Source: a virus
Virus record (IMG/VR): IMGVR_UViG_3300022682_000042
Coordinates: 1-64,000 of that record
Reading direction: 5' to 3' (one strand)
DNA length: 64,000 nt
Both the position numbers and the translations under genes were made by a program. Positions within the stretch are counted from its first letter, which is position 1. Each line of letters starts with the position of its first letter. The notes under the pieces were generated by a model. That model did no database searches. It was not told where the DNA came from and was given only the letters and a program-made list of their open reading frames with translations. Shown here piece after piece: positions 1 to 64,000 of this stretch.

Positions 1-8237: not shown

Positions 8238-8575
8238 GTATACCCCACAGGCGTGTGGAACAGGGGAACTTACCAGACTGGCCGGCAATTCCTGGCCAGC
8301 GTATACCCCACAGGCGTGTGGAACAGGGGGGACCGGGCCAGGAAGCACAACTAATCCAGGTGTATACCCCACAGGCGTGTGGAACAGGGGAATGTCCACG
8401 ATGGAAACCACGACGTTAAAGAAGTATACCCCACAGGCGTGTGGAACAGGGGGACTTTGGCCGGCAACCGATAACAGAGCCGGGCGTATACCCCACAGGT
8501 GTGTGGAACAGGGGTAATCACTACATAAAGTAGCCATAAGGAGTTGGTATACCCCACAGGTGTGTGGAACAGGGG
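8238..8575 (+). CRISPR. CRISPR array B: six 29-nt repeats, five spacers (34, 32, 33, 33, 32 nt)
   Basis: GTATACCCCACAGG(C/T)GTGTGGAACAGGGG at 8238, 8301, 8362, 8424, 8486, 8547; unique spacers. Confidence 0.96.
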
Positions 8576-8591
8576 GGGGGTGACTACCCCC

Positions 8592-8620
8592 TTGACATAG
8601 TGTAAAAAATAATATATCAT
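8592..8620 (+). promoter_or_regulatory. Promoter for scaffold/capsid operon
   Basis: TTGACA-17-TATCAT. Confidence 0.75.
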
Positions 8621-8633
8621 AGTAGCAGTATGG

Positions 8634-8694
8634 GCGGGGACCCCCACGGGTCCCCGTTTTTGTTTTTTAGGGGCCGGACGTTCGGCCTTTTTTT
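8634..8694 (+). terminator. Two tandem terminator-like hairpins in the leader
   Basis: GCGGGGACCC..GGGTCCCCGT plus T-run; GGCCGG..TCGGCC plus T7. Confidence 0.7.
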
Positions 8695-8707
8695 ATTGGA
8701 GCAAAAT

Positions 8708-9574
8708 ATGGACGAAGATCAAGTATTAAACAATGAGGAAGAACAGGCCGAGGCCAGATACCACCTGGACGAAATGGAAATATCGTCGGTGGGACTGGTC
8801 CCAAAAGGCGCGAATCTGATGCCCGGCTTTATCTTGCTCAAAAATGATAAGGAGGCAAGTATGACCGAGAAAGTCGATATTGAAGAGGTCGTGCCGGAGG
8901 ATGCCCCGGAGGAGGTCAAGGGAATTTTGAAGCAGGTTGGCGATGGTATTGCCAGTTTGTTCCAGAAGGCCCAGGACGCCGAACCCGAAGTGGCCGATGG
9001 TGATGACCAGCCGGAACCGGCCCCGGAGGAAACCCCACCGGAACCGGCCCCGGCCGAGCCACCGCCTACCCTGGCCAGCCCGGACCTGGAGAAAATTCTC
9101 AAGGCCCAGACAGACCGGTTCGAGGCGATGCTCAAGGCTCAAAAGGCCGAGTTTAGCGAACAACTGACCAAGATGGACGCCGAACTGAAAAAGGCCAATG
9201 ACCGGGCGGAGAAGGCCGAGAAGTATGCTACCGAACAGACGGTGCAGGCCGAAAAGCAGGCAGCCATCCAGAAGGCCCTGAACTACAAGGCAATGCCGGT
9301 CAAACCGGCCGAGTTGGGTGAGATGCTCTACAAGCTGGAAAAGGGCCTGCCTAAAGAGGACTACGAGCAGGTTGAGGCCGTTCTCAAGGCAATGGACAAA
9401 CAAGCTTGGACCGCCGGCCTGTTCAAAGAGTTTGGGACCAGCCGGAGCGCCGAGGAAATCACCCTTGAGGCCAAGGTAGAGAAAATCCAGAAGGAACAGG
9501 ATATTTCCTACGAAGAGGCCCTGTTAAGCCTGCCGGAACATGAGCAGTTACAACTGCTTGGGGAGGTGGAATGA
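8708..9574 (+). CDS. Capsid scaffolding protein with N-terminal protease-like segment
   Basis: EISSVGLVPKGAN motif, then acidic/Pro-rich linker and coiled coil; directly upstream of capsid genes. Confidence 0.7.
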   Translation: MDEDQVLNNEEEQAEARYHLDEMEISSVGLVPKGANLMPGFILLKNDKEASMTEKVDIEEVVPEDAPEEVKGILKQVGDGIASLFQKAQDAEPEVADGDDQPEPAPEETPPEPAPAEPPPTLASPDLEKILKAQTDRFEAMLKAQKAEFSEQLTKMDAELKKANDRAEKAEKYATEQTVQAEKQAAIQKALNYKAMPVKPAELGEMLYKLEKGLPKEDYEQVEAVLKAMDKQAWTAGLFKEFGTSRSAEEITLEAKVEKIQKEQDISYEEALLSLPEHEQLQLLGEVE

Positions 9575-9981
9575 TGGCTGACTATAACTGGGGATTTGAT
9601 TACCCGATGACGGCCTCCGGTGACGCCAACGCGCTCCAGTATCACTTTGTGCAGGTGGCCTCCGGTGGGGCCGGTGATACGTTTGAGAAATCTAGCGGGG
9701 CCTCTAACCCGGCTCCAACCGGGGTTTTGCAGGATGACCCGGAAAGCGGGAATGTTGGGGCGGTCAGAATCCTGGGTGTCACCAAGTTGATCGTCAATGC
9801 TGACTCGGCCATCAATGCCGGCGACTATCTGACCTCAAGCTCAACCGGTCAGGCTGTTGTTAGTACCGGCTCAAGTGTGGCTGCCCTGGCTCTGGAGAGT
9901 GTTTCCAGTGGGTCCGGGGTTTATATCAAGGCTTTACTGTTGCCTTACGGCAGCGGTAACAAGGCCGATAACACGCCGTAA
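9571..9981 (+). CDS. Capsid decoration/cement protein (DUF2190-like)
   Basis: GVLQDDP..G..K..I.AGD.LTS...GQA pattern; precedes the capsid gene. Confidence 0.7.
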   Translation: MMADYNWGFDYPMTASGDANALQYHFVQVASGGAGDTFEKSSGASNPAPTGVLQDDPESGNVGAVRILGVTKLIVNADSAINAGDYLTSSSTGQAVVSTGSSVAALALESVSSGSGVYIKALLLPYGSGNKADNTP

Positions 9982-10002
9982 CGGACGAAAGGAGAATAAA
10001 TT

Positions 10003-10929
10003 ATGGCTAGTCCAACGAGGCGTGATGTCCACGTAAATCGACCTTTGACTAACGTCTCAATTGCCTACAGCAACACTATGTACATTGCCGAGATGGTTTT
10101 TCCGACCATCCCGGTAGATAACCAGTCCGATGTCTATTTCACTTTTGACAAATCGAGCTGGTTCCGCAACCGGTCTGGCCCCAGGGCTCCCGGAACGAGA
10201 GCACCACGGGCAGACTACGGGATTGCCACGGCGTCCTATATCTGTATTTCAGATGCCCTGGCCAAACCCATCCCGGATGAAGTTCGGGACAACGCCGACT
10301 CCCCCCTTCGGCCCGAAGTAACGGCCACCCGGTTTGTGACCGATGGCCTGATGTTGGGGCTGGAAAAACGGGTGGCTGACCTGGTTTCCGGGTCCGGTAA
10401 CTGGGCGGCGGCCTCTAATCCGTCTACCCGGTGGGACGTTGATACCTCGGATGCCTGGGGAGACATCGATACCGTAGTTGATGCGGTTGTGCAACGCATT
10501 GGCCGGCACCCCAATACGATGTGTATGTCCTGGTCTGTCTGGAAGGCCCTGCGTAACCACCCGGACCTGCTAGATCGGGTCAAATATACCCGCCAGAACG
10601 GACGGGTTATGGCCGAGGATTTGGCAGCCTGGTTCGGTGTAGACAATGTTTACATCGGGGAGGCTATCTATGACAGTGCCCAGGAAGGGGCCACCGAGTC
10701 TCTAACCTATGTCTGGGGCGATATGCTCTGGGCCGGGTATGTCTCACCTAATGCGGCTATCGAAGAACCATCGGCCGGCTACTGTTTCCGGTGGGGGCAG
10801 CGTAGTATCAGTCGTTTTTACGAAGCTCAGGAGCACCAAACCATCATAGAGGGTGAGCACTATACCGATGAGGTGATTACGGCCTCAGACGCTGGAGCTT
10901 TGATGAGCGATTGCACTGGCGGTGCTTAG
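10003..10929 (+). CDS. Major capsid protein
   Basis: DVHVNRPLTNVSIAY N-terminus, PNTM..W.AL.NHP motif, size and position. Confidence 0.88.
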   Translation: MASPTRRDVHVNRPLTNVSIAYSNTMYIAEMVFPTIPVDNQSDVYFTFDKSSWFRNRSGPRAPGTRAPRADYGIATASYICISDALAKPIPDEVRDNADSPLRPEVTATRFVTDGLMLGLEKRVADLVSGSGNWAAASNPSTRWDVDTSDAWGDIDTVVDAVVQRIGRHPNTMCMSWSVWKALRNHPDLLDRVKYTRQNGRVMAEDLAAWFGVDNVYIGEAIYDSAQEGATESLTYVWGDMLWAGYVSPNAAIEEPSAGYCFRWGQRSISRFYEAQEHQTIIEGEHYTDEVITASDAGALMSDCTGGA

Positions 10930-10933
10930 TTCG

Positions 10934-11740
10934 TCAGGGAATTTGAATATCGTTAGCTTTTAATAAGTCCTCAAGTAGCCTAATCCGCTGCTTGAGGTTC
11001 TTATTTTCTTTTACAAGCTTAGATTCCCGTCTGATAGTTTCAGCATGCAGGATAGAGTGACTCGATTTGTCAAACACTTCGAGGTTCTCTATCCTGTTGT
11101 CTTGTTTATCCCCATTTACATGATGAACAGATTCACTTCGTTTTAATGGTCTTCCTAATTCCAGGGCTACTACTGCCCTATGTTCTAAGACATAACAATT
11201 TCCCACAGCCATTGATTTGAGAAGGCTCCACTCTTCATCGGTATAAGTTTGCCGATGACGGTAAACGTAATCATCTTGATTTCTGATTATCCGTTCATTA
11301 CTGCGTAAAGTGACCTTTCTATGTTTTCGGTAACATTTTTGACAACAACCAGTAAATTGTTTCAATCTTAAGGATGTCTTTAGATGATGAACATATTTCA
11401 AAAATTCGTCCTTACATCTAACACATTTGATTGGAACTTTTAGTCGGTCTTCCTGAGTGGTCAATCTTGACCAATAGATAATAGCTCCGGTCGAATGATG
11501 TTCATCCTCAGTTGGATTGTATTGTTTCGGGAAATATGATTGACCCTGATTAAATGTCTTAGGGCCAATATTCTTGATTTTATCCAATGTCTCCCGGTCA
11601 AATAGGTTGGGCCTACCCTTTCCAGCTATAGCACGAGCTACCGGGTTGACCTTTCCAACATTAACCCAGGTCTTAAATGTTCTGTAGTTTACCCCAATAT
11701 AGTCGGCCGCCTCTGGGGTTGTATATAGGCCATCAATCAT
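10934..11740 (-). CDS. HTH + HNH endonuclease
   Basis: [11 protein letters not shown]; [27 protein letters not shown]. Confidence 0.85.
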
Positions 11741-12038
11741 TCTTCACCCTCCACTCATAATACAACCCGTCCGGCCCTGTCTTGGCCTCAGACTCCACCA
11801 GTCCCCATTTCCGTAAATTGCCCAAGATATTCCCAACCCGATTAATAACCAGGTCAAAATGGTCAGCTATTTGCCGGGAGGTACAAGGGCCATTTTTTTC
11901 AAGATAGACCAGGGTTTTGCTTTCTGCCGGGGGGAGGCTTTCTAAAAGGAGTTCTAAAATAACTTGTTCTGAACTGCGAATTACCATTTTTTCATATTCT
12001 AAGATTTCAGCTAATCGATCAGTCGTTATGTGGGCCAT
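11733..12038 (-). CDS. Winged-helix (MarR-like) DNA-binding protein
   Basis: [29 protein letters not shown]. Confidence 0.65.
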
Positions 12039-12297
12039 GTTCAACATTTCTTTCGTTGGGTGAATTTACGTAATACACATAATCAATTTCATCATCTGCC
12101 GCTTTTTCATCAAGTTCGTCATCGTCCATCCAATCCATAGTTTCTGGATATTCAATAGTAACATCTACAGCAAAATACTCGGACCCTAAGACCCAATAAC
12201 CATCAGGGTCAAATTGTGATGTTTCAATTTGAATTGTACGACGCATATTTCTTATAGGATTAAATTGTGATGTTTCAACTTGAATTGTGTGGGCCAT
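12019..12297 (-). CDS. Acidic hypothetical protein with duplicated TIQ(V/I)ETSQF motif
   Basis: AGGAG RBS; internal tandem duplication. Confidence 0.55.
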   Translation of the reverse strand: MAHTIQVETSQFNPIRNMRRTIQIETSQFDPDGYWVLGSEYFAVDVTIEYPETMDWMDDDELDEKAADDEIDYVYYVNSPNERNVEHGPHND

Positions 12298-12420
12298 ACT
12301 AACACTCCTTTTATTAGTCATAATAGATTTATACCTACAGGTATTATACTGTTTATGAATAGACTTGTCAAATATACCCTATTGACCAACCCTCCAAAGT
12401 ATGCTATTATAATTATGTTC

Positions 12421-12453
12421 AGAGGTGGGACCTCATCGGTCTCACCTCTTTTT
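12421..12453 (+). terminator. Leader terminator downstream of promoter 12382-12410
   Basis: AGAGGTGGGACC-tcatc-GGTCTCACCTCT plus T-run. Confidence 0.7.
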
Positions 12454-12536
12454 GTTTAGTCTACCTTGAGACCTGCCTCAAATTGGGGTAGCAATAAACC
12501 AAGATGGCCCGGAGTGCTACCGGGCGAGGAGTTATA

Positions 12537-12911
12537 ATGCCTGATTTCAAAGTTCGACGTAAGATTTTGGCCACCGGTGGGATTGACATTACCGGGACGG
12601 CCTCCTTCTCCGGCCCAATTGCGGCCGGTTCTGCCGGGACTGCTTTTAATGATTTGCTTTACGGGTCTGGTTGTGTCAATTGCCCGTCGGCTACGGCCTC
12701 AACCGTAGTTGTCGGGACCGGTAGCTTGACTACCGGTTTTGCAGCCGGTGACCCTGTTTTCTTAACCCCCACTGCCAGCCTACAAGCTGGTATGGCTCTT
12801 ATTGGGGCCTGTTGTGTGTCCGGTTGTATTTCGGCCAGTTGGTTCTGTGTCGGTGGGGCTGATGTGTCGGCCTCAGCCGATGTGCATTGCCATTACCTGA
12901 TATTCAGTTAA
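12537..12911 (+). CDS. Putative virion protein
   Basis: Gly/Ser/Ala/Cys-rich; GAGGAG RBS; structural region. Confidence 0.55.
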   Translation: MPDFKVRRKILATGGIDITGTASFSGPIAAGSAGTAFNDLLYGSGCVNCPSATASTVVVGTGSLTTGFAAGDPVFLTPTASLQAGMALIGACCVSGCISASWFCVGGADVSASADVHCHYLIFS

Positions 12912-12922
12912 GGGGGCCAACT

Positions 12923-13150
12923 ATGAAACAGTTGGCCCAACACCTGGGGATAACTCAGGCCGAAGCTAAAAAACTGTGGGATTCTGTTGGCCTTGACGGT
13001 GACGAACAGGCCAGCCTGAAGGAAGTGTTCGGGCTGGCTGTCAAGGCTCCCCCTGATGGCCGGGTTTCGACCGGTAAGGTTGAGTCTGGCCTGGCTAAAT
13101 TTAAACCCCCACCCAAGCCCAAGTCCAAACGAAAGAAGGCGGCGAAATGA
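12923..13150 (+). CDS. Hypothetical protein with basic tail
   Basis: Coupled to next gene. Confidence 0.5.
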   Translation: MKQLAQHLGITQAEAKKLWDSVGLDGDEQASLKEVFGLAVKAPPDGRVSTGKVESGLAKFKPPPKPKSKRKKAAK

Positions 13151-13494
13151 GCAACAAAACTTTCGTTGCCAGAACTGCCGACCTGTACTATTCAACCGAT
13201 GTAGAGTTGGCCGGGGCTGCCTGTGTTTCAGGCTCTTTACCTTGTGCTGGCTTTTCAAAGTTGTTAGGTGGGGTAATTTCCAATAGCTCTACTCTGGCCG
13301 CTGCCTCCGGGGTTAGAATTTACCAGTCTATCAACGGGGGGGTCAATTGGGATATTACCAGCGCTTCAGAAGCCTTGACAGCCGACACTGCCCAGACCTT
13401 TGACATTGATATCGTTGGAGACTATGTGCAATTTGTCTGGCGTAATGGAGCTACAGCAGCCAGCGGCCGGGCACATCTCTATCTGAGGCCATAG
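13147..13494 (+). CDS. Putative virion protein
   Basis: Beta-rich, YQSINGGVNWD Asp-box-like motif. Confidence 0.55.
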   Translation: MSNKTFVARTADLYYSTDVELAGAACVSGSLPCAGFSKLLGGVISNSSTLAAASGVRIYQSINGGVNWDITSASEALTADTAQTFDIDIVGDYVQFVWRNGATAASGRAHLYLRP

Positions 13495-13505
13495 GACTAT
13501 GAAAA

Positions 13506-13841
13506 ATGGAACTTGCTTTCACGATTCAAATAACCCTATTTCTACAATTTTTTCTAGTCTCTCTCCTTTTCCTCTGGCTGGTGAGCGTGTGTTATCGGCT
13601 ATACACGGAATACAGGAAGGACCAGGAAGAAGACGGAATTACCAGGGGATTATTACTCGTTTTCGGCGGTTGGGCCTTGCTCACGGTCTGGTGGATATGG
13701 ACGATTCCAACAGTATCGATGAGGTTTGAATTAGCCACCTATGGCCGGTTGTTTAATTTGTTGTTATATGACCTGGTTTTGATTATCACATTGATAGCAG
13801 CGGTCTATCTCGATTACCACCTGTTTCGGAGAAACAAGTGA
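13506..13841 (+). CDS. Three-TM membrane protein
   Basis: Three hydrophobic segments. Confidence 0.55.
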   Translation: MELAFTIQITLFLQFFLVSLLFLWLVSVCYRLYTEYRKDQEEDGITRGLLLVFGGWALLTVWWIWTIPTVSMRFELATYGRLFNLLLYDLVLIITLIAAVYLDYHLFRRNK

Positions 13842-14275
13842 TTAAACGTCCAATATCCAAACTCATTGCCGACCGGATTACTCCGGCCTACCAGCACGCC
13901 GGGGAATTTGCCCGAACCTACCGGCAACTAACTCCGATGTTGGACCAGACTATAGCCAGTATTCGGGAATTGGCCAAGGTGATGAGGACCAGCGCCGACC
14001 AGGGAGATACTCTGGCCGATGAGTTGGAAGTCATTTATGGGTATGCCCAGGAAGGCCGGGATATTGCCGAAGAACACGCCGATGAAATGGCCCAACTCGC
14101 GACCCTGGTCACCAACCTGGATGTCTTTTTACAGGGAGACCCAGGAATGTTGACCCACGTTCTACGAGTAGCTGACCCGGCCATAATGAAAGAGGCTGCC
14201 GGCAAACTGGACAGTAAAAGACTAGTCTTACTTCAACAGGCTTTGAATGAGGCCGTTGATGAATACAAGGAGTAG
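13838..14275 (+). CDS. Hypothetical helical protein
   Basis: Coupled GTGA overlap. Confidence 0.5.
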   Translation: MIKRPISKLIADRITPAYQHAGEFARTYRQLTPMLDQTIASIRELAKVMRTSADQGDTLADELEVIYGYAQEGRDIAEEHADEMAQLATLVTNLDVFLQGDPGMLTHVLRVADPAIMKEAAGKLDSKRLVLLQQALNEAVDEYKE

Positions 14276-14278
14276 ACT

Positions 14279-14821
14279 ATGGCGGCAACAGTTGTCATAA
14301 ATAGATTGATGGGGGTTGGCCCCACACCGACTGCCTGCCTGATTACCAGTGGGTCTTTACGGGCGGGGACCGAAGATGTCAATGTTAGCCCGTGTAATAT
14401 CCCGGTCCCCTCTTCCGGCTCAAATTATAGTTACTGGATGGTCACCCAATTGGAAGCGACCGCTGCCCCCGATACCTCTCTTACCAATGTCAAATGGTAC
14501 TCGGACGGGACTAATTCTCAGGGGACCGGGGTAAGTACAGTGGTGGCCACGGCCTCAGCCTATGCCGGAGCCAGTGGAACGGCCGGCTCATCCGGTATCA
14601 TTTTGTCGGTTGCCAACTATGGGGCCGGTTTAACTGATGAGGCCAGCCCGGTCTGGCAATATACCTCGGATAGCTCAAGCCAGTTGACGGTATCCGGGTC
14701 TATTGATGCCTCGACCGGTTCATTTGCTGACCGGGTAGTTTTACAGGTTCAGGTGGAAAGTACCGCCGGGGCCGGAACGGTGGCCGAAGAGACGATGACT
14801 TGGGCCTTTGACGAAGCTTGA
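14279..14821 (+). CDS. Putative virion structural protein
   Basis: Ser/Thr/Gly/Ala-rich, NYSYW and terminal T.T.AFDE pattern. Confidence 0.6.
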   Translation: MAATVVINRLMGVGPTPTACLITSGSLRAGTEDVNVSPCNIPVPSSGSNYSYWMVTQLEATAAPDTSLTNVKWYSDGTNSQGTGVSTVVATASAYAGASGTAGSSGIILSVANYGAGLTDEASPVWQYTSDSSSQLTVSGSIDASTGSFADRVVLQVQVESTAGAGTVAEETMTWAFDEA

Positions 14822-15219
14822 TGACTGAGGAATTAACCTGGCTGGCCCACTATGAAGACGGTTCTAATCTGGCCCAGGCCAACGGAAACACCTACAAGGA
14901 CATTGACCGGACCCGGTTAGCTATCTTTGATTTATGGCAGGGGGACCGGCTTGTTGTCCGGGTAGACCTGACCGATGATGTGACCGATGGGATAGGACCC
15001 CGGCGGCTTATTTGGCGAACCCGGCATTTTTTAGATAGCGCCGGGGGCCGGGTCAAAGTCCATCTCTGTGGCTGGCAACGAAGGGTGGCCGGGAAAAACG
15101 TGCAGGCCATTTGTTACGTGACTGAGGATGGGACGGTTTTATTGGGGGGGCAGTTTGGTCACAATTTGCCGTTCGGATATGCCCCGGTCAAGTTGGAGTG
15201 TGAAACTGATTTGACCTGA
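14821..15219 (+). CDS. Hypothetical protein
   Basis: Coupled ORF in structural operon. Confidence 0.55.
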   Translation: MTEELTWLAHYEDGSNLAQANGNTYKDIDRTRLAIFDLWQGDRLVVRVDLTDDVTDGIGPRRLIWRTRHFLDSAGGRVKVHLCGWQRRVAGKNVQAICYVTEDGTVLLGGQFGHNLPFGYAPVKLECETDLT

Positions 15220-15323
15220 TAGTTTCTGATAATCGAGACAACTGCAATACAATGCGGTTTGATAGAGGACGCGCTACGGCCATACCAGGCTGGCGCGGTT
15301 TTGTATACCTTAAGGAGGTTACT

Positions 15324-15731
15324 ATGGCTGATTTATTGGCCTTATATAACGAGTTGACAACTGACCCTCTGGGTCGAGGGTATGACGGGATGTCGGCTGC
15401 TTCGGCTGCCTCCAACCTGAATATCGTAGACCGGACCCGGAACCGGGAAACGATGGAGGCTTATGAGGTGATGAACGCTATTGCTGTACCTGAATTTCTG
15501 GCCCTATCATCGGCCAGCCGGCAAATAGTCTGGGATATTTTACATAATGGAATGGTCAACCCTTTTGGGGTGGAGGCCGATTTATTTATTCAGGTCTTTG
15601 GAGCCGGGGCCAGTACCCTTCAAACTCTGGCTGATTTAAGAGTAGATGATGTTAGCCGAGCAAACGAGATTGGATTCGGTCCGGTCAGTGAAGGGCAGGT
15701 TATCAAGGCCCGTGCCCTGGGAGGTGAATGA
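15324..15731 (+). CDS. Hypothetical phage protein
   Basis: AAGGAGG RBS; ELTTDPLGRGY. Confidence 0.6.
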   Translation: MADLLALYNELTTDPLGRGYDGMSAASAASNLNIVDRTRNRETMEAYEVMNAIAVPEFLALSSASRQIVWDILHNGMVNPFGVEADLFIQVFGAGASTLQTLADLRVDDVSRANEIGFGPVSEGQVIKARALGGE

Positions 15732-16165
15732 TGGCATCAAGAATTGGCTATACCAGTTTATCGGCCTCAACTTTATCGGCCTCAGCTACGTTTGTCAGTT
15801 TGGCCGATGACGGAAATGCGTCCGGGGGAATAATTGAGGCCAGTGATAATGGCCAGATGTATGGTGACTGGATATTGCAGGCCAGCTTTACGGCTGCCCC
15901 GTCGGGTGGGGTTTCCTTGTATTTTGTAACCAGTCACGGAAACCTGACAGTAGATGGTAATGGTTCGACAGACCCTCCCCCTAATGCCCTGGTCGGGGTA
16001 TTTTCAATGCGTCAGGTGACCGGTGTTCAGCGAGTCCCGATAAGTTTTTTACAAATTCCTAACCGGGATTTTTTCCCGGTTTATATTAACGAGACCGGTG
16101 TATCGATGGGGGCCGGTTCTAATGCAGCTTATTATGAGTTATATGACATAAACCCGGATGCCTGA
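15728..16165 (+). CDS. Putative virion protein
   Basis: Coupled; beta-rich. Confidence 0.55.
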   Translation: MMASRIGYTSLSASTLSASATFVSLADDGNASGGIIEASDNGQMYGDWILQASFTAAPSGGVSLYFVTSHGNLTVDGNGSTDPPPNALVGVFSMRQVTGVQRVPISFLQIPNRDFFPVYINETGVSMGAGSNAAYYELYDINPDA

Positions 16166-17781
16166 TGAGTATTAAGACCTTGCCCCTTTACCGGGGTTTG
16201 CGGCGGACGCTTTTTCCTGATGGTCCGTTTGAATTGAACAAAAACTCCCTACAGGCCAATGGGTTGGTGGCCTGGTGGCCGACAATTGCTAGCCGGGGTG
16301 GAAATGTTATGATGGATTTGGCTCGCCGTCATAACGCGGCTTTTAACGGCGGTTTGACCTGGACTATTGACCCCAATGCCGGAAATATTTTAGATTATAA
16401 TGGCTCCTCTGGCTATTTATCGTTTAGCCGTACCGGGGATATACCTACATCTTCTGAGGCTTTTACACTATCCGTTTGGATAGAAGACAATACTACTGTT
16501 GACAACCTAGGCACATATCATCGCATTATCTCATACTATGATGAATCACAAAATATCCAATTGGGATTAGGCCGAACAGAGACATCTGGTGATAGGTGTT
16601 TTTATATTTACAATTTGTCTGGTGGCGGTGGCGACCCATCAGAAGTAACAATGGGAGACGTTCCGTTGATTCTCAACCACGTTATCGCCACATTTGATGG
16701 CAGTAACGTATACAAGATATATCTCAACGGGTTCGATAAGGGTGGAGGATCAATGGTAACGGGGGTGGGGGGCTTTACCGCCAACTCAACGACCGTATAC
16801 ATCGGGCAACGGGGCAACGGGGCTTATGTTGACGGGACGATAGGTGACGTTAGGTTCTACAACCGCGCCTTGTCCGACGCCGAAGTCTGGCAACTCTACG
16901 ACCAGGCTACCCGGTGGGAACTGTACCAACCGGTCCAACCGAAATTTATAGTCACTATCCCGGTAGCCGGAGGGCCAACAACCGAAACTGTTAGCCATAT
17001 ATTGGCAGCCACCCTCCGAAAAACTCAGACAGTTGACCACATTCTAACAGCCACCTTACAAGAAACCAGGGCCGAAATTCACGTTCTGACTTCTACCCTC
17101 GAAAAGACCCAAACGGCCTCTCACGTCCTGACAGCCCAACTATCCGGGGTTTCAACTGTTACCCATATTCTAACCTCAACTCTTAAAAAAACTCAAACGG
17201 TTACTCACGTCCTGACTTCTACCCTTCAAAAGACTGATACAGCCACCCACGTCCTGACAACCGAACTTACTCAGACCCGGACAGCCACCCATATCCTAGC
17301 CTCAATCCTTGAAAAGACCCAGACGACCACCCACGTCTTAACGGCCGAACTTTCCCAGGCCGGGGTAGTTCAATACCTATTAACGGCCACCCTGTCTCAG
17401 ACCCAAACAGCTACCCATATCCTGGCTGCTACCCTATCTCAAACCCAAATGGCCACCTACGTCCTGACAACCCAACTATCAGGGGCCACAACTGTCAATC
17501 ACGTCTTGGTTGCTACCTTATCCCAGACCCAAACAGCTACCCATACCCTGGCTGCTACCCTCCAAGAAACCAGGACTGCTACTCACATTTTGACAGCCAC
17601 TTTGGGAATGGCCCAACTGACCCACGTCTTAACGGCTACCCTGATTTCCCTGGAAGTTCCGGGTCGGGTCGAGTTGGCCGGGTCATTGGTTTTGACTACA
17701 ATATTATCGGGTAGATTTGAGACCGGAAAAGCCTTGGCCGGACAATTCGAGGGAGCCATTGATTTAAGAGGAGAAAAATGA
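16165..17781 (+). CDS. LamG/concanavalin-like lectin domain fused to a 14-aa repeat stalk (fibre/appendage)
   Basis: GLVAWW..FTLSVWI..HVIATFDG..IYLNG..GTIGDVRFYNRALS; then H(I/V)LTATL repeats. Confidence 0.8.
   Translation: MSIKTLPLYRGLRRTLFPDGPFELNKNSLQANGLVAWWPTIASRGGNVMMDLARRHNAAFNGGLTWTIDPNAGNILDYNGSSGYLSFSRTGDIPTSSEAFTLSVWIEDNTTVDNLGTYHRIISYYDESQNIQLGLGRTETSGDRCFYIYNLSGGGGDPSEVTMGDVPLILNHVIATFDGSNVYKIYLNGFDKGGGSMVTGVGGFTANSTTVYIGQRGNGAYVDGTIGDVRFYNRALSDAEVWQLYDQATRWELYQPVQPKFIVTIPVAGGPTTETVSHILAATLRKTQTVDHILTATLQETRAEIHVLTSTLEKTQTASHVLTAQLSGVSTVTHILTSTLKKTQTVTHVLTSTLQKTDTATHVLTTELTQTRTATHILASILEKTQTTTHVLTAELSQAGVVQYLLTATLSQTQTATHILAATLSQTQMATYVLTTQLSGATTVNHVLVATLSQTQTATHTLAATLQETRTATHILTATLGMAQLTHVLTATLISLEVPGRVELAGSLVLTTILSGRFETGKALAGQFEGAIDLRGEK
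16996..17646 (+). repeat. About 16 degenerate 42-bp coding repeats
   Basis: Consensus H(I/V)LTATLxxTQTAT. Confidence 0.85.
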
Positions 17782-18122
17782 TGACGAAAGTCACTCAAGA
17801 TTTCGAGTATTGGACCGGGGATGATAAAACTTTGATCTATACAATTACCGGGTCAGACTCCGGTAGTGTCAACATGGCCGGGGCTACCTGTGAATGGCTC
17901 CTACAGGATGAGTATGACTCCGGGTCTTTGTTAAAACTTGCTACCGGGGGTAGTGGGATTACTATCTCAGGCTGTACGGTCTCAGTTCAACTATCAGCCT
18001 CAGATACTATCGGCCAGACCTGGCAAGGGACTTATCATACCCAATTGGCGGCCTCGGACGCAGCCGGGAATGTAGCTGTATTGGCCGTTGGTACTGCCCG
18101 AATACACCGGCGGGCCTACTAA
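17778..18122 (+). CDS. BppU-N-like structural protein
   Basis: GDDKTL..V.LSASDT..G.Y pattern. Confidence 0.55.
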   Translation: MMTKVTQDFEYWTGDDKTLIYTITGSDSGSVNMAGATCEWLLQDEYDSGSLLKLATGGSGITISGCTVSVQLSASDTIGQTWQGTYHTQLAASDAAGNVAVLAVGTARIHRRAY

Positions 18123-18132
18123 GGAGGATATT

Positions 18133-18651
18133 ATGAGCTATTCAAGCCCTAGTGCCGTTGGGGCCTTATGTCGTAACCTATTAGGCGAGTTTGTGACCTG
18201 GACCGATAGCAGTTGCCCTACCCGGCAACAGGTAGACGGCTGGTTATCGTCCGGTTGTTCCATTATCGAGGCCCGTCTATCAGCCCTGGGTTACTCAGTC
18301 CCGGTCAGTCAGGGGACCAGGGCCTATGATTGGCTATCGGACCTCAATACCCTGTTTGGGGTCAGCCGGGCCGAGTTAAGCCGGACCACAGCCACTATCG
18401 GGCCGGGGGAAAGAAGCCGGGGAGAGCTATTTTCTGAAATGTTTTATGATGGCCTTGACAGGTTGGCCGATATTGACCTGTCCAGTATGGGGGTAAGCCG
18501 GGCCAGCCGGGGGGTGATGTATGCCGGGGGTATCTCAGTGGCCGACAAGCAAACTCAGGAGGCCGATACAGACCGGGTGAAACCACGTTATGAACGGGAT
18601 ATGTTTAGATTTCCGGGGGTCCAGGACCCAACCGGAGGAACGGCCAGTTAG
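18133..18651 (+). CDS. Head-tail adaptor-like protein
   Basis: MSY..V..L, I.ARL..GY.VP, YAGGIS motifs; position. Confidence 0.6.
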   Translation: MSYSSPSAVGALCRNLLGEFVTWTDSSCPTRQQVDGWLSSGCSIIEARLSALGYSVPVSQGTRAYDWLSDLNTLFGVSRAELSRTTATIGPGERSRGELFSEMFYDGLDRLADIDLSSMGVSRASRGVMYAGGISVADKQTQEADTDRVKPRYERDMFRFPGVQDPTGGTAS

Positions 18652-18660
18652 GAGGTTATT

Positions 18661-19440
18661 ATGACACAGTACAGAAGCTACAAAAAGCCAGAAGTGCCAT
18701 TTGGTATTATGGTTTCCGGTGGGTCTATTCCAGGCTGGTCCTATGTCCATAAATTCGGGCGAAATCCGGCTTGTGCTGCCGATACCAAAGAAATCATCTG
18801 GGACGGCTCCAGAGGAACCTATGAATGGCCTGACTCGGCCTGTACCCTGTCTATTCAATCTACTTCTGCCTGTGATGTAGCCACTACCGGGGCCGGGGCG
18901 CAAACGGTTAAAATCTATGGCCATAATGCCAGCCGGTCAGAAATATCTGAGACCGTATCTCTAAATGGGACAACGACCGTTAATTCGGCCTGCGCTTATA
19001 GTCGGGTATTTAGAATGGAGGTTACTCAGGCCGGGTCAGATATGCACAATCACGGCATTATATCGGCTTGTGCAAATAGCTATGGATTGGCCTATATTTC
19101 GGCTTCATACAATCAGACCTTGATGGCCCTATATTCTATTCCAGATGACCGGGAGGGATTTTTGGTTGATTGGTATGGGTCTGTCAATATTTCAAGTAAA
19201 ATTGCCGCTGAACGAGAGGCTGACCTAACTCTATGGATTCGTGGGGCCAGTTCAAATAATGCTTTTCAGATTAAGGACTTTATTGGCCTTAACTCTAATG
19301 GGGCCGGTCATGCTGAAATAGATTTTAACCCGAACCGTTATCTAGCTCCCGGTACAGACCTTTATATTTCAGCTTGCGCCCAGGATGCTGATACAGACAT
19401 ATCGGCCGGTTTTGACATTTACCTACATGATATAACGTAA
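18661..19440 (+). CDS. Putative virion protein
   Basis: HKFGRN..E.IW..GAGAQTV.I.G..E.V.LNG. Confidence 0.6.
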   Translation: MTQYRSYKKPEVPFGIMVSGGSIPGWSYVHKFGRNPACAADTKEIIWDGSRGTYEWPDSACTLSIQSTSACDVATTGAGAQTVKIYGHNASRSEISETVSLNGTTTVNSACAYSRVFRMEVTQAGSDMHNHGIISACANSYGLAYISASYNQTLMALYSIPDDREGFLVDWYGSVNISSKIAAEREADLTLWIRGASSNNAFQIKDFIGLNSNGAGHAEIDFNPNRYLAPGTDLYISACAQDADTDISAGFDIYLHDIT

Positions 19441-19444
19441 CCCC

Positions 19445-19473
19445 TTGCAGTCTGCCTCAAAATGTTGTATAGT
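19445..19473 (+). promoter_or_regulatory. Promoter for glycosyltransferase gene
   Basis: TTGCAG-17-TATAGT. Confidence 0.5.
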
Positions 19474-19555
19474 ATTTTTACAGATTACAACAGTTTGATA
19501 TGGGCCGGGGGTCCCTGGTCAGAAAAGGAAAACTACCTTGCAAAAGGAGAAGGAG

Positions 19556-20967
19556 GTGGGCCAGGGCAGTTCTATTCAAGCGTATAACGTTGTCTTCATT
19601 TATGCAGACAATCAGCATGAATGGAACTGCTCTAGTCCCAGTGGCGTAGTCTATCGCCATCAAGTGGTTTGAATCGGGCCGGCCAAGGCTGGTCTGGTAG
19701 ACTCATTCACGTTTCCGGATTCACCGAGTTCCTCAACCCCGTCATTCAAGACATTCTGATGCCGGCCGATGTGATTATCGTCCAACGTAATGTCATCCAT
19801 CCCAGGGTTTATGATGCTATGGCCTATTGGCAAGGGATGGGAAAACCGGTAGTGGTTGATCTGGATGACGCCTACCATTTTTTGCCCTGGTCCAATCCGG
19901 CCCGGCCTTTCTGGTTCCTGAAACCCCTGCCGGATGTAGACGGGGTAGAACGGGAAGGGGCCGGTATTAGGTTGCTTGAGGAAGGTCTGGTTAGAGCTGA
20001 CGGTCTGGTAGCCCCGAACAAGCTGTTGTTGGCCGATTGGGAGTATGCCAGCGGCAATAGTTATTTTATCCAGAATTATGCCGAGCCATCCTGGTGGGGA
20101 GTGCCACCCCCCGGCCCGTGGGTTCCATCCGGTCAACAACATTGGACCTGTAAAGATGATGACCGGCTCTGGCCCGTTAAGTGGTGGCGAGACAGAAACA
20201 GAACGGTCAGGGGCCTACCCCCCCGGTCTATCCTCAAGAAAGGATTGGGGATAAAAGATAGAATAGTTATTGGGTGGGGTGGGTCGATGTCCCACTATGA
20301 CAGTTTTTGGGGGAGTGGTCTAATGCAAGCCATCCCCAAAATATCGGCCCGATACCCCGAAGTCCTGTGGATGATCTGTGGGGGCGAGAAACGGCTTTAT
20401 GAACAGTTAGAGGTTCCGGCCCGACAAAAGTTCTGGCAACACGGCGTTCCTCCCCAACAATGGCCCGAAATAGTCTGCCGGTTTGACGTGGGCCTGGCCC
20501 CCCTGTATGGGCCTTATGACCAGCGTCGGTCCTGGATAAAAGGAATTGAGTATGCTCTGGCCGGAACCCCGTGGGTTGCTACCAGGGGCGAGACTTACAA
20601 GGGCCTGATAGACTGGCCTGCCGGCCTACAAGGGCCGGAAAGCGCCGAATGGTGGGAAGATAGCTTAGAGGTTATTCTGTCTGACCTTGAGGGCTGGCAG
20701 GATAAGGCCGAGGCCCTGTTACCGGAGGCCCGAAAGCGGTTCATTATTGACAATAACCTGGACAAATACAGTCAGGCTATTAACCAGATGATAGCCGATA
20801 AACAACAGGCCGGGCAGGGTGAGGTGGTTCTGCCGAACGTGATAAGGATACCAAAAAATGGCAAAAAGGAAAAGGAAGTCAGTCGGGACATCCCGACCGG
20901 AGAAATTATCAGTCTTGACGGCCCAGGCCCCAATGGGGTCAGAGAGGTTGAAATTAAAACCGGGTAA
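19556..20967 (+). CDS. GT-B glycosyltransferase, apparently frameshifted near the 5' end
   Basis: VVDLDD, IGWGGSMSH, DVGLAPL, RSWIKGIEY; RBS-led GTG at 19556 is out of frame with the body from 19636. Confidence 0.75.
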
Positions 20968-21165
20968 TGTGTTGATGTTGGCTGAGGAGGTTGGGGGTCA
21001 ATTGCCGACTATTGCCGGGGTTGAGGTAGGACGGGCTTTGACTTATGATTTGATACAATTTCTGAATAGGAATTGTTGACCGAAATAGGTTTGGTGATTA
21101 TCCGAATCATAAATTTGTACCCTATACAGCCAATATTCTTCGTGTCAATCTCTGTTGCTTAAGCC

Positions 21166-21268
21166 ATATAACGCCCGCCAATAAGCCGCGCCAACGGGAC
21201 TTGGTTTATAGTTGAGCCTTACAGCCAGAGGCACGTGTCTGGCGTCGGCTTTATTGGCTTTGTTAGGT
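21166..21268 (-). other. attC-like recombination site 4
   Basis: ACCTAAC...GTTATAT imperfect palindrome with extrahelical bases; upstream ORF stop lies inside R''. Confidence 0.8.
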
Positions 21269-21502
21269 TGCGTCTTGGCTATCTTGCATTGCCAGATACA
21301 GCCCTAGCACAACTTTGTCCATTACCATTTCAAGATCGGTTTGCGACCAGATTGCAAACCCTTTTTGCTTGTCAAAAATAGCCTGATTTATTTTGCGACG
21401 TTTTAATGGCTTACCTGTTCGCTTATTTAGACCGTAGTCAAAATCTTCCGTAAGGCACTTTAATATTTTTTTCTTTGCTAACCGTATATCTGATTTGTTC
21501 AT
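21263..21502 (-). CDS. Cassette 4 hypothetical protein
   Basis: Single ORF between attC sites. Confidence 0.7.
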   Translation of the reverse strand: MNKSDIRLAKKKILKCLTEDFDYGLNKRTGKPLKRRKINQAIFDKQKGFAIWSQTDLEMVMDKVVLGLYLAMQDSQDAT

Positions 21503-21506
21503 AGCA

Positions 21507-21592
21507 ACCTAACGCCCGCCAATGAGCGGCGGGCTACTGTGATTGTTTGTGATGGCCAGAATCAACCGTCCGCTCCATTGGCATTGTTGGGC
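21507..21592 (-). other. attC-like recombination site 3
   Basis: GCCCAAC...GTTAGGT; arms related to site 4. Confidence 0.8.
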
Positions 21593-21740
21593 GGATGCAT
21601 ACCGGATAGCAATGCTTCTGGTATGATGCGCCCTGAGCGTTTGGTTGAAAAAAATACATTTTCTGGCCTGCCTCGATAACCGCACCGCATTTGTCACAGG
21701 TCGTTATGTAATCGTTGACAACTGGCTCAAAATTAAACAA
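21534..21740 (-). CDS. Cassette 3 small zinc-finger-like protein
   Basis: CDKCG..HC..C; GAGGTGG RBS; reads into attC. Confidence 0.55.
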   Translation of the reverse strand: MFNFEPVVNDYITTCDKCGAVIEAGQKMYFFQPNAQGASYQKHCYPVCIRPTMPMERTVDSGHHKQSQ

Positions 21741-21760
21741 GTTCCACCTCTAAGCTATCC

Positions 21761-21886
21761 GCCTAACGATCTGAGTTGTGGCGATTGCGGGTTGGCTCCA
21801 CAACTATGATTTACAGAATATTTGCAGCCCCAACCGACCACAATTAAAAGCAAGATTAGCAATTCGCTACGAACGACTTGTTAGCT
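21761..21886 (-). other. attC-like recombination site 2
   Basis: AGCTAAC...GTTAGGC; ORF stop inside R''. Confidence 0.8.
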
Positions 21887-22114
21887 ACCGTGACGGCTGG
21901 CATAGACACGCAAACACCGCTTGCAGGCATTGGCTAACGGTACATTTATGGTCATCCGGTAGCCATTAGAATATTTTCCGCTGGTATCAAAACCACGTCC
22001 GCAAATTGGCGCACTAATATGTCCGGCTTCAATTAAATTTTGGCGGCTTTTACCTTCGCCAGCCTCATAAACCAAATGTAACTTTTGACCACCTTTGATT
22101 TGCATATAACGCAT
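21881..22114 (-). CDS. Cassette 2 small Cys/His protein
   Basis: GGAGG RBS; H..ICG..CKRC. Confidence 0.65.
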   Translation of the reverse strand: MRYMQIKGGQKLHLVYEAGEGKSRQNLIEAGHISAPICGRGFDTSGKYSNGYRMTINVPLANACKRCLRVYASRHGS

Positions 22115-22134
22115 TTTGGCCTCCAAAAGAAGGT

Positions 22135-22259
22135 AGCTAACTATTGAGTTGTGGCGATTGCGGGCCAGCACCGAACCGCAACATAATTGATAGATACGCT
22201 GGCAAGACTATTTCAAAAATCGCTGTGGTAGCAATTCGCCCACCAACGATTTGTTATTA
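22135..22259 (-). other. attC-like recombination site 1
   Basis: TAATAAC...GTTAGCT; arms related to site 2 (shared TGAGTTGTGGCGATTGCGGG). Confidence 0.75.
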
Positions 22260-22546
22260 CGGGGTTGGATTACAAAGCCGTATTTCTCTTGCCTCACCCG
22301 TTCTTTTTCAACCCAAAGGGCGCGGACATTAGCCACTTTCTGGTTATCAATTTCACCATCTGTAAATAATATCCCTTCGGGGTCATCGCGGTAATCCCAC
22401 ACCCCGCCAAGTTTAACTTCGCCTGTTTCTCTATCAAAAACAACTTCAAGGGCCAACCCTAACGGATGAAAGAACTGCCGGTTCGCCTCTTGCAAAAAAC
22501 CCTTCTCTTGAAATTCTTTTATGTTTATACGTTTGATTTCTGGCAT
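22208..22546 (-). CDS. Cassette 1 hypothetical protein
   Basis: GGAGG RBS; GFLQEANRQFFHPLGLALE..WDYRDDPEG. Confidence 0.7.
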   Translation of the reverse strand: MPEIKRINIKEFQEKGFLQEANRQFFHPLGLALEVVFDRETGEVKLGGVWDYRDDPEGILFTDGEIDNQKVANVRALWVEKERVRQEKYGFVIQPRNNKSLVGELLPQRFLK

Positions 22547-22636
22547 CTTGCCTCCGATCTTAAAACAAGTACATAACAATATTATAACATTACACCTTGC
22601 TTGATATTATACCCAACCTATGCTATAATGTCAAAT

Positions 22637-23299
22637 ATGAAACCATCAAATGAATTACAACAAAAATTGGACAGTGCCTTTGCCGGCCTGTCCAAGAATA
22701 CCGTCCGGCTTTACTCTCACTGGATTATTGAGTTGGCCAAATTCCACGCGCCGCTCAAACTATCCGAGCTTGAACAATGGTATATTGACCAGTTTTTGGC
22801 CTGGATGGTCCGGCCCGGTGAATACTCCCGATCTACTACCAATCAGGCCAAAAGGGCGATCCGTCTGTTTTATGAGTCGCTCGGCAGGCCGGTCAATGTA
22901 CAAATGGTATCGACCCGGCACAAATCCCGACCAGTCGATACCATCAGCCGGGAGCAGGTCAAGGAGGTTTTGTCCCGGTTGCCACTGCTGTACCAGATGC
23001 TGGCTGGCGACATTTACCACAACCTGACCCGACCCGGCGAGGTCGTCAAGCAGTCGAGGTCCAGGGGTGGATATACCGCCGTCTCTACCCTAACCAATCA
23101 CATCAAACAAGCCGGTAAGGAGGCCGGGATTATCAAGCCGGTAACAGCGATAACACTATATCAGTCCGGCATTGTTCATCGGCTTGAGGATAACGGACCG
23201 GTGGCAGTAATGGAACTAACAGGGCTAAAACCAAGTACAATTCAGAGGTACTTGAGACAGACTAAAAATAGTGATATAATAAATAAAAAGGGGTTTTAA
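22637..23299 (+). CDS. Degenerate integron-integrase-like protein (SAM-like N-domain intact, catalytic domain eroded)
   Basis: NT.RLY.HWI..FH..FL..SRSTTNQA..AI..FY; AGIIKPVT followed by ITLYQS in place of HTLRHS; leaderless after TGCTATAAT. Confidence 0.7.
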   Translation: MKPSNELQQKLDSAFAGLSKNTVRLYSHWIIELAKFHAPLKLSELEQWYIDQFLAWMVRPGEYSRSTTNQAKRAIRLFYESLGRPVNVQMVSTRHKSRPVDTISREQVKEVLSRLPLLYQMLAGDIYHNLTRPGEVVKQSRSRGGYTAVSTLTNHIKQAGKEAGIIKPVTAITLYQSGIVHRLEDNGPVAVMELTGLKPSTIQRYLRQTKNSDIINKKGF

Positions 23300-24468
23300 T
23301 GAAAACTATTGTAGTTAGCCATCAACCGACTTTTTTACCCATTATCCGGCAATTGTCTCAATTAGGATGGACCATTATCACCCTGACCCAACCCTATGCC
23401 CAGGAATTGGGCAATCAGGGAATTGAGGCCAAACCTCTGGGGGCCTTTGGGGGCGAAGGACAAGACTCGGCCTTTGCCTGGGCCGGGGCCTGTATCTCGG
23501 CCCTGTCCGGCCTGGAACTGAACGGGGCCGGGCCGGGGCCGATAGGTTGGCTCAGACAAAACTCAGTCCCCTTTTACTATCCCAGATTGGCCGACATGGG
23601 GATGATCGTTGTCTGTCTTGAAAATCTCAAGCCTGATTTGGTCTTGCTACATAATGATGTAGAACCGGCGACCAGGGCCGTAGCTCTGTGGGCCAAAACC
23701 AAGTCGGTTCCTTGTCTACACATCCCTCACGCTATTTACCAACTGGTCAACCGGGGGCCTCTAGGGACCGATGTCCACGACTTGGTAACGGCCTCGAATA
23801 TCGGGGTGGCCGGCCCTTTCCAGCGGGTCTGGTATGAGGCTTGTGGGGCTGAACCGGCTAATGTCAGGGAGACCGGCCTGCCTCAGTTCGATGGGTGGGC
23901 CACCCGGCAATCGGGGGACCAAAAGAAGGCCAAGAAATTGTTGGGCCTTGACCCAAACAGGCCGGTAGTAGCTTACGGGGGAACCTGGCCCCAGGGGACC
24001 AATGCCGGGGGCCTAAATGATGAATGGCAATTTGTCTACTTCTCTTTTCTTGAGGCAGCCAACCGGCTTGGCTTTCAGGCTGTAGTCAAATGTCATCCCA
24101 GGGGAGGAAAACAGAATTGGGACTGGCACGTGCAACAGGCAACCGAGGCCGGCCTGGATGGAGTTGTAACCCCATCTCACCTGGAACAAGTGATAGATGC
24201 CTCTGACCTATTTCTGGCCCCCTACGGCTCTAATGTATTGCTTGAGGCGGCCCATAATCCGGCCTGTCGACTGGCTACGACCCACGGCTATAAGGGAGAC
24301 AGGGCCGTGGAAAAAGTGCCGATAGACCCAGACGGGATGGCCGAGGCCCTGGGTAAATTATTGACCGAAGAACCCAGGCCAACCGGGACCTTGTTGGCCA
24401 AGTACCTGGGAGACCGGGATGGGTTAGCCTGGCAACGGGTAGTAGGGTATTGTGAGGAGTTGGCCTGA
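23299..24468 (+). CDS. GT-B fold glycosyl/glycerophosphotransferase-like protein
   Basis: HIPHA, ETGLPQFD, VVKCHPR, SNVLLEA motifs. Confidence 0.65.
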   Translation: MKTIVVSHQPTFLPIIRQLSQLGWTIITLTQPYAQELGNQGIEAKPLGAFGGEGQDSAFAWAGACISALSGLELNGAGPGPIGWLRQNSVPFYYPRLADMGMIVVCLENLKPDLVLLHNDVEPATRAVALWAKTKSVPCLHIPHAIYQLVNRGPLGTDVHDLVTASNIGVAGPFQRVWYEACGAEPANVRETGLPQFDGWATRQSGDQKKAKKLLGLDPNRPVVAYGGTWPQGTNAGGLNDEWQFVYFSFLEAANRLGFQAVVKCHPRGGKQNWDWHVQQATEAGLDGVVTPSHLEQVIDASDLFLAPYGSNVLLEAAHNPACRLATTHGYKGDRAVEKVPIDPDGMAEALGKLLTEEPRPTGTLLAKYLGDRDGLAWQRVVGYCEELA

Positions 24469-24944
24469 TGCCCCCAATACGTTTGAAAATTGAGACCCAC
24501 CCATCTTTAGAGCAAGTCTCTTTACCTTACCGGAAATTTAGAGAAAAGGATTTGGCCGGGTTTATGGAGACATTAGCCGGGATATTGCATCAAAATATCC
24601 AGGATGTTGCCCCAGTTCGAACCGGTGTTGGCCGAAAAAGTATTGTTGCTCGAAAAAGAAAAGATTTGGAATGGGCAATCTTAATTGATAGACGGTTTCG
24701 GGGTGGGAAATATATGACCTGGCAACATGAAGGGGTTTCACCTTCAAAAATAAATCCGATAGTTCCTAGAAAAAAACAGGCCCTTTGGTGGAGTGGGCTT
24801 CCTCATCCGATAGCTATTGTCAGAAATCATCCAGGCATTAAACGGCTTGGATTTTTCGAGACTGGAATTGAAATGAGTAGAGGAGACCTTGATTCTGCCA
24901 GAGATTTGATAGGGGCTGAAATACAAAGAAAGTTTGAGGAATAA
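24468..24944 (+). CDS. HK97 gp10-like neck/tail completion protein
   Basis: APVRTG..RKSI, HPGIK..FF. Confidence 0.7.
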   Translation: MPPIRLKIETHPSLEQVSLPYRKFREKDLAGFMETLAGILHQNIQDVAPVRTGVGRKSIVARKRKDLEWAILIDRRFRGGKYMTWQHEGVSPSKINPIVPRKKQALWWSGLPHPIAIVRNHPGIKRLGFFETGIEMSRGDLDSARDLIGAEIQRKFEE

Positions 24945-25289
24945 TTATTCTAAGGGAAAAGATAACTGAGACCAGTTTCTCGGTCTAGTAATAACAATAG
25001 ATTTTTGTTGGTTATCTGGTAAGTTTGTCAATAAAAAGCTTGACAGTTTGTTGTCAAGATATTTATTTAATTGTTGCGCTAAAAACAAGCTAATATTATC
25101 AACAGTATATGAAATTCTTATCAAAATAAAATCATATTTTTTAGCAAAGTTGTTTTTGATTTGGTCATTTTCTTGAGTTTTTTGTAGGCCATCTTTTCCC
25201 CCAAATTCTGCAACTGGTTCAAAGTGTTGCCGCCCATCATATTCAATTAAGAACTGTAATTTCCCAATTCTGTAATTACAAAGGGCCAC
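24945..25289 (-). pseudogene. C-terminal remnant of a Vsr/DUF559-like endonuclease
   Basis: LIEYDGRQH..D.IKN.FA..LIRISY with no N-terminal half. Confidence 0.6.
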
Positions 25290-25430
25290 CCCTATGGTCT
25301 ACCCGCAACAGTTTTTGTAAGAACTGACGGCATAGAGGCGGCCCTTTGTAAGCCAGTTGTCCAAATAAAAAACCGTTGCTTGCAGACAAGAATATTATAC
25401 CACAATACTTGGACCGACACAAGTACCCCC

Positions 25431-25551
25431 TTGTCAACCTCCCCTAATTATGTTATACTATTCCTAGAAATCCCAACGGCCAGCTAGCCCCTGGCCCACA
25501 ACCTAAAGACAGTAATCAGGCCGAGAGGACCGGCATCCTCTCGGCCTTTTT
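25431..25551 (+). promoter_or_regulatory. Promoter plus leader terminator of tail operon
   Basis: TTGTCA-17-TATACT; 12-bp hairpin 25518-25547 plus T-run. Confidence 0.7.
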
Positions 25552-25564
25552 GTATTGGAGCAAA

Positions 25565-25993
25565 ATGTCAGCTTCAAATATTGCATCGGCCCTGGTCACT
25601 ACTTTATCTAGTGCATCACGGTTTGGGCCAAAATGTGTTGGGCTTGATTTTGGGGTACTTGAGACAAGTTCGGCCTCTGGGATTGTAGTCTCCTGGGCCA
25701 CAGTCGAGGCCATGCAGGGTCAGTTCGGGGACCGGCCCGAAAGTGACCGGGAATGGACTTTCCTGCTGGATACATTTAGTAAGGACACCGGTAACGTCAA
25801 ATCGGTATTAGCCCGAACTTTGGCCTGTGTGGATGATGTGTTGGGGGCCATCGGGGATGACCCGACCTTGCAGGGAACGGTCGAAAGGGTATCGGCCATC
25901 CGAGGCCGGCGGAATGTTGACCTGGCTTATGAGGCCGGGGGCTTTACCTGGCTACGGATGCCGATAGAGGTAGATGTCGTTGAATGGCCTTAG
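25565..25993 (+). CDS. Tail terminator-like protein
   Basis: DPTLQGTV motif; position before tail tube. Confidence 0.6.
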   Translation: MSASNIASALVTTLSSASRFGPKCVGLDFGVLETSSASGIVVSWATVEAMQGQFGDRPESDREWTFLLDTFSKDTGNVKSVLARTLACVDDVLGAIGDDPTLQGTVERVSAIRGRRNVDLAYEAGGFTWLRMPIEVDVVEWP

Positions 25994-26243
25994 TCATATT
26001 CAACTAAATTTCAACTTGTTTATTGTAAAGTTGAATCTAGTAATCACAAAGTGATATTTAATGTTATCCCCTAGCTTGTAGCATCGCCTCATGATTGAGG
26101 AATTACTGGGTCAAGTACGCCATAAAATTGTAGGTCATTTGCCTCAGTAATTAGAGTTGGATGTATGACTGCATCCATTGATTAAAATTATAACACAAGT
26201 TTAAAATATATAGAAATGGCCTTACGGGTAGAAAGGGGGCCTT

Positions 26244-26468
26244 ATGTCCAAAAAGAAGAAACTGTATCGGATATTAGAGCCGGGGGGCCTAACCCTGGCC
26301 GGCAAACATTTTGTTGAGCATCAGGAATATGACCTGTTGGCTGAAGGGTGGGGGACCGGTGACATTGGCCCGGCCCTCCGGTCAAATATGATAGTTGAGG
26401 CCGGGGAGGTTGAGGAACCTGAACCGGCCAAAAAAGAACAGATAACAAAGGAGAAAGACAATGACTAG
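26244..26468 (+). CDS. Small hypothetical protein
   Basis: RBS; overlaps tail tube start. Confidence 0.55.
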   Translation: MSKKKKLYRILEPGGLTLAGKHFVEHQEYDLLAEGWGTGDIGPALRSNMIVEAGEVEEPEPAKKEQITKEKDND

Positions 26469-26883
26469 AAAGTCGGCGCGTGACGCCTATATCGTTATTC
26501 TGGATGGTAATTCGGCCAGTCAGAATATCAGTGGCCGGTCCAATAGTTATACATTCAGCTTTACCTCGGAAGAGGTGGACGTGACTACCTTTGGGGCCTT
26601 ATACCGGGAACGGGTGGCCGATGGTTTGCGGGATTGGTCTCTGGAATTGGGTGGTTTTTGGGACGGGGCAGCCTCCCAGATTGACGATATTTTTTCCAGT
26701 GTGTTTGCAGCCTGTACGTCGGTTTGTCTGTACCCGGCCGGTTCATCGGTCTCGACCTACTATTCCGGCTGTGCAATTTTGCAGGACTACACGGTCGAGG
26801 GGGCCGTTGAAGGAGTTGTCTCCTGGTCGGCCACCTTGATGGCGGCCAGTATCCTCAATTGGACTGATGGTGATGGTATTTAA
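26461..26883 (+). CDS. Tail tube protein
   Basis: EVDVTTFG..GLRDWSLELGGFWD. Confidence 0.8.
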   Translation: MTRKSARDAYIVILDGNSASQNISGRSNSYTFSFTSEEVDVTTFGALYRERVADGLRDWSLELGGFWDGAASQIDDIFSSVFAACTSVCLYPAGSSVSTYYSGCAILQDYTVEGAVEGVVSWSATLMAASILNWTDGDGI

Positions 26884-27311
26884 TGGCAACTAGGGAGGCC
26901 AATACAATGGCTAAAACTAAAATGGTGATGCCGGTCAGAACCCGGCAAGTTGAACTTGATGGGGCCTGGGAGGGGTGGCAATTCGAGGGCCGGGTCAATC
27001 CCCCTATTGCTATTCTGGATAAGTTACAGTCTGACCGGTTCCACGATATTTGTGAGGCCCTGGGGTCTATTATCCTTGATTGGAATTTTGTAGATGAGGA
27101 AGGCCAACCCCTGGACTCTCCCCCCCAGGCCAAAGAGAAGGCCATCAAGCAATACCGGGCCAATTTGAACGGGGATAAACCTACCCTGACCGAGGAAAAG
27201 ATCATAGGGATTGAGGCCGCTACTCAGGCGGCGGCAGCCCTGCCTTTTGACCTGGCTATTGCTGTTTCGGCGGCCCTGTCCCGGTCTATTGCTACACCGG
27301 ACCCAAACTAA
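26883..27311 (+). CDS. Tail assembly chaperone (G)
   Basis: ILDWNFVDEEGQPL; lies between tube and tape measure. Confidence 0.75.
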   Translation: MATREANTMAKTKMVMPVRTRQVELDGAWEGWQFEGRVNPPIAILDKLQSDRFHDICEALGSIILDWNFVDEEGQPLDSPPQAKEKAIKQYRANLNGDKPTLTEEKIIGIEAATQAAAALPFDLAIAVSAALSRSIATPDPN

Positions 27312-27532
27312 CGCTCAGGGTGATGGACGCCGGCAAGACTGGCGCTCCTCCACCCTGGGCCTTAGTCAAAGCCTGGTTGTGTCAGTTCTACGGCTGTACC
27401 CCCGGCCAACTGGCTCAGGAAGAGGCTGATGAAATTTTGCTACTTTATAATTTGAGTGGAACCTATGAAGAGTGGCGCAAGAAAAGGCCCGGTTTTGGTG
27501 GCAATAAACCCAAAATCAGGAGGCTCGAATAG
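27302..27532 (+). CDS. Tail chaperone -1 frameshift extension (GT)
   Basis: C CCA AAC slippery heptamer at 27302-27308 before the stop; -1 frame open to 27532. Confidence 0.75.
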   Translation, partial: PKLTLRVMDAGKTGAPPPWALVKAWLCQFYGCTPGQLAQEEADEILLLYNLSGTYEEWRKKRPGFGGNKPKIRRLE

Positions 27533-30459
27533 TGGCCCGTAATGTCACCATCAGGTTCATCGGTAAAGATGAACTATCCCCCGTTGCCCAAAAGATAGGT
27601 AACAATATGTCCGGCCTGGGCAAACAGCTTGGGTCGGCTTCTTCTGAGGCATCTTCATCGACCGGTATATTCTCTAAATTAGGGTCGGCCATTGGTGGTA
27701 TGGCTACTGTGGCCGGGGGGATTATTGCGGCCAATATTTTTGGCAATCTCGTTACTGGCTTAAAGGATTTTGCGGCGGCCGGCCTTCAGGCTGTCGGTGA
27801 AACCCAGATGCTTGAGCAACGGCTTAACTCCCTCTTTGCAGCTAACCTAATGTACGAACAACAAACAGTCACCACTACTGAGGCCATAACTAAATCAGCC
27901 GAAGCTATTGCCAAAGAACGGGAGGAGATGGAACGGAATGTGGCCAAGCGCGATACTCTGGCTGCCAAGATACAGGAACAACGTCAACGGGTTATAGACT
28001 TGACGGCAGCCTGGGGGGAACAGGGGTTGGCTACCAAAACAGCCCAGGCCAAACTTGGGGAGATGGAAGTTCAGTTATCCCAACTAGATGCCGAAATAGC
28101 CAGGGGGGTATCATCAGTTGATGATTTTGTAACTATCACCCAAACTCAATGGGTTCCTACCGGTAAAGATTTGGCTCAGACCCAGGCCGAAGCCAGGGTT
28201 GAGGCTGAAAAACTCCTCAAGGGTATTGAGGCCCTGGTCAAAGTTTCTCCCTTCCCTACAACTGAAATTCAGACTATCGGGGCCTACGGGGTTCAGATGG
28301 GGATGACAGCCGATGAGGCCCTGGAATTTACTACCACGATGACCAACTTGGGCCTGGCCCTGGGTCTACCAGCGCACGAAGTGGTCAGAATGTCTCAAAA
28401 CCTGAAACAGATGCAGGGGATGAGTAAACTAACTACTATTGATATGCGGGAGATGGAACGCCGGGGTTTTGATCTGGCCAAAGTCTTACAAATTGAAATG
28501 GGGATGTCGGTTGAGGAGTTTAATGCCGAACTTGCCCGGTCCCCGGAAAAGTTCAACGAGCTTATTTCAGCCATCAATACCTTTTCTCAAAACACATTCG
28601 GGGATGTTATTACCCAGATGAACCAAACCTTACCGGCCATGTATGGTCGGCTCAAGGATACGTTTGTTTTAGGGGCCAGAGACTTGTTACGGCCCATAGT
28701 CGAAGCTGTAACCCCGTTTGCCTCAGATTTTATAGATGAGTTCGATAGTCAAATGACTACCTTAATGCCTGCCATCGGGGAACAGATAGCCGGTTATCTG
28801 GTAACCGGCCTGCAACTAGGACAGACCGGTCAACTCGGACCAGCTATAGCTCAAATTCTATCTGACGGGTGGACTAACTATGTTTTGCCGGTCCTACAAA
28901 CCTGGACAGAGACATTTTTTCAGTGGGTAGTGACAACGGTTCAGGAATTACCTACTCAATTATCAACTTTGGTATCCGGTATTACCGAATATTTTTCCGG
29001 GTCCGGGGCCGAACTGCAAACCTCGGTTCATACCTGGGTCCAGGCATTTTGGTCCTGGGTACAGGAGGCCGGAGCGCAGTTAGGTCAGGTCTTGGGGGCC
29101 TTGTTAGGTCAGATATTCAATTGGGCCTCAAGTGGGGAAACCCAAACCCAACTTAACGAAATGGGCTTTGTTTTGGGACAACGGTTAGTAGATGGTTTGG
29201 CTCAATTAGTCGAGGACCAGGCGGCCCTAATTGATATTATGTCGAAATTGGTAGCCGGTTTGGGAATAGCAGTTGGGGCTATCGGTGGGGCCTTGATAAT
29301 GGTTGGGGGCCAGATTGTGGCCGGTATCATCTCCGGTATTCTGGAAAAATTGGGGGTAGACCTCAAGCCGGCCTTAGTTAGTGACCTGGGAAATATTTTT
29401 TCCGGTATGGCCGAAAACATTAAAATCATTGCCAAAGTCATCGGAACTAATATTGTCGAGGGCATCAAGACCGGGATAACCGATGCCAAAGACAAAGTAA
29501 CTACGGCCATAACTGACATAGCTACCGGGGCCTTGGATACCATCAAAGATGTTCTGGGTATTGGCAGTCCGGCCAAAGCCTTTATTGACATCGGCCTGAA
29601 TATTATGGAGGGGCTGGCCGGGGGTATTACTGAGAATATAGGCAAGGTTCTGGGAGCGCTTGGGTCAGTCGGTAAGTCTCTTCTGGGGGGCCTATTCGGG
29701 GGGGATGATGAAGGGTCAAGCCTGGACCTGGGGGACCTGTTAATGAACTTGGTAACCGGTATCCCGGAGGCCATAGAGAACCTAAAGATCGGCTTTACCG
29801 AACTGTGGACGATATTGAATGAACAAGTAGTTGGCCTGGTAATAGAACAGGCTCTTGTTCCCCTGGTAGCTTTATTAGTACAACTGTATACGGTCCATAT
29901 TCCTACCCTACAAACAGTTTGGACGGCAGCCAACGAAGCCATCACTTCATCGACGTTCCCGGTCCATGATGCCATCCGACTTATTATTACCTTATTGGGT
30001 CAAGCCTCACAAGCGGTCAAACAGTTGGCCCTGGATTTTAAGGCGGCTATGGATGACATTGCCGATTCGATGGAAGATGCCGCCGATGGTATTGGGGAAT
30101 TAGTAGACCGGATAGATGAGGCCACTGAGGCATTTAGGAAAATGGCCGAGGCAGCCAAGGAAGCGGCAGGGGCCTCGGAGGCTGCCGGGTCTACGGCCCC
30201 CGGTGGGGCCGGGTTCCAACACGGTACGGGCCTGTCAGGGTTCCGGGTTCCGGGGCCTGGGGGCCGGCCTTTCCCCTTGACGGTTCATGGCGGCGAGATG
30301 GTTGAGGTAATGCCGGCCGGGGCAGCCAGACAGGCCCGGCGGAGTGGGGATGGTGGGGGTAATACCTGGAATGTGACTATTAACGCTACGGAGTCGGTTG
30401 GGGGAGTTCAACATTCTTTGATGACGCTGATGGCGCTTGTTGGTTCCTCTTCTGGATGA
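27532..30459 (+). CDS. Tape measure protein
   Basis: 975 aa Ala/Gly-rich helical protein; LGIGSPAK, FQHG, VHGGEMV motifs. Confidence 0.9.
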   Translation: MARNVTIRFIGKDELSPVAQKIGNNMSGLGKQLGSASSEASSSTGIFSKLGSAIGGMATVAGGIIAANIFGNLVTGLKDFAAAGLQAVGETQMLEQRLNSLFAANLMYEQQTVTTTEAITKSAEAIAKEREEMERNVAKRDTLAAKIQEQRQRVIDLTAAWGEQGLATKTAQAKLGEMEVQLSQLDAEIARGVSSVDDFVTITQTQWVPTGKDLAQTQAEARVEAEKLLKGIEALVKVSPFPTTEIQTIGAYGVQMGMTADEALEFTTTMTNLGLALGLPAHEVVRMSQNLKQMQGMSKLTTIDMREMERRGFDLAKVLQIEMGMSVEEFNAELARSPEKFNELISAINTFSQNTFGDVITQMNQTLPAMYGRLKDTFVLGARDLLRPIVEAVTPFASDFIDEFDSQMTTLMPAIGEQIAGYLVTGLQLGQTGQLGPAIAQILSDGWTNYVLPVLQTWTETFFQWVVTTVQELPTQLSTLVSGITEYFSGSGAELQTSVHTWVQAFWSWVQEAGAQLGQVLGALLGQIFNWASSGETQTQLNEMGFVLGQRLVDGLAQLVEDQAALIDIMSKLVAGLGIAVGAIGGALIMVGGQIVAGIISGILEKLGVDLKPALVSDLGNIFSGMAENIKIIAKVIGTNIVEGIKTGITDAKDKVTTAITDIATGALDTIKDVLGIGSPAKAFIDIGLNIMEGLAGGITENIGKVLGALGSVGKSLLGGLFGGDDEGSSLDLGDLLMNLVTGIPEAIENLKIGFTELWTILNEQVVGLVIEQALVPLVALLVQLYTVHIPTLQTVWTAANEAITSSTFPVHDAIRLIITLLGQASQAVKQLALDFKAAMDDIADSMEDAADGIGELVDRIDEATEAFRKMAEAAKEAAGASEAAGSTAPGGAGFQHGTGLSGFRVPGPGGRPFPLTVHGGEMVEVMPAGAARQARRSGDGGGNTWNVTINATESVGGVQHSLMTLMALVGSSSG

Positions 30460-30481
30460 TTTGAATATCCCATAGGTAATC

Positions 30482-30519
30482 TTGCTTAGTATGGTAAAGT
30501 ATGGTATAATTACCTTACT
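30482..30519 (+). promoter_or_regulatory. Promoter with operator-like repeats
   Basis: TTGCTT-17-TATAAT; AGTATGGTA twice plus near-inverted TACCTTACT. Confidence 0.6.
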
Positions 30520-30545
30520 ATACTATAACACTAAAGGAGATTACC

Positions 30546-31070
30546 ATGAGTGATTATATTTTGTTAAGTGCTTTAGCCGATGAATTGGGGATGTGGAAAA
30601 GTAACTTAAGAAAATACATTTTATCAAACGGAATTTCATTTCAAAAAATAAGAACCCCAGAAACAAGAAATCAATTAGCCTTAGCCTTAACTGAGAATGA
30701 TGCCAATTTAGTCCGGCAACTAAGAGAACAAGGTGGATTTGGCACGAAAAAACCTATTCCTTCTGATAAAAACGGGGATGGGTTTTTTTATATCATCCAA
30801 ATTGTTCCAGACCTTGACCCATTACGGGTAAAGCTTGGCTTTTCATCTAACGTTGAGGGACGTTTACAGGCCCATCGAACTGCGGCCCCTACTGCCAAAT
30901 TGGCTAAGTCTTGGCCCTGTCGTCGTAGTTGGGAAATAGCAGCTATGGCAAGTATAACTAAAGACGGCTGTGAGTTGATTGCCAATGAGGTTTATATATG
31001 TAAGGATGTTGACAAACTCACAAGTAACGGTGATAAGTTCTTTGAAATTATGCCAGAAGTTAATTTTTAA
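30546..31070 (+). CDS. GIY-YIG/T5orf172-like protein with N-terminal HTH (AT-rich moron)
   Basis: GFFYIIQ..VKLGFSSNVEGRL..HRTAAP. Confidence 0.65.
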   Translation: MSDYILLSALADELGMWKSNLRKYILSNGISFQKIRTPETRNQLALALTENDANLVRQLREQGGFGTKKPIPSDKNGDGFFYIIQIVPDLDPLRVKLGFSSNVEGRLQAHRTAAPTAKLAKSWPCRRSWEIAAMASITKDGCELIANEVYICKDVDKLTSNGDKFFEIMPEVNF

Positions 31071-31075
31071 GGCTA

Positions 31076-31174
31076 TTGTACTGTTCTCTATTTTGTGATA
31101 AAATGAGGTTACAGGCAATCAAAAAATAATAATTTGAAAAAGCGGTGGGACCGCCCAGGCCCTACCGCTTTTTT
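31076..31174 (+). promoter_or_regulatory. Promoter plus leader terminator of tail-tip operon
   Basis: TTGTAC-17-TAAAAT; AAAAAGCGGTGGG..CCTACCGCTTTTTT. Confidence 0.6.
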
Positions 31175-31186
31175 ATTGGAGTAACT

Positions 31187-33112
31187 ATGGGTGATTGGAA
31201 AGTTATCCAAAATGGAAGTCAGCTTGATTTTGCTGACAATTTTGGCTTTAGAATATCGCAGGCCCCTGGAACCGGCTTTAGTCCGGTTGAAAATATTTAT
31301 GTCGATTACGGCCTACTTGACGGGGGCCTCTTCCAGCGTACCCGGACCGGGGTCAAGTCATTTAGCCTGGTAGGGACTATCTCCGGTTCAAGCGTGGCCG
31401 GCCTGTTGGGGAATCGGCGGGCCTTAATTGATGCCGTCAAGCCTGACCGGACCAGCCCTCAAGAGCCGGTGGTTATCCAATATACCGGGGGGGCCTCAAC
31501 CTTGCAGGCCAGCGCCTATTATGATGGGGGCCTTGAATTAGGTAATGTGGAAAGTTTTCACGAGCCCAGGGTGGCTCTGAACTTTTTGCAATTTGATCCG
31601 TATTGGGAGGTGGCGGCTAGTGATGGGGCGGTAGTTAACAATACAACTTCATTGGGCAACCAGGAAATAGTTACAGCTTCGTATTTTTTAGAAAGGCAAA
31701 TAACGGGTCAATGGACAGTACCTGGCTCTATCGGTTGGTCTGGGGTTCCTGGTACTACGTCCAAGACATTATACGACCCTAGTGGGCGATTATATTTGGG
31801 CGCACCAGATGATGTTTTCGGTGGGTCAAATACTGGACCGATTGTATATCTTGAAAATAACCAATGGACAGCAATCTCAGCGTGTACCGGAGGAATTTTC
31901 TCAGATATGGCTTTGGGGCCTAATAGACTTTATGCCTTGAACATTAGAGACCATGCAGACCAGACTCAAAATGTCTGCTCCTGGATATTTGGGTCAGCCA
32001 GTATTTTTACGGTAGGAGCCAGTAGCGGACAAACATGGACAAATACGCCTAGGAATATACTTGTCGAAAAAAATAACAGCATTTTTATGACAGGTAATTT
32101 AACCGCTGTTGGTAGTAATACGGCTTGTGGTATTGCCTGGTTTGATGGAACCGAATGGTGGGGAGATACTGAATTTGATGGGGGAGCAAGTTTGGCGCAA
32201 ACATATCCATTAGAGGATATAAAAAAAGGGGGGGATGGTAGATATTATGTAATTTTACCAGAAAATATAGATGCTGTTGGGTCTGCCGTTGAAGTGTCTG
32301 CCTGTGGGTTAGCAGCCTGGGACCGGTCTGCCAGTCGTTGGTATGGGGTTTCATCCTCCCCGACCGAATGGATTGGGGGAGGACTGGAAAGTATTGCAGT
32401 TGGCCTGGATGGTACAATGTATTTTGCCGGGGCCTGTGGTTTTGTTGGGTTAGGAAGTGGCTGTACCGCTGTTGCTTATGACTATGAAAATGTTAGATTA
32501 GTCGGAGGTGGCCTGGGAGGTGGAAATAGCCAGGTTAATGCCCTGAAGGTCGATGCAAATAATAATCTACATGCTGTAGGTCAAGGGAATATTTTACCGG
32601 TAGGTTATTCGGCCTCAAACCAATATTGGGTCTGGAATGGGTATAGTTGGAATGTTGGGGGAGGGGCTATTCTTTTTAATGACAATCTTTATGATATTGA
32701 CATATACAATGATAACAACGACAAAAGAACAGCTATCGTAGGTAACTTTACATCGGCTAGTTGTTGTTCTTATACAAAAATCACAAATAACGGTACGTCT
32801 AATGCTTACCCCGTCATTACTGCCAGTGGACCAGGAAAATGGTACTCAATTGAGAATCATACTACAAATCAAACTATCTTAATAGATTATACATTGGCAA
32901 CTGGTGAGACTGCATCGTTAGACCTTAGACCAGGACAGAAAACATTTATCAGTGATTTTAATGGTAATATATTGTCTAATATTCGGCCTGAATCAGATAT
33001 ATCTAATTTTTATTTGGCCCCCGGAGACAACAATATTACTATTTTTATAAATGATGAATCCGCCAGTTCTAACATTGAGTGGGTAACTCGCTCCTGGTCA
33101 ATAGATTTATAA
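31187..33112 (+). CDS. Distal tail (Dit) protein with inserted beta-propeller-like domain
   Basis: F.QFDPYW, ITNNGTSNAYPVIT..GP, FYLAPGDNNI. Confidence 0.75.
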   Translation: MGDWKVIQNGSQLDFADNFGFRISQAPGTGFSPVENIYVDYGLLDGGLFQRTRTGVKSFSLVGTISGSSVAGLLGNRRALIDAVKPDRTSPQEPVVIQYTGGASTLQASAYYDGGLELGNVESFHEPRVALNFLQFDPYWEVAASDGAVVNNTTSLGNQEIVTASYFLERQITGQWTVPGSIGWSGVPGTTSKTLYDPSGRLYLGAPDDVFGGSNTGPIVYLENNQWTAISACTGGIFSDMALGPNRLYALNIRDHADQTQNVCSWIFGSASIFTVGASSGQTWTNTPRNILVEKNNSIFMTGNLTAVGSNTACGIAWFDGTEWWGDTEFDGGASLAQTYPLEDIKKGGDGRYYVILPENIDAVGSAVEVSACGLAAWDRSASRWYGVSSSPTEWIGGGLESIAVGLDGTMYFAGACGFVGLGSGCTAVAYDYENVRLVGGGLGGGNSQVNALKVDANNNLHAVGQGNILPVGYSASNQYWVWNGYSWNVGGGAILFNDNLYDIDIYNDNNDKRTAIVGNFTSASCCSYTKITNNGTSNAYPVITASGPGKWYSIENHTTNQTILIDYTLATGETASLDLRPGQKTFISDFNGNILSNIRPESDISNFYLAPGDNNITIFINDESASSNIEWVTRSWSIDL

Positions 33113-33113
33113 A

Positions 33114-34229
33114 ATGCCTGTCAATTATTCTGTCTCCTTACTCAACCCAATAGGCGAACAGCTTGACCTATTAGATGACTGGCTTACCCTGTCTTATACC
33201 CGGTCTGTCAACGATGTTGGGGTGCTGGAGCTGGTCCTGGATGGTAACTATTCCCCTTTTGCTAACCTCAAACTTGATGGCCGGTTAGTGGTTTGGCGTA
33301 ATGCCGGAGGCCGGTCTTATGCCGACACTGATACAGTATTTCTTATCCGACAAATAGAACGGACCTTATCCAGTTCAGGCCAACGAACGATAACAGTAGT
33401 GGGCCTGTCGGCCGTTGAACTACTTAGGCGACGCATTGTAGCCTATGACGCCGGGTCCTCTCAGGCCAGTAAGTCAGATTTGGCCGATGACTTGCTGAAA
33501 GAGATTGTAGCCGAAAACCTGGGTAGCTCGGCCACAGATAGCAACCGGGATATCTCAACCTATCTGGATATTGAGGCCGATGTCAGTTTGGGGCCAACGG
33601 TCACGACTGACTTTGCTAGAGACAATGTTTTGTCTGTCTGTCAGGAAATAAGTCAGTCTACAATTCAGGCCGGTAGTCCGGTTTATTTTGATGTAGTGGC
33701 CCCTACTCAATCCACCCTTGAGTTCAGGACGTTCCGGGGCCAACGAGGGCTTGACCACACGTTTCCAAGCGGAACAAACCCGGTGGTATTATCCCCGGAC
33801 CGGGGAAACCTGGTCAATGTTAGACGAACCTATGATTGGTCTGATGAGGTTACTTTTGCCTATGTTGGAGGGCAGGGGTTAGAGAGTGACCGGGATGTGC
33901 AGTCGGCCTCAAGCGGGGACCGGATAGCCAACAGTCCTTTAAACCGGCGGGAACGATTTGTGAGTTATTCTCAGGCTACCAGTGGGTCAGCGGCTTTGGT
34001 CAATCAGGCTGAGGCAGCTTTACGGGAAGGCCGACCCAAACGGTCCTTTGTAGGAGAATTGGTCAACGTACCGGGGGCTACTGAATACGGGGTTCATTGG
34101 AAGTTCGGGGATTTGGTAACGGCCCAATTCGAGGGGGAAAGTGTTGACTGTATGGTTGAGGCTGTTCAGGTGAGCTTTGTCCGGGGCCGGGAAAGCATCA
34201 ATGCCAAATTACGGGTAGTGGAGGACTGA
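33114..34229 (+). CDS. Siphovirus tail hub/Gp37-like protein
   Basis: YTRSVNDVG, VGGQG....R, RRERF, YGVHWKFGDLVT. Confidence 0.8.
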   Translation: MPVNYSVSLLNPIGEQLDLLDDWLTLSYTRSVNDVGVLELVLDGNYSPFANLKLDGRLVVWRNAGGRSYADTDTVFLIRQIERTLSSSGQRTITVVGLSAVELLRRRIVAYDAGSSQASKSDLADDLLKEIVAENLGSSATDSNRDISTYLDIEADVSLGPTVTTDFARDNVLSVCQEISQSTIQAGSPVYFDVVAPTQSTLEFRTFRGQRGLDHTFPSGTNPVVLSPDRGNLVNVRRTYDWSDEVTFAYVGGQGLESDRDVQSASSGDRIANSPLNRRERFVSYSQATSGSAALVNQAEAALREGRPKRSFVGELVNVPGATEYGVHWKFGDLVTAQFEGESVDCMVEAVQVSFVRGRESINAKLRVVED

Positions 34230-34843
34230 TGAGCTTTGAGCAGGAAGTAGCCGAGGTTTTGGTCAATCTAAGGCGACGGGTTGAACGGCTGGAAATTCAA
34301 GAAAGTAGTGGGTCTGGGGCAATACAACTCATTGCCGAAACAGAACTAACAGCTGATACTGCTATTGTATCATTAACATCTATCCCTGATAGTTACCGTG
34401 GATTGATTGTGACTGGACAATTCAGAACTACTCGTTCTAATGATAATGACACTATTGATTTCCGTTTCAATGGTTCGTCAGCTACTAATTATGATTATTT
34501 TTCCACAGCGTTTCGAGGTGATTCGGCCACAGTTTATAACTCAGGTTCTGGAGTCACAGAAATATCGACAGTATTTAACTGTGAAGGTGGAACGGCGTGT
34601 GATTCAAATTTTACTCCGGCTTTGGGATATATTTTAGGATATGCAGAAACAAATAGGCAAAAACAAATTTTCTCTGTTTTTTCTGGTAGGTTTGGGGATA
34701 CTACCAGCAATACAGATTTTTTGTATAGGCAAACAATGGGTCGATGGAGATCGTCAGATGCTATTACCCAAATTGATATGTTCTCAACCAATGGTTGCAA
34801 TATTGCAGCCTCATCTATTGTTCAGCTATATGGGATACTTTGA
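34229..34843 (+). CDS. Minor tail/fibre protein
   Basis: N-terminal coiled coil RRVERLE; AITQI..LYGI end. Confidence 0.6.
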   Translation: MSFEQEVAEVLVNLRRRVERLEIQESSGSGAIQLIAETELTADTAIVSLTSIPDSYRGLIVTGQFRTTRSNDNDTIDFRFNGSSATNYDYFSTAFRGDSATVYNSGSGVTEISTVFNCEGGTACDSNFTPALGYILGYAETNRQKQIFSVFSGRFGDTTSNTDFLYRQTMGRWRSSDAITQIDMFSTNGCNIAASSIVQLYGIL

Positions 34844-35160
34844 TGGCTGACAAAGTGATAATTGTTGGAAAAAACATAACAAGAGTTCCATTGTCTGCTG
34901 ACGAAGAGCAAATCATTGCTGACCGCGCCATTAATGTACCACAAGCCGAAGCTGACCGTCTTGCAATATTAAACGCCTGGAAAGTCTGGCTAGGTAATCA
35001 CCCCGCAGTTCTAAATGTTTTACGAATGACCCCCGATGAAATTGAGGCAGAACTGGCCACCTACGATATAACCCAACTCCGGGCTGTTATTACCGCCCAG
35101 GCCGTTATTTTGGCCGGTCTGACCAGGGCTGTATTGGCCGATATCCAAGATAATTCTTGA
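34843..35160 (+). CDS. Hypothetical protein (possible fibre chaperone)
   Basis: Coupled; end of tail operon. Confidence 0.5.
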   Translation: MADKVIIVGKNITRVPLSADEEQIIADRAINVPQAEADRLAILNAWKVWLGNHPAVLNVLRMTPDEIEAELATYDITQLRAVITAQAVILAGLTRAVLADIQDNS

Positions 35161-35235
35161 CAAGTATTTTAGGTTGTAGTATAATATCCTTGTCTATGTT
35201 AATCGTTTTAATTAACAGTCAAGGAGAATAGAAAA

Positions 35236-36063
35236 ATGTCTGACAGTTTTTTCGATCAAGATTTTGGTTATGTGCCGGAGGACCAGGCCGAGGCCGTTCT
35301 ACCTCCCCTTATTCAGTGGCGGCGGGGAGACCTGCAAAACGAGGATGAGCGACTCAAGGCCGGTTGTTTTCAATTGCCGGTCGAGCGGTATGGCCTCGAT
35401 GATGTTGACCCGGTAGATGTTCTTCACGGGTCAAAGACCATCCCCAGTTATCTTTTTAAGGGCCTTCACGTGGCTGTCATCGGTTGGCGTAAGGACTGGT
35501 TTACCGGCCGGGGTGAGGATATGCGCCGGGTAACGACCTATGACCCCAACGTACGGGCCTGGAGCCGGACTCAAGCCTGGGTCCTGGTCAAGCAGTTGGG
35601 CAATGCTCAGTTTATGCTGACTTTCAGCCGGTCAAACTCAATGGGTTTTGAAGACGCCCTGAACCAATTCCGGCAAACGGTTATCGGCCCGGCCAGCCAG
35701 AAGGCCCGACGAGCTTTCCCGGTCTATTCCTTCTGGATGCCGGTTGGGGTTGGTGATGTCCGGGAATTCAAAGAACAAGGGACCTATGCCACCCCGCCGA
35801 AACTCTACTTGACCCCGCCGGTCAAAGAAGAGACCCTCAAGGATTTGTACATCGGTCCTGATTTGGTAGGGGTTTGCAAAGAGCTTTATCCCCAAGTTAA
35901 GGTCTGGGCCGAACGGAAATATGGCAAAGATGAGGTTACCGGTGACGATGAGGCCGAGTTCGATGATAACGGCCACAACCAGGCCGGGCCACCCCCGCCC
36001 CCGGAACCGCCGGCCAATGATGTAGCCCCGGTTTATGCCGGAGATGGCGAAATCCCGTTCTAA
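35236..36063 (+). CDS. Putative ssDNA-binding/annealing protein
   Basis: Acidic tail ending DGEIPF; first gene after TTGACA-17-TATAAT promoter. Confidence 0.5.
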   Translation: MSDSFFDQDFGYVPEDQAEAVLPPLIQWRRGDLQNEDERLKAGCFQLPVERYGLDDVDPVDVLHGSKTIPSYLFKGLHVAVIGWRKDWFTGRGEDMRRVTTYDPNVRAWSRTQAWVLVKQLGNAQFMLTFSRSNSMGFEDALNQFRQTVIGPASQKARRAFPVYSFWMPVGVGDVREFKEQGTYATPPKLYLTPPVKEETLKDLYIGPDLVGVCKELYPQVKVWAERKYGKDEVTGDDEAEFDDNGHNQAGPPPPPEPPANDVAPVYAGDGEIPF

Positions 36064-36125
36064 ACTGAATAACCGGGGGGAGGGTTGAGGCCCTCCCCCA
36101 TTTTTTATCTTAAGGAGTCCATACA

Positions 36126-36914
36126 ATGACTGTACTATTTTTTGACATCGAAACGATAATCAGGCCCGAAGTCGAGGATGATGCCTGGGACTGGGCAGCC
36201 CAACGAACCCAACGGTTCGATACGGCTGTGGCCCTCGGTAACAAAGAAGAAGAGGAAGCCGTCAAGCAGTTGGCCGGAACTACCCCGGAGTGGATACAGG
36301 TAGTGGGCCTGTCTGTAGCCCGTGATGAAGAGATGCCCCGATCAGCCTGGGTGGGAGAACTACTGGAAGATGGCCGGGAAGTGACTGAACAATTCTTACT
36401 AGAATCCTTTTGGCAATTGTCCAGGGGACACAATAGCCGGCCTCCAACGTTGGTCAGCTTTAACGGGTCAGCCTTTGATCTTGATGTTATCCGGCTCCGG
36501 TCTGCCCTACTTGGGGTCAAGCCGGGCCGGGACCTGTCAGACATTAAACCCTGGGACCGTGAAAGTCATATAGATACATTTAGCTTGAGATGGCCCAAGG
36601 CGACACGGGCCAGGATGGGCCTCAAGGATTTGGGGAAACGGCTGAACCTACCTTTGCCGCAATTTTTGCCAATTGGGATATCACAATTAGAAGGCGATTC
36701 AGTAAATACATTATATCAGGAAGCTTTAGAGACTAGGGATTTTAGTCTTTGTAAGGATTACGGCTTTCTGGACATCTACCTGACCCGTGAGTTCTACCGG
36801 GTAGGCCAGGGCTTTTGGTGGCCTCAACAGTTGAGCCGGTGGAGTGAGGCCGGGTTCCCCTATGACTATGAGGCCGGTAAGTGGGTTGAGGAAGTGCCGC
36901 CGGGGTGGGAATGA
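36126..36914 (+). CDS. PolB-type 3'-5' exonuclease
   Basis: FFDIET, SFNGSAFD, Y...D motifs. Confidence 0.8.
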   Translation: MTVLFFDIETIIRPEVEDDAWDWAAQRTQRFDTAVALGNKEEEEAVKQLAGTTPEWIQVVGLSVARDEEMPRSAWVGELLEDGREVTEQFLLESFWQLSRGHNSRPPTLVSFNGSAFDLDVIRLRSALLGVKPGRDLSDIKPWDRESHIDTFSLRWPKATRARMGLKDLGKRLNLPLPQFLPIGISQLEGDSVNTLYQEALETRDFSLCKDYGFLDIYLTREFYRVGQGFWWPQQLSRWSEAGFPYDYEAGKWVEEVPPGWE

Positions 36915-37288
36915 TGCAGGCTGTTATTGAAATCCCCGGCCAAGCAATGAGCCTTAAAAACTCAAAACAAATTATCAAGGCCGGAAAGTCCTGGCGACTT
37001 GTCCCATCAAAACCATACCGGCAATGGGCCGAGGCTGTTTTGTGGCAACTCAAGGTCAACGAGAATGTGAGCCGACAGTGGCGGTATCCTCTTCGGGTTA
37101 GCTTCCATTTTTACCGAAGAACCAGGCACCGGTTTGACTATATCAATTTAGCCCAGGGTCCTCTTGATTTGTTGGTAGAAGCTGGTATTATAGAGGATGA
37201 TGATATGAGACACATCGTCCCCGGTGATTTCTCATGGTCATTAGATAAGAATAACCCCCGCACTATTATCAAATTGGAGGAATTATGA
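36911..37288 (+). CDS. RusA-like Holliday junction resolvase
   Basis: SLKN, DYINL...LDLL..AGIIEDD, NPRT. Confidence 0.8.
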   Translation: MMQAVIEIPGQAMSLKNSKQIIKAGKSWRLVPSKPYRQWAEAVLWQLKVNENVSRQWRYPLRVSFHFYRRTRHRFDYINLAQGPLDLLVEAGIIEDDDMRHIVPGDFSWSLDKNNPRTIIKLEEL

Positions 37289-38121
37289 CCGAAACAAGAG
37301 AGACCTATACTATTGGCAATTTGACCCTGGTCGAGACGAAAAGTCGGGATATCCCAACCGATCAATTACTTGAAGAATGGTTCCGGCTAACAGAGACCGG
37401 CCTTATCCAACTTCGACAAGATACCCCACCCCAAGATATCCTGGAATTGCTTGGCTACCGGCTGGCCTCAGACCTGGACGAACTACGATGGCAGATAGGG
37501 GACTGGGCTGTATTGATGGCCTCTCATTATGGCCTGGAAGCTTACGAGAGGCTGGTGGTGGTTTGTGGCCTGAACCATAAGGCCACAGCCGTGGAGGATT
37601 GGGCCTATATCTGTCGGGGAGTGTCTCAACCGGTCCGTTGCCCTGACCTATCTATCTACTACCACCGGCTAGTTGTTCCCCTGAGAGACCCGGCCAAACA
37701 GGGGGAATGGCTAGGCCGGTGTGTCGAAGAGGGCTGGTCCATCAGCCGGTTTGAGGCCGAACTGAGGAAGGCCGGGGAGAAAGAGCCGGAGGCCGAAAAA
37801 CCGTATTACCCTTCTGACCGGGAATACGAATTGATGCTTGAGGCTGAGGCCGAACGTAAGGCCCGGTATGAGGCCCAGGACCGGTTGGCCGAAGTGGAGA
37901 ATGAACTGTCTGAGGCCCGATCAAAACTTGACCAGTATGCCGATGGCTTACCGGCCCCGGAAGTGGCCAGGGGGCAGGTTAGGGAAGTTGTCCGGGTTCT
38001 ACGGGAATTTGCCTCTACCCTGGAACTGGTTGAGATAGTCAAAGACCCGGCCAAGTGGGTCAGGACTGTTCGGGCCTTATTGGAGTCGGTGGCCACTGAC
38101 TTGGAGGAACTTGAGGCTTGA
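37285..38121 (+). CDS. Hypothetical phage protein
   Basis: WQIGDW..LS..HR.V motif; coiled-coil tail. Confidence 0.6.
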   Translation: MTETRETYTIGNLTLVETKSRDIPTDQLLEEWFRLTETGLIQLRQDTPPQDILELLGYRLASDLDELRWQIGDWAVLMASHYGLEAYERLVVVCGLNHKATAVEDWAYICRGVSQPVRCPDLSIYYHRLVVPLRDPAKQGEWLGRCVEEGWSISRFEAELRKAGEKEPEAEKPYYPSDREYELMLEAEAERKARYEAQDRLAEVENELSEARSKLDQYADGLPAPEVARGQVREVVRVLREFASTLELVEIVKDPAKWVRTVRALLESVATDLEELEA

Positions 38122-38146
38122 CAAAAATACTTGACTGTAGTATAAT
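38118..38146 (+). promoter_or_regulatory. Consensus promoter upstream of a long primase leader
   Basis: TTGACA-17-TATAAT. Confidence 0.8.
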
Positions 38147-38483
38147 GCCTATGTAGAGTTTTTTGAGATTAACCCGGCGGGGTGGGATGGCAACTACCCC
38201 AGGAAGGGCCGGGAACTTAGAAAAATAAGGGACATCGGAGAAAACAGTGAAACGTACATTTCACAGTTTAATACACTTTACTATAGCTAAAAACGCTTTT
38301 ATCTCTGGCCGGCCCCCGTCCCTATGGGGGCCAGCCAAGCCCCCGGCCAACGGCAGCGATGCCACTGTTTTCTCCGGGGCCGGTCAGAGGTAAAGGTGTT
38401 TTTTTATTTGGTGAGATTGGTTGAATGTGACGAAAGCCTGGTGATGGAACAAGCCGGGGCGCAAAGACTGCCGGGGTTCTAAA

Positions 38484-39509
38484 ATGATGGACCTAACCTC
38501 CCTCAAGCTATCTGTCAGCCTGGCAGAATTAGTAGAACGTCGGTTAGGCCCTCCCACCGGCAAAACAAACCCGATGTGGCCCTGTCCTTTCCACGACGAT
38601 AGAGATCCATCTTTTGGGATCTTTGTAGACCAGGCCGGGGCCGAACGGTACAAATGTTTTGGCTGTGGGGCCACCGGGGATGTATTCGACTGGTTAGAGG
38701 CTACCGGCCAGGCCCACAACTTAACTGAGGCCATAGAACTGCTTAACGGCAAACCCGGCAAACCGATCAAACTATCCCCGGAAGCCCAGGCCAGAGTCGA
38801 ACAAATAAGACAAGAGAGGCTGACCGAAAAGCAACGAAAGGCCCAGGAAGCCCTGTCTACCCTGGATAGGTTGTCCGACAAGGTGGAAGTCTATCATCGA
38901 CAGGTGGGGGAGATATTAGGCCATTGGGAGACTGAGGGGATACAGGCTGAGGCCGTAGGCCGGTGGAAGTTGGGATATTGCCCTTCATTTCCTGTGGCCG
39001 GTCGGTCGGAACCAACGGCCGTTATCCCCTATTTCGAGGGGGGCCGGTTAGTCAATTTGAGACATCGGCTACTGTACCCCAATGGTCACGGCAAGTACCG
39101 GCCCGAATTTGCCGGTATCCCCAACCGGCCTTTCAACCTGGATGTGTTGAGGCCCAACGATATCCCCTTTTGGCTGCTGGAACCGGGTGAATATGTACTG
39201 GTTGAGGGAGAGAAGAAGGCTATCGTCTTGACCGAGTGGGGCCTGCCGGCCATTGGCCTACCAGGGGTCTCTTCCTGGCAATCTGAGTGGGCCAAAGAGT
39301 TTACCGGGGCCGGAACTGTCTTTGTGGCCCTGGATGACCAGCAGCCCCAGACATTAGCCCAGGCAGGCCGGATAGGGACTGACCTGGTGGGGGCCAGGGT
39401 TAACGTAAGAGTGGCATCTATGCCCTGCAAGCCGGATGACTTCTTTGTCCGGTATGGGGGAAGGGCGGATGATTTTATAGGGATATTGAAGCAAGGGAGG
39501 AATCTATGA
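38484..39509 (+). CDS. DNA primase (CHC2 zinc finger + TOPRIM)
   Basis: CPFHDDRDPSF..CFGC; LVEGEKKA; VALDD. Confidence 0.88.
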   Translation: MMDLTSLKLSVSLAELVERRLGPPTGKTNPMWPCPFHDDRDPSFGIFVDQAGAERYKCFGCGATGDVFDWLEATGQAHNLTEAIELLNGKPGKPIKLSPEAQARVEQIRQERLTEKQRKAQEALSTLDRLSDKVEVYHRQVGEILGHWETEGIQAEAVGRWKLGYCPSFPVAGRSEPTAVIPYFEGGRLVNLRHRLLYPNGHGKYRPEFAGIPNRPFNLDVLRPNDIPFWLLEPGEYVLVEGEKKAIVLTEWGLPAIGLPGVSSWQSEWAKEFTGAGTVFVALDDQQPQTLAQAGRIGTDLVGARVNVRVASMPCKPDDFFVRYGGRADDFIGILKQGRNL

Positions 39510-39838
39510 CAACAGAATATACCGGAACAATTTGGGCAAAAAGCAATGACAGGCAGGCTTTAGAAAATATAGGGATTATTCTTGGGAGTCATAATGGATA
39601 TGAATTTACAAATTGTATAGTCTCTGAAGAAGCTATGGAAAAACTGGATAAACTTTGGGGCCGATATTATTGGAAATTAGAGGATAAAGAATGGGTCACA
39701 GTTGGATGTAGTAGTGGAAACTGTCGAGGCCGAAGAAACGGGAAAAGGGGCTTCCCGGTAACTATTAAAGCATCAAAATTAGAAGATTATAACTCTGGCA
39801 AATATAGACCAGTATGTAATGAGTGCTTTAGTAAATAG
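39506..39838 (+). CDS. Hypothetical protein
   Basis: Coupled; AT-rich; C-terminal cysteines. Confidence 0.5.
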   Translation: MTTEYTGTIWAKSNDRQALENIGIILGSHNGYEFTNCIVSEEAMEKLDKLWGRYYWKLEDKEWVTVGCSSGNCRGRRNGKRGFPVTIKASKLEDYNSGKYRPVCNECFSK

Positions 39839-39847
39839 GAGAAAGCT

Positions 39848-40033
39848 ATGACCCAAGAATTTACACCCGACCAATTATTGGAATGGCTCGAAGAGGCCAA
39901 AGAACTCGAGGAATATTACCGGAAGAACCTTATCCAGTGGAAACGGGTCCGAGAGAACCTTGAGGCCCGGCTGAACCTGGTTATCGATCAGCAGTTGGCA
40001 GTTATGGAAGTCGAAAAATGGCTGGATCAATAG
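39848..40033 (+). CDS. Small coiled-coil protein
   Basis: AGGAG RBS. Confidence 0.5.
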   Translation: MTQEFTPDQLLEWLEEAKELEEYYRKNLIQWKRVRENLEARLNLVIDQQLAVMEVEKWLDQ

Positions 40034-40245
40034 ACTGTGACTGTGGCAAGGTCAACGTATTTCCTACCCTGGAACTGGCCGAACAGGCCGTAAACCACTA
40101 TAACCGGGATAGATGCACCCCTAACGGAGTGAGGCAGTACCCGGTTCGTTGTACTCGCTGTGGCCAATATTGCCTGACCAGCCATAAGTATGGCGAGTGG
40201 AGGCCGGGGGTGGCAGTGGAAGAGATGGTGGAGGCTGAGGTTTGA
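40018..40245 (+). CDS. Small zinc-binding protein
   Basis: CGK..F..A, CTRCG...LT. Confidence 0.5.
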   Translation: MAGSIDCDCGKVNVFPTLELAEQAVNHYNRDRCTPNGVRQYPVRCTRCGQYCLTSHKYGEWRPGVAVEEMVEAEV

Positions 40246-40451
40246 CTACAAAATACTTTGGGGGTATAATATCTGTACAATTGAATGGTAGTTCATTCCC
40301 TTTGGCCGGGGAATGGCTGCCGGTAAGTAAGACAAGCCCATAGTCACGGTGACTCCTGTTTTTTCGGGGCCGCTGGATAGCTATCTATCATTGACTATGG
40401 GGGTAGATGGCAGGCCAGCCAGCGGTGCCGAAAGGATGGGAGTTTTTTATT

Positions 40452-41273
40452 ATGGCAAAACGGAAAAGTATAAGCAAGAAAACAAGATTTGAAGTATTTA
40501 AGCGTGATAGTTTTACTTGCCAGTATTGTGGTAGGTCTGCCCCTGATGTGCTTCTCCAAATAGATCATATTGAGCCATATTCAAAAACAGAAGATAATGA
40601 CATTCTTAATCTAGTTACAAGCTGTTCGGACTGTAACTTGGGAAAAGGAGCCAAGTCTTTACAAGATGATACTGTAATCAAGAAAAAGAAACAACAATTA
40701 AATGAATTACAGGAAAGACGAGAGCAGCTTGAAATGATGATGGCTTGGCATCGGTCTTTACTTGATTTGGAAGAACAGGCAGTTACCGAGTTATCTGACT
40801 TTTGGTCTGAATTGACAGAATATAACTTAAATGAATATGGACTAAAAAACATTAAGCGATGGGTAAAACGATTTGGTCTTCAAGAAGTTATTGAAGTTAT
40901 GAAAATATCAACATCTCAATATCTAAAATATGAATATACCGAGGAAAATCCTACTTCACCTACCCACGAATCTGTTGAAAAAAGTTTCAACTATATTCCA
41001 AAAATTTGTGCATCACGTCGAAAAACAAAAGATAAGCCCTATTTGAAAGACCTGTATTATATCAGGGGTATTATTAGAAATCGTCTGTCTTATATCAACG
41101 AGTGGCAATCAATCCAAATTATGGAAGAGGCTTTTTTAGTAGGTGTATCTATTGACACCTTAAAAAATATCGCTCTGGCAGTAGACTCCTGGAAAGAGTT
41201 TAAGGTAACAGTTGATTACTGCAAGGATTATAAAGAAAGGGAAAGTGGCGAAAATGGGCAAGAAACTTTATGA
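40452..41273 (+). CDS. HNH endonuclease domain protein
   Basis: RFEVFKRDSFTCQYCG..IDHIEP..NLVTSCSDCNLGK. Confidence 0.88.
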   Translation: MAKRKSISKKTRFEVFKRDSFTCQYCGRSAPDVLLQIDHIEPYSKTEDNDILNLVTSCSDCNLGKGAKSLQDDTVIKKKKQQLNELQERREQLEMMMAWHRSLLDLEEQAVTELSDFWSELTEYNLNEYGLKNIKRWVKRFGLQEVIEVMKISTSQYLKYEYTEENPTSPTHESVEKSFNYIPKICASRRKTKDKPYLKDLYYIRGIIRNRLSYINEWQSIQIMEEAFLVGVSIDTLKNIALAVDSWKEFKVTVDYCKDYKERESGENGQETL

Positions 41274-42282
41274 AAAATCTCAGTCTGGTAATTTTAGATT
41301 TAAGACCACCAGAAAAATAGGAGATGTCCGAATACCTAATTATGTTTATGACTTATGGATGCCACTTGTCGGAGCCACAGCTATAGGCGTATATGGAACA
41401 TACTGCCGACTGGAAAGAGAAGGTTCTGTCAAGGCTATTACAATGGCAGACCTTGCAAAAGCCTGCCGAATAGGGACCGATAAGTTACGAACAATCAATG
41501 AAACATTAGAGGAGTGTGGTTTTGTTTCTATTACCAAACCAGAGGGGGCGGCCCGGCTCATGCATTTTACAACAGAAATCACTACTCATAATCCACCATT
41601 TGTTATTCCCAAAAAGTTAATTGAAAAACTGGCTATTACCAGTGGTTATGAGGTTTTAAGCAAGTGGTTAGTTGAAGAAAATGACCAAGAAGATGAAGAC
41701 CAAACTCCATCTTCGGAAAACCTAGATGGGTTTTCCGAAGAGCCTAACCAGGCCCTTGACGAAGACCTATCTGGGTCTCCCAAGGTTGTAGCCCTTGGTT
41801 TGCAACCCTTGGAGGTTGCAGAAAGTGAACCTTCTTTTTCTGGAAAAAACGGCCAACCCTCTGACCCGACAGACTTCTTTTTTGCTGGAAAAGAAGTAAA
41901 CGAGTTAACCGGTCCTAATCCAACCGACCAACACTTTCGATACGGACAGGAGGTAGAACGGGCCTTTGACGAATTAGCCGGCGGATGGGGTAAGACGGCC
42001 CAACAACGATTGGTTCAGCGAGACTTGCTCAGGGGTGGTGTAGTTGAACGTGAAAAGCGGGGCGAGAAATTTGATTTGGCTCAGTGGGAGCAGTCTATCC
42101 GGGAGAGTATAGGCCGGGGGGTTGGGGCTGGTAACATTGCCCGGTTCTGGGAGGTCTATGACTGCGGGGGAAGTTATGAAGAGTATCTCAGGCAGGCTTA
42201 CCCGAAAGAGAACAAGTCTGCACAATCCCGTTATGGCATACAGGAAAGGGAAGACGGTAAGACCGTCCTGGTGATAGATTGA
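41254..42282 (+). CDS. Replication initiator-like winged-helix protein
   Basis: N-terminal wHTH; directly upstream of helicase. Confidence 0.6.
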   Translation: MGKKLYEKSQSGNFRFKTTRKIGDVRIPNYVYDLWMPLVGATAIGVYGTYCRLEREGSVKAITMADLAKACRIGTDKLRTINETLEECGFVSITKPEGAARLMHFTTEITTHNPPFVIPKKLIEKLAITSGYEVLSKWLVEENDQEDEDQTPSSENLDGFSEEPNQALDEDLSGSPKVVALGLQPLEVAESEPSFSGKNGQPSDPTDFFFAGKEVNELTGPNPTDQHFRYGQEVERAFDELAGGWGKTAQQRLVQRDLLRGGVVEREKRGEKFDLAQWEQSIRESIGRGVGAGNIARFWEVYDCGGSYEEYLRQAYPKENKSAQSRYGIQEREDGKTVLVID

Positions 42283-43301
42283 TGACAAACAACGGCAGCC
42301 AGCCAGCAATGGACAGGGTTAAAGAGGCCGGCAAGATGTTTTTGTTCACGCCGGCCGAAAGCACGGCCAGCTACACGGCCTATGTCGAGGAACAGTTACA
42401 GGCCCCCCAGGTCAATTGGGGCTGCAAGACCCTGGATAACAGTATTACCCCGATGAAACCGGGTCAGGTAACGATGGTGGTGGCCAGGCCGGGCAATGGC
42501 AAGACTTCATTTATGGTCTATCTGGCCCGAAAGACAGCCTTGGATTTACGGGCTAGGGGAGAAGATAAGGACAAGTGTGTAGTCTATATCAGTTGGGAAG
42601 AGCCGGTTGAGTCGATTGAGATGTCTATTCAGTCCGGGGAACGGTACAGTAGTGAGGATGTGGCCTGGAATCGGGTCAACCTGGACCAGGTAGTGGGGGC
42701 CAGCCTGTCCCGGCCCTCTCTTCCCATCTGGCTTATTGGCCGGTCATTGGTTAGAGACCGGGATAAGCGTAAGCCCCCTTTGACTGTGGATAAGGTCATT
42801 GATACGATCAAAGCGATGTTCTATGAGTTTGGTAAGAAACCGGTCCTGATATGTGGTGACTATCTACAAAAGGTTCCGGTCTCTGTCCGGGGTCGGTCAA
42901 GGATGGATGAAGTCACCGAGGCCATGTTTAGCCTGACTGAGCTTTCTATTGACACCAATTGTCCGGTCCTGTTTGGGGCGCAGGCTACCAGGGATGTCGA
43001 TGACCAGGGCCTACCAATTCCTACCCTGTCCGGGGCGCAGTGGACATCAGCCATAGAACAAGAAGCTTTCAGGATGTTGGCCCTACTCAGGCCGACAACG
43101 GTATTCAAGAAAGGGGGTGGGGGAATGGAGTATATCGAGGTTGGGGGCCGGGAATACAAGGTGGATGAGAATTTGCTTTTAGTCCGGCTCTTGAAGCAGC
43201 GTCAATATTTTCCATCGAATAATACCTATGCAGTCCGGTTTGACCCAAGACGGTTTGAGATGCAAGATTTTTCTTATGTCGGGGTTGGTAATGAAATATA
43301 G
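42282..43301 (+). CDS. DnaB-like replicative helicase
   Basis: ARPGNGKT, DYLQ, AIEQEA. Confidence 0.88.
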   Translation: MTNNGSQPAMDRVKEAGKMFLFTPAESTASYTAYVEEQLQAPQVNWGCKTLDNSITPMKPGQVTMVVARPGNGKTSFMVYLARKTALDLRARGEDKDKCVVYISWEEPVESIEMSIQSGERYSSEDVAWNRVNLDQVVGASLSRPSLPIWLIGRSLVRDRDKRKPPLTVDKVIDTIKAMFYEFGKKPVLICGDYLQKVPVSVRGRSRMDEVTEAMFSLTELSIDTNCPVLFGAQATRDVDDQGLPIPTLSGAQWTSAIEQEAFRMLALLRPTTVFKKGGGGMEYIEVGGREYKVDENLLLVRLLKQRQYFPSNNTYAVRFDPRRFEMQDFSYVGVGNEI

Positions 43302-43367
43302 TGACCTCCCCCGCCTGTACGTTTATCATTGCCTGTTGGCCCGGAATAGTTTTGGGCCTGAACGGGC

Positions 43368-43520
43368 TATGTGGTGGCTAAAATACTCTGTACTAAATTG
43401 AATATTGATATGGGACAGGTGATGGCCGACAATATCGAGAAATTGCTTGTCAGGTATCCTAATGGCTACTCTTCAGATGATAGTCAAAACAGAATTGACG
43501 TTAAAAAGGAGAAAGTGTAA
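43368..43520 (+). pseudogene. C-terminal remnant of a MazG-like pyrophosphatase
   Basis: LCTKLNIDMGQVMADNIEKLLVRYPNGY..SQNRID without the N-terminal part. Confidence 0.5.
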
Positions 43521-44248
43521 TGGGGAAAAACAGTTCTATCGAGTGGACCGATTCAACTGTAAATTTTTGGCAAGGCTGCCAGAAGGTTAGCCCCGGCTGC
43601 AAAAACTGTTATATGTACCGGGACAAGAAACGGTATGGCCAAGACCCGGCCACAGTAGTCAGGTCTAGCCCGGCCACATTCAATAAACCGAAGAAGTGGA
43701 AAGACCCGGCCCTGGTCTTTACCTGTTCCTGGTCGGACTTTTTCATCGAACAGGCTGACCCCTGGCGGGATGAAGCCTGGGACATTATCAGGCAGACTCC
43801 TCATTTGACTTACCAGATTTTGACAAAGCGGCCCGAACTGGTCAAGGACCGGTTGCCCGATGATTGGGGCGAGGGGTGGCCCAATGTCTGGCTTGGGGTT
43901 AGTATTGAGACTGAGGATTATTACTGGCGGATTATGGCTATCGAGGATATTCCGGCAATGGTTAAATTTGTCAGCGCTGAACCCCTGTTAGGGCCATTAT
44001 CCAACCTGTACAGTTATTTCCCGGTTATTGATTGGGTAATTACCGGGGGGGAAAGCGGGCCAAAGTACAGGCCGGCCAACCTGGATTGGTTCCGGGAAAT
44101 TCGGGATGATTGCCAGAAGTGGGGAGTTCCGTTCTTCCATAAGCAACATGGAGGGAACCGGAAGGTCGATGGAGTCTGGGGAGGCCGGATGTTGGACGGG
44201 CGGGCCTGGGATGAGATGCCGGAAGTTAGAAGTCTTAAAAATACTTGA
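43520..44248 (+). CDS. Gp37/Gp68 (DUF5131) family protein
   Basis: SSIEWTD..GCQKVSPGCKNCY..LTKRP..WVITGGESG. Confidence 0.9.
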   Translation: MGKNSSIEWTDSTVNFWQGCQKVSPGCKNCYMYRDKKRYGQDPATVVRSSPATFNKPKKWKDPALVFTCSWSDFFIEQADPWRDEAWDIIRQTPHLTYQILTKRPELVKDRLPDDWGEGWPNVWLGVSIETEDYYWRIMAIEDIPAMVKFVSAEPLLGPLSNLYSYFPVIDWVITGGESGPKYRPANLDWFREIRDDCQKWGVPFFHKQHGGNRKVDGVWGGRMLDGRAWDEMPEVRSLKNT

Positions 44249-44296
44249 CTTGTCGGGCCAACGGTGGTACAATGGATGGTAGGAGGATTACTGAGT

Positions 44297-44704
44297 ATGA
44301 CAAATAGACTTACTATAGGCCGGGCCACAGAATTGTACCGGAAGGGCCTACTCAAAATAGCTCCCCCCCAGTATCGGGGCCGATCTGCCGTATTTATGCC
44401 AGTTGTCGATACAGAAACTGGCCAACCGGTCAACCTGAACCCCCAGTCTTTTCGGGTCAACGGCTCATTTATTCCGGCCCGACAATACCTGCTTGAGAAA
44501 GACGTTATTCTGTCCGATGCCCAGAGGTTTGGTCTGGCCCTGATAGCCTGGCTCAAGGGCTACGAAGGCCCTGACAAATGGGCTTTGGTCGAGGATATTG
44601 TTCAATTCCTGGGGGAACCGGACGATAACGGAAATATTACTTTAACAATCAATGTGGGGCCTCATCTTGCCGAACGAGAACAAGACCCCAACGGGACCGG
44701 GTAA
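44297..44704 (+). CDS. Hypothetical protein
   Basis: AGGAGG RBS. Confidence 0.55.
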   Translation: MTNRLTIGRATELYRKGLLKIAPPQYRGRSAVFMPVVDTETGQPVNLNPQSFRVNGSFIPARQYLLEKDVILSDAQRFGLALIAWLKGYEGPDKWALVEDIVQFLGEPDDNGNITLTINVGPHLAEREQDPNGTG

Positions 44705-45134
44705 CGGCCCGGATACCGAAAACCTGACCGGGGAACAGGTTGGCCTTCTCAGGATGTTGGGTCGGCTTGAGGCTAAACTTGACGGCCTGGCCCAGATAAT
44801 CCGGGAAGGGCAGGAAGAACTGGCAGACTCAATAGACCACCTGGTTGAGTGTCAGAACCGGGTTAGAGATGCCCTGGCTTATCTACTAAGCCACCGAGAG
44901 GGGCCGGAAGCCCGGAAGTTCCAGGAAGCCATAGAAAAATATCCGGGCCACCCAGAGGATAGGACCGAGTATGAAAGTTTGCTGGTACAGGTCCGAGAGA
45001 AACAAAGATACCTGAATCTGTTAAGGGAAGAGGGGGCCAGGGCGGGACATCCCGACCCGGCTCGACAAATTGAGATAGAAGATTTGCAGGACGAAATCAA
45101 CGAGTTACATATTAAAATTAGGAGAATGTCATGA
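44652..45134 (+). CDS. Coiled-coil hypothetical protein (start uncertain)
   Basis: Coupled to next gene. Confidence 0.5.
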   Translation: MWGLILPNENKTPTGPGNGPDTENLTGEQVGLLRMLGRLEAKLDGLAQIIREGQEELADSIDHLVECQNRVRDALAYLLSHREGPEARKFQEAIEKYPGHPEDRTEYESLLVQVREKQRYLNLLREEGARAGHPDPARQIEIEDLQDEINELHIKIRRMS

Positions 45135-45541
45135 AAACTTTGACCATTGTTATTTTAGCTTTACTGTTGTTTGTAGCCCTGGCAGTACCGGCCCTGGCTC
45201 AAGACAATACCGGCCAATTGCCTGATACGGCCGTTGGCTTCCTGACCCTGCTGACCGGCCTGGCTACGGCCTGGATAGGGGGTGGGGCTATCGGTTCGTT
45301 TCTAACCAACCTACTCAAGACCTTGACCTTTATCCCAGAAGAGGATAGATCAAGGATAACCGGAACAGGAGCCGAGTTTGTGGCGGCAGTTCTGACTACG
45401 GCTGTAGGGGTTCTGGTCCAATACTCTTTACCTTTATTCCAATACCTTGATACAGCCGGAATATGGCCTATTATCCTGGCGATTGTAGCGGCAACACCGG
45501 CGGCCTTCTTTGGTAAGCTAACTTACAAACTGTCGAAATAA
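45131..45541 (+). CDS. Multi-TM membrane protein (holin candidate)
   Basis: Signal-like N-terminus plus 3 hydrophobic segments. Confidence 0.5.
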   Translation: MKTLTIVILALLLFVALAVPALAQDNTGQLPDTAVGFLTLLTGLATAWIGGGAIGSFLTNLLKTLTFIPEEDRSRITGTGAEFVAAVLTTAVGVLVQYSLPLFQYLDTAGIWPIILAIVAATPAAFFGKLTYKLSK

Positions 45542-45565
45542 CAGGCAGGCGGGAGGGGACCCCGA

Positions 45566-46525
45566 ATGTTGCCACTTAAGCAGTACCGTATTTTAATTAC
45601 CGGTGGAACCGGCTCCCTCGGTTCTACTCTGGCCCGACAGTGGGCCGGCGATGGTCACCAACTGACCATTATCAGCCGGAATGACCACCGGCAGGCCGAA
45701 CTTATGGCCGACCTTCCCCAGGTAGCTTTCTATTCTCTGGACCTGGGAGACCGGAAACATTTACCTCGGCTTGAACGAATATGCCGGGGACAAGACCTCT
45801 GTATCCACACAGCGGCCCAAAAAGTTGTATCAATGGGCCAGTATCAACCCTCCGCTTATATCTCTACCAACATTCAAGGAACCCAAAATATTTGTGATGC
45901 CTGGGCCGCGGCCCACGGCAATTGTCGGCGGTTGTTAGCCATCTCGACTGATAAAGCACCACAAAGTTTGAATCTATACGGGGCTACCAAAAAGGTTGGA
46001 GAGGCCCTTGTCCGGGACTATGACGGGTCTTGCCTCCGGTATGGCAATGTAGTTACCTCAAAAGGTTCCTTTATTCAGGTCTGGAAAGAGGCAGCCAAAC
46101 AGGGCCACCCCCTGGTTTTACGGTCCGGGGCAACCCTGGATGAAAAATTGACCTGGGAATTTCCGACCCGGTTTTATCTGTCAATGGCCCAGGCCGTGGG
46201 GTTGGTTGAGGAAGCCCTGGGCTTGGTTCTGATAGGCCAGCAAGGGATATTCGTCCCTAACCACGTTTGGGCCTTTGATATGAAAGATGTAGCTGAGGCC
46301 ACCGGCCTTCCCTACGAAATCAGGCCCATCACCGGGTATGAGAAACTTCACGAAATCTTACTGGCCCCCGGTGAAGGGTGGCAAGGGATGGGCCGGTATT
46401 TGGGCCGGGTAGTTGTTCCTCATTGGCCTGATGAGGACCTGGGGTATTATGATACATTCAGGAGTGATAAGGCCCGAAGGCTGTCAGGCCTTCGGGTATT
46501 AGAGTTAGCGGGATGGTGGAAATGA
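45566..46525 (+). CDS. UDP-GlcNAc 4,6-dehydratase-like (PseB/FlaA1, Polysacc_synt_2)
   Basis: ITGGTGSLG, HTAAQK, STDKA, YGATK, RYGNV..SKGS, EKLHE. Confidence 0.88.
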   Translation: MLPLKQYRILITGGTGSLGSTLARQWAGDGHQLTIISRNDHRQAELMADLPQVAFYSLDLGDRKHLPRLERICRGQDLCIHTAAQKVVSMGQYQPSAYISTNIQGTQNICDAWAAAHGNCRRLLAISTDKAPQSLNLYGATKKVGEALVRDYDGSCLRYGNVVTSKGSFIQVWKEAAKQGHPLVLRSGATLDEKLTWEFPTRFYLSMAQAVGLVEEALGLVLIGQQGIFVPNHVWAFDMKDVAEATGLPYEIRPITGYEKLHEILLAPGEGWQGMGRYLGRVVVPHWPDEDLGYYDTFRSDKARRLSGLRVLELAGWWK

Positions 46526-46794
46526 CCGAAGAAGAAAAACGAGAAGAGTTTGAGAAAGCATTTTTTATTCGACAGGTAATTGAGGCCGTTATGAATCGTC
46601 ATCAAGCCTGGTGGTACTCAGGTGGGGCCTGCCTGTCAGCCGGGGCCTGTCTGTTTCTGGCCCTACTGTTGATCGGTTGGTTGGCCGGCTGGTGGCCTGG
46701 GGGGTGGCAGTTAGGGGTAACGGTTATTGTTACCGGAATTCTGGCGATTAGCGGGGCGGGACAATATTCAAGGAGCAAGAAAGATGCCAGTTGA
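46519..46794 (+). CDS. Two-TM protein
   Basis: Hydrophobic hairpin. Confidence 0.5.
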   Translation, partial: EMTEEEKREEFEKAFFIRQVIEAVMNRHQAWWYSGGACLSAGACLFLALLLIGWLAGWWPGGWQLGVTVIVTGILAISGAGQYSRSKKDAS

Positions 46795-47608
46795 ATTTAT
46801 TGCCGAAGTCGGCTCTAATCACAATCATGACCTGGACCGGGCGGAAGCAATTATAGGACAGTCAGCCCAGGCCGGGTTTAATGCCGTTAAGTTCCAGTTC
46901 CAACAGATTGACAAAATGTTCCGGCCCGAAGTTTTTGCAAAGCGACCCGACCTCAGAGACCGGCGACAGTATGATTTTGACCCAGCTTGGTTATTGACGT
47001 TAAGAGAGATTTGCCAGGAATACCGGGTCAAGTTTTATATTACTTGTTACCGGGCTGAACAGATAAAACAAACTGATTATGTGGACGGCCTCAAAATATC
47101 ATCTTATGACCTATTGAATCGGCCCTTACTTGAGGCTATCAGCTATATCAACATCCCGGTACTGATGTCAACCGGAATGGCCTCAATAAATGAAATTGAG
47201 GCAGCTATTGAGGCCCTCGATGGCAATGTATCTACCCTATTACATTGTGTAAGCCAATATCCGGCCCGAATCGAACAGGCCGATTTGTGGCGGATAGCAG
47301 ATTTATCGGCCTTTGGTTTACCGGTGGGTTACTCTGACCACACGGCCAACTTTGGGGTGGTTCAGAGGGCAATTCACAAGTGGGGGGCCTCAGTGGTCGA
47401 GCTTCACGTTGACCTTGATGACCGGCAAGGGGTTGAAACTGCCGGGGGCCACTGTTGGACTATGACATCGGCAGCGATGTTGATAGGCAGTATCAGGGAC
47501 GGGGAACAGGCTGACGGGAGCGAGGGCCTTACCAGGACTGACTTATCAGAACGAGACTGGCGGGCCGATACGGACGGATTAAGGCCACTCAAGGGGGTAC
47601 AGGTATGA
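46784..47608 (+). CDS. NeuB/PseI/SpsE-family nonulosonate synthase
   Basis: IAEVGSNH, AVKFQ, STGM, LHCVSQYP, GYSDHT. Confidence 0.9.
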   Translation: MPVEFIAEVGSNHNHDLDRAEAIIGQSAQAGFNAVKFQFQQIDKMFRPEVFAKRPDLRDRRQYDFDPAWLLTLREICQEYRVKFYITCYRAEQIKQTDYVDGLKISSYDLLNRPLLEAISYINIPVLMSTGMASINEIEAAIEALDGNVSTLLHCVSQYPARIEQADLWRIADLSAFGLPVGYSDHTANFGVVQRAIHKWGASVVELHVDLDDRQGVETAGGHCWTMTSAAMLIGSIRDGEQADGSEGLTRTDLSERDWRADTDGLRPLKGVQV

Positions 47609-48846
47609 CCTTACCGGCAGCAGCTACATTTAGCAAAGACGGCCTGGCCTGGGGTTTGCCTCACTTAACCCCGGTCAAAAAGGTTGACGGCCCATCGGTT
47701 TTATGTGCTGATGACCGATGGAGAATAGACTGGACAAGTAGCCTGGGCCAGTGGTTATTCGGCCAAACTCAGGCTTTCAGAAATCATCTCCATTGGGCCT
47801 TAGATGAGTATGGGGGCCTATCGGCTACCCTGGCCCACGAACTGGAATACCGGGTAGCTGACCGGCTATCCTCGATGTTGGGGGCCAATGTGCCGGGATG
47901 GGAAGGCCGGGATATCGGGGTCAGGTTCCTCAAGTCTGGTTCCGATGCGACTCTGGCTGCTATCAGACTGGCCAGGGCGGTCACAGGCCGGGACACTATA
48001 GTAACCCTCAAAGGCCACTACCACGGGTGGGGGGATCAATTTATAGCCCGGACCGACCCGGCCCTGGGTATCCCCGATGTGGTCAAATACAAGGTAGTTG
48101 AGGCCGAATGGGGCAATGAGCTATCGGTCAACCATCTTCCCAATTATTTGCCGGCCGCCGTGATATTTGAGCATCCCCCGGAACAACCCCCGGACGGTTG
48201 GCCCGAATGGTTACGGGCCTGGTGTGACCGGAATGGAGCTTTACTTATTGCTGATGAAGTTGTAACCGGCCTCAGATATGGCCTGGGTGGGGCCTGTGGC
48301 CTGTGGGGGTATCAACCGGACTTGGTTTGTATGGGTAAGGCCTTGGGTAATGGGGCGGCAGTATCGGCCCTGGTAGGGCCAATGGAGACCGGTCTGTACG
48401 GAGAGGTTAAGCCATTGATGGGCCGATTTGGTGACAATTGTCCCCCATTTGTCAGTACCACGACCGGGGGGAATATCTTGGATTTGGCTGCGGTCGATTG
48501 GGTATTAACCAACTGGAACCAGGATAAAGTAGATGAGTTATGGCGAAATGGGGTCAGTATTCTTGAGGTAATAAAGTGGGCCGGCCTGGATGTTTACGGC
48601 CACGCTCCCCGGTCTGTTATCCGGTGGGAGTCTGAGATAGAACGGGGCTATTTTATTAAGGCAATGGCCGACCGGGGTCATCTAATTAACCGGCCTCAGT
48701 TCCCTAACCTGGCTCAGACGGTCGAGGACCGGGAAAGTCTGGGTAATGCCTTACAGGAAGTTATGGCCGAAATGGAGGGGATGGACCAGGCCGAGATGTA
48801 CCGGAAGGCCGGGCCATTGCCGAGAGTGTTGTTTAGTAATAGATAG
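47605..48846 (+). CDS. Class III PLP aminotransferase (GSA-aminomutase-like)
   Basis: KSGSDAT.AAIRLAR, YHGW, DEVVTG.R, GKALGNG. Confidence 0.88.
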   Translation: MTLPAAATFSKDGLAWGLPHLTPVKKVDGPSVLCADDRWRIDWTSSLGQWLFGQTQAFRNHLHWALDEYGGLSATLAHELEYRVADRLSSMLGANVPGWEGRDIGVRFLKSGSDATLAAIRLARAVTGRDTIVTLKGHYHGWGDQFIARTDPALGIPDVVKYKVVEAEWGNELSVNHLPNYLPAAVIFEHPPEQPPDGWPEWLRAWCDRNGALLIADEVVTGLRYGLGGACGLWGYQPDLVCMGKALGNGAAVSALVGPMETGLYGEVKPLMGRFGDNCPPFVSTTTGGNILDLAAVDWVLTNWNQDKVDELWRNGVSILEVIKWAGLDVYGHAPRSVIRWESEIERGYFIKAMADRGHLINRPQFPNLAQTVEDRESLGNALQEVMAEMEGMDQAEMYRKAGPLPRVLFSNR

Positions 48847-48861
48847 AAAGGTTTTGGTTGT

Positions 48862-49011
48862 ATGAATAATAATAATTTTGATAAAGACTTCAATCGTATG
48901 CGAATAGCTATTTTTATTGTCTGGATTATTTCCATGGTGGTTGGCCTGAGTTTATTTGGATTCCTTGTTTGGGTTGTAATTATGTTGTTGCGCTTTTTCG
49001 GTGTGATATGA
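48862..49011 (+). CDS. 49-aa membrane peptide
   Basis: GAAAGG RBS; hydrophobic; stop overlaps next ATG. Confidence 0.5.
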   Translation: MNNNNFDKDFNRMRIAIFIVWIISMVVGLSLFGFLVWVVIMLLRFFGVI

Positions 49012-49844
49012 ATATTCTCATTGTCGGCTACGGCCGGGCCGGTAAACGCCACGCCAAGATTGTAGAAAAACTAGGACATTTTTGGTTAGCTGTTGACCCG
49101 TCTATACAGGCTACAAAGGTTTTTAATACTCTTGATAGCGCCTTAGCCTATAAGTTAATTGATGAAAAATATGGCTCGTTTGATCTGGCCGTGATATGCA
49201 CCCCCCCCGGCCTTCACATTTCCCAGGCCCAAACCTGTCTTGACGCCGGCCTCCACGTTTTGATAGAAAAACCCTTGTGTGGGCGGGGCCAACTGGATAA
49301 GGCCGAAAAGTTGCTATATCACCCCCGGCAAGACCGGGTGATGATGGCCCTAAATTACAGGTGGCATCCGGCCATCAAAGGATTGAGACAAACCAGGGGG
49401 ATAGACTGGAATGAAGATTGGGCCGGACAATGGCAGGCCCATAGCGAACAACACCGGCAGACTATACCGGAATGGGGAATATTGCTTGACCACGCAGCCC
49501 ATACCATTGACATTATCCGGCATCTGTCCGGGTATGAACTACAACCCTCTTTTACCAGTCAGGACAATGACCGGCGGTTCGGAATATCTGGCCGGTTGTC
49601 TCACCCATCGGCCACATTCCTGATGTCAGATTGGGCCGACAGACCGGGGCAGAAGGTGGCCTACATCAAGGGGCCGTTTGGCCGAGTCGATATCCCGACC
49701 TTACCCTGGGAACTTGACCAGATGTTCGGGGGGATGTGGGGGGATGTGTTGGCCTGGGTCCGGGGAGAGATAGATAACCCTTGTCCGTTGGCTGATGGGT
49801 ATTTGGCTCAGGTGGTGCTGGAAAGGGCAAGGAAATTATTATGA
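49008..49844 (+). CDS. Gfo/Idh/MocA oxidoreductase
   Basis: VGYGRAG..H, VLIEKP, D..H.ID. Confidence 0.85.
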   Translation: MNILIVGYGRAGKRHAKIVEKLGHFWLAVDPSIQATKVFNTLDSALAYKLIDEKYGSFDLAVICTPPGLHISQAQTCLDAGLHVLIEKPLCGRGQLDKAEKLLYHPRQDRVMMALNYRWHPAIKGLRQTRGIDWNEDWAGQWQAHSEQHRQTIPEWGILLDHAAHTIDIIRHLSGYELQPSFTSQDNDRRFGISGRLSHPSATFLMSDWADRPGQKVAYIKGPFGRVDIPTLPWELDQMFGGMWGDVLAWVRGEIDNPCPLADGYLAQVVLERARKLL

Positions 49845-50671
49845 CCCACTACGGCCCTCCCATAGCCAAAAAAGGCAAGTTAATAGTCATCAACTGTCGA
49901 GAGTGCAAATATGCCCATCTTTACCCTTTACCGGACCCAATAGCCACAGCCCGGCATTATGCCGAGTATGACGCCGAATATTCTACCCCGGATGGGGCGG
50001 CCTGGCTAGACAAAGAAAAGGCCGAACACGAGGACGGTCTGTGGAACTCGGCCTACAGGTGGCAGGCGTCTCTACTCAATGAGGGGGCCTTGCTTGACGT
50101 GGGGGCCGGGGCCGGTTGGTTTGTTAGATGGTGGGATAAGAATGTTTGTCCGGCGGCCTACGGGGTAGAGCCTTCCAAAATTTGCCGGGATATTGGCCCT
50201 TCAATGCTGTCAACATTCGAGCAGGCTCAAAATGTTTTGGCCGATGTTCCTCTGGCTAATATACGCCTATCCCTGGTCCTGGAACACATTTTAGACCCGG
50301 AAACATTGCTCAGGCAGTATGTAGAGTTATTGAGGCCCGGAGGCCGGGTTATGGTCATAGTCCCCAATGAGTTCAACCCGTTACAAATGAGGGCAGCCCG
50401 GAAACGGGGAGACTGGTTTGTTAGCCGGAAACATATCAACTATTTTACCGGCCCCACTCTGGCTAAACTGTTCAACCGAGTTGGCCTGAGAGTCCGTTAT
50501 CTTGGGGCGACCTGTCCGACAGAGTTTTGGCCTGTCCGGAGGGGGTCTCAGTTTCATCGGGGGCGGTTACGGTTTGAGAAGTTGGTGGGGCCGGTGGCTT
50601 TCAGGTGGTATACAAGACTATACCACTCAAGGGGATGGGGCCGGGAAATTGTGATAGTCGGGGAAAAATGA
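49841..50671 (+). CDS. SAM-dependent methyltransferase
   Basis: LLDVGAGAG, VLEH, VPN. Confidence 0.85.
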   Translation: MTHYGPPIAKKGKLIVINCRECKYAHLYPLPDPIATARHYAEYDAEYSTPDGAAWLDKEKAEHEDGLWNSAYRWQASLLNEGALLDVGAGAGWFVRWWDKNVCPAAYGVEPSKICRDIGPSMLSTFEQAQNVLADVPLANIRLSLVLEHILDPETLLRQYVELLRPGGRVMVIVPNEFNPLQMRAARKRGDWFVSRKHINYFTGPTLAKLFNRVGLRVRYLGATCPTEFWPVRRGSQFHRGRLRFEKLVGPVAFRWYTRLYHSRGWGREIVIVGEK

Positions 50672-51318
50672 TATCTACTTTTAAACAATATATTCAACGT
50701 GAATTTAATCTTGTGGCAAAGAATTCCCCTGAATTTATTCCTGTGTATATTGATTATCTTGAAAAGATGAAAGCGGGATTTTTCAAAAATCTTTCTGTTT
50801 TCGGGCAACATTTCCGGGGTTTTGACTTGGTAGATGCAATGATTTTTTCTAGATTACATACAAGAATGTGTAATGGGGAAATTCTCTCGGCTGAAATAGA
50901 AGTAGGCCATGAACCTGTTGCAGATAGATATGAAAAGGAAAATAACGAATTTTTGAAATCATTACCATATCCATTTTCGGCAAAGTTTTTGAATGGCCCT
51001 GGTGGTTATTGTGATGGATGGTTTTATTGGGAAAAACCTGTATTTGTAGGTGTGAAAAAGCCCGATGATGACAAGATAATAGAAGAACAGTTGATGCCTA
51101 GATATTGTCAATTGGAGGTTGGTTACACACAATTAAGCCGAACTTTTTTCCATCTTTTCGAGGAGGGTTGTTTAGCCAGATGGCCGTACCATAGCAATAT
51201 TATTACTTTACTTTATCACAATACACAAACAGAAAAAAAAGAAAAATTGAGATATATGCCAGATGATAAATTTATGCAGTTAAGTTTTCGTCAACCTTTA
51301 TTTTTCAATCTAGAATAA
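50668..51318 (+). CDS. AT-rich hypothetical protein
   Basis: Coupled ORF with atypical composition. Confidence 0.55.
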   Translation: MISTFKQYIQREFNLVAKNSPEFIPVYIDYLEKMKAGFFKNLSVFGQHFRGFDLVDAMIFSRLHTRMCNGEILSAEIEVGHEPVADRYEKENNEFLKSLPYPFSAKFLNGPGGYCDGWFYWEKPVFVGVKKPDDDKIIEEQLMPRYCQLEVGYTQLSRTFFHLFEEGCLARWPYHSNIITLLYHNTQTEKKEKLRYMPDDKFMQLSFRQPLFFNLE

Positions 51319-51319
51319 T

Positions 51320-51742
51320 ATGAGATACTGGAAACTGACCGACCCCGCCTACACCTGGCCTACCCGCCTATCCCTGGCTTTAGGCCAATGGGAAAGCCCG
51401 ATGGAGGCCCTGTTCTGGCAGGAGGCCCGGAAGTGGGAGATATTCCCTGTCAGGCGGCGATTGCCCGGTTTAAGGCGGCAAGTTCTTTGTGGTGAGTACC
51501 GGCTTGACTTTGCTATAGTCCGGTGGCGATTTGGTAAACCGGCCATAAAGTTAGCTATCGAAATCGATGGCTGGCTCTATCATTCTACTCCTGAACAAAA
51601 GGCCAGAGACCGGCAACGACAGACTTATTGTGAGGCCAGAGGATGGCAGTTTATCAGATTTACCGGGTCAGAGGTTTATAGAGACACAACGGGGTGTATT
51701 AATGAAGTCCAGAATCAACTTCGTATTTTTGGCCTACGGTAA
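51320..51742 (+). CDS. DUF559/Vsr-like endonuclease
   Basis: YRLDF, IEIDG..H, D..R, GWQFIRF. Confidence 0.85.
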   Translation: MRYWKLTDPAYTWPTRLSLALGQWESPMEALFWQEARKWEIFPVRRRLPGLRRQVLCGEYRLDFAIVRWRFGKPAIKLAIEIDGWLYHSTPEQKARDRQRQTYCEARGWQFIRFTGSEVYRDTTGCINEVQNQLRIFGLR

Positions 51743-52583
51743 TGAACAGGTTGGCCTGGGCCATTACTACCGGACCATGGCCCTGGCTCAAGAGGCCAGT
51801 TGCCGGGGCCACCGGGTAACGTTTCTATCAGACAGGCCAACCCATCAACCTGGGGTCAGGTGGGAACAGGTAGTCTATAATGATCCGGCCTCATTCCTGG
51901 GGTGGATAAGACCATTACGGCCCGATTGGGTAATCGTTGATTTGCCGGAAAAGGCCCCGGATTGGGTCAGAGGCAATTGTAAATTGATGCTGCTTGACCC
52001 GGTCAATCCCTGGGAACAGGATTGTGATTTAGCTATCTCTCAGGGGTTCCGGGGCCACTATACAGCCCCGGAATATCTCATTTTGGCCCCGGAACTAAGG
52101 GCCATTCACCGGCCAACAGAACGGGACCGGTGTTGGTTTGTCTGGGGTGGGGCCTCTGATAATTTGGGCCTGTTGGAGCTATTTGCCCGGAATGTCCCTC
52201 AAACAGCCTTGCTTGCTTCGGCCAATGGGGTAACGCCAGAAGTCCAGTCCTGGAACCCTAAGCACTGGCAGGGGCGGGCCACAAACCGGTCAGAGTTTTT
52301 CCGGTGGATGGCTGAATGTGACCGGGCTGTTATCCAGATGGGTCATACAGCCTGGGAATGTCTCTATTTTGGTTTGCCTTTATGGTTGATTGCCCATTCT
52401 GATCGGGGCTATAAAACGGCCCTACAGATGGAAAAGCGAGGGTGGGCCAAAGTCTGGCCTCAAGTTGGCTCACCTCCGGGCCGGTCAATTAGACGATGGC
52501 TGGCTGAGAAATGGAGGCCGGAACCCTGCCCGATAGACGGTAAGGGGACTGAACGAATTATCAAGCTAATGGAGGCCGGGTGA
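51702..52583 (+). CDS. PseG/SpsG-like GT-B hydrolase/glycosyltransferase
   Basis: VGLGH..R..LA, GASD, G.T.WE..G.P, DGKG..RI. Confidence 0.8.
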   Translation: MKSRINFVFLAYGNEQVGLGHYYRTMALAQEASCRGHRVTFLSDRPTHQPGVRWEQVVYNDPASFLGWIRPLRPDWVIVDLPEKAPDWVRGNCKLMLLDPVNPWEQDCDLAISQGFRGHYTAPEYLILAPELRAIHRPTERDRCWFVWGGASDNLGLLELFARNVPQTALLASANGVTPEVQSWNPKHWQGRATNRSEFFRWMAECDRAVIQMGHTAWECLYFGLPLWLIAHSDRGYKTALQMEKRGWAKVWPQVGSPPGRSIRRWLAEKWRPEPCPIDGKGTERIIKLMEAG

Positions 52584-52858
52584 GACGGGATAACCGAGCT
52601 ATCATATCGGCCAGTCGGACCGGGGTGGCCGGGGATGAACTACCGGAAAAACGGGCCAGAATATACCTTTACAAACGGGGTGAACCGATACCGGGGCGGG
52701 ACCCCTGGCAGCATTATTGTGAGGAATGTCCATTTGATGACTGTATTAGAACAGAGGGAGATATGTCACCATTAGGAATGTGGGGGCGAGAATACCCTGG
52801 CTGTCCGATTTATGATGAGGCATTGAGGCAAAAAGGGGAAGAGGAGAGGGCGGCCTGA
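52580..52858 (+). CDS. Hypothetical protein
   Basis: CEECPFDDC; coupled. Confidence 0.5.
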   Translation: MRRDNRAIISASRTGVAGDELPEKRARIYLYKRGEPIPGRDPWQHYCEECPFDDCIRTEGDMSPLGMWGREYPGCPIYDEALRQKGEEERAA

Positions 52859-52971
52859 TGCAATTGACAATAACTTGGCCTTTAGTTTTAGTGGTCTTCA
52901 TTTGATAAGAATACCATATACATGCAAAGATATCGCAATGACTTTAGTTAGTGAAATAAATAGGATATTGG

Positions 52972-53799
52972 GTGAAAAATACGAGAATTGCTTTTGTAGT
53001 TAGTTCTGGAAGATCAGGGACAGCCCTCCTCGGCCAAAAGTTGCTACCGGCCCTCAATACCGATGGCCTGCAAGTTGAGGCCACTCACGAGTATCATTGT
53101 ACTCAAGTTCAGGAGTGGGCCGTCCGGTATCACTCCGGGGTAATGAGTCGGCAAGAGGTTCAACCCTTGTTATGGCGGCTATATGAGTCGGCCCGGTATC
53201 ATTCTGAGGCTCCCTTATTCGTTGACGTGTCAAATAAGTTATCCTGGCACATTACGGCCCTAACTGAACTATGGCCTGATGCTAAGTTCGTCCATATTAT
53301 CCGGGGCGGGCCACAAACCTGTCTCAGTTTCTATCACAAGCTCAAGGCCGAGTGCTATACTGACCGGGGGGTCAAGGCCCTACATCACTGGCTGGCCCGG
53401 TCAAGTGGGGTTATCCCCCCTCAAGAAAAAGAGTGGTGGTGGCCGATGCCTCACCTTGACAGCCCGTTTCTTGGTGACTTCATTTGGTCCTGGGGCCGGT
53501 GGCAACGAATTTGTTGGTATTGGGCCGAAGTCAACCGGGTTATCGGTAAAAGCCTGGAAAACTATGTGAGGCCCAAAAACAGGATGACAGTCAGGCTTGA
53601 GGATTTGGTGGGGGATAGTGGAGCCACCTGGCTTGAGTTGGTAACCTTCCTGGGCCTCAATTGGGTTGATGTTGATAGCCTGTTAGCCCGGCCTCATAAT
53701 GTGGGGTGGTTGGCCGAATATGAGATGACCGATAGCCAAGAGGGACAGTTCTGGAAGTTGTGTGGGAAAGTACAGGAGAAGTATTATAGCGGGGTTTAG
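52972..53799 (+). CDS. Sulfotransferase family protein
   Basis: GRSGT PAPS loop, FVHIIR, RLEDL. Confidence 0.8.
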   Translation: MKNTRIAFVVSSGRSGTALLGQKLLPALNTDGLQVEATHEYHCTQVQEWAVRYHSGVMSRQEVQPLLWRLYESARYHSEAPLFVDVSNKLSWHITALTELWPDAKFVHIIRGGPQTCLSFYHKLKAECYTDRGVKALHHWLARSSGVIPPQEKEWWWPMPHLDSPFLGDFIWSWGRWQRICWYWAEVNRVIGKSLENYVRPKNRMTVRLEDLVGDSGATWLELVTFLGLNWVDVDSLLARPHNVGWLAEYEMTDSQEGQFWKLCGKVQEKYYSGV

Positions 53800-54023
53800 C
53801 CGGCCTCGGCCATTCTATCAATCGTAATTAGTAGCGAAATGAAAGGAGGGAAGCCCCCAATGGCCAGGAAATTTGGGGAAAAACCTAGTGGATATGTCAA
53901 TGTGTCTGAGGCCGAGGCCGGCAGCCAAAAATTCGATTGGTGGCCCTGGGTGGCCGGGGCAATTATTATTCTATCCTGGTTATTGGCCGGCTATATGGCT
54001 GTCCAGTTGGTTAGGGGGGCGAT

Positions 54024-54512
54024 ATGAAAAAACATTTTAGATATTTCTGGTATGTTCTGAGACATAAGTGGTTTGTTCTTCAGGAGGGATTAAAACTTGG
54101 TTTGCCGTTATGGGTGCTTATTATTCATGATTGGCAAAAGTTTACACCGACAGAATGGCGACCATACGTATTATCATTTTATGGTCCGTGGTCTTATAAA
54201 GAACGTCCAAAATGGCTAGTTGATAATTTCAACCAAGCTTGGTTACACCATATCCATTATGGTCCACATCATTGGCAGTATTGGCTATTGGTGTATGATG
54301 ATGACAAAGAGGATGTTGAACGAATTGAAATGTCAGACAGGTATCGTCGGGAAATGCTGGCAGATTGGCGTGGCGCGGGCCGTGCAATTACGGGTAAAGA
54401 TAATACGAGGGATTGGTATATACAACGGCATGACCGTTTCAAAAAAATGTTACATCCGAATACTAGACAATGGATTGAATTAAAATTAGGTATTATGGGT
54501 GATATTGAATGA
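54024..54512 (+). CDS. His-rich HD-like protein (DUF5662-like)
   Basis: RHKW, HDWQKF, AWLHH..HHWQYW, EMLADW. Confidence 0.65.
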   Translation: MKKHFRYFWYVLRHKWFVLQEGLKLGLPLWVLIIHDWQKFTPTEWRPYVLSFYGPWSYKERPKWLVDNFNQAWLHHIHYGPHHWQYWLLVYDDDKEDVERIEMSDRYRREMLADWRGAGRAITGKDNTRDWYIQRHDRFKKMLHPNTRQWIELKLGIMGDIE

Positions 54513-55606
54513 GGTGTCTACTATGTAACGCTGACAAACCGGAACTGTCTCCGGCCTACAGGCCCGAAGGAACCCTACGAGATGTAACAGTCTGGCTTTG
54601 TAAACGGTGCGGGTTCCTGTTTAGCCAGGGCCAACCCCACGGTGATAGTCAACCCCGACCTACCCCCGATGCCTCATTCGGCAATTTGAGGCAGGGTAAG
54701 GCGGACCGGGTAGAACCCCATTTGGAATTTTTGTTAGATTATCACCCGGCCTTTACCCCGGCCAATATTCTTGATGTCGGGGCCAACCGGGGCCATTTTG
54801 TAAGGGCGGCCCTGGACCAATGGCCTGGATGTACGATAGTCGGAATAGAGCCAGACGACAGTTTGGGCCGGGTGGTCGATGACCGGGTGGCCTGGTTGAC
54901 AGGTAGACTTGAGGACTTTGAAGGGCCTAAACAAGCCTATGACCTTATTTATCTATCTCATACCCTGGAACATTTAGCCAATCCAAGGCAAGCCCTAAAA
55001 CGATTGGCCGATTGGACTTATCCAACCCTTGGCCTTCTGCTGGTTGAAGTTCCTAATATGGCCTTTATCCAACGGGAGGATGTTCTGGAAGAGTGGTTTA
55101 TTGATAAGCATGTTTCCCATTTCTCAGACCGGACTTTGAAAGCAATACTTGAGTTTGCCGGTTGGCGGGTAATGACCCTAGAAAAGTCAGACCATTATTT
55201 AACCGCTGTAGCTTCCCGTAGTATTCCCCTGGCTATTAGGACCTACAACGAACCGGCCATAGCCCTGGGTCGGCTCAAGTGGTATCAGGAGACCAGGGAG
55301 CGAAACCAGATGGCCTTAGTTGGTTACGTAGAAGCCTGGAACAAGGTAGCCCAGAACAACCGGGTAGCTGTCTGGGGAGAAGGCCGGATATTTCAGGCAA
55401 TGAGAAGAACTGGCCTTGATATGGGCCGGGTAGTGGTCGTTGACCGGAATGGCCCTAGCAGGCCGGCAGACTTGTTACCGGCTTACGGGCCTGATTATAT
55501 CTTGGTCTGTAGCCGGGAATATTTTGAGGAAATTGAGACTGAGGCCGAACAGTTGGGGTTGATGGCTGATGTGAGACGGTGGGACAGGCCACCGGGGAGA
55601 GAATAA
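54509..55606 (+). CDS. SAM-dependent methyltransferase with N-terminal Zn ribbon
   Basis: CLLC..CKRC, LDVGA.RG, HTLEH, EVPN. Confidence 0.85.
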   Translation: MRCLLCNADKPELSPAYRPEGTLRDVTVWLCKRCGFLFSQGQPHGDSQPRPTPDASFGNLRQGKADRVEPHLEFLLDYHPAFTPANILDVGANRGHFVRAALDQWPGCTIVGIEPDDSLGRVVDDRVAWLTGRLEDFEGPKQAYDLIYLSHTLEHLANPRQALKRLADWTYPTLGLLLVEVPNMAFIQREDVLEEWFIDKHVSHFSDRTLKAILEFAGWRVMTLEKSDHYLTAVASRSIPLAIRTYNEPAIALGRLKWYQETRERNQMALVGYVEAWNKVAQNNRVAVWGEGRIFQAMRRTGLDMGRVVVVDRNGPSRPADLLPAYGPDYILVCSREYFEEIETEAEQLGLMADVRRWDRPPGRE

Positions 55607-55607
55607 T

Positions 55608-56471
55608 TTGAGAACCAACGATGATTTGAAACGGCTGGCCCGTGAGGTTCGGAAACGGGCTATCCGGTATATTCACGCAAGTTCCGGTGCTCATCCGGGT
55701 GGGTCGCTATCAGTGGCCGATATCTTGACGGCCCTATATTTCAAGGTGGCCGAACCTCAACCCGTATATCAACCCGACCACCCAAACCGGGATATTATAA
55801 TTCTCAGTAAAGGCCATTCATTTCCTGCATTAATGGCAACCTGGGAACTACTTATCGAGGAAAGCCATAACTACCTTGACTCAGACTTTATCAGCTTACC
55901 CCCCTGGTGGGACGGGGGACCTATCACTCTCAGGCAAATCAACTCACCATTCCAGGGTCATCCATCCTTAACCCATACCCCCTGGTGTGAGACCAGTACC
56001 GGCTCGCTCGGCCAAGGCTTTGCTGTAGCCGTGGGAATGGCCTACGGCCTCAAGCAGAAGGGCCAGGATAGGCGAGTTTACGTTGTCTTGGGGGATGGGG
56101 AATTACAAGAGGGGATAGTAGCCGAGGTAGCCAGGGCTGCGGCCTGGTTGGGCCTTGATAACCTGACTGCTATTGTTGATTTTAACGGGTTGGCCTCAGA
56201 CAGGTATAGTCGGACGATAGATGACCCCGTTAAGGAGTTTAGGGCCTGGGGGTGGCATAGTTTTGATTGTAACGGTCATCGTTTTGGGGCTTTATATGAT
56301 AGCTTGGTAAATGGCCCAAAGCGAGGAAATGGCAAACCCACTTGTATCATAGCTCATACAATTAAAGGTAAGGGAGTTCCAGCTTTCGAGAATGATCCAG
56401 ACGGTTGTCACGGGGCGGTCACCTTGTCTGATGAGGATTTACAGATGACATTGGAGGCTTTAGATGGTTAA
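55608..56471 (+). CDS. Transketolase N-terminal (ThDP-binding) subunit
   Basis: HPGGSLS, LSKGH, TGSLGQG, GDGELQEG, TIKGKG. Confidence 0.92.
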   Translation: MRTNDDLKRLAREVRKRAIRYIHASSGAHPGGSLSVADILTALYFKVAEPQPVYQPDHPNRDIIILSKGHSFPALMATWELLIEESHNYLDSDFISLPPWWDGGPITLRQINSPFQGHPSLTHTPWCETSTGSLGQGFAVAVGMAYGLKQKGQDRRVYVVLGDGELQEGIVAEVARAAAWLGLDNLTAIVDFNGLASDRYSRTIDDPVKEFRAWGWHSFDCNGHRFGALYDSLVNGPKRGNGKPTCIIAHTIKGKGVPAFENDPDGCHGAVTLSDEDLQMTLEALDG

Positions 56472-56658
56472 GACAGTATTTGTTAGTGTAAAATTTGAAG
56501 TTAACTGGTTTGATATTGATTTTGGGAATAATTGGCCTGACAATGAGTCTCTTAAAAATTCCTCGGTTGATACTGTAATAGCAAATTATTTAACTAAAGA
56601 TGGTACAAATCAGGCCCCAGAGATATTAGTTAAGTTAATGGAGGAACTGGATGACTGA
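56464..56658 (+). CDS. Hypothetical protein
   Basis: Overlaps both neighbours. Confidence 0.45.
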   Translation: MVKTVFVSVKFEVNWFDIDFGNNWPDNESLKNSSVDTVIANYLTKDGTNQAPEILVKLMEELDD

Positions 56659-56890
56659 ACTAATAATGGTCCCGGTCAACTCGACTAACCTGTTGGCCGT
56701 GGGATATGAGTCAGAGACCTTAACCCTTTACGTCCAGTTTAAGAATGGTCGGACTTACAAATACCACCGGGTTCCCGAACAGGTTTATCTTGACATATTG
56801 GCCTTCAATCAGTCACCAAACCTGAGTATAGGCCAGTATTTTGAGAAGGCTGTCAAGGGGGGTCAGTACAAATATACGGAGGTGACATAG
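56651..56890 (+). CDS. KTSC domain protein
   Basis: PVNSTNL.AVGY..L.V.F..G..Y.Y..VP..SIG.YF. Confidence 0.88.
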   Translation: MTELIMVPVNSTNLLAVGYESETLTLYVQFKNGRTYKYHRVPEQVYLDILAFNQSPNLSIGQYFEKAVKGGQYKYTEVT

Positions 56891-57112
56891 ATGGCAATGG
56901 CTACAATGGCTAACCGGAGAAAAGATAGTAAGCCCAGAGTTTTATGGGTAGGAAAAGATGGGGAACAGGCTATACCAATAGCTACTCCATCTGGCAAATT
57001 CATTGAAATAAATTGGAGGATATTAAGACGGTGGCTTATTATAACTCTGGTTGTCATTGGTATTTTTTCTTGTGGGTTTGTATCCGGGGCTACCTGGATG
57101 TGGGGAGGATAA
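56891..57112 (+). CDS. Small membrane protein
   Basis: C-terminal TM. Confidence 0.45.
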   Translation: MAMATMANRRKDSKPRVLWVGKDGEQAIPIATPSGKFIEINWRILRRWLIITLVVIGIFSCGFVSGATWMWGG

Positions 57113-57113
57113 G

Positions 57114-58058
57114 ATGGCCCAAAGTATTGTGAGTAATGATAGTCTCCGGGTGGCCTTTGGCAATGCCCTACTTGACCTGGCCCTCCTATCTGACTTTCAA
57201 ATTTTTGACGCCGACATAGCTGGAGGTTGCGGCCTTTCTCAGTTTCGGGAAACCTACCCGGACCGACTGACAAATGTGGGGATAGCTGAGGCCGGAATGG
57301 TCGGGATAGCAGCCGGTTACAGTCGGGCTACCGGTAGGAAGGCCATTGCAAGCACGTTTGCAATGTTTGGCTGGAGGGCCGCCGAAATTTTCTCCCTATC
57401 TGTGGCCTATAACCGATTTGATGTGACCTTGGCCCTTTCACACGCCGGACTCGGAACGGGCCCGGATGGGGCCAGTTGTCAGCCTATGAATGTTATTTCA
57501 ACTTGGGCCTCTATCCCTAATACGGTGGTATTATGGCCCTCTACCCCGACCTTGATGCGACAGGCCGTAACCTGGCTATTGGGAGAGTATGAGGGGCCGG
57601 CAGTCCTGATAACGGGCCGGTCCCCGGTCACCTTTGATTTGCCGGAGGCCCATCGGTTCCATTTTGGCAAGGTTCAACCGGCCTGGGGGACCGACATCCC
57701 GGAGGTAGTTATTTGCGGGGTTGGGCCTGGGGTGGGGGTGGCTGTTGAGGCAGCCCAAATATTATCAAGTCGGGATATCCCAACTGTGGCCCTGGACTGC
57801 CATACTTTGGCCCCATTCGATGAGGCCGGGGTTAGAGGCTTTTGTAGTCCGGCCAAAGTGGTGGTTACGGTTGAGGATGGGGGACCGAGTGGCCTGTATA
57901 GTTTGGTTTGTCGAGCATTGGCTCAGGCCGAACGAAGGCCCCCGGTGGCCCCGGTTTGTGTCTGGGGGTGGGGAGAAAGCGGGGAGGCCCCGGAACTCTA
58001 CGAGAAACACGGTATAACGGCTGAGGGGGTAATTAAGGCTGTGGAGAGGTGGTTATGA
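57114..58058 (+). CDS. Transketolase C-terminal subunit
   Basis: VGIAE..M..AAG, GPDGASCQ, VTVED. Confidence 0.88.
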   Translation: MAQSIVSNDSLRVAFGNALLDLALLSDFQIFDADIAGGCGLSQFRETYPDRLTNVGIAEAGMVGIAAGYSRATGRKAIASTFAMFGWRAAEIFSLSVAYNRFDVTLALSHAGLGTGPDGASCQPMNVISTWASIPNTVVLWPSTPTLMRQAVTWLLGEYEGPAVLITGRSPVTFDLPEAHRFHFGKVQPAWGTDIPEVVICGVGPGVGVAVEAAQILSSRDIPTVALDCHTLAPFDEAGVRGFCSPAKVVVTVEDGGPSGLYSLVCRALAQAERRPPVAPVCVWGWGESGEAPELYEKHGITAEGVIKAVERWL

Positions 58059-58807
58059 TAGATTTATCAGGCCGAAATTATCTTGTCATTGGCGGCTCCG
58101 GCCTTCTCGGTCGGGCCATTGCCCTGGCTATTGCTGAGGCCGGGGGCCGGGTAGCTATTACCTTTGATGAAAACTTGGACGGGGCCAAAGCCACGGTCAG
58201 GCTATTGGGAGGCAAGGCCCTACCAGGCCCATACCGGTTAGATGTCGTTGACCAGGACAGCCTTGAGGCTTTTGTAGATGACCTGAAACGAGAGGGGGTT
58301 CGGTTCGATGGCCTGGTCTACGGGGCCGGGGTCAACTCACCCGGTAGTATAAATCAGGTTAAGCCAGAGGTAGCCCGGTGGGTTATTGAGACAAATGTTA
58401 TAGGGGCCTGGAATGTAGCCCAACAGATAACCCCGTTCGTTGACCCGGAAGGGTCGGTGGTTTTTATCGGGTCATCTTGTGCTTATACTGGGGGCAGAAA
58501 GTCAGTTCACTATTCAATGTCAAAGTCGGCCTTGAGTGGCCTTGTCCTGGGCCTGGCCTGGCAATTGGGGGACTCGCATAAGTTCGATGGGTGGTCCATC
58601 CGGGTAAACGTCGTTCATCCCGGTTATGTTGAAAGTCCGATGGCTGACAAGGCCGGTTCAACAACCAATGAGGCCGTGGAACGCTCGGTCCTGAAACGAC
58701 TGGCCAGGGCGGAAGAGATAGCCGGCCCGGTTTTGTGGCTATTGTCCGATTTGAGTAGTTATGTGACCGGGCAAGAAATACGGATAGATGGGGGGTTGTT
58801 GCCGTGA
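58055..58807 (+). CDS. SDR-family oxidoreductase
   Basis: GGSGLLG, YSMSK, VNVVHPG, YVTGQ..IDGG. Confidence 0.88.
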   Translation: MIDLSGRNYLVIGGSGLLGRAIALAIAEAGGRVAITFDENLDGAKATVRLLGGKALPGPYRLDVVDQDSLEAFVDDLKREGVRFDGLVYGAGVNSPGSINQVKPEVARWVIETNVIGAWNVAQQITPFVDPEGSVVFIGSSCAYTGGRKSVHYSMSKSALSGLVLGLAWQLGDSHKFDGWSIRVNVVHPGYVESPMADKAGSTTNEAVERSVLKRLARAEEIAGPVLWLLSDLSSYVTGQEIRIDGGLLP

Positions 58808-59943
58808 CCCAACTAACCGGTAAGAATATCCTCTTTGTTGGCGGTCCCACTGAGGCAATCCCCGGTTTTGCTCAGGCCAAAGCCCTGGGGGTCAACGTCT
58901 ATGTATCCGATGGAAACCCTGACAGTTTGGGGTTAAGATGGGCCAAAAAATACGGGGCCGGATGGGGAGTGGCCTCAACTTATGATACCGAACAGACTAT
59001 TGACATAGCCTGGCGGTTGGCCGGGGGAAACCTTGACGGGATTGTGGCCCTGTCTTGCGATGTAGGGCCGGTAGTAGCTCGAACGGCCCAAGCCCTGGGT
59101 TTACCCCACATCGACCCGGAAACAGCCGATCTATCCTGGGATAAGCAAGCCTTAAGGGTCAAACTACAACGGGCTATGGTTCCGGTGGCTGACGGCTGGT
59201 TACATCCGGTAGATCGGGAATTATGGATGATACCGTCTGAGACCTGGGTTATCAAACCTATTGGAGGCCGGGGTGGGCGTGGGGTCAGGCTAGCCCGAAC
59301 AGCCGGAGAAATGAGACAGGCTATCAAAGAGGCCGGGCAAGTGGCCCGGTTGGTAGTCATTGAGCAATTTGTACCGGGGCCTCAAGTCAGTACAGAGACG
59401 ATAATCTGGGGAGGCCAACCCGTCTTTACCGGCATTACAGATCGGGATTATCGTTTTGACCAGACATTTCCATTCGTCACAGAATTTGGGGGGTGGGGTA
59501 GATCAAAGTACGACTCCAAACCTGTCCGGTATGGGATACGGGAAACGGTGGGAAAAGTAGTTAAGGCCCTGGGTATTGAGGCCGGAACGATAAAATGTGA
59601 CATCGTTTTGGATGAAAGGCGGGGCCTTTTACCGACTATCATAGAAACGGCTGTGGGTCGGCTGAGTGGGGGGTACAGTGCTACCCACTACTGGCCTATA
59701 TGCTACGGGGTAGACTTTATCGGAGCAGCCCTCTCGGTAGCCTGTGGCCTTGACCCGGCTCCATTCCTGATACCATCCGGCAGGCCGTTGTATTGCCGGG
59801 GGATATACCGGGATGCGGTCAAAGCCCATTGTGGACCTGAGAGGGGCCGGTTCTTTTTGGCCCTGGGTAAAAGCCGGGAAGAGGCTGAATTGAAGGCAGA
59901 AAGAAAGGTAGAACAGTGGAAAAAACACACCAACAACTATTAA
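58804..59943 (+). CDS. ATP-grasp domain protein
   Basis: DK, VIKP..GGRGV, IEQFVPG.QVS.E, IE...RL. Confidence 0.85.
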   Translation: MTQLTGKNILFVGGPTEAIPGFAQAKALGVNVYVSDGNPDSLGLRWAKKYGAGWGVASTYDTEQTIDIAWRLAGGNLDGIVALSCDVGPVVARTAQALGLPHIDPETADLSWDKQALRVKLQRAMVPVADGWLHPVDRELWMIPSETWVIKPIGGRGGRGVRLARTAGEMRQAIKEAGQVARLVVIEQFVPGPQVSTETIIWGGQPVFTGITDRDYRFDQTFPFVTEFGGWGRSKYDSKPVRYGIRETVGKVVKALGIEAGTIKCDIVLDERRGLLPTIIETAVGRLSGGYSATHYWPICYGVDFIGAALSVACGLDPAPFLIPSGRPLYCRGIYRDAVKAHCGPERGRFFLALGKSREEAELKAERKVEQWKKHTNNY

Positions 59944-60131
59944 AAGACTTCCTGATGGAAGTCAAAATATCAGGCCGGATTATTGTCGGTAAACAGGCAG
60001 CCCTGGAAGCCTTTGCCAGATGGCTAGATAACCGGCAGGCCAATAAGGTGAGAAGGCAACAAGAGAAATCGGATAGTTATACAGTGCCGGTTCAGGCAGC
60101 CAAAATTATAGCTTCACGGGATGAAAAATGA
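59916..60131 (+). CDS. Hypothetical protein
   Basis: Fills gap; coupled to next gene. Confidence 0.45.
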   Translation: MEKTHQQLLKDFLMEVKISGRIIVGKQAALEAFARWLDNRQANKVRRQQEKSDSYTVPVQAAKIIASRDEK

Positions 60132-60943
60132 TACAAATGGTCGGGGACGAAAAACTGGATAAATTTTTGTCAGACCATAATATTATTGTAGATACCCTGG
60201 ATAACGGGTTGACGTTATCCAGTAATCTTAATGATGACCAGGTTTTTCTGTCTCTTGAGCAATCCCCGGTAGTAGTCAGAGAACAACCCCGGCCTATTTG
60301 TGTGATGGTAGCTGGCGTCCCCCGGTCTGGTACATCCTGTTTGGCCGGGGTATTACACAGGTTAGGGGTCAGAATGGGGCCGTTTATCAATACAGATTCT
60401 GAGGCCAACCGAATGGGATATCATGAACATCTAGGGCTGGTTACATTTCATAGTAATTGGACCGGCCAAAATGTTCGGGAAGAATGGGACCCGGCCAACA
60501 TTACAAGGTTGGTAAAAATGGATGAAGAAACCAGAGAAGCCTATCAGGATGTGATTAAAGAGAGTGAGGAATGGGTTGGGCCTGGGAGCTTATGGGGGTT
60601 TAAGGATTTACGGATTTATCATTTTATCAACGAGTTTGTTAAATTAACCAGGTCTGAACTGATGGTGGTTGATGTTATCAGAAACACGGAAGCTACAATA
60701 GCTTCTATTGCTAATTACCCCGGCTTTAAAGGAGACCCCAAAAAAACATTTGAAGCGTGGCACATGATGAAACAGATTGCGTTAAATGTTTTAACCAACT
60801 ATGGTGCGCCCCGGTTAGTTATAGCTTATGAGGCCCTGCTATCAAACCCGGGCCGGCAAGTTCAATATATTGCTAATTTTTTAGGGGTTAAGATGAATGA
60901 GGCGGCCATTGAATTTATTGATCCAACTTTGAATAGGCATTGA
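60128..60943 (+). CDS. Sulfotransferase family protein
   Basis: GVPRSGTS, N..G..E, WGFKD.R, YEALL. Confidence 0.85.
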   Translation: MIQMVGDEKLDKFLSDHNIIVDTLDNGLTLSSNLNDDQVFLSLEQSPVVVREQPRPICVMVAGVPRSGTSCLAGVLHRLGVRMGPFINTDSEANRMGYHEHLGLVTFHSNWTGQNVREEWDPANITRLVKMDEETREAYQDVIKESEEWVGPGSLWGFKDLRIYHFINEFVKLTRSELMVVDVIRNTEATIASIANYPGFKGDPKKTFEAWHMMKQIALNVLTNYGAPRLVIAYEALLSNPGRQVQYIANFLGVKMNEAAIEFIDPTLNRH

Positions 60944-60944
60944 T

Positions 60945-61958
60945 ATGACTGACCTACTAACTGTTCTCTGCGCCCGGACCTCCTCAGAACGGCTCCCCGG
61001 CAAGGTCCTGGCCCCAATCTGTGGCTCTCCTTTGTTGGCCTGGATAATACGCCGGTTGTCTCACCCTACCACCGGGGTCGGGGGCAAGGTAGTAGTAGGG
61101 ACAACCACCCTGCCGGAAGATGACGAGATAGAGCAGGTAGCTCGGCAGGAAGGAGTTGACTGTTACCGGCATCCAGACCCGGATGATGTAACCGGTCGGG
61201 TCTATGAATGTGCCAAACGATGGCCTTCCCGGTTTATCCTCAGAGCCTTATGTGACTGTCCCTGGTTGGCCACCGATTTGGTCCGCCGGTCAGTTCACGT
61301 TATGAGGCGGTCTGAGGGTGATCTGTTCCTGTGGTATGGTCAGAATACAAGTTTAGTCTACGGGGCCAGTGAGTTCCCTTGGTCCCATCGGGTTTGGGCC
61401 TATACCCAGGAAAATGGCAAAGGAGACGAACGGGAACACCCCTCCCTATATGTTCACCGGAACCGGGGCCTGTGGGCAACCTCAACCTGTTACCACGACC
61501 CTCCCCCGGCAGTTTATTACCGGCATCCCCACCGGCTACGACTTGAGGTAGACTGGCCTGAAGATTTGGCCCTGGTCCGGGCTGTGTCTGAGAAAGGCCC
61601 TGGGATGTTGGCCCCCTTAGATGAGGTTGTCAGGTGGCTGGATAAACACGATGAGATAGCAGCCCTAAACCGTCACAGGGTCGAACGGACCGGGAACATT
61701 GCCAGTTATCCCCCCGACCTTCATCGGGAATGGTATAAATTGATGAAGGATAGCCCGGTCTGGACGTGGGACAATAAGTTGGTTGAGTCTCCGGTTGGCC
61801 GAAAGGGGTCTCCGGTCTGTTGTGATAATTGCGGCTTGTTATTGGGGTGGGGACTGGATGGCCGGTTCGTGGAACGTAAGACCGGGGGAATATGGGATGA
61901 GGGGCGACTTCCCTGTATTAACTGTGGGGAGGTTCGGGTTTGGGCGAGGAGTAAGTAA
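60945..61958 (+). CDS. SpsF/NeuA-like cytidylyltransferase with C-terminal Zn ribbon
   Basis: ARTSSERLPGKVL, DCP, REH, RLEVDWPED. Confidence 0.88.
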   Translation: MTDLLTVLCARTSSERLPGKVLAPICGSPLLAWIIRRLSHPTTGVGGKVVVGTTTLPEDDEIEQVARQEGVDCYRHPDPDDVTGRVYECAKRWPSRFILRALCDCPWLATDLVRRSVHVMRRSEGDLFLWYGQNTSLVYGASEFPWSHRVWAYTQENGKGDEREHPSLYVHRNRGLWATSTCYHDPPPAVYYRHPHRLRLEVDWPEDLALVRAVSEKGPGMLAPLDEVVRWLDKHDEIAALNRHRVERTGNIASYPPDLHREWYKLMKDSPVWTWDNKLVESPVGRKGSPVCCDNCGLLLGWGLDGRFVERKTGGIWDEGRLPCINCGEVRVWARSK

Positions 61959-61962
61959 AAGA

Positions 61963-61985
61963 AGCCCTAACCAGGGCTTTTTTTT
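61963..61985 (+). terminator. Terminator of the sugar-modification operon
   Basis: AAGCCCT-aacc-AGGGCTT plus T-run. Confidence 0.65.
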
Positions 61986-62132
61986 GATTTAATTCAAGTA
62001 TTGTGTTATAATATATTTTGAGATTGGTTGATTGTGACATTGTAAAAAGTGTTGTAATGTGTTAAACTGTAGCAAAGCAAGGCCGGGAGATGACCCCAGG
62101 GTTATCCCGGCCTTTTTCTTTGTGAGGACAAA

Positions 62133-64000
62133 ATGACAGAATATTTGACGGCCAAAGAAGTCAAAGAGCGATACGGTTTTGATAGGTCCAGTCTACTCCG
62201 ATGGGAGGATGCCGGCCAACTACAGGTTGACCGGACCCCATCGGGGGGCCAAAGACGTTACCGGCCGGAGGCCATTGAAAAAGCGATGATTGGGGGTGGT
62301 CGGGATATCCCGACTGCCAAACAAGATGACAGGCCAACCAGACAACGGCCCAGGGGGGCTATGTTTGCCGAACTGGGAGCACCGGGCCTGACTCGTTTTG
62401 GTGGCTCGGTTTTAGAGGAACGTTTATCTGAACTACAGGGTCATAAGGGGTGGCGGCGATACAGAGAAATGAGGAGCAACGATGCGGTTATTGCCGCCGT
62501 CTTCTTCGGCCTGGTCAACGCTCTCAAGCAGCCCTCAGTCAGGGTCAAACCGGCCTCAGACAAAGACCCTGACAAACGGGTGGCCGAGTTCGTGCAGTCC
62601 TGCCTGGATGATATGTCGTTTACCTGGAACGATACGATGGACCTGATTCTCAACCCGGTCTTTGAACAAGGTTTTGCAGTGCCGGAAATAGTCTATAAAC
62701 GCCGGTTGGGGCCGGACGATGAGACCCCATCCCGGTATAATGATGGCCTGATAGGGTGGCGCAAGTGGGCGCCGAGGCCAGCCGAAAGTTTGGCCGACGG
62801 CAACGAATGGATATTCGATGCCAATGGGGGGGTCCGGGGCATTAACCAACAATTCGATTATGACATCACCCCCTCGACCCCGATAGTCCCTAAAGAGGTT
62901 CCGGGCCTCAACCCCAATGAGACCCAACCAGCCCTGGCCTCTATTCCCATTGAAAAGTTACTTCACTTTCGGACTACCCTACATCCGGCCAATACACCGG
63001 AGGGGATGTCAATATTACGGCCAATGTGGCAAAGTTACTGGATGTCTCAAAATATGATGGAGATTGAAGGTATCGGGGTCGAACGGGACTTGGGTGGTAT
63101 CCCGGTCATCTATCTGGGGCAGGGGACAACGTTAGGCGATGACCCGAATAGCGACTGGTCAATTTCCAAAGACATTGTGACCAATATCCGGGTAGACGAA
63201 CAACACGGGGTAGTCATCCCCCACCCCAAATTGGGGACAGTTGGTAATACCGGCCAGGGAGTGTTATTGGAGCTATTGTCAACCGGCGGCCGGCGGCAGT
63301 GGGATGTAGGAAATATCATTGATCGGTATGATAAACGGAAAGCCCTGTCAGCTCTGGCCCAATTCATTATGTTGGGGATGCAACAGGTGGGGAGTTATGC
63401 CCTATCCAGCCACCAGGGAGATTTATTTGTACTGGCAGCCCAGGCCCATTTGCAAGCCGTGGCCGGGGTCATCAATCGGCACGGAGTCAGACGGTTAGTT
63501 GAGCTAAACCCCTTCCCCGGTATGACCGGCCTGCCCGAAGTGGCCTTTTCCCCGGTTGGGGTTCCCAAGTTGGAAGAATTGTCTGAATTCGTGAATAAGC
63601 TAGTTGAACGGGAAGTGTTGACCCCGGATCAAGAGTTGGAGCGACATCTCAGGCAGGTAGCCGGGTTGCCTCAGAAGCCTATCCAGGTTATGGATGATAC
63701 AATAACCGAAACGGACCGGGTGGAACGGGACGCCGAACGAACGGCCCTGTTACTCCGCCGGATAAGTCTGGCCGTGGACCCGTTAGAAGAGTTGGGGGCC
63801 ATCAATCCGGGAGAGGGAGCAGAACTATTGAGGCCCCTGGTTGAGGAACTAAAAGATAGCCTGCGGGGTGACCCAACTTTACCCGGTATCGGGGAGGACC
63901 AGTACAGTGATATGGTGCAGGCGGCCAAACTCCGGCTCAAGTACGACCGGGCAGCCGGGGTCAAGTTAGAGAAAGCGGCCCGGCAGTACGTTGATCGGTT
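62133..64000 (+). CDS. Portal protein (DUF935-like) with N-terminal MerR/excisionase-like HTH; runs off the window end
   Basis: Hand translation: YLTAKEV..LLRWE..RTPSGGQRRY, then YREM..ND, IPIEKLLHFRT..PEGMSILR..IEGIGVERDLGGIP. Confidence 0.85.
   Translation, partial: MTEYLTAKEVKERYGFDRSSLLRWEDAGQLQVDRTPSGGQRRYRPEAIEKAMIGGGRDIPTAKQDDRPTRQRPRGAMFAELGAPGLTRFGGSVLEERLSELQGHKGWRRYREMRSNDAVIAAVFFGLVNALKQPSVRVKPASDKDPDKRVAEFVQSCLDDMSFTWNDTMDLILNPVFEQGFAVPEIVYKRRLGPDDETPSRYNDGLIGWRKWAPRPAESLADGNEWIFDANGGVRGINQQFDYDITPSTPIVPKEVPGLNPNETQPALASIPIEKLLHFRTTLHPANTPEGMSILRPMWQSYWMSQNMMEIEGIGVERDLGGIPVIYLGQGTTLGDDPNSDWSISKDIVTNIRVDEQHGVVIPHPKLGTVGNTGQGVLLELLSTGGRRQWDVGNIIDRYDKRKALSALAQFIMLGMQQVGSYALSSHQGDLFVLAAQAHLQAVAGVINRHGVRRLVELNPFPGMTGLPEVAFSPVGVPKLEELSEFVNKLVEREVLTPDQELERHLRQVAGLPQKPIQVMDDTITETDRVERDAERTALLLRRISLAVDPLEELGAINPGEGAELLRPLVEELKDSLRGDPTLPGIGEDQYSDMVQAAKLRLKYDRAAGVKLEKAARQYVDR

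What the first reader, a model, noticed from the sequence alone, without database searches (positions are those of the whole stretch)
21166..22600. Integron-like cassette array inside a phage
Seen: four attC-like imperfect palindromes (103, 86, 126, 125 bp), each following one small minus-strand ORF, two with the stop codon inside R''. Each cassette's left R' complements its own R'': GTTAGCTACC/GGTAGCTAAC, GTTAGGCGGAT/ATCCGCCCAAC, GTTAGGTTGC/GCAACCTAAC. A candidate attI core GTTATAA lies at about 22582-22588, with an IntI-like gene divergent from the array. Established: this is integron cassette architecture, known mainly from chromosomes and plasmids. Inference: the phage collects accessory genes by attC recombination.
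Basis: partly seen in the sequence, partly recalled or inferred. Interest (0 to 1): 0.8.

Follow-up and report, generated by a model that had tools for sequence, protein, structure and literature searches.

The report
Phage integron with a dead integrase
A complete bacteriophage genome carries a true integron-style row of four swappable gene cassettes behind a strong promoter and a docking site, but the integrase-like gene at its head is a shortened relative that has lost the catalytic residues, so the phage probably depends on its host's integrase.

Summary
Four attC-type sites lie at 22259-22135, 21886-21761, 21592-21507 and 21268-21166 (minus strand). Each closes one small gene. A covariance model built only from 27 sites of four other phage records finds exactly these four in the whole 82.5-kb genome (E 1e-16 to 9e-6; next best 1.8).

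Across five phage records, the 8 bases after GTT at a cassette's start complement the 8 bases before AAC at its end: 7.2 of 8 on average in 20 adjacent pairs, against 4.15 for all pairs. This marks cassettes inserted at G|TT.

The window lies in a phage. The "IntI-like" gene (22637-23299) gives a 220-aa protein that lacks about 107 residues of IntI4 and has no HxxR. It belongs to a distinct family of about 183-236 aa (16 representatives) under purifying selection (dN/dS 0.12).

Two complete phages (G004, G002) have the same module of short gene, consensus promoter and attI, with different cassettes. No record has a PF00589 domain (0 of 5). Matching attC sites and true IntI genes occur in Chloroflexota genomes.

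Integrons and CALINs in phages are published (Qi et al. 2023). The dead-integrase platform was not found in print. Earlier notes of this scan saw it on other DNA.

The parts
22637..23299 (+). Short IntI-derived gene (220 aa from ATG 22637; an upstream ATG at 22628 gives 223 aa). It has the N-terminal SAM-like core-binding domain and a reduced C-terminal domain without the catalytic Arg-His-Arg set. The C-terminal Tyr is kept.
   Evidence: PF13495 53 bits; TIGR02249 51 bits against a 265-bit cut-off, positions 12-127 of 315 only. Best PDB match is IntI4 2a3v; H267/R270 align to I/Y. The family profile skips IntI4 131-237. dN/dS 0.12 against G004. The Atlas model's best structural neighbour is a 'putative integron integrase' cluster, TM 0.83 by query.
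22606..22634 (-). Cassette promoter (Pc-like): TTGACA, 17 nt, TATAAT, facing the array.
   Evidence: 12 of 12 consensus matches. Both hexamers are invariant in G004 and G002.
22601..22629 (+). Promoter for the short gene. It overlaps the cassette promoter almost base for base and has an extended -10. It would start transcription at or next to ATG 22637, giving a leaderless mRNA.
   Evidence: 11 of 12 matches, with TG before the -10. The leaderless start is inferred from the spacing.
22571..22590 (-). attI. The conserved block ends in ATATTG|TTA. The crossover lies between G 22577 and T 22576.
   Evidence: Identity among the three platforms stops right after GTTA (A9). In G004 and G002, the 8 bases after GTT match the reverse complement of the first cassette's R'' flank at 7 of 8. 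In this window they match only partly, with a one-base offset.
22141..22576 (-). Cassette 1: ORF 22546-22208 (112 aa, good Shine-Dalgarno sequence) plus attC 22259-22135 (type A).
   Evidence: R3 E 5.1e-12. R2, which did not include this site, gives E 8.3e-5. The protein matches phrog_3954 (unknown function, E 6e-12) and has 1264 unnamed homologues.
21767..22140 (-). Cassette 2: ORF 22114-21881 (77 aa) plus attC 21886-21761 (type A). The stop lies inside R''.
   Evidence: R3 E 1.4e-16. R1, which did not include this site, gives E 0.0069. The cassette's start and end 10-mers are perfectly complementary. 307 unnamed homologues.
21513..21766 (-). Cassette 3: ORF 21740-21534 (68 aa, TTG start, Cys-rich) plus attC 21592-21507 (type B).
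   Evidence: R3 E 8.8e-6. DNA fold z -2.3 (top strand) and -2.8 (bottom strand). The cassette ends are complementary at 10 of 11.
21172..21512 (-). Cassette 4: ORF 21502-21263 (79 aa) plus attC 21268-21166 (type B). The stop lies inside R''.
   Evidence: R3 E 9.8e-10. DNA fold z -2.2 and -3.0. The cassette ends are perfectly complementary over 10 nt.
20968..21171 (-). About 200 nt without a gene after the last G|TT. It begins with the same 11-nt R' extension as a cassette of G004 and one of G003, so it is probably the remnant of a further cassette or of the original insertion point.
   Evidence: Read. Not tested further.

Best explanation
This is a phage-borne integron platform whose own integrase has been reduced to a protein that cannot cut DNA.

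Shown: four promoterless one-gene cassettes, each closed by an attC-type folded site, lie downstream of a consensus sigma-70 promoter and a conserved attI. Each cassette's two ends form the two halves of one attC. This is the mark left by insertion of a circular cassette at G|TT. The same module (short gene, promoter, attI) heads different arrays in two other complete phage genomes.

[quoted passage not shown] Genomes of that phylum hold true IntI genes and attC sites of the same sequence type.

Inferred, weaker: the short protein keeps the DNA-binding parts of IntI. It acts at attI and at the two overlapping promoters as a non-cleaving partner or docking factor for the host enzyme, as a switch between the two divergent promoters, or as both.

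The cassettes supply small accessory genes to the phage. The one cassette with a name, in G002, is Mom-like, which is an anti-restriction DNA modification function.
For: 1. attC sites. R3, built without any window site, finds exactly four sites in the 82.5-kb genome. R1, built from 11 sites, finds 26 sites in 344 kb on both strands, and R2 finds 34. All lie in or beside arrays and on the array's strand.

2. Structure rather than sequence is conserved. All 11 pairs of the inner L-box helix show compensatory changes. 108 cells changed on both sides, against 50.6 +/- 5.6 in shuffles, with 0 of 500 shuffles reaching the observed value. Sliding the partners by 1-3 columns drops pairing from 76.5% to 32-38% (the alignment was fitted to the model).

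3. The extra unpaired bases lie on the R''-L'' arm.

4. Cassette-end complementarity is 7.2 of 8 in 20 adjacent pairs, against 3.75 of 8 within one site and 4.15 of 8 for all pairs. 0 of 100,000 resamples reach it.

5. The platform is conserved in G004 (76% nt identity) and G002 (35% aa identity), and identity stops at ATATTGTTA.

6. One cassette is shared by G002 and G004 at 86% over 437 nt, in different array positions.

7. The short family has 16 representatives of 183-236 aa that match the whole profile. After them come recombinases of roughly 260-640 aa that match the N-terminal part only. The Arg I, HxxR and His III positions are not conserved, while the Tyr is kept in at least 90%. dN/dS is 0.12 in both halves.

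8. No PF00589 match in any of the 5 phage records, while the control rings in 14 of 14 genomes.

9. Hosts. The type-A 19-mer hits 16 genome loci, 12 of them titled as Chloroflexota lineages. 3 of the 5 genomes tested have IntI above the curated cut-off. The phage-built model R1 finds sites 3-5 kb from intI on the opposite strand in G005 and G006. There are arrays of 2-4 sites in MAG contigs.

10. The first cassette of G002 is Mom-like: PF25680, 45 bits against a 27.1-bit cut-off.
Against: No recombination was observed. No sequencing run was listed for the locus, so there is no direct sign of excision or of circular cassettes.

The curated IntegronFinder attC model was not available. Membership of attC rests on my own models and on hand-checked features.

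The host assignment rests on attC sequence type alone. 4 of the 16 19-mer loci are titled as other phyla, and MAG bins can hold phage contigs.

The window's own attI junction fits the first cassette's R'' only with a one-base offset.

The family keeps the C-terminal Tyr, and this window's protein has an R-x-x-E where box I is expected. An unusual catalytic activity is therefore not excluded.

Genomic context is known for only 3 family members: the window's own protein, G004's (representative P0003) and G002's (P0013).

The role proposed for the short protein is inference only.
Confidence: 0.6

Rival explanations
1. Fossil array. A piece of a bacterial chromosomal integron was once captured by a phage and is now inert cargo. 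The short gene survives because it was taken over for another job, such as a transcription regulator of the divergent promoters, and cassettes no longer move.
For: There is no catalytic recombinase in any of the five records. The short protein lacks the catalytic set. Qi et al. 2023 describe phages that picked up fragments of chromosomal integrons (PMC9892861, section 9 part 1). No polymorphism data were obtained.
Against: Three distantly related phage backbones carry the homologous platform with wholly different arrays. Their tail proteins are 23-33% identical or show no match at all. Platform identity stops exactly at the attI crossover. A cassette is shared between two arrays in different positions. 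Cassette ends remain 7.2 of 8 complementary, which argues against long decay. Further CALINs lie at other places in G001, G002 and G003.
Confidence: 0.2
2. The short protein is itself the recombinase. It would be a minimal tyrosine recombinase with a non-canonical active site that moves the cassettes without host help.
For: The Tyr that aligns with IntI4 Y302 is kept in at least 90% of 20 family members. Both halves are under purifying selection. The Atlas model superposes on integron integrases over 216 residues. This window's protein has R-P-G-E at the box I position. Earlier notes of this scan report phage cassette arrays run by short recombinases.
Against: The box I Arg is present in only a few members, and most have Pro there. 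The HxxR His and Arg positions vary freely (Y, H, R, Q, F). The His III position is Leu or another residue. The stretch that holds the catalytic Lys hairpin and the IntI-specific insert, IntI4 131-237, is absent. PF00589 does not match.
Confidence: 0.12
3. The palindromes are not recombination sites. They would be terminators or REP-like repeats that happen to follow small genes.
For: attC sites 1 and 2 do not fold better than shuffles as free single strands (z -0.1 to -1.6). One terminator-like hit lies inside attC 2.
Against: The invariant TAAC...GTTA cores, the covarying L box and the bulged bases on one arm. Cassette-end complementarity. The same site class lies next to true intI genes in bacteria. 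A conserved attI junction.
Confidence: 0.02

Closest known systems
Integrons and CALINs in bacteriophage genomes (Qi, Rajabal, Ghaly, Tetu, Gillings 2023, Front Microbiol, PMC9892861; sections 9 part 1 and 13 read)
   Same: attC-bounded cassettes inside phage genomes, virulent ones included. The cassettes point the same way. Anti-restriction cargo is suggested: DNA methyltransferases in that study, a Mom-like gene in G002 here. The idea that a bacterial IntI acts on phage-borne attC sites was shown there with IntI1.
   Different: That screen of 10,705 phage genomes reported 3 complete integrons with full IntI, mostly pieces of host chromosomal integrons or class 1 integrons. It also reported 1 In0 and 17 CALINs without any integrase. 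In what I read there was no conserved phage-specific platform with an attI, a consensus promoter and a shortened non-catalytic IntI relative.
Sedentary chromosomal integrons (for example the Vibrio cholerae superintegron; IntI4/VchIntIA, PDB 2a3v)
   Same: Divergent intI-type gene, Pc, attI, and arrays of small unnamed genes. The attC sites fall into sequence families shared within a lineage: type A recurs in phages and in Chloroflexota MAGs. The cassette ends are circularly permuted.
   Different: The head gene lacks about 107 residues of IntI4, including the stretch with the catalytic Lys and the IntI-specific insert, and it lacks HxxR. The arrays are short (4 to about 10 cassettes) and lie in virus genomes.
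CALIN, clusters of attC sites lacking an integron integrase (Cury et al. 2016, NAR, PMC4889954; passages read)
   Same: By that paper's operational rule an IntI must match both PF00589 and the intI_Cterm profile. Under it this element has at least 2 attC sites and no IntI, so it would be reported as a CALIN. That paper also proposes that CALIN cassettes can be moved by an integrase encoded elsewhere.
   Different: This element has an attI, a Pc and a conserved IntI-derived gene under selection. It is not just a decayed pseudogene: that paper found intI pseudogenes near only 15 of 279 CALINs.
CTX phage integration by host XerC/XerD on a folded single-stranded site
   Same: A phage without its own active recombinase uses a host tyrosine recombinase on a folded single-strand DNA site.
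   Different: That system integrates a whole phage genome at dif. It has no cassettes, no attI platform and no phage-encoded dead paralogue.

Membership tests
Integron integrase (IntI) | Tyrosine recombinase catalytic domain (PF00589) with the R-K-H-R-H-Y set | tested here: not met
   The protein has no PF00589 hit, and none of the 5 phage records has one, while the control rings in 14 of 14 genomes. IntI4 H267 and R270 align to I and Y. Across 20 family members only the Tyr is kept.
Integron integrase (IntI) | IntI-specific additional domain (the intI_Cterm profile of IntegronFinder) and a score above the TIGR02249 cut-off | tested here: not met
   TIGR02249 scores 51 bits against a 265-bit cut-off and covers positions 12-127 of 315 only. 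IntI4 residues 131-237 have no counterpart. The intI_Cterm profile itself was not available.
Integron integrase (IntI) | N-terminal SAM-like core-binding domain closest to IntI among recombinases | tested here: met
   PF13495 scores 53 bits. The best NCBIfam match is the integron integrase model. The best PDB match is IntI4, at E 3.5e-16 with the family profile. The best structural neighbour is a 'putative integron integrase' cluster.
attC recombination site | Inverse core ending in AAC (R'') and core GTT-purine-rich (R'), 57-141 nt apart | tested here: met
   The four sites read ..TAAC or ..CAAC at one end and GTTAG.. or GTTAT.. at the other, and are 86-126 nt long. TAAC and GTTA are kept in 23-26 of 26 aligned sites. 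The consensus motif and the length range are recalled from the literature.
attC recombination site | L''/L' helix conserved in structure rather than sequence, with extra unpaired bases on the R''-L'' arm and an unpaired central spacer | tested here: met
   All 11 inner L-box pairs show compensatory changes, and 0 of 500 shuffles reach the observed covariation. The bulged positions lie on the 5' arm in the models and alignments. The spacers between the R and L boxes do not pair.
attC recombination site | Passes the curated attC covariance model of IntegronFinder or HattCI | not testable with these tools
   The model is not in Rfam (0 matches in the window) and not on hand. My own models, built from phage sites, also find sites beside true intI genes in bacteria.
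attC recombination site | Recombined by an IntI | not testable with these tools
   This needs an assay. The indirect trace is the cassette-end complementarity of 7.2 of 8 in 20 pairs.
Integron platform | attI next to the integrase gene, with cassettes inserted at its G|TT | tested here: met
   Identity among the three platforms ends at ATATTG|TTA. In G004 and G002 the first cassette's start matches its own R'' flank at 7 of 8. In this window the fit is only partial.
Integron platform | Promoter (Pc) upstream of attI that drives promoterless cassettes | tested here: met
   12 of 12 consensus at 22634-22606 on the array's strand, conserved in all three platforms. Inside the array the scan lists one weaker site on the array's strand (9 of 12, within cassette 1) and one more in the gene-free stretch after the last attC. 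Expression itself was not tested.
CALIN | Two or more attC sites within 4 kb and no IntI nearby (Cury et al. 2016) | tested here: met
   Four sites within 1.1 kb, and no protein that meets the IntI rule.

The most novel reading that the evidence does not exclude
The short protein is a phage-evolved adaptor. It is a catalytically dead IntI paralogue that sits on the phage attI and takes the non-cleaving places in a mixed synapse with the infected cell's own IntI. In that way a phage with no recombinase of its own can load or swap cassettes from the host's cassette pool, or from co-infecting phages, within an infection. Its binding would also flip the two superimposed divergent promoters. This would be an integron split between a virus (platform) and a cell (enzyme).
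Probability: 0.3. Interest if true: 0.85.

Novelty: new variant of a known kind. Interest (0 to 1): 0.7.

Why it matters
Integrons are seen as bacterial devices, and in phages they have been reported as rare stowaways. Here the platform itself looks adapted to life in phages. It is conserved across unrelated phage backbones, stocked with small phage-type genes, and headed by an integrase relative that selection keeps intact although it cannot cut DNA by the known chemistry.

If the host enzyme does the work, three things follow. Phages can draw on, and feed, the host's cassette pool. Counter-defence genes could spread as cassettes. And there is a natural case of a dead tyrosine recombinase working with a live one.

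It also shows a blind spot in integron finders. By their rules this element is only a CALIN.

Tried and rejected
Rfam gave no match in the window, and no tRNA gene was found.

The heuristic hairpin scans of my own were noisy, with many background hits. I used them only to locate candidates, and the counts come from the covariance models.

Free-strand folding supports sites 3 and 4 (z -2.2 to -3.0). It does not support sites 1 and 2 (z -0.1 to -1.6), whose three bulges make the stem weak without protein.

The search for the short protein in viral contigs with the single sequence found nothing. With alignments A3 and A7 it found only G004. Two metagenome scans found nothing.

In 401 sampled Chloroflexota genomes only N-terminal matches appeared, almost all in frames of about 240-420 aa. 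There was no full-length match to the short family. This means 'not found in those searched'.

The regions upstream of the host intI genes (L041-L043) gave no attI to compare. They hold other genes or masked N.

Cassette proteins 3 and 4 have no family hit in Pfam, NCBIfam or PHROGs, apart from chance-level hits. Cassettes 1 and 2 belong to large unnamed families, so the cargo's function stays unknown.

For sequencing runs that hold the locus, none was listed.

Literature. Searches found Qi et al. 2023 as the only paper on integrons in phage genomes. None describes a shortened non-catalytic IntI family in phages. I considered and rejected the idea that the array lies in host DNA flanking a prophage: it lies between virion genes, and G002 and G004 have terminal repeats.
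Full report
**What the window is.** The window is bases 1-64000 of an 82,541-base IMG/VR virus record. The record is classed as 'linear' and CheckV rates it 100% complete. Nearly all long ORFs are on the plus strand. PHROG matches include a tape measure (27532-30459), Dit, a minor tail protein, a portal (62133-) and a head protease region. The finding lies between virion genes, in a stretch of lower G+C (0.45 against about 0.54 in the flanks). This stretch is read on the opposite strand.

**The observation.** On the minus strand the region reads as follows. First comes a divergent gene (22637-23299, plus strand), then an intergenic region, then four small ORFs. The ORFs are 22546-22208 (112 aa), 22114-21881 (77 aa), 21740-21534 (68 aa) and 21502-21263 (79 aa).

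- Each ORF is followed by or overlaps an imperfect palindrome, at 22259-22135, 21886-21761, 21592-21507 and 21268-21166.
- Each palindrome starts with ..TAAC or ..CAAC and ends with GTTAG.. or GTTAT...
- The stops of ORFs 2 and 4 lie inside the first heptamer.
- Sites 1 and 2 share one sequence type (A). Sites 3 and 4 share another (B).

**Are they more than chance?** I built three covariance models.

- R1 came from 11 type-B sites of four phage records. It found 26 full-length hits at E up to 1 in 344,054 bases on both strands. All lie inside cassette arrays and on the array's strand. 15 of them were not in the training set, type-A sites included.
- R2 came from those 26 sites. It found 34 hits, including window site 1 (E 8.3e-5), which was not in its training set.
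- R3 came only from 27 sites of the four other records. The next best hit had E 1.8. The R3 alignment was produced with R2, so it is not wholly blind to the window, but none of its sequences comes from the window.

**Structure rather than sequence.** On the 26-site alignment all 11 pairs of the inner L-box helix change on both sides while staying paired. There are 108 compensatory cells against 50.6 +/- 5.6 in shuffles, and 0 of 500 shuffles reach the observed value. Sliding the partners by 1-3 columns drops pairing from 76.5% to 32-38%. The alignment was fitted to the model, which favours it.

The TAAC and GTTA cores are almost invariant. The three outermost R-box pairs are mostly unpaired within a site (11, 15 and 17 of 26 not paired). 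This is expected if the bases after G|TT belong to the next cassette. The unpaired extra bases lie on the R''-L'' arm. To my recollection, that is the arm that bears them in canonical attC sites.

**The mark of cassette insertion.** I took 28 sites in six arrays of five phage records. I compared the 8 bases after GTT of one site with the 8 bases before AAC of the next site. The first stretch is the start of a cassette and the second is the end of the same cassette.

| Comparison | Complementary bases of 8 |
|---|---|
| 20 adjacent pairs (cassette start against its own end) | 7.2 on average (range 6-8) |
| Both ends of one site | 3.75 |
| All 784 pairs | 4.15 |

0 of 100,000 resamples reach 7.2. 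Two non-adjacent G003 pairs were left out. Unusual cores are matched too: in G001 a GTTCTGC core is answered by GCAGAAC. Each cassette therefore carries the two halves of one attC, as a circular cassette inserted at G|TT would.

**Related platforms.** The 19-base core of type A occurs in four other IMG/VR records. G002 (83,420 bp) and G004 (70,303 bp) have direct terminal repeats and are rated complete. Both carry the same head module.

- G004 has a 218-aa homologue (76% identical in protein, 76% in DNA). It has the same TTGACA-17-TATAAT promoter and the same attI, followed by at least nine cassettes.
- G002 has a homologue of about 204 aa (35% identical), with the same promoter hexamers and attI, followed by four cassettes.
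- Aligned, the three regions are identical through ATATTGTTA and unrelated after it.
- In G004 and G002 the bases after that GTT match the reverse complement of the first cassette's R'' flank at 7 of 8. In this window they match only with a one-base offset.

The backbones are far apart. G000 and G004 share 9 ORF matches, with tail proteins at 23-33% identity. G000 and G002 share 3. The arrays differ completely, except that one cassette is shared by G002 (last of 4) and G004 (second) at 86% over 437 nt, and the match spans that cassette with its attC. G001 and G003 have arrays without the head module, and G002 has a second two-site cluster.

**The gene at the head.** It matches the N-terminal SAM-like domain: PF13495 at 53 bits, and TIGR02249 'integron integrase' at 51 bits against a 265-bit cut-off, positions 12-127 of 315. 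It has no PF00589 match.

- The best PDB relative is IntI4 of Vibrio cholerae (2a3v). Residues 19-120 align to IntI4 19-123 and residues 150-192 to IntI4 245-287. IntI4 H267 and R270 face I and Y.
- A profile of the family matches IntI4 at E 3.5e-16 (XerA 6.8e-14). It leaves out IntI4 131-237, and the C-terminal Tyr aligns with Y302.
- An exhaustive profile search of 1.84 billion representatives gave 98 hits at E up to 0.001. The first 16 (P0003-P0018, 183-236 aa) match the profile end to end, at E 3e-134 to 6.5e-10. Among the later hits are recombinases of about 260-640 aa that match the N-terminal part only, from E 1.4e-8.
- In the 20-member alignment the positions of Arg I, the HxxR His and Arg, and His III are not conserved. 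The Tyr is kept in at least 90%.
- dN/dS between this window and G004 is 0.12 overall, 0.115 in the N-terminal half and 0.105 in the C-terminal half. This is a working gene, not a pseudogene.
- The Atlas's own model (pLDDT 0.82) superposes best on a 'putative integron integrase' cluster, TM 0.83 by query over 216 residues.
- In 401 sampled Chloroflexota genomes only N-terminal matches were found, almost all in frames of about 240-420 aa, and the short form did not appear.

None of the five phage records has a PF00589 match, while the control rings in 14 of 14 genomes.

**Promoters.** A 12-of-12 consensus promoter on the minus strand (22634-22606) faces the cassettes. An 11-of-12 promoter with an extended -10 on the plus strand (22601-22629) faces the short gene and overlaps the first almost base for base. 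It would give a leaderless mRNA at ATG 22637 (the start point is inferred). Two RNA polymerases could hardly occupy both promoters at once. A protein bound at attI, next to them, could set the balance. This last point is inference.

**Hosts.** The type-A 19-mer hits 16 loci in the species-level genome collection. 12 are titled as Chloroflexota lineages (Caldilineaceae, Anaerolineales or Anaerolineae, Promineifilaceae, 'Chloroflexia'). 4 are titled otherwise: Puia, a Proteobacteria MAG, a Pseudomonadales MAG and Variovorax.

- The whole attC is 72-87% identical between phages and these loci. One G003 cassette is 86% identical over 407 nt to a Caldilineaceae MAG contig. That contig could itself be viral.
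- Of the five host genomes tested, three have an IntI above the curated cut-off.
- The phage-built model R1 finds sites in two of three genomes. These include sites 3-5 kb from intI on the opposite strand in G005 and G006, which is the canonical layout.
- R3 finds 28 sites in the host loci, in same-strand groups of 2-4.

**Cargo.** Cassette 1 matches phrog_3954 (unknown function, E 6e-12) and has 1264 unnamed homologues of about 100 aa. Its last 15 or so residues are encoded by the attC. Cassette 2 has 307 unnamed homologues. Cassettes 3 and 4 have no family. In G002 the first cassette is Mom-like (PF25680, 45 bits against a 27.1-bit cut-off). Mom is an anti-restriction DNA modification function of phage Mu; that role is recalled, not checked here.

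**How it most likely works.**

- Shown: the anatomy, the site class, the insertion mark, the conserved platform with varying arrays, and the loss of the catalytic set under purifying selection.
- Inferred: cassettes are moved by the infected cell's IntI. This rests on the lack of any phage recombinase domain, the shared attC types and the true IntI genes in the likely hosts.
- Inferred, weaker: the short protein binds attI and the promoter region as a non-cleaving partner, a docking factor or a switch.

Rivals are an inert captured fossil with a re-used regulator (0.2), a minimal active recombinase (0.12), and non-recombination palindromes (0.02).

**Comparison with what is known.** Qi et al. 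2023 screened 10,705 phage genomes. They found 3 complete integrons, 1 In0 and 17 CALINs, and showed that five of six attC sites from virulent phages recombine with attI1 under IntI1 (PMC9892861, sections 9 part 1 and 13 read). Integron parts in phages are therefore known.

By the rules of Cury et al. 2016 (PMC4889954, passages read) this element is a CALIN. I did not find in print a conserved phage platform headed by a shortened, non-catalytic IntI relative (searches; supplements closed).

Earlier notes of this scan describe the same dead short protein on other DNA (e1-3643608, e1-6107120, e1-2912230) and on this genome (e1-6122163, e1-6122159). My analysis reached the same reading before I saw them, and the checks here are my own.

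**Limits.** There was no assay, no population data, no curated attC model and no structure prediction. The host assignment is indirect.

Noticed in passing
window 6646-7965 (-): A 439-aa transposase-type ORF (phrog_506, E 3e-105) in a low-G+C island of the phage. Other notes of this scan treat it as a TnpB with flanking arrays.
   Followed up: no
window 19669-20967 (+) and 23299-24468 (+): Two weak glycosyltransferase-like ORFs (PF13692 E 2e-4; PF13439 and PF04464 about 6e-3) flank the integron module inside the virion-gene block. The second starts at the stop of the short IntI-like gene, so the start and stop overlap.
   Followed up: no
L020 (G004) 12700-12999 (-): Next to G004's short IntI-like gene lies a 99-aa ORF made almost wholly of Gly-Asp-Gly-Tyr-Gly-Ser repeats. 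A mirror Arg/Ser-rich ORF lies on the other strand.
   Followed up: no
window 43520-44214 and G000 70487-71196 (L008 6487-7196): G000 and G004 have distant backbones, yet they share two further stretches at 72% and 92% DNA identity. This is a sign of module exchange between these phages beyond the integron platform.
   Followed up: no
L017 (G003) about 10250-11100 and L024 6490-7140: A cassette of phage record G003 is 86-88% identical in DNA to part of a 7.3-kb contig binned in a Caldilineaceae MAG. Either cassettes are shared between phage and host, or the contig is viral.
   Followed up: partly
L015 (G002) 6938-7488 = G002 66938-67488: There is a second, two-site attC cluster in G002, 55 kb from its platform and without any head module. 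Single attC sites also lie in G001 at 7179-7300 and 17983-18105. Cassettes therefore also sit at secondary places in these phages.
   Followed up: partly
L041 and L043 (host genomes G005, G006), upstream of intI: In both Chloroflexota genomes, a 390-400-aa Cys-rich ORF on the strand opposite to intI lies beside the true intI, where cassettes would be expected. It may be an inserted mobile element. It was not identified.
   Followed up: no
L020 (G004) 18297-19493 (+): Just past the end of G004's array lies a 398-aa ORF with several repeated helix-turn-helix-like segments. Its function was not examined.
   Followed up: no
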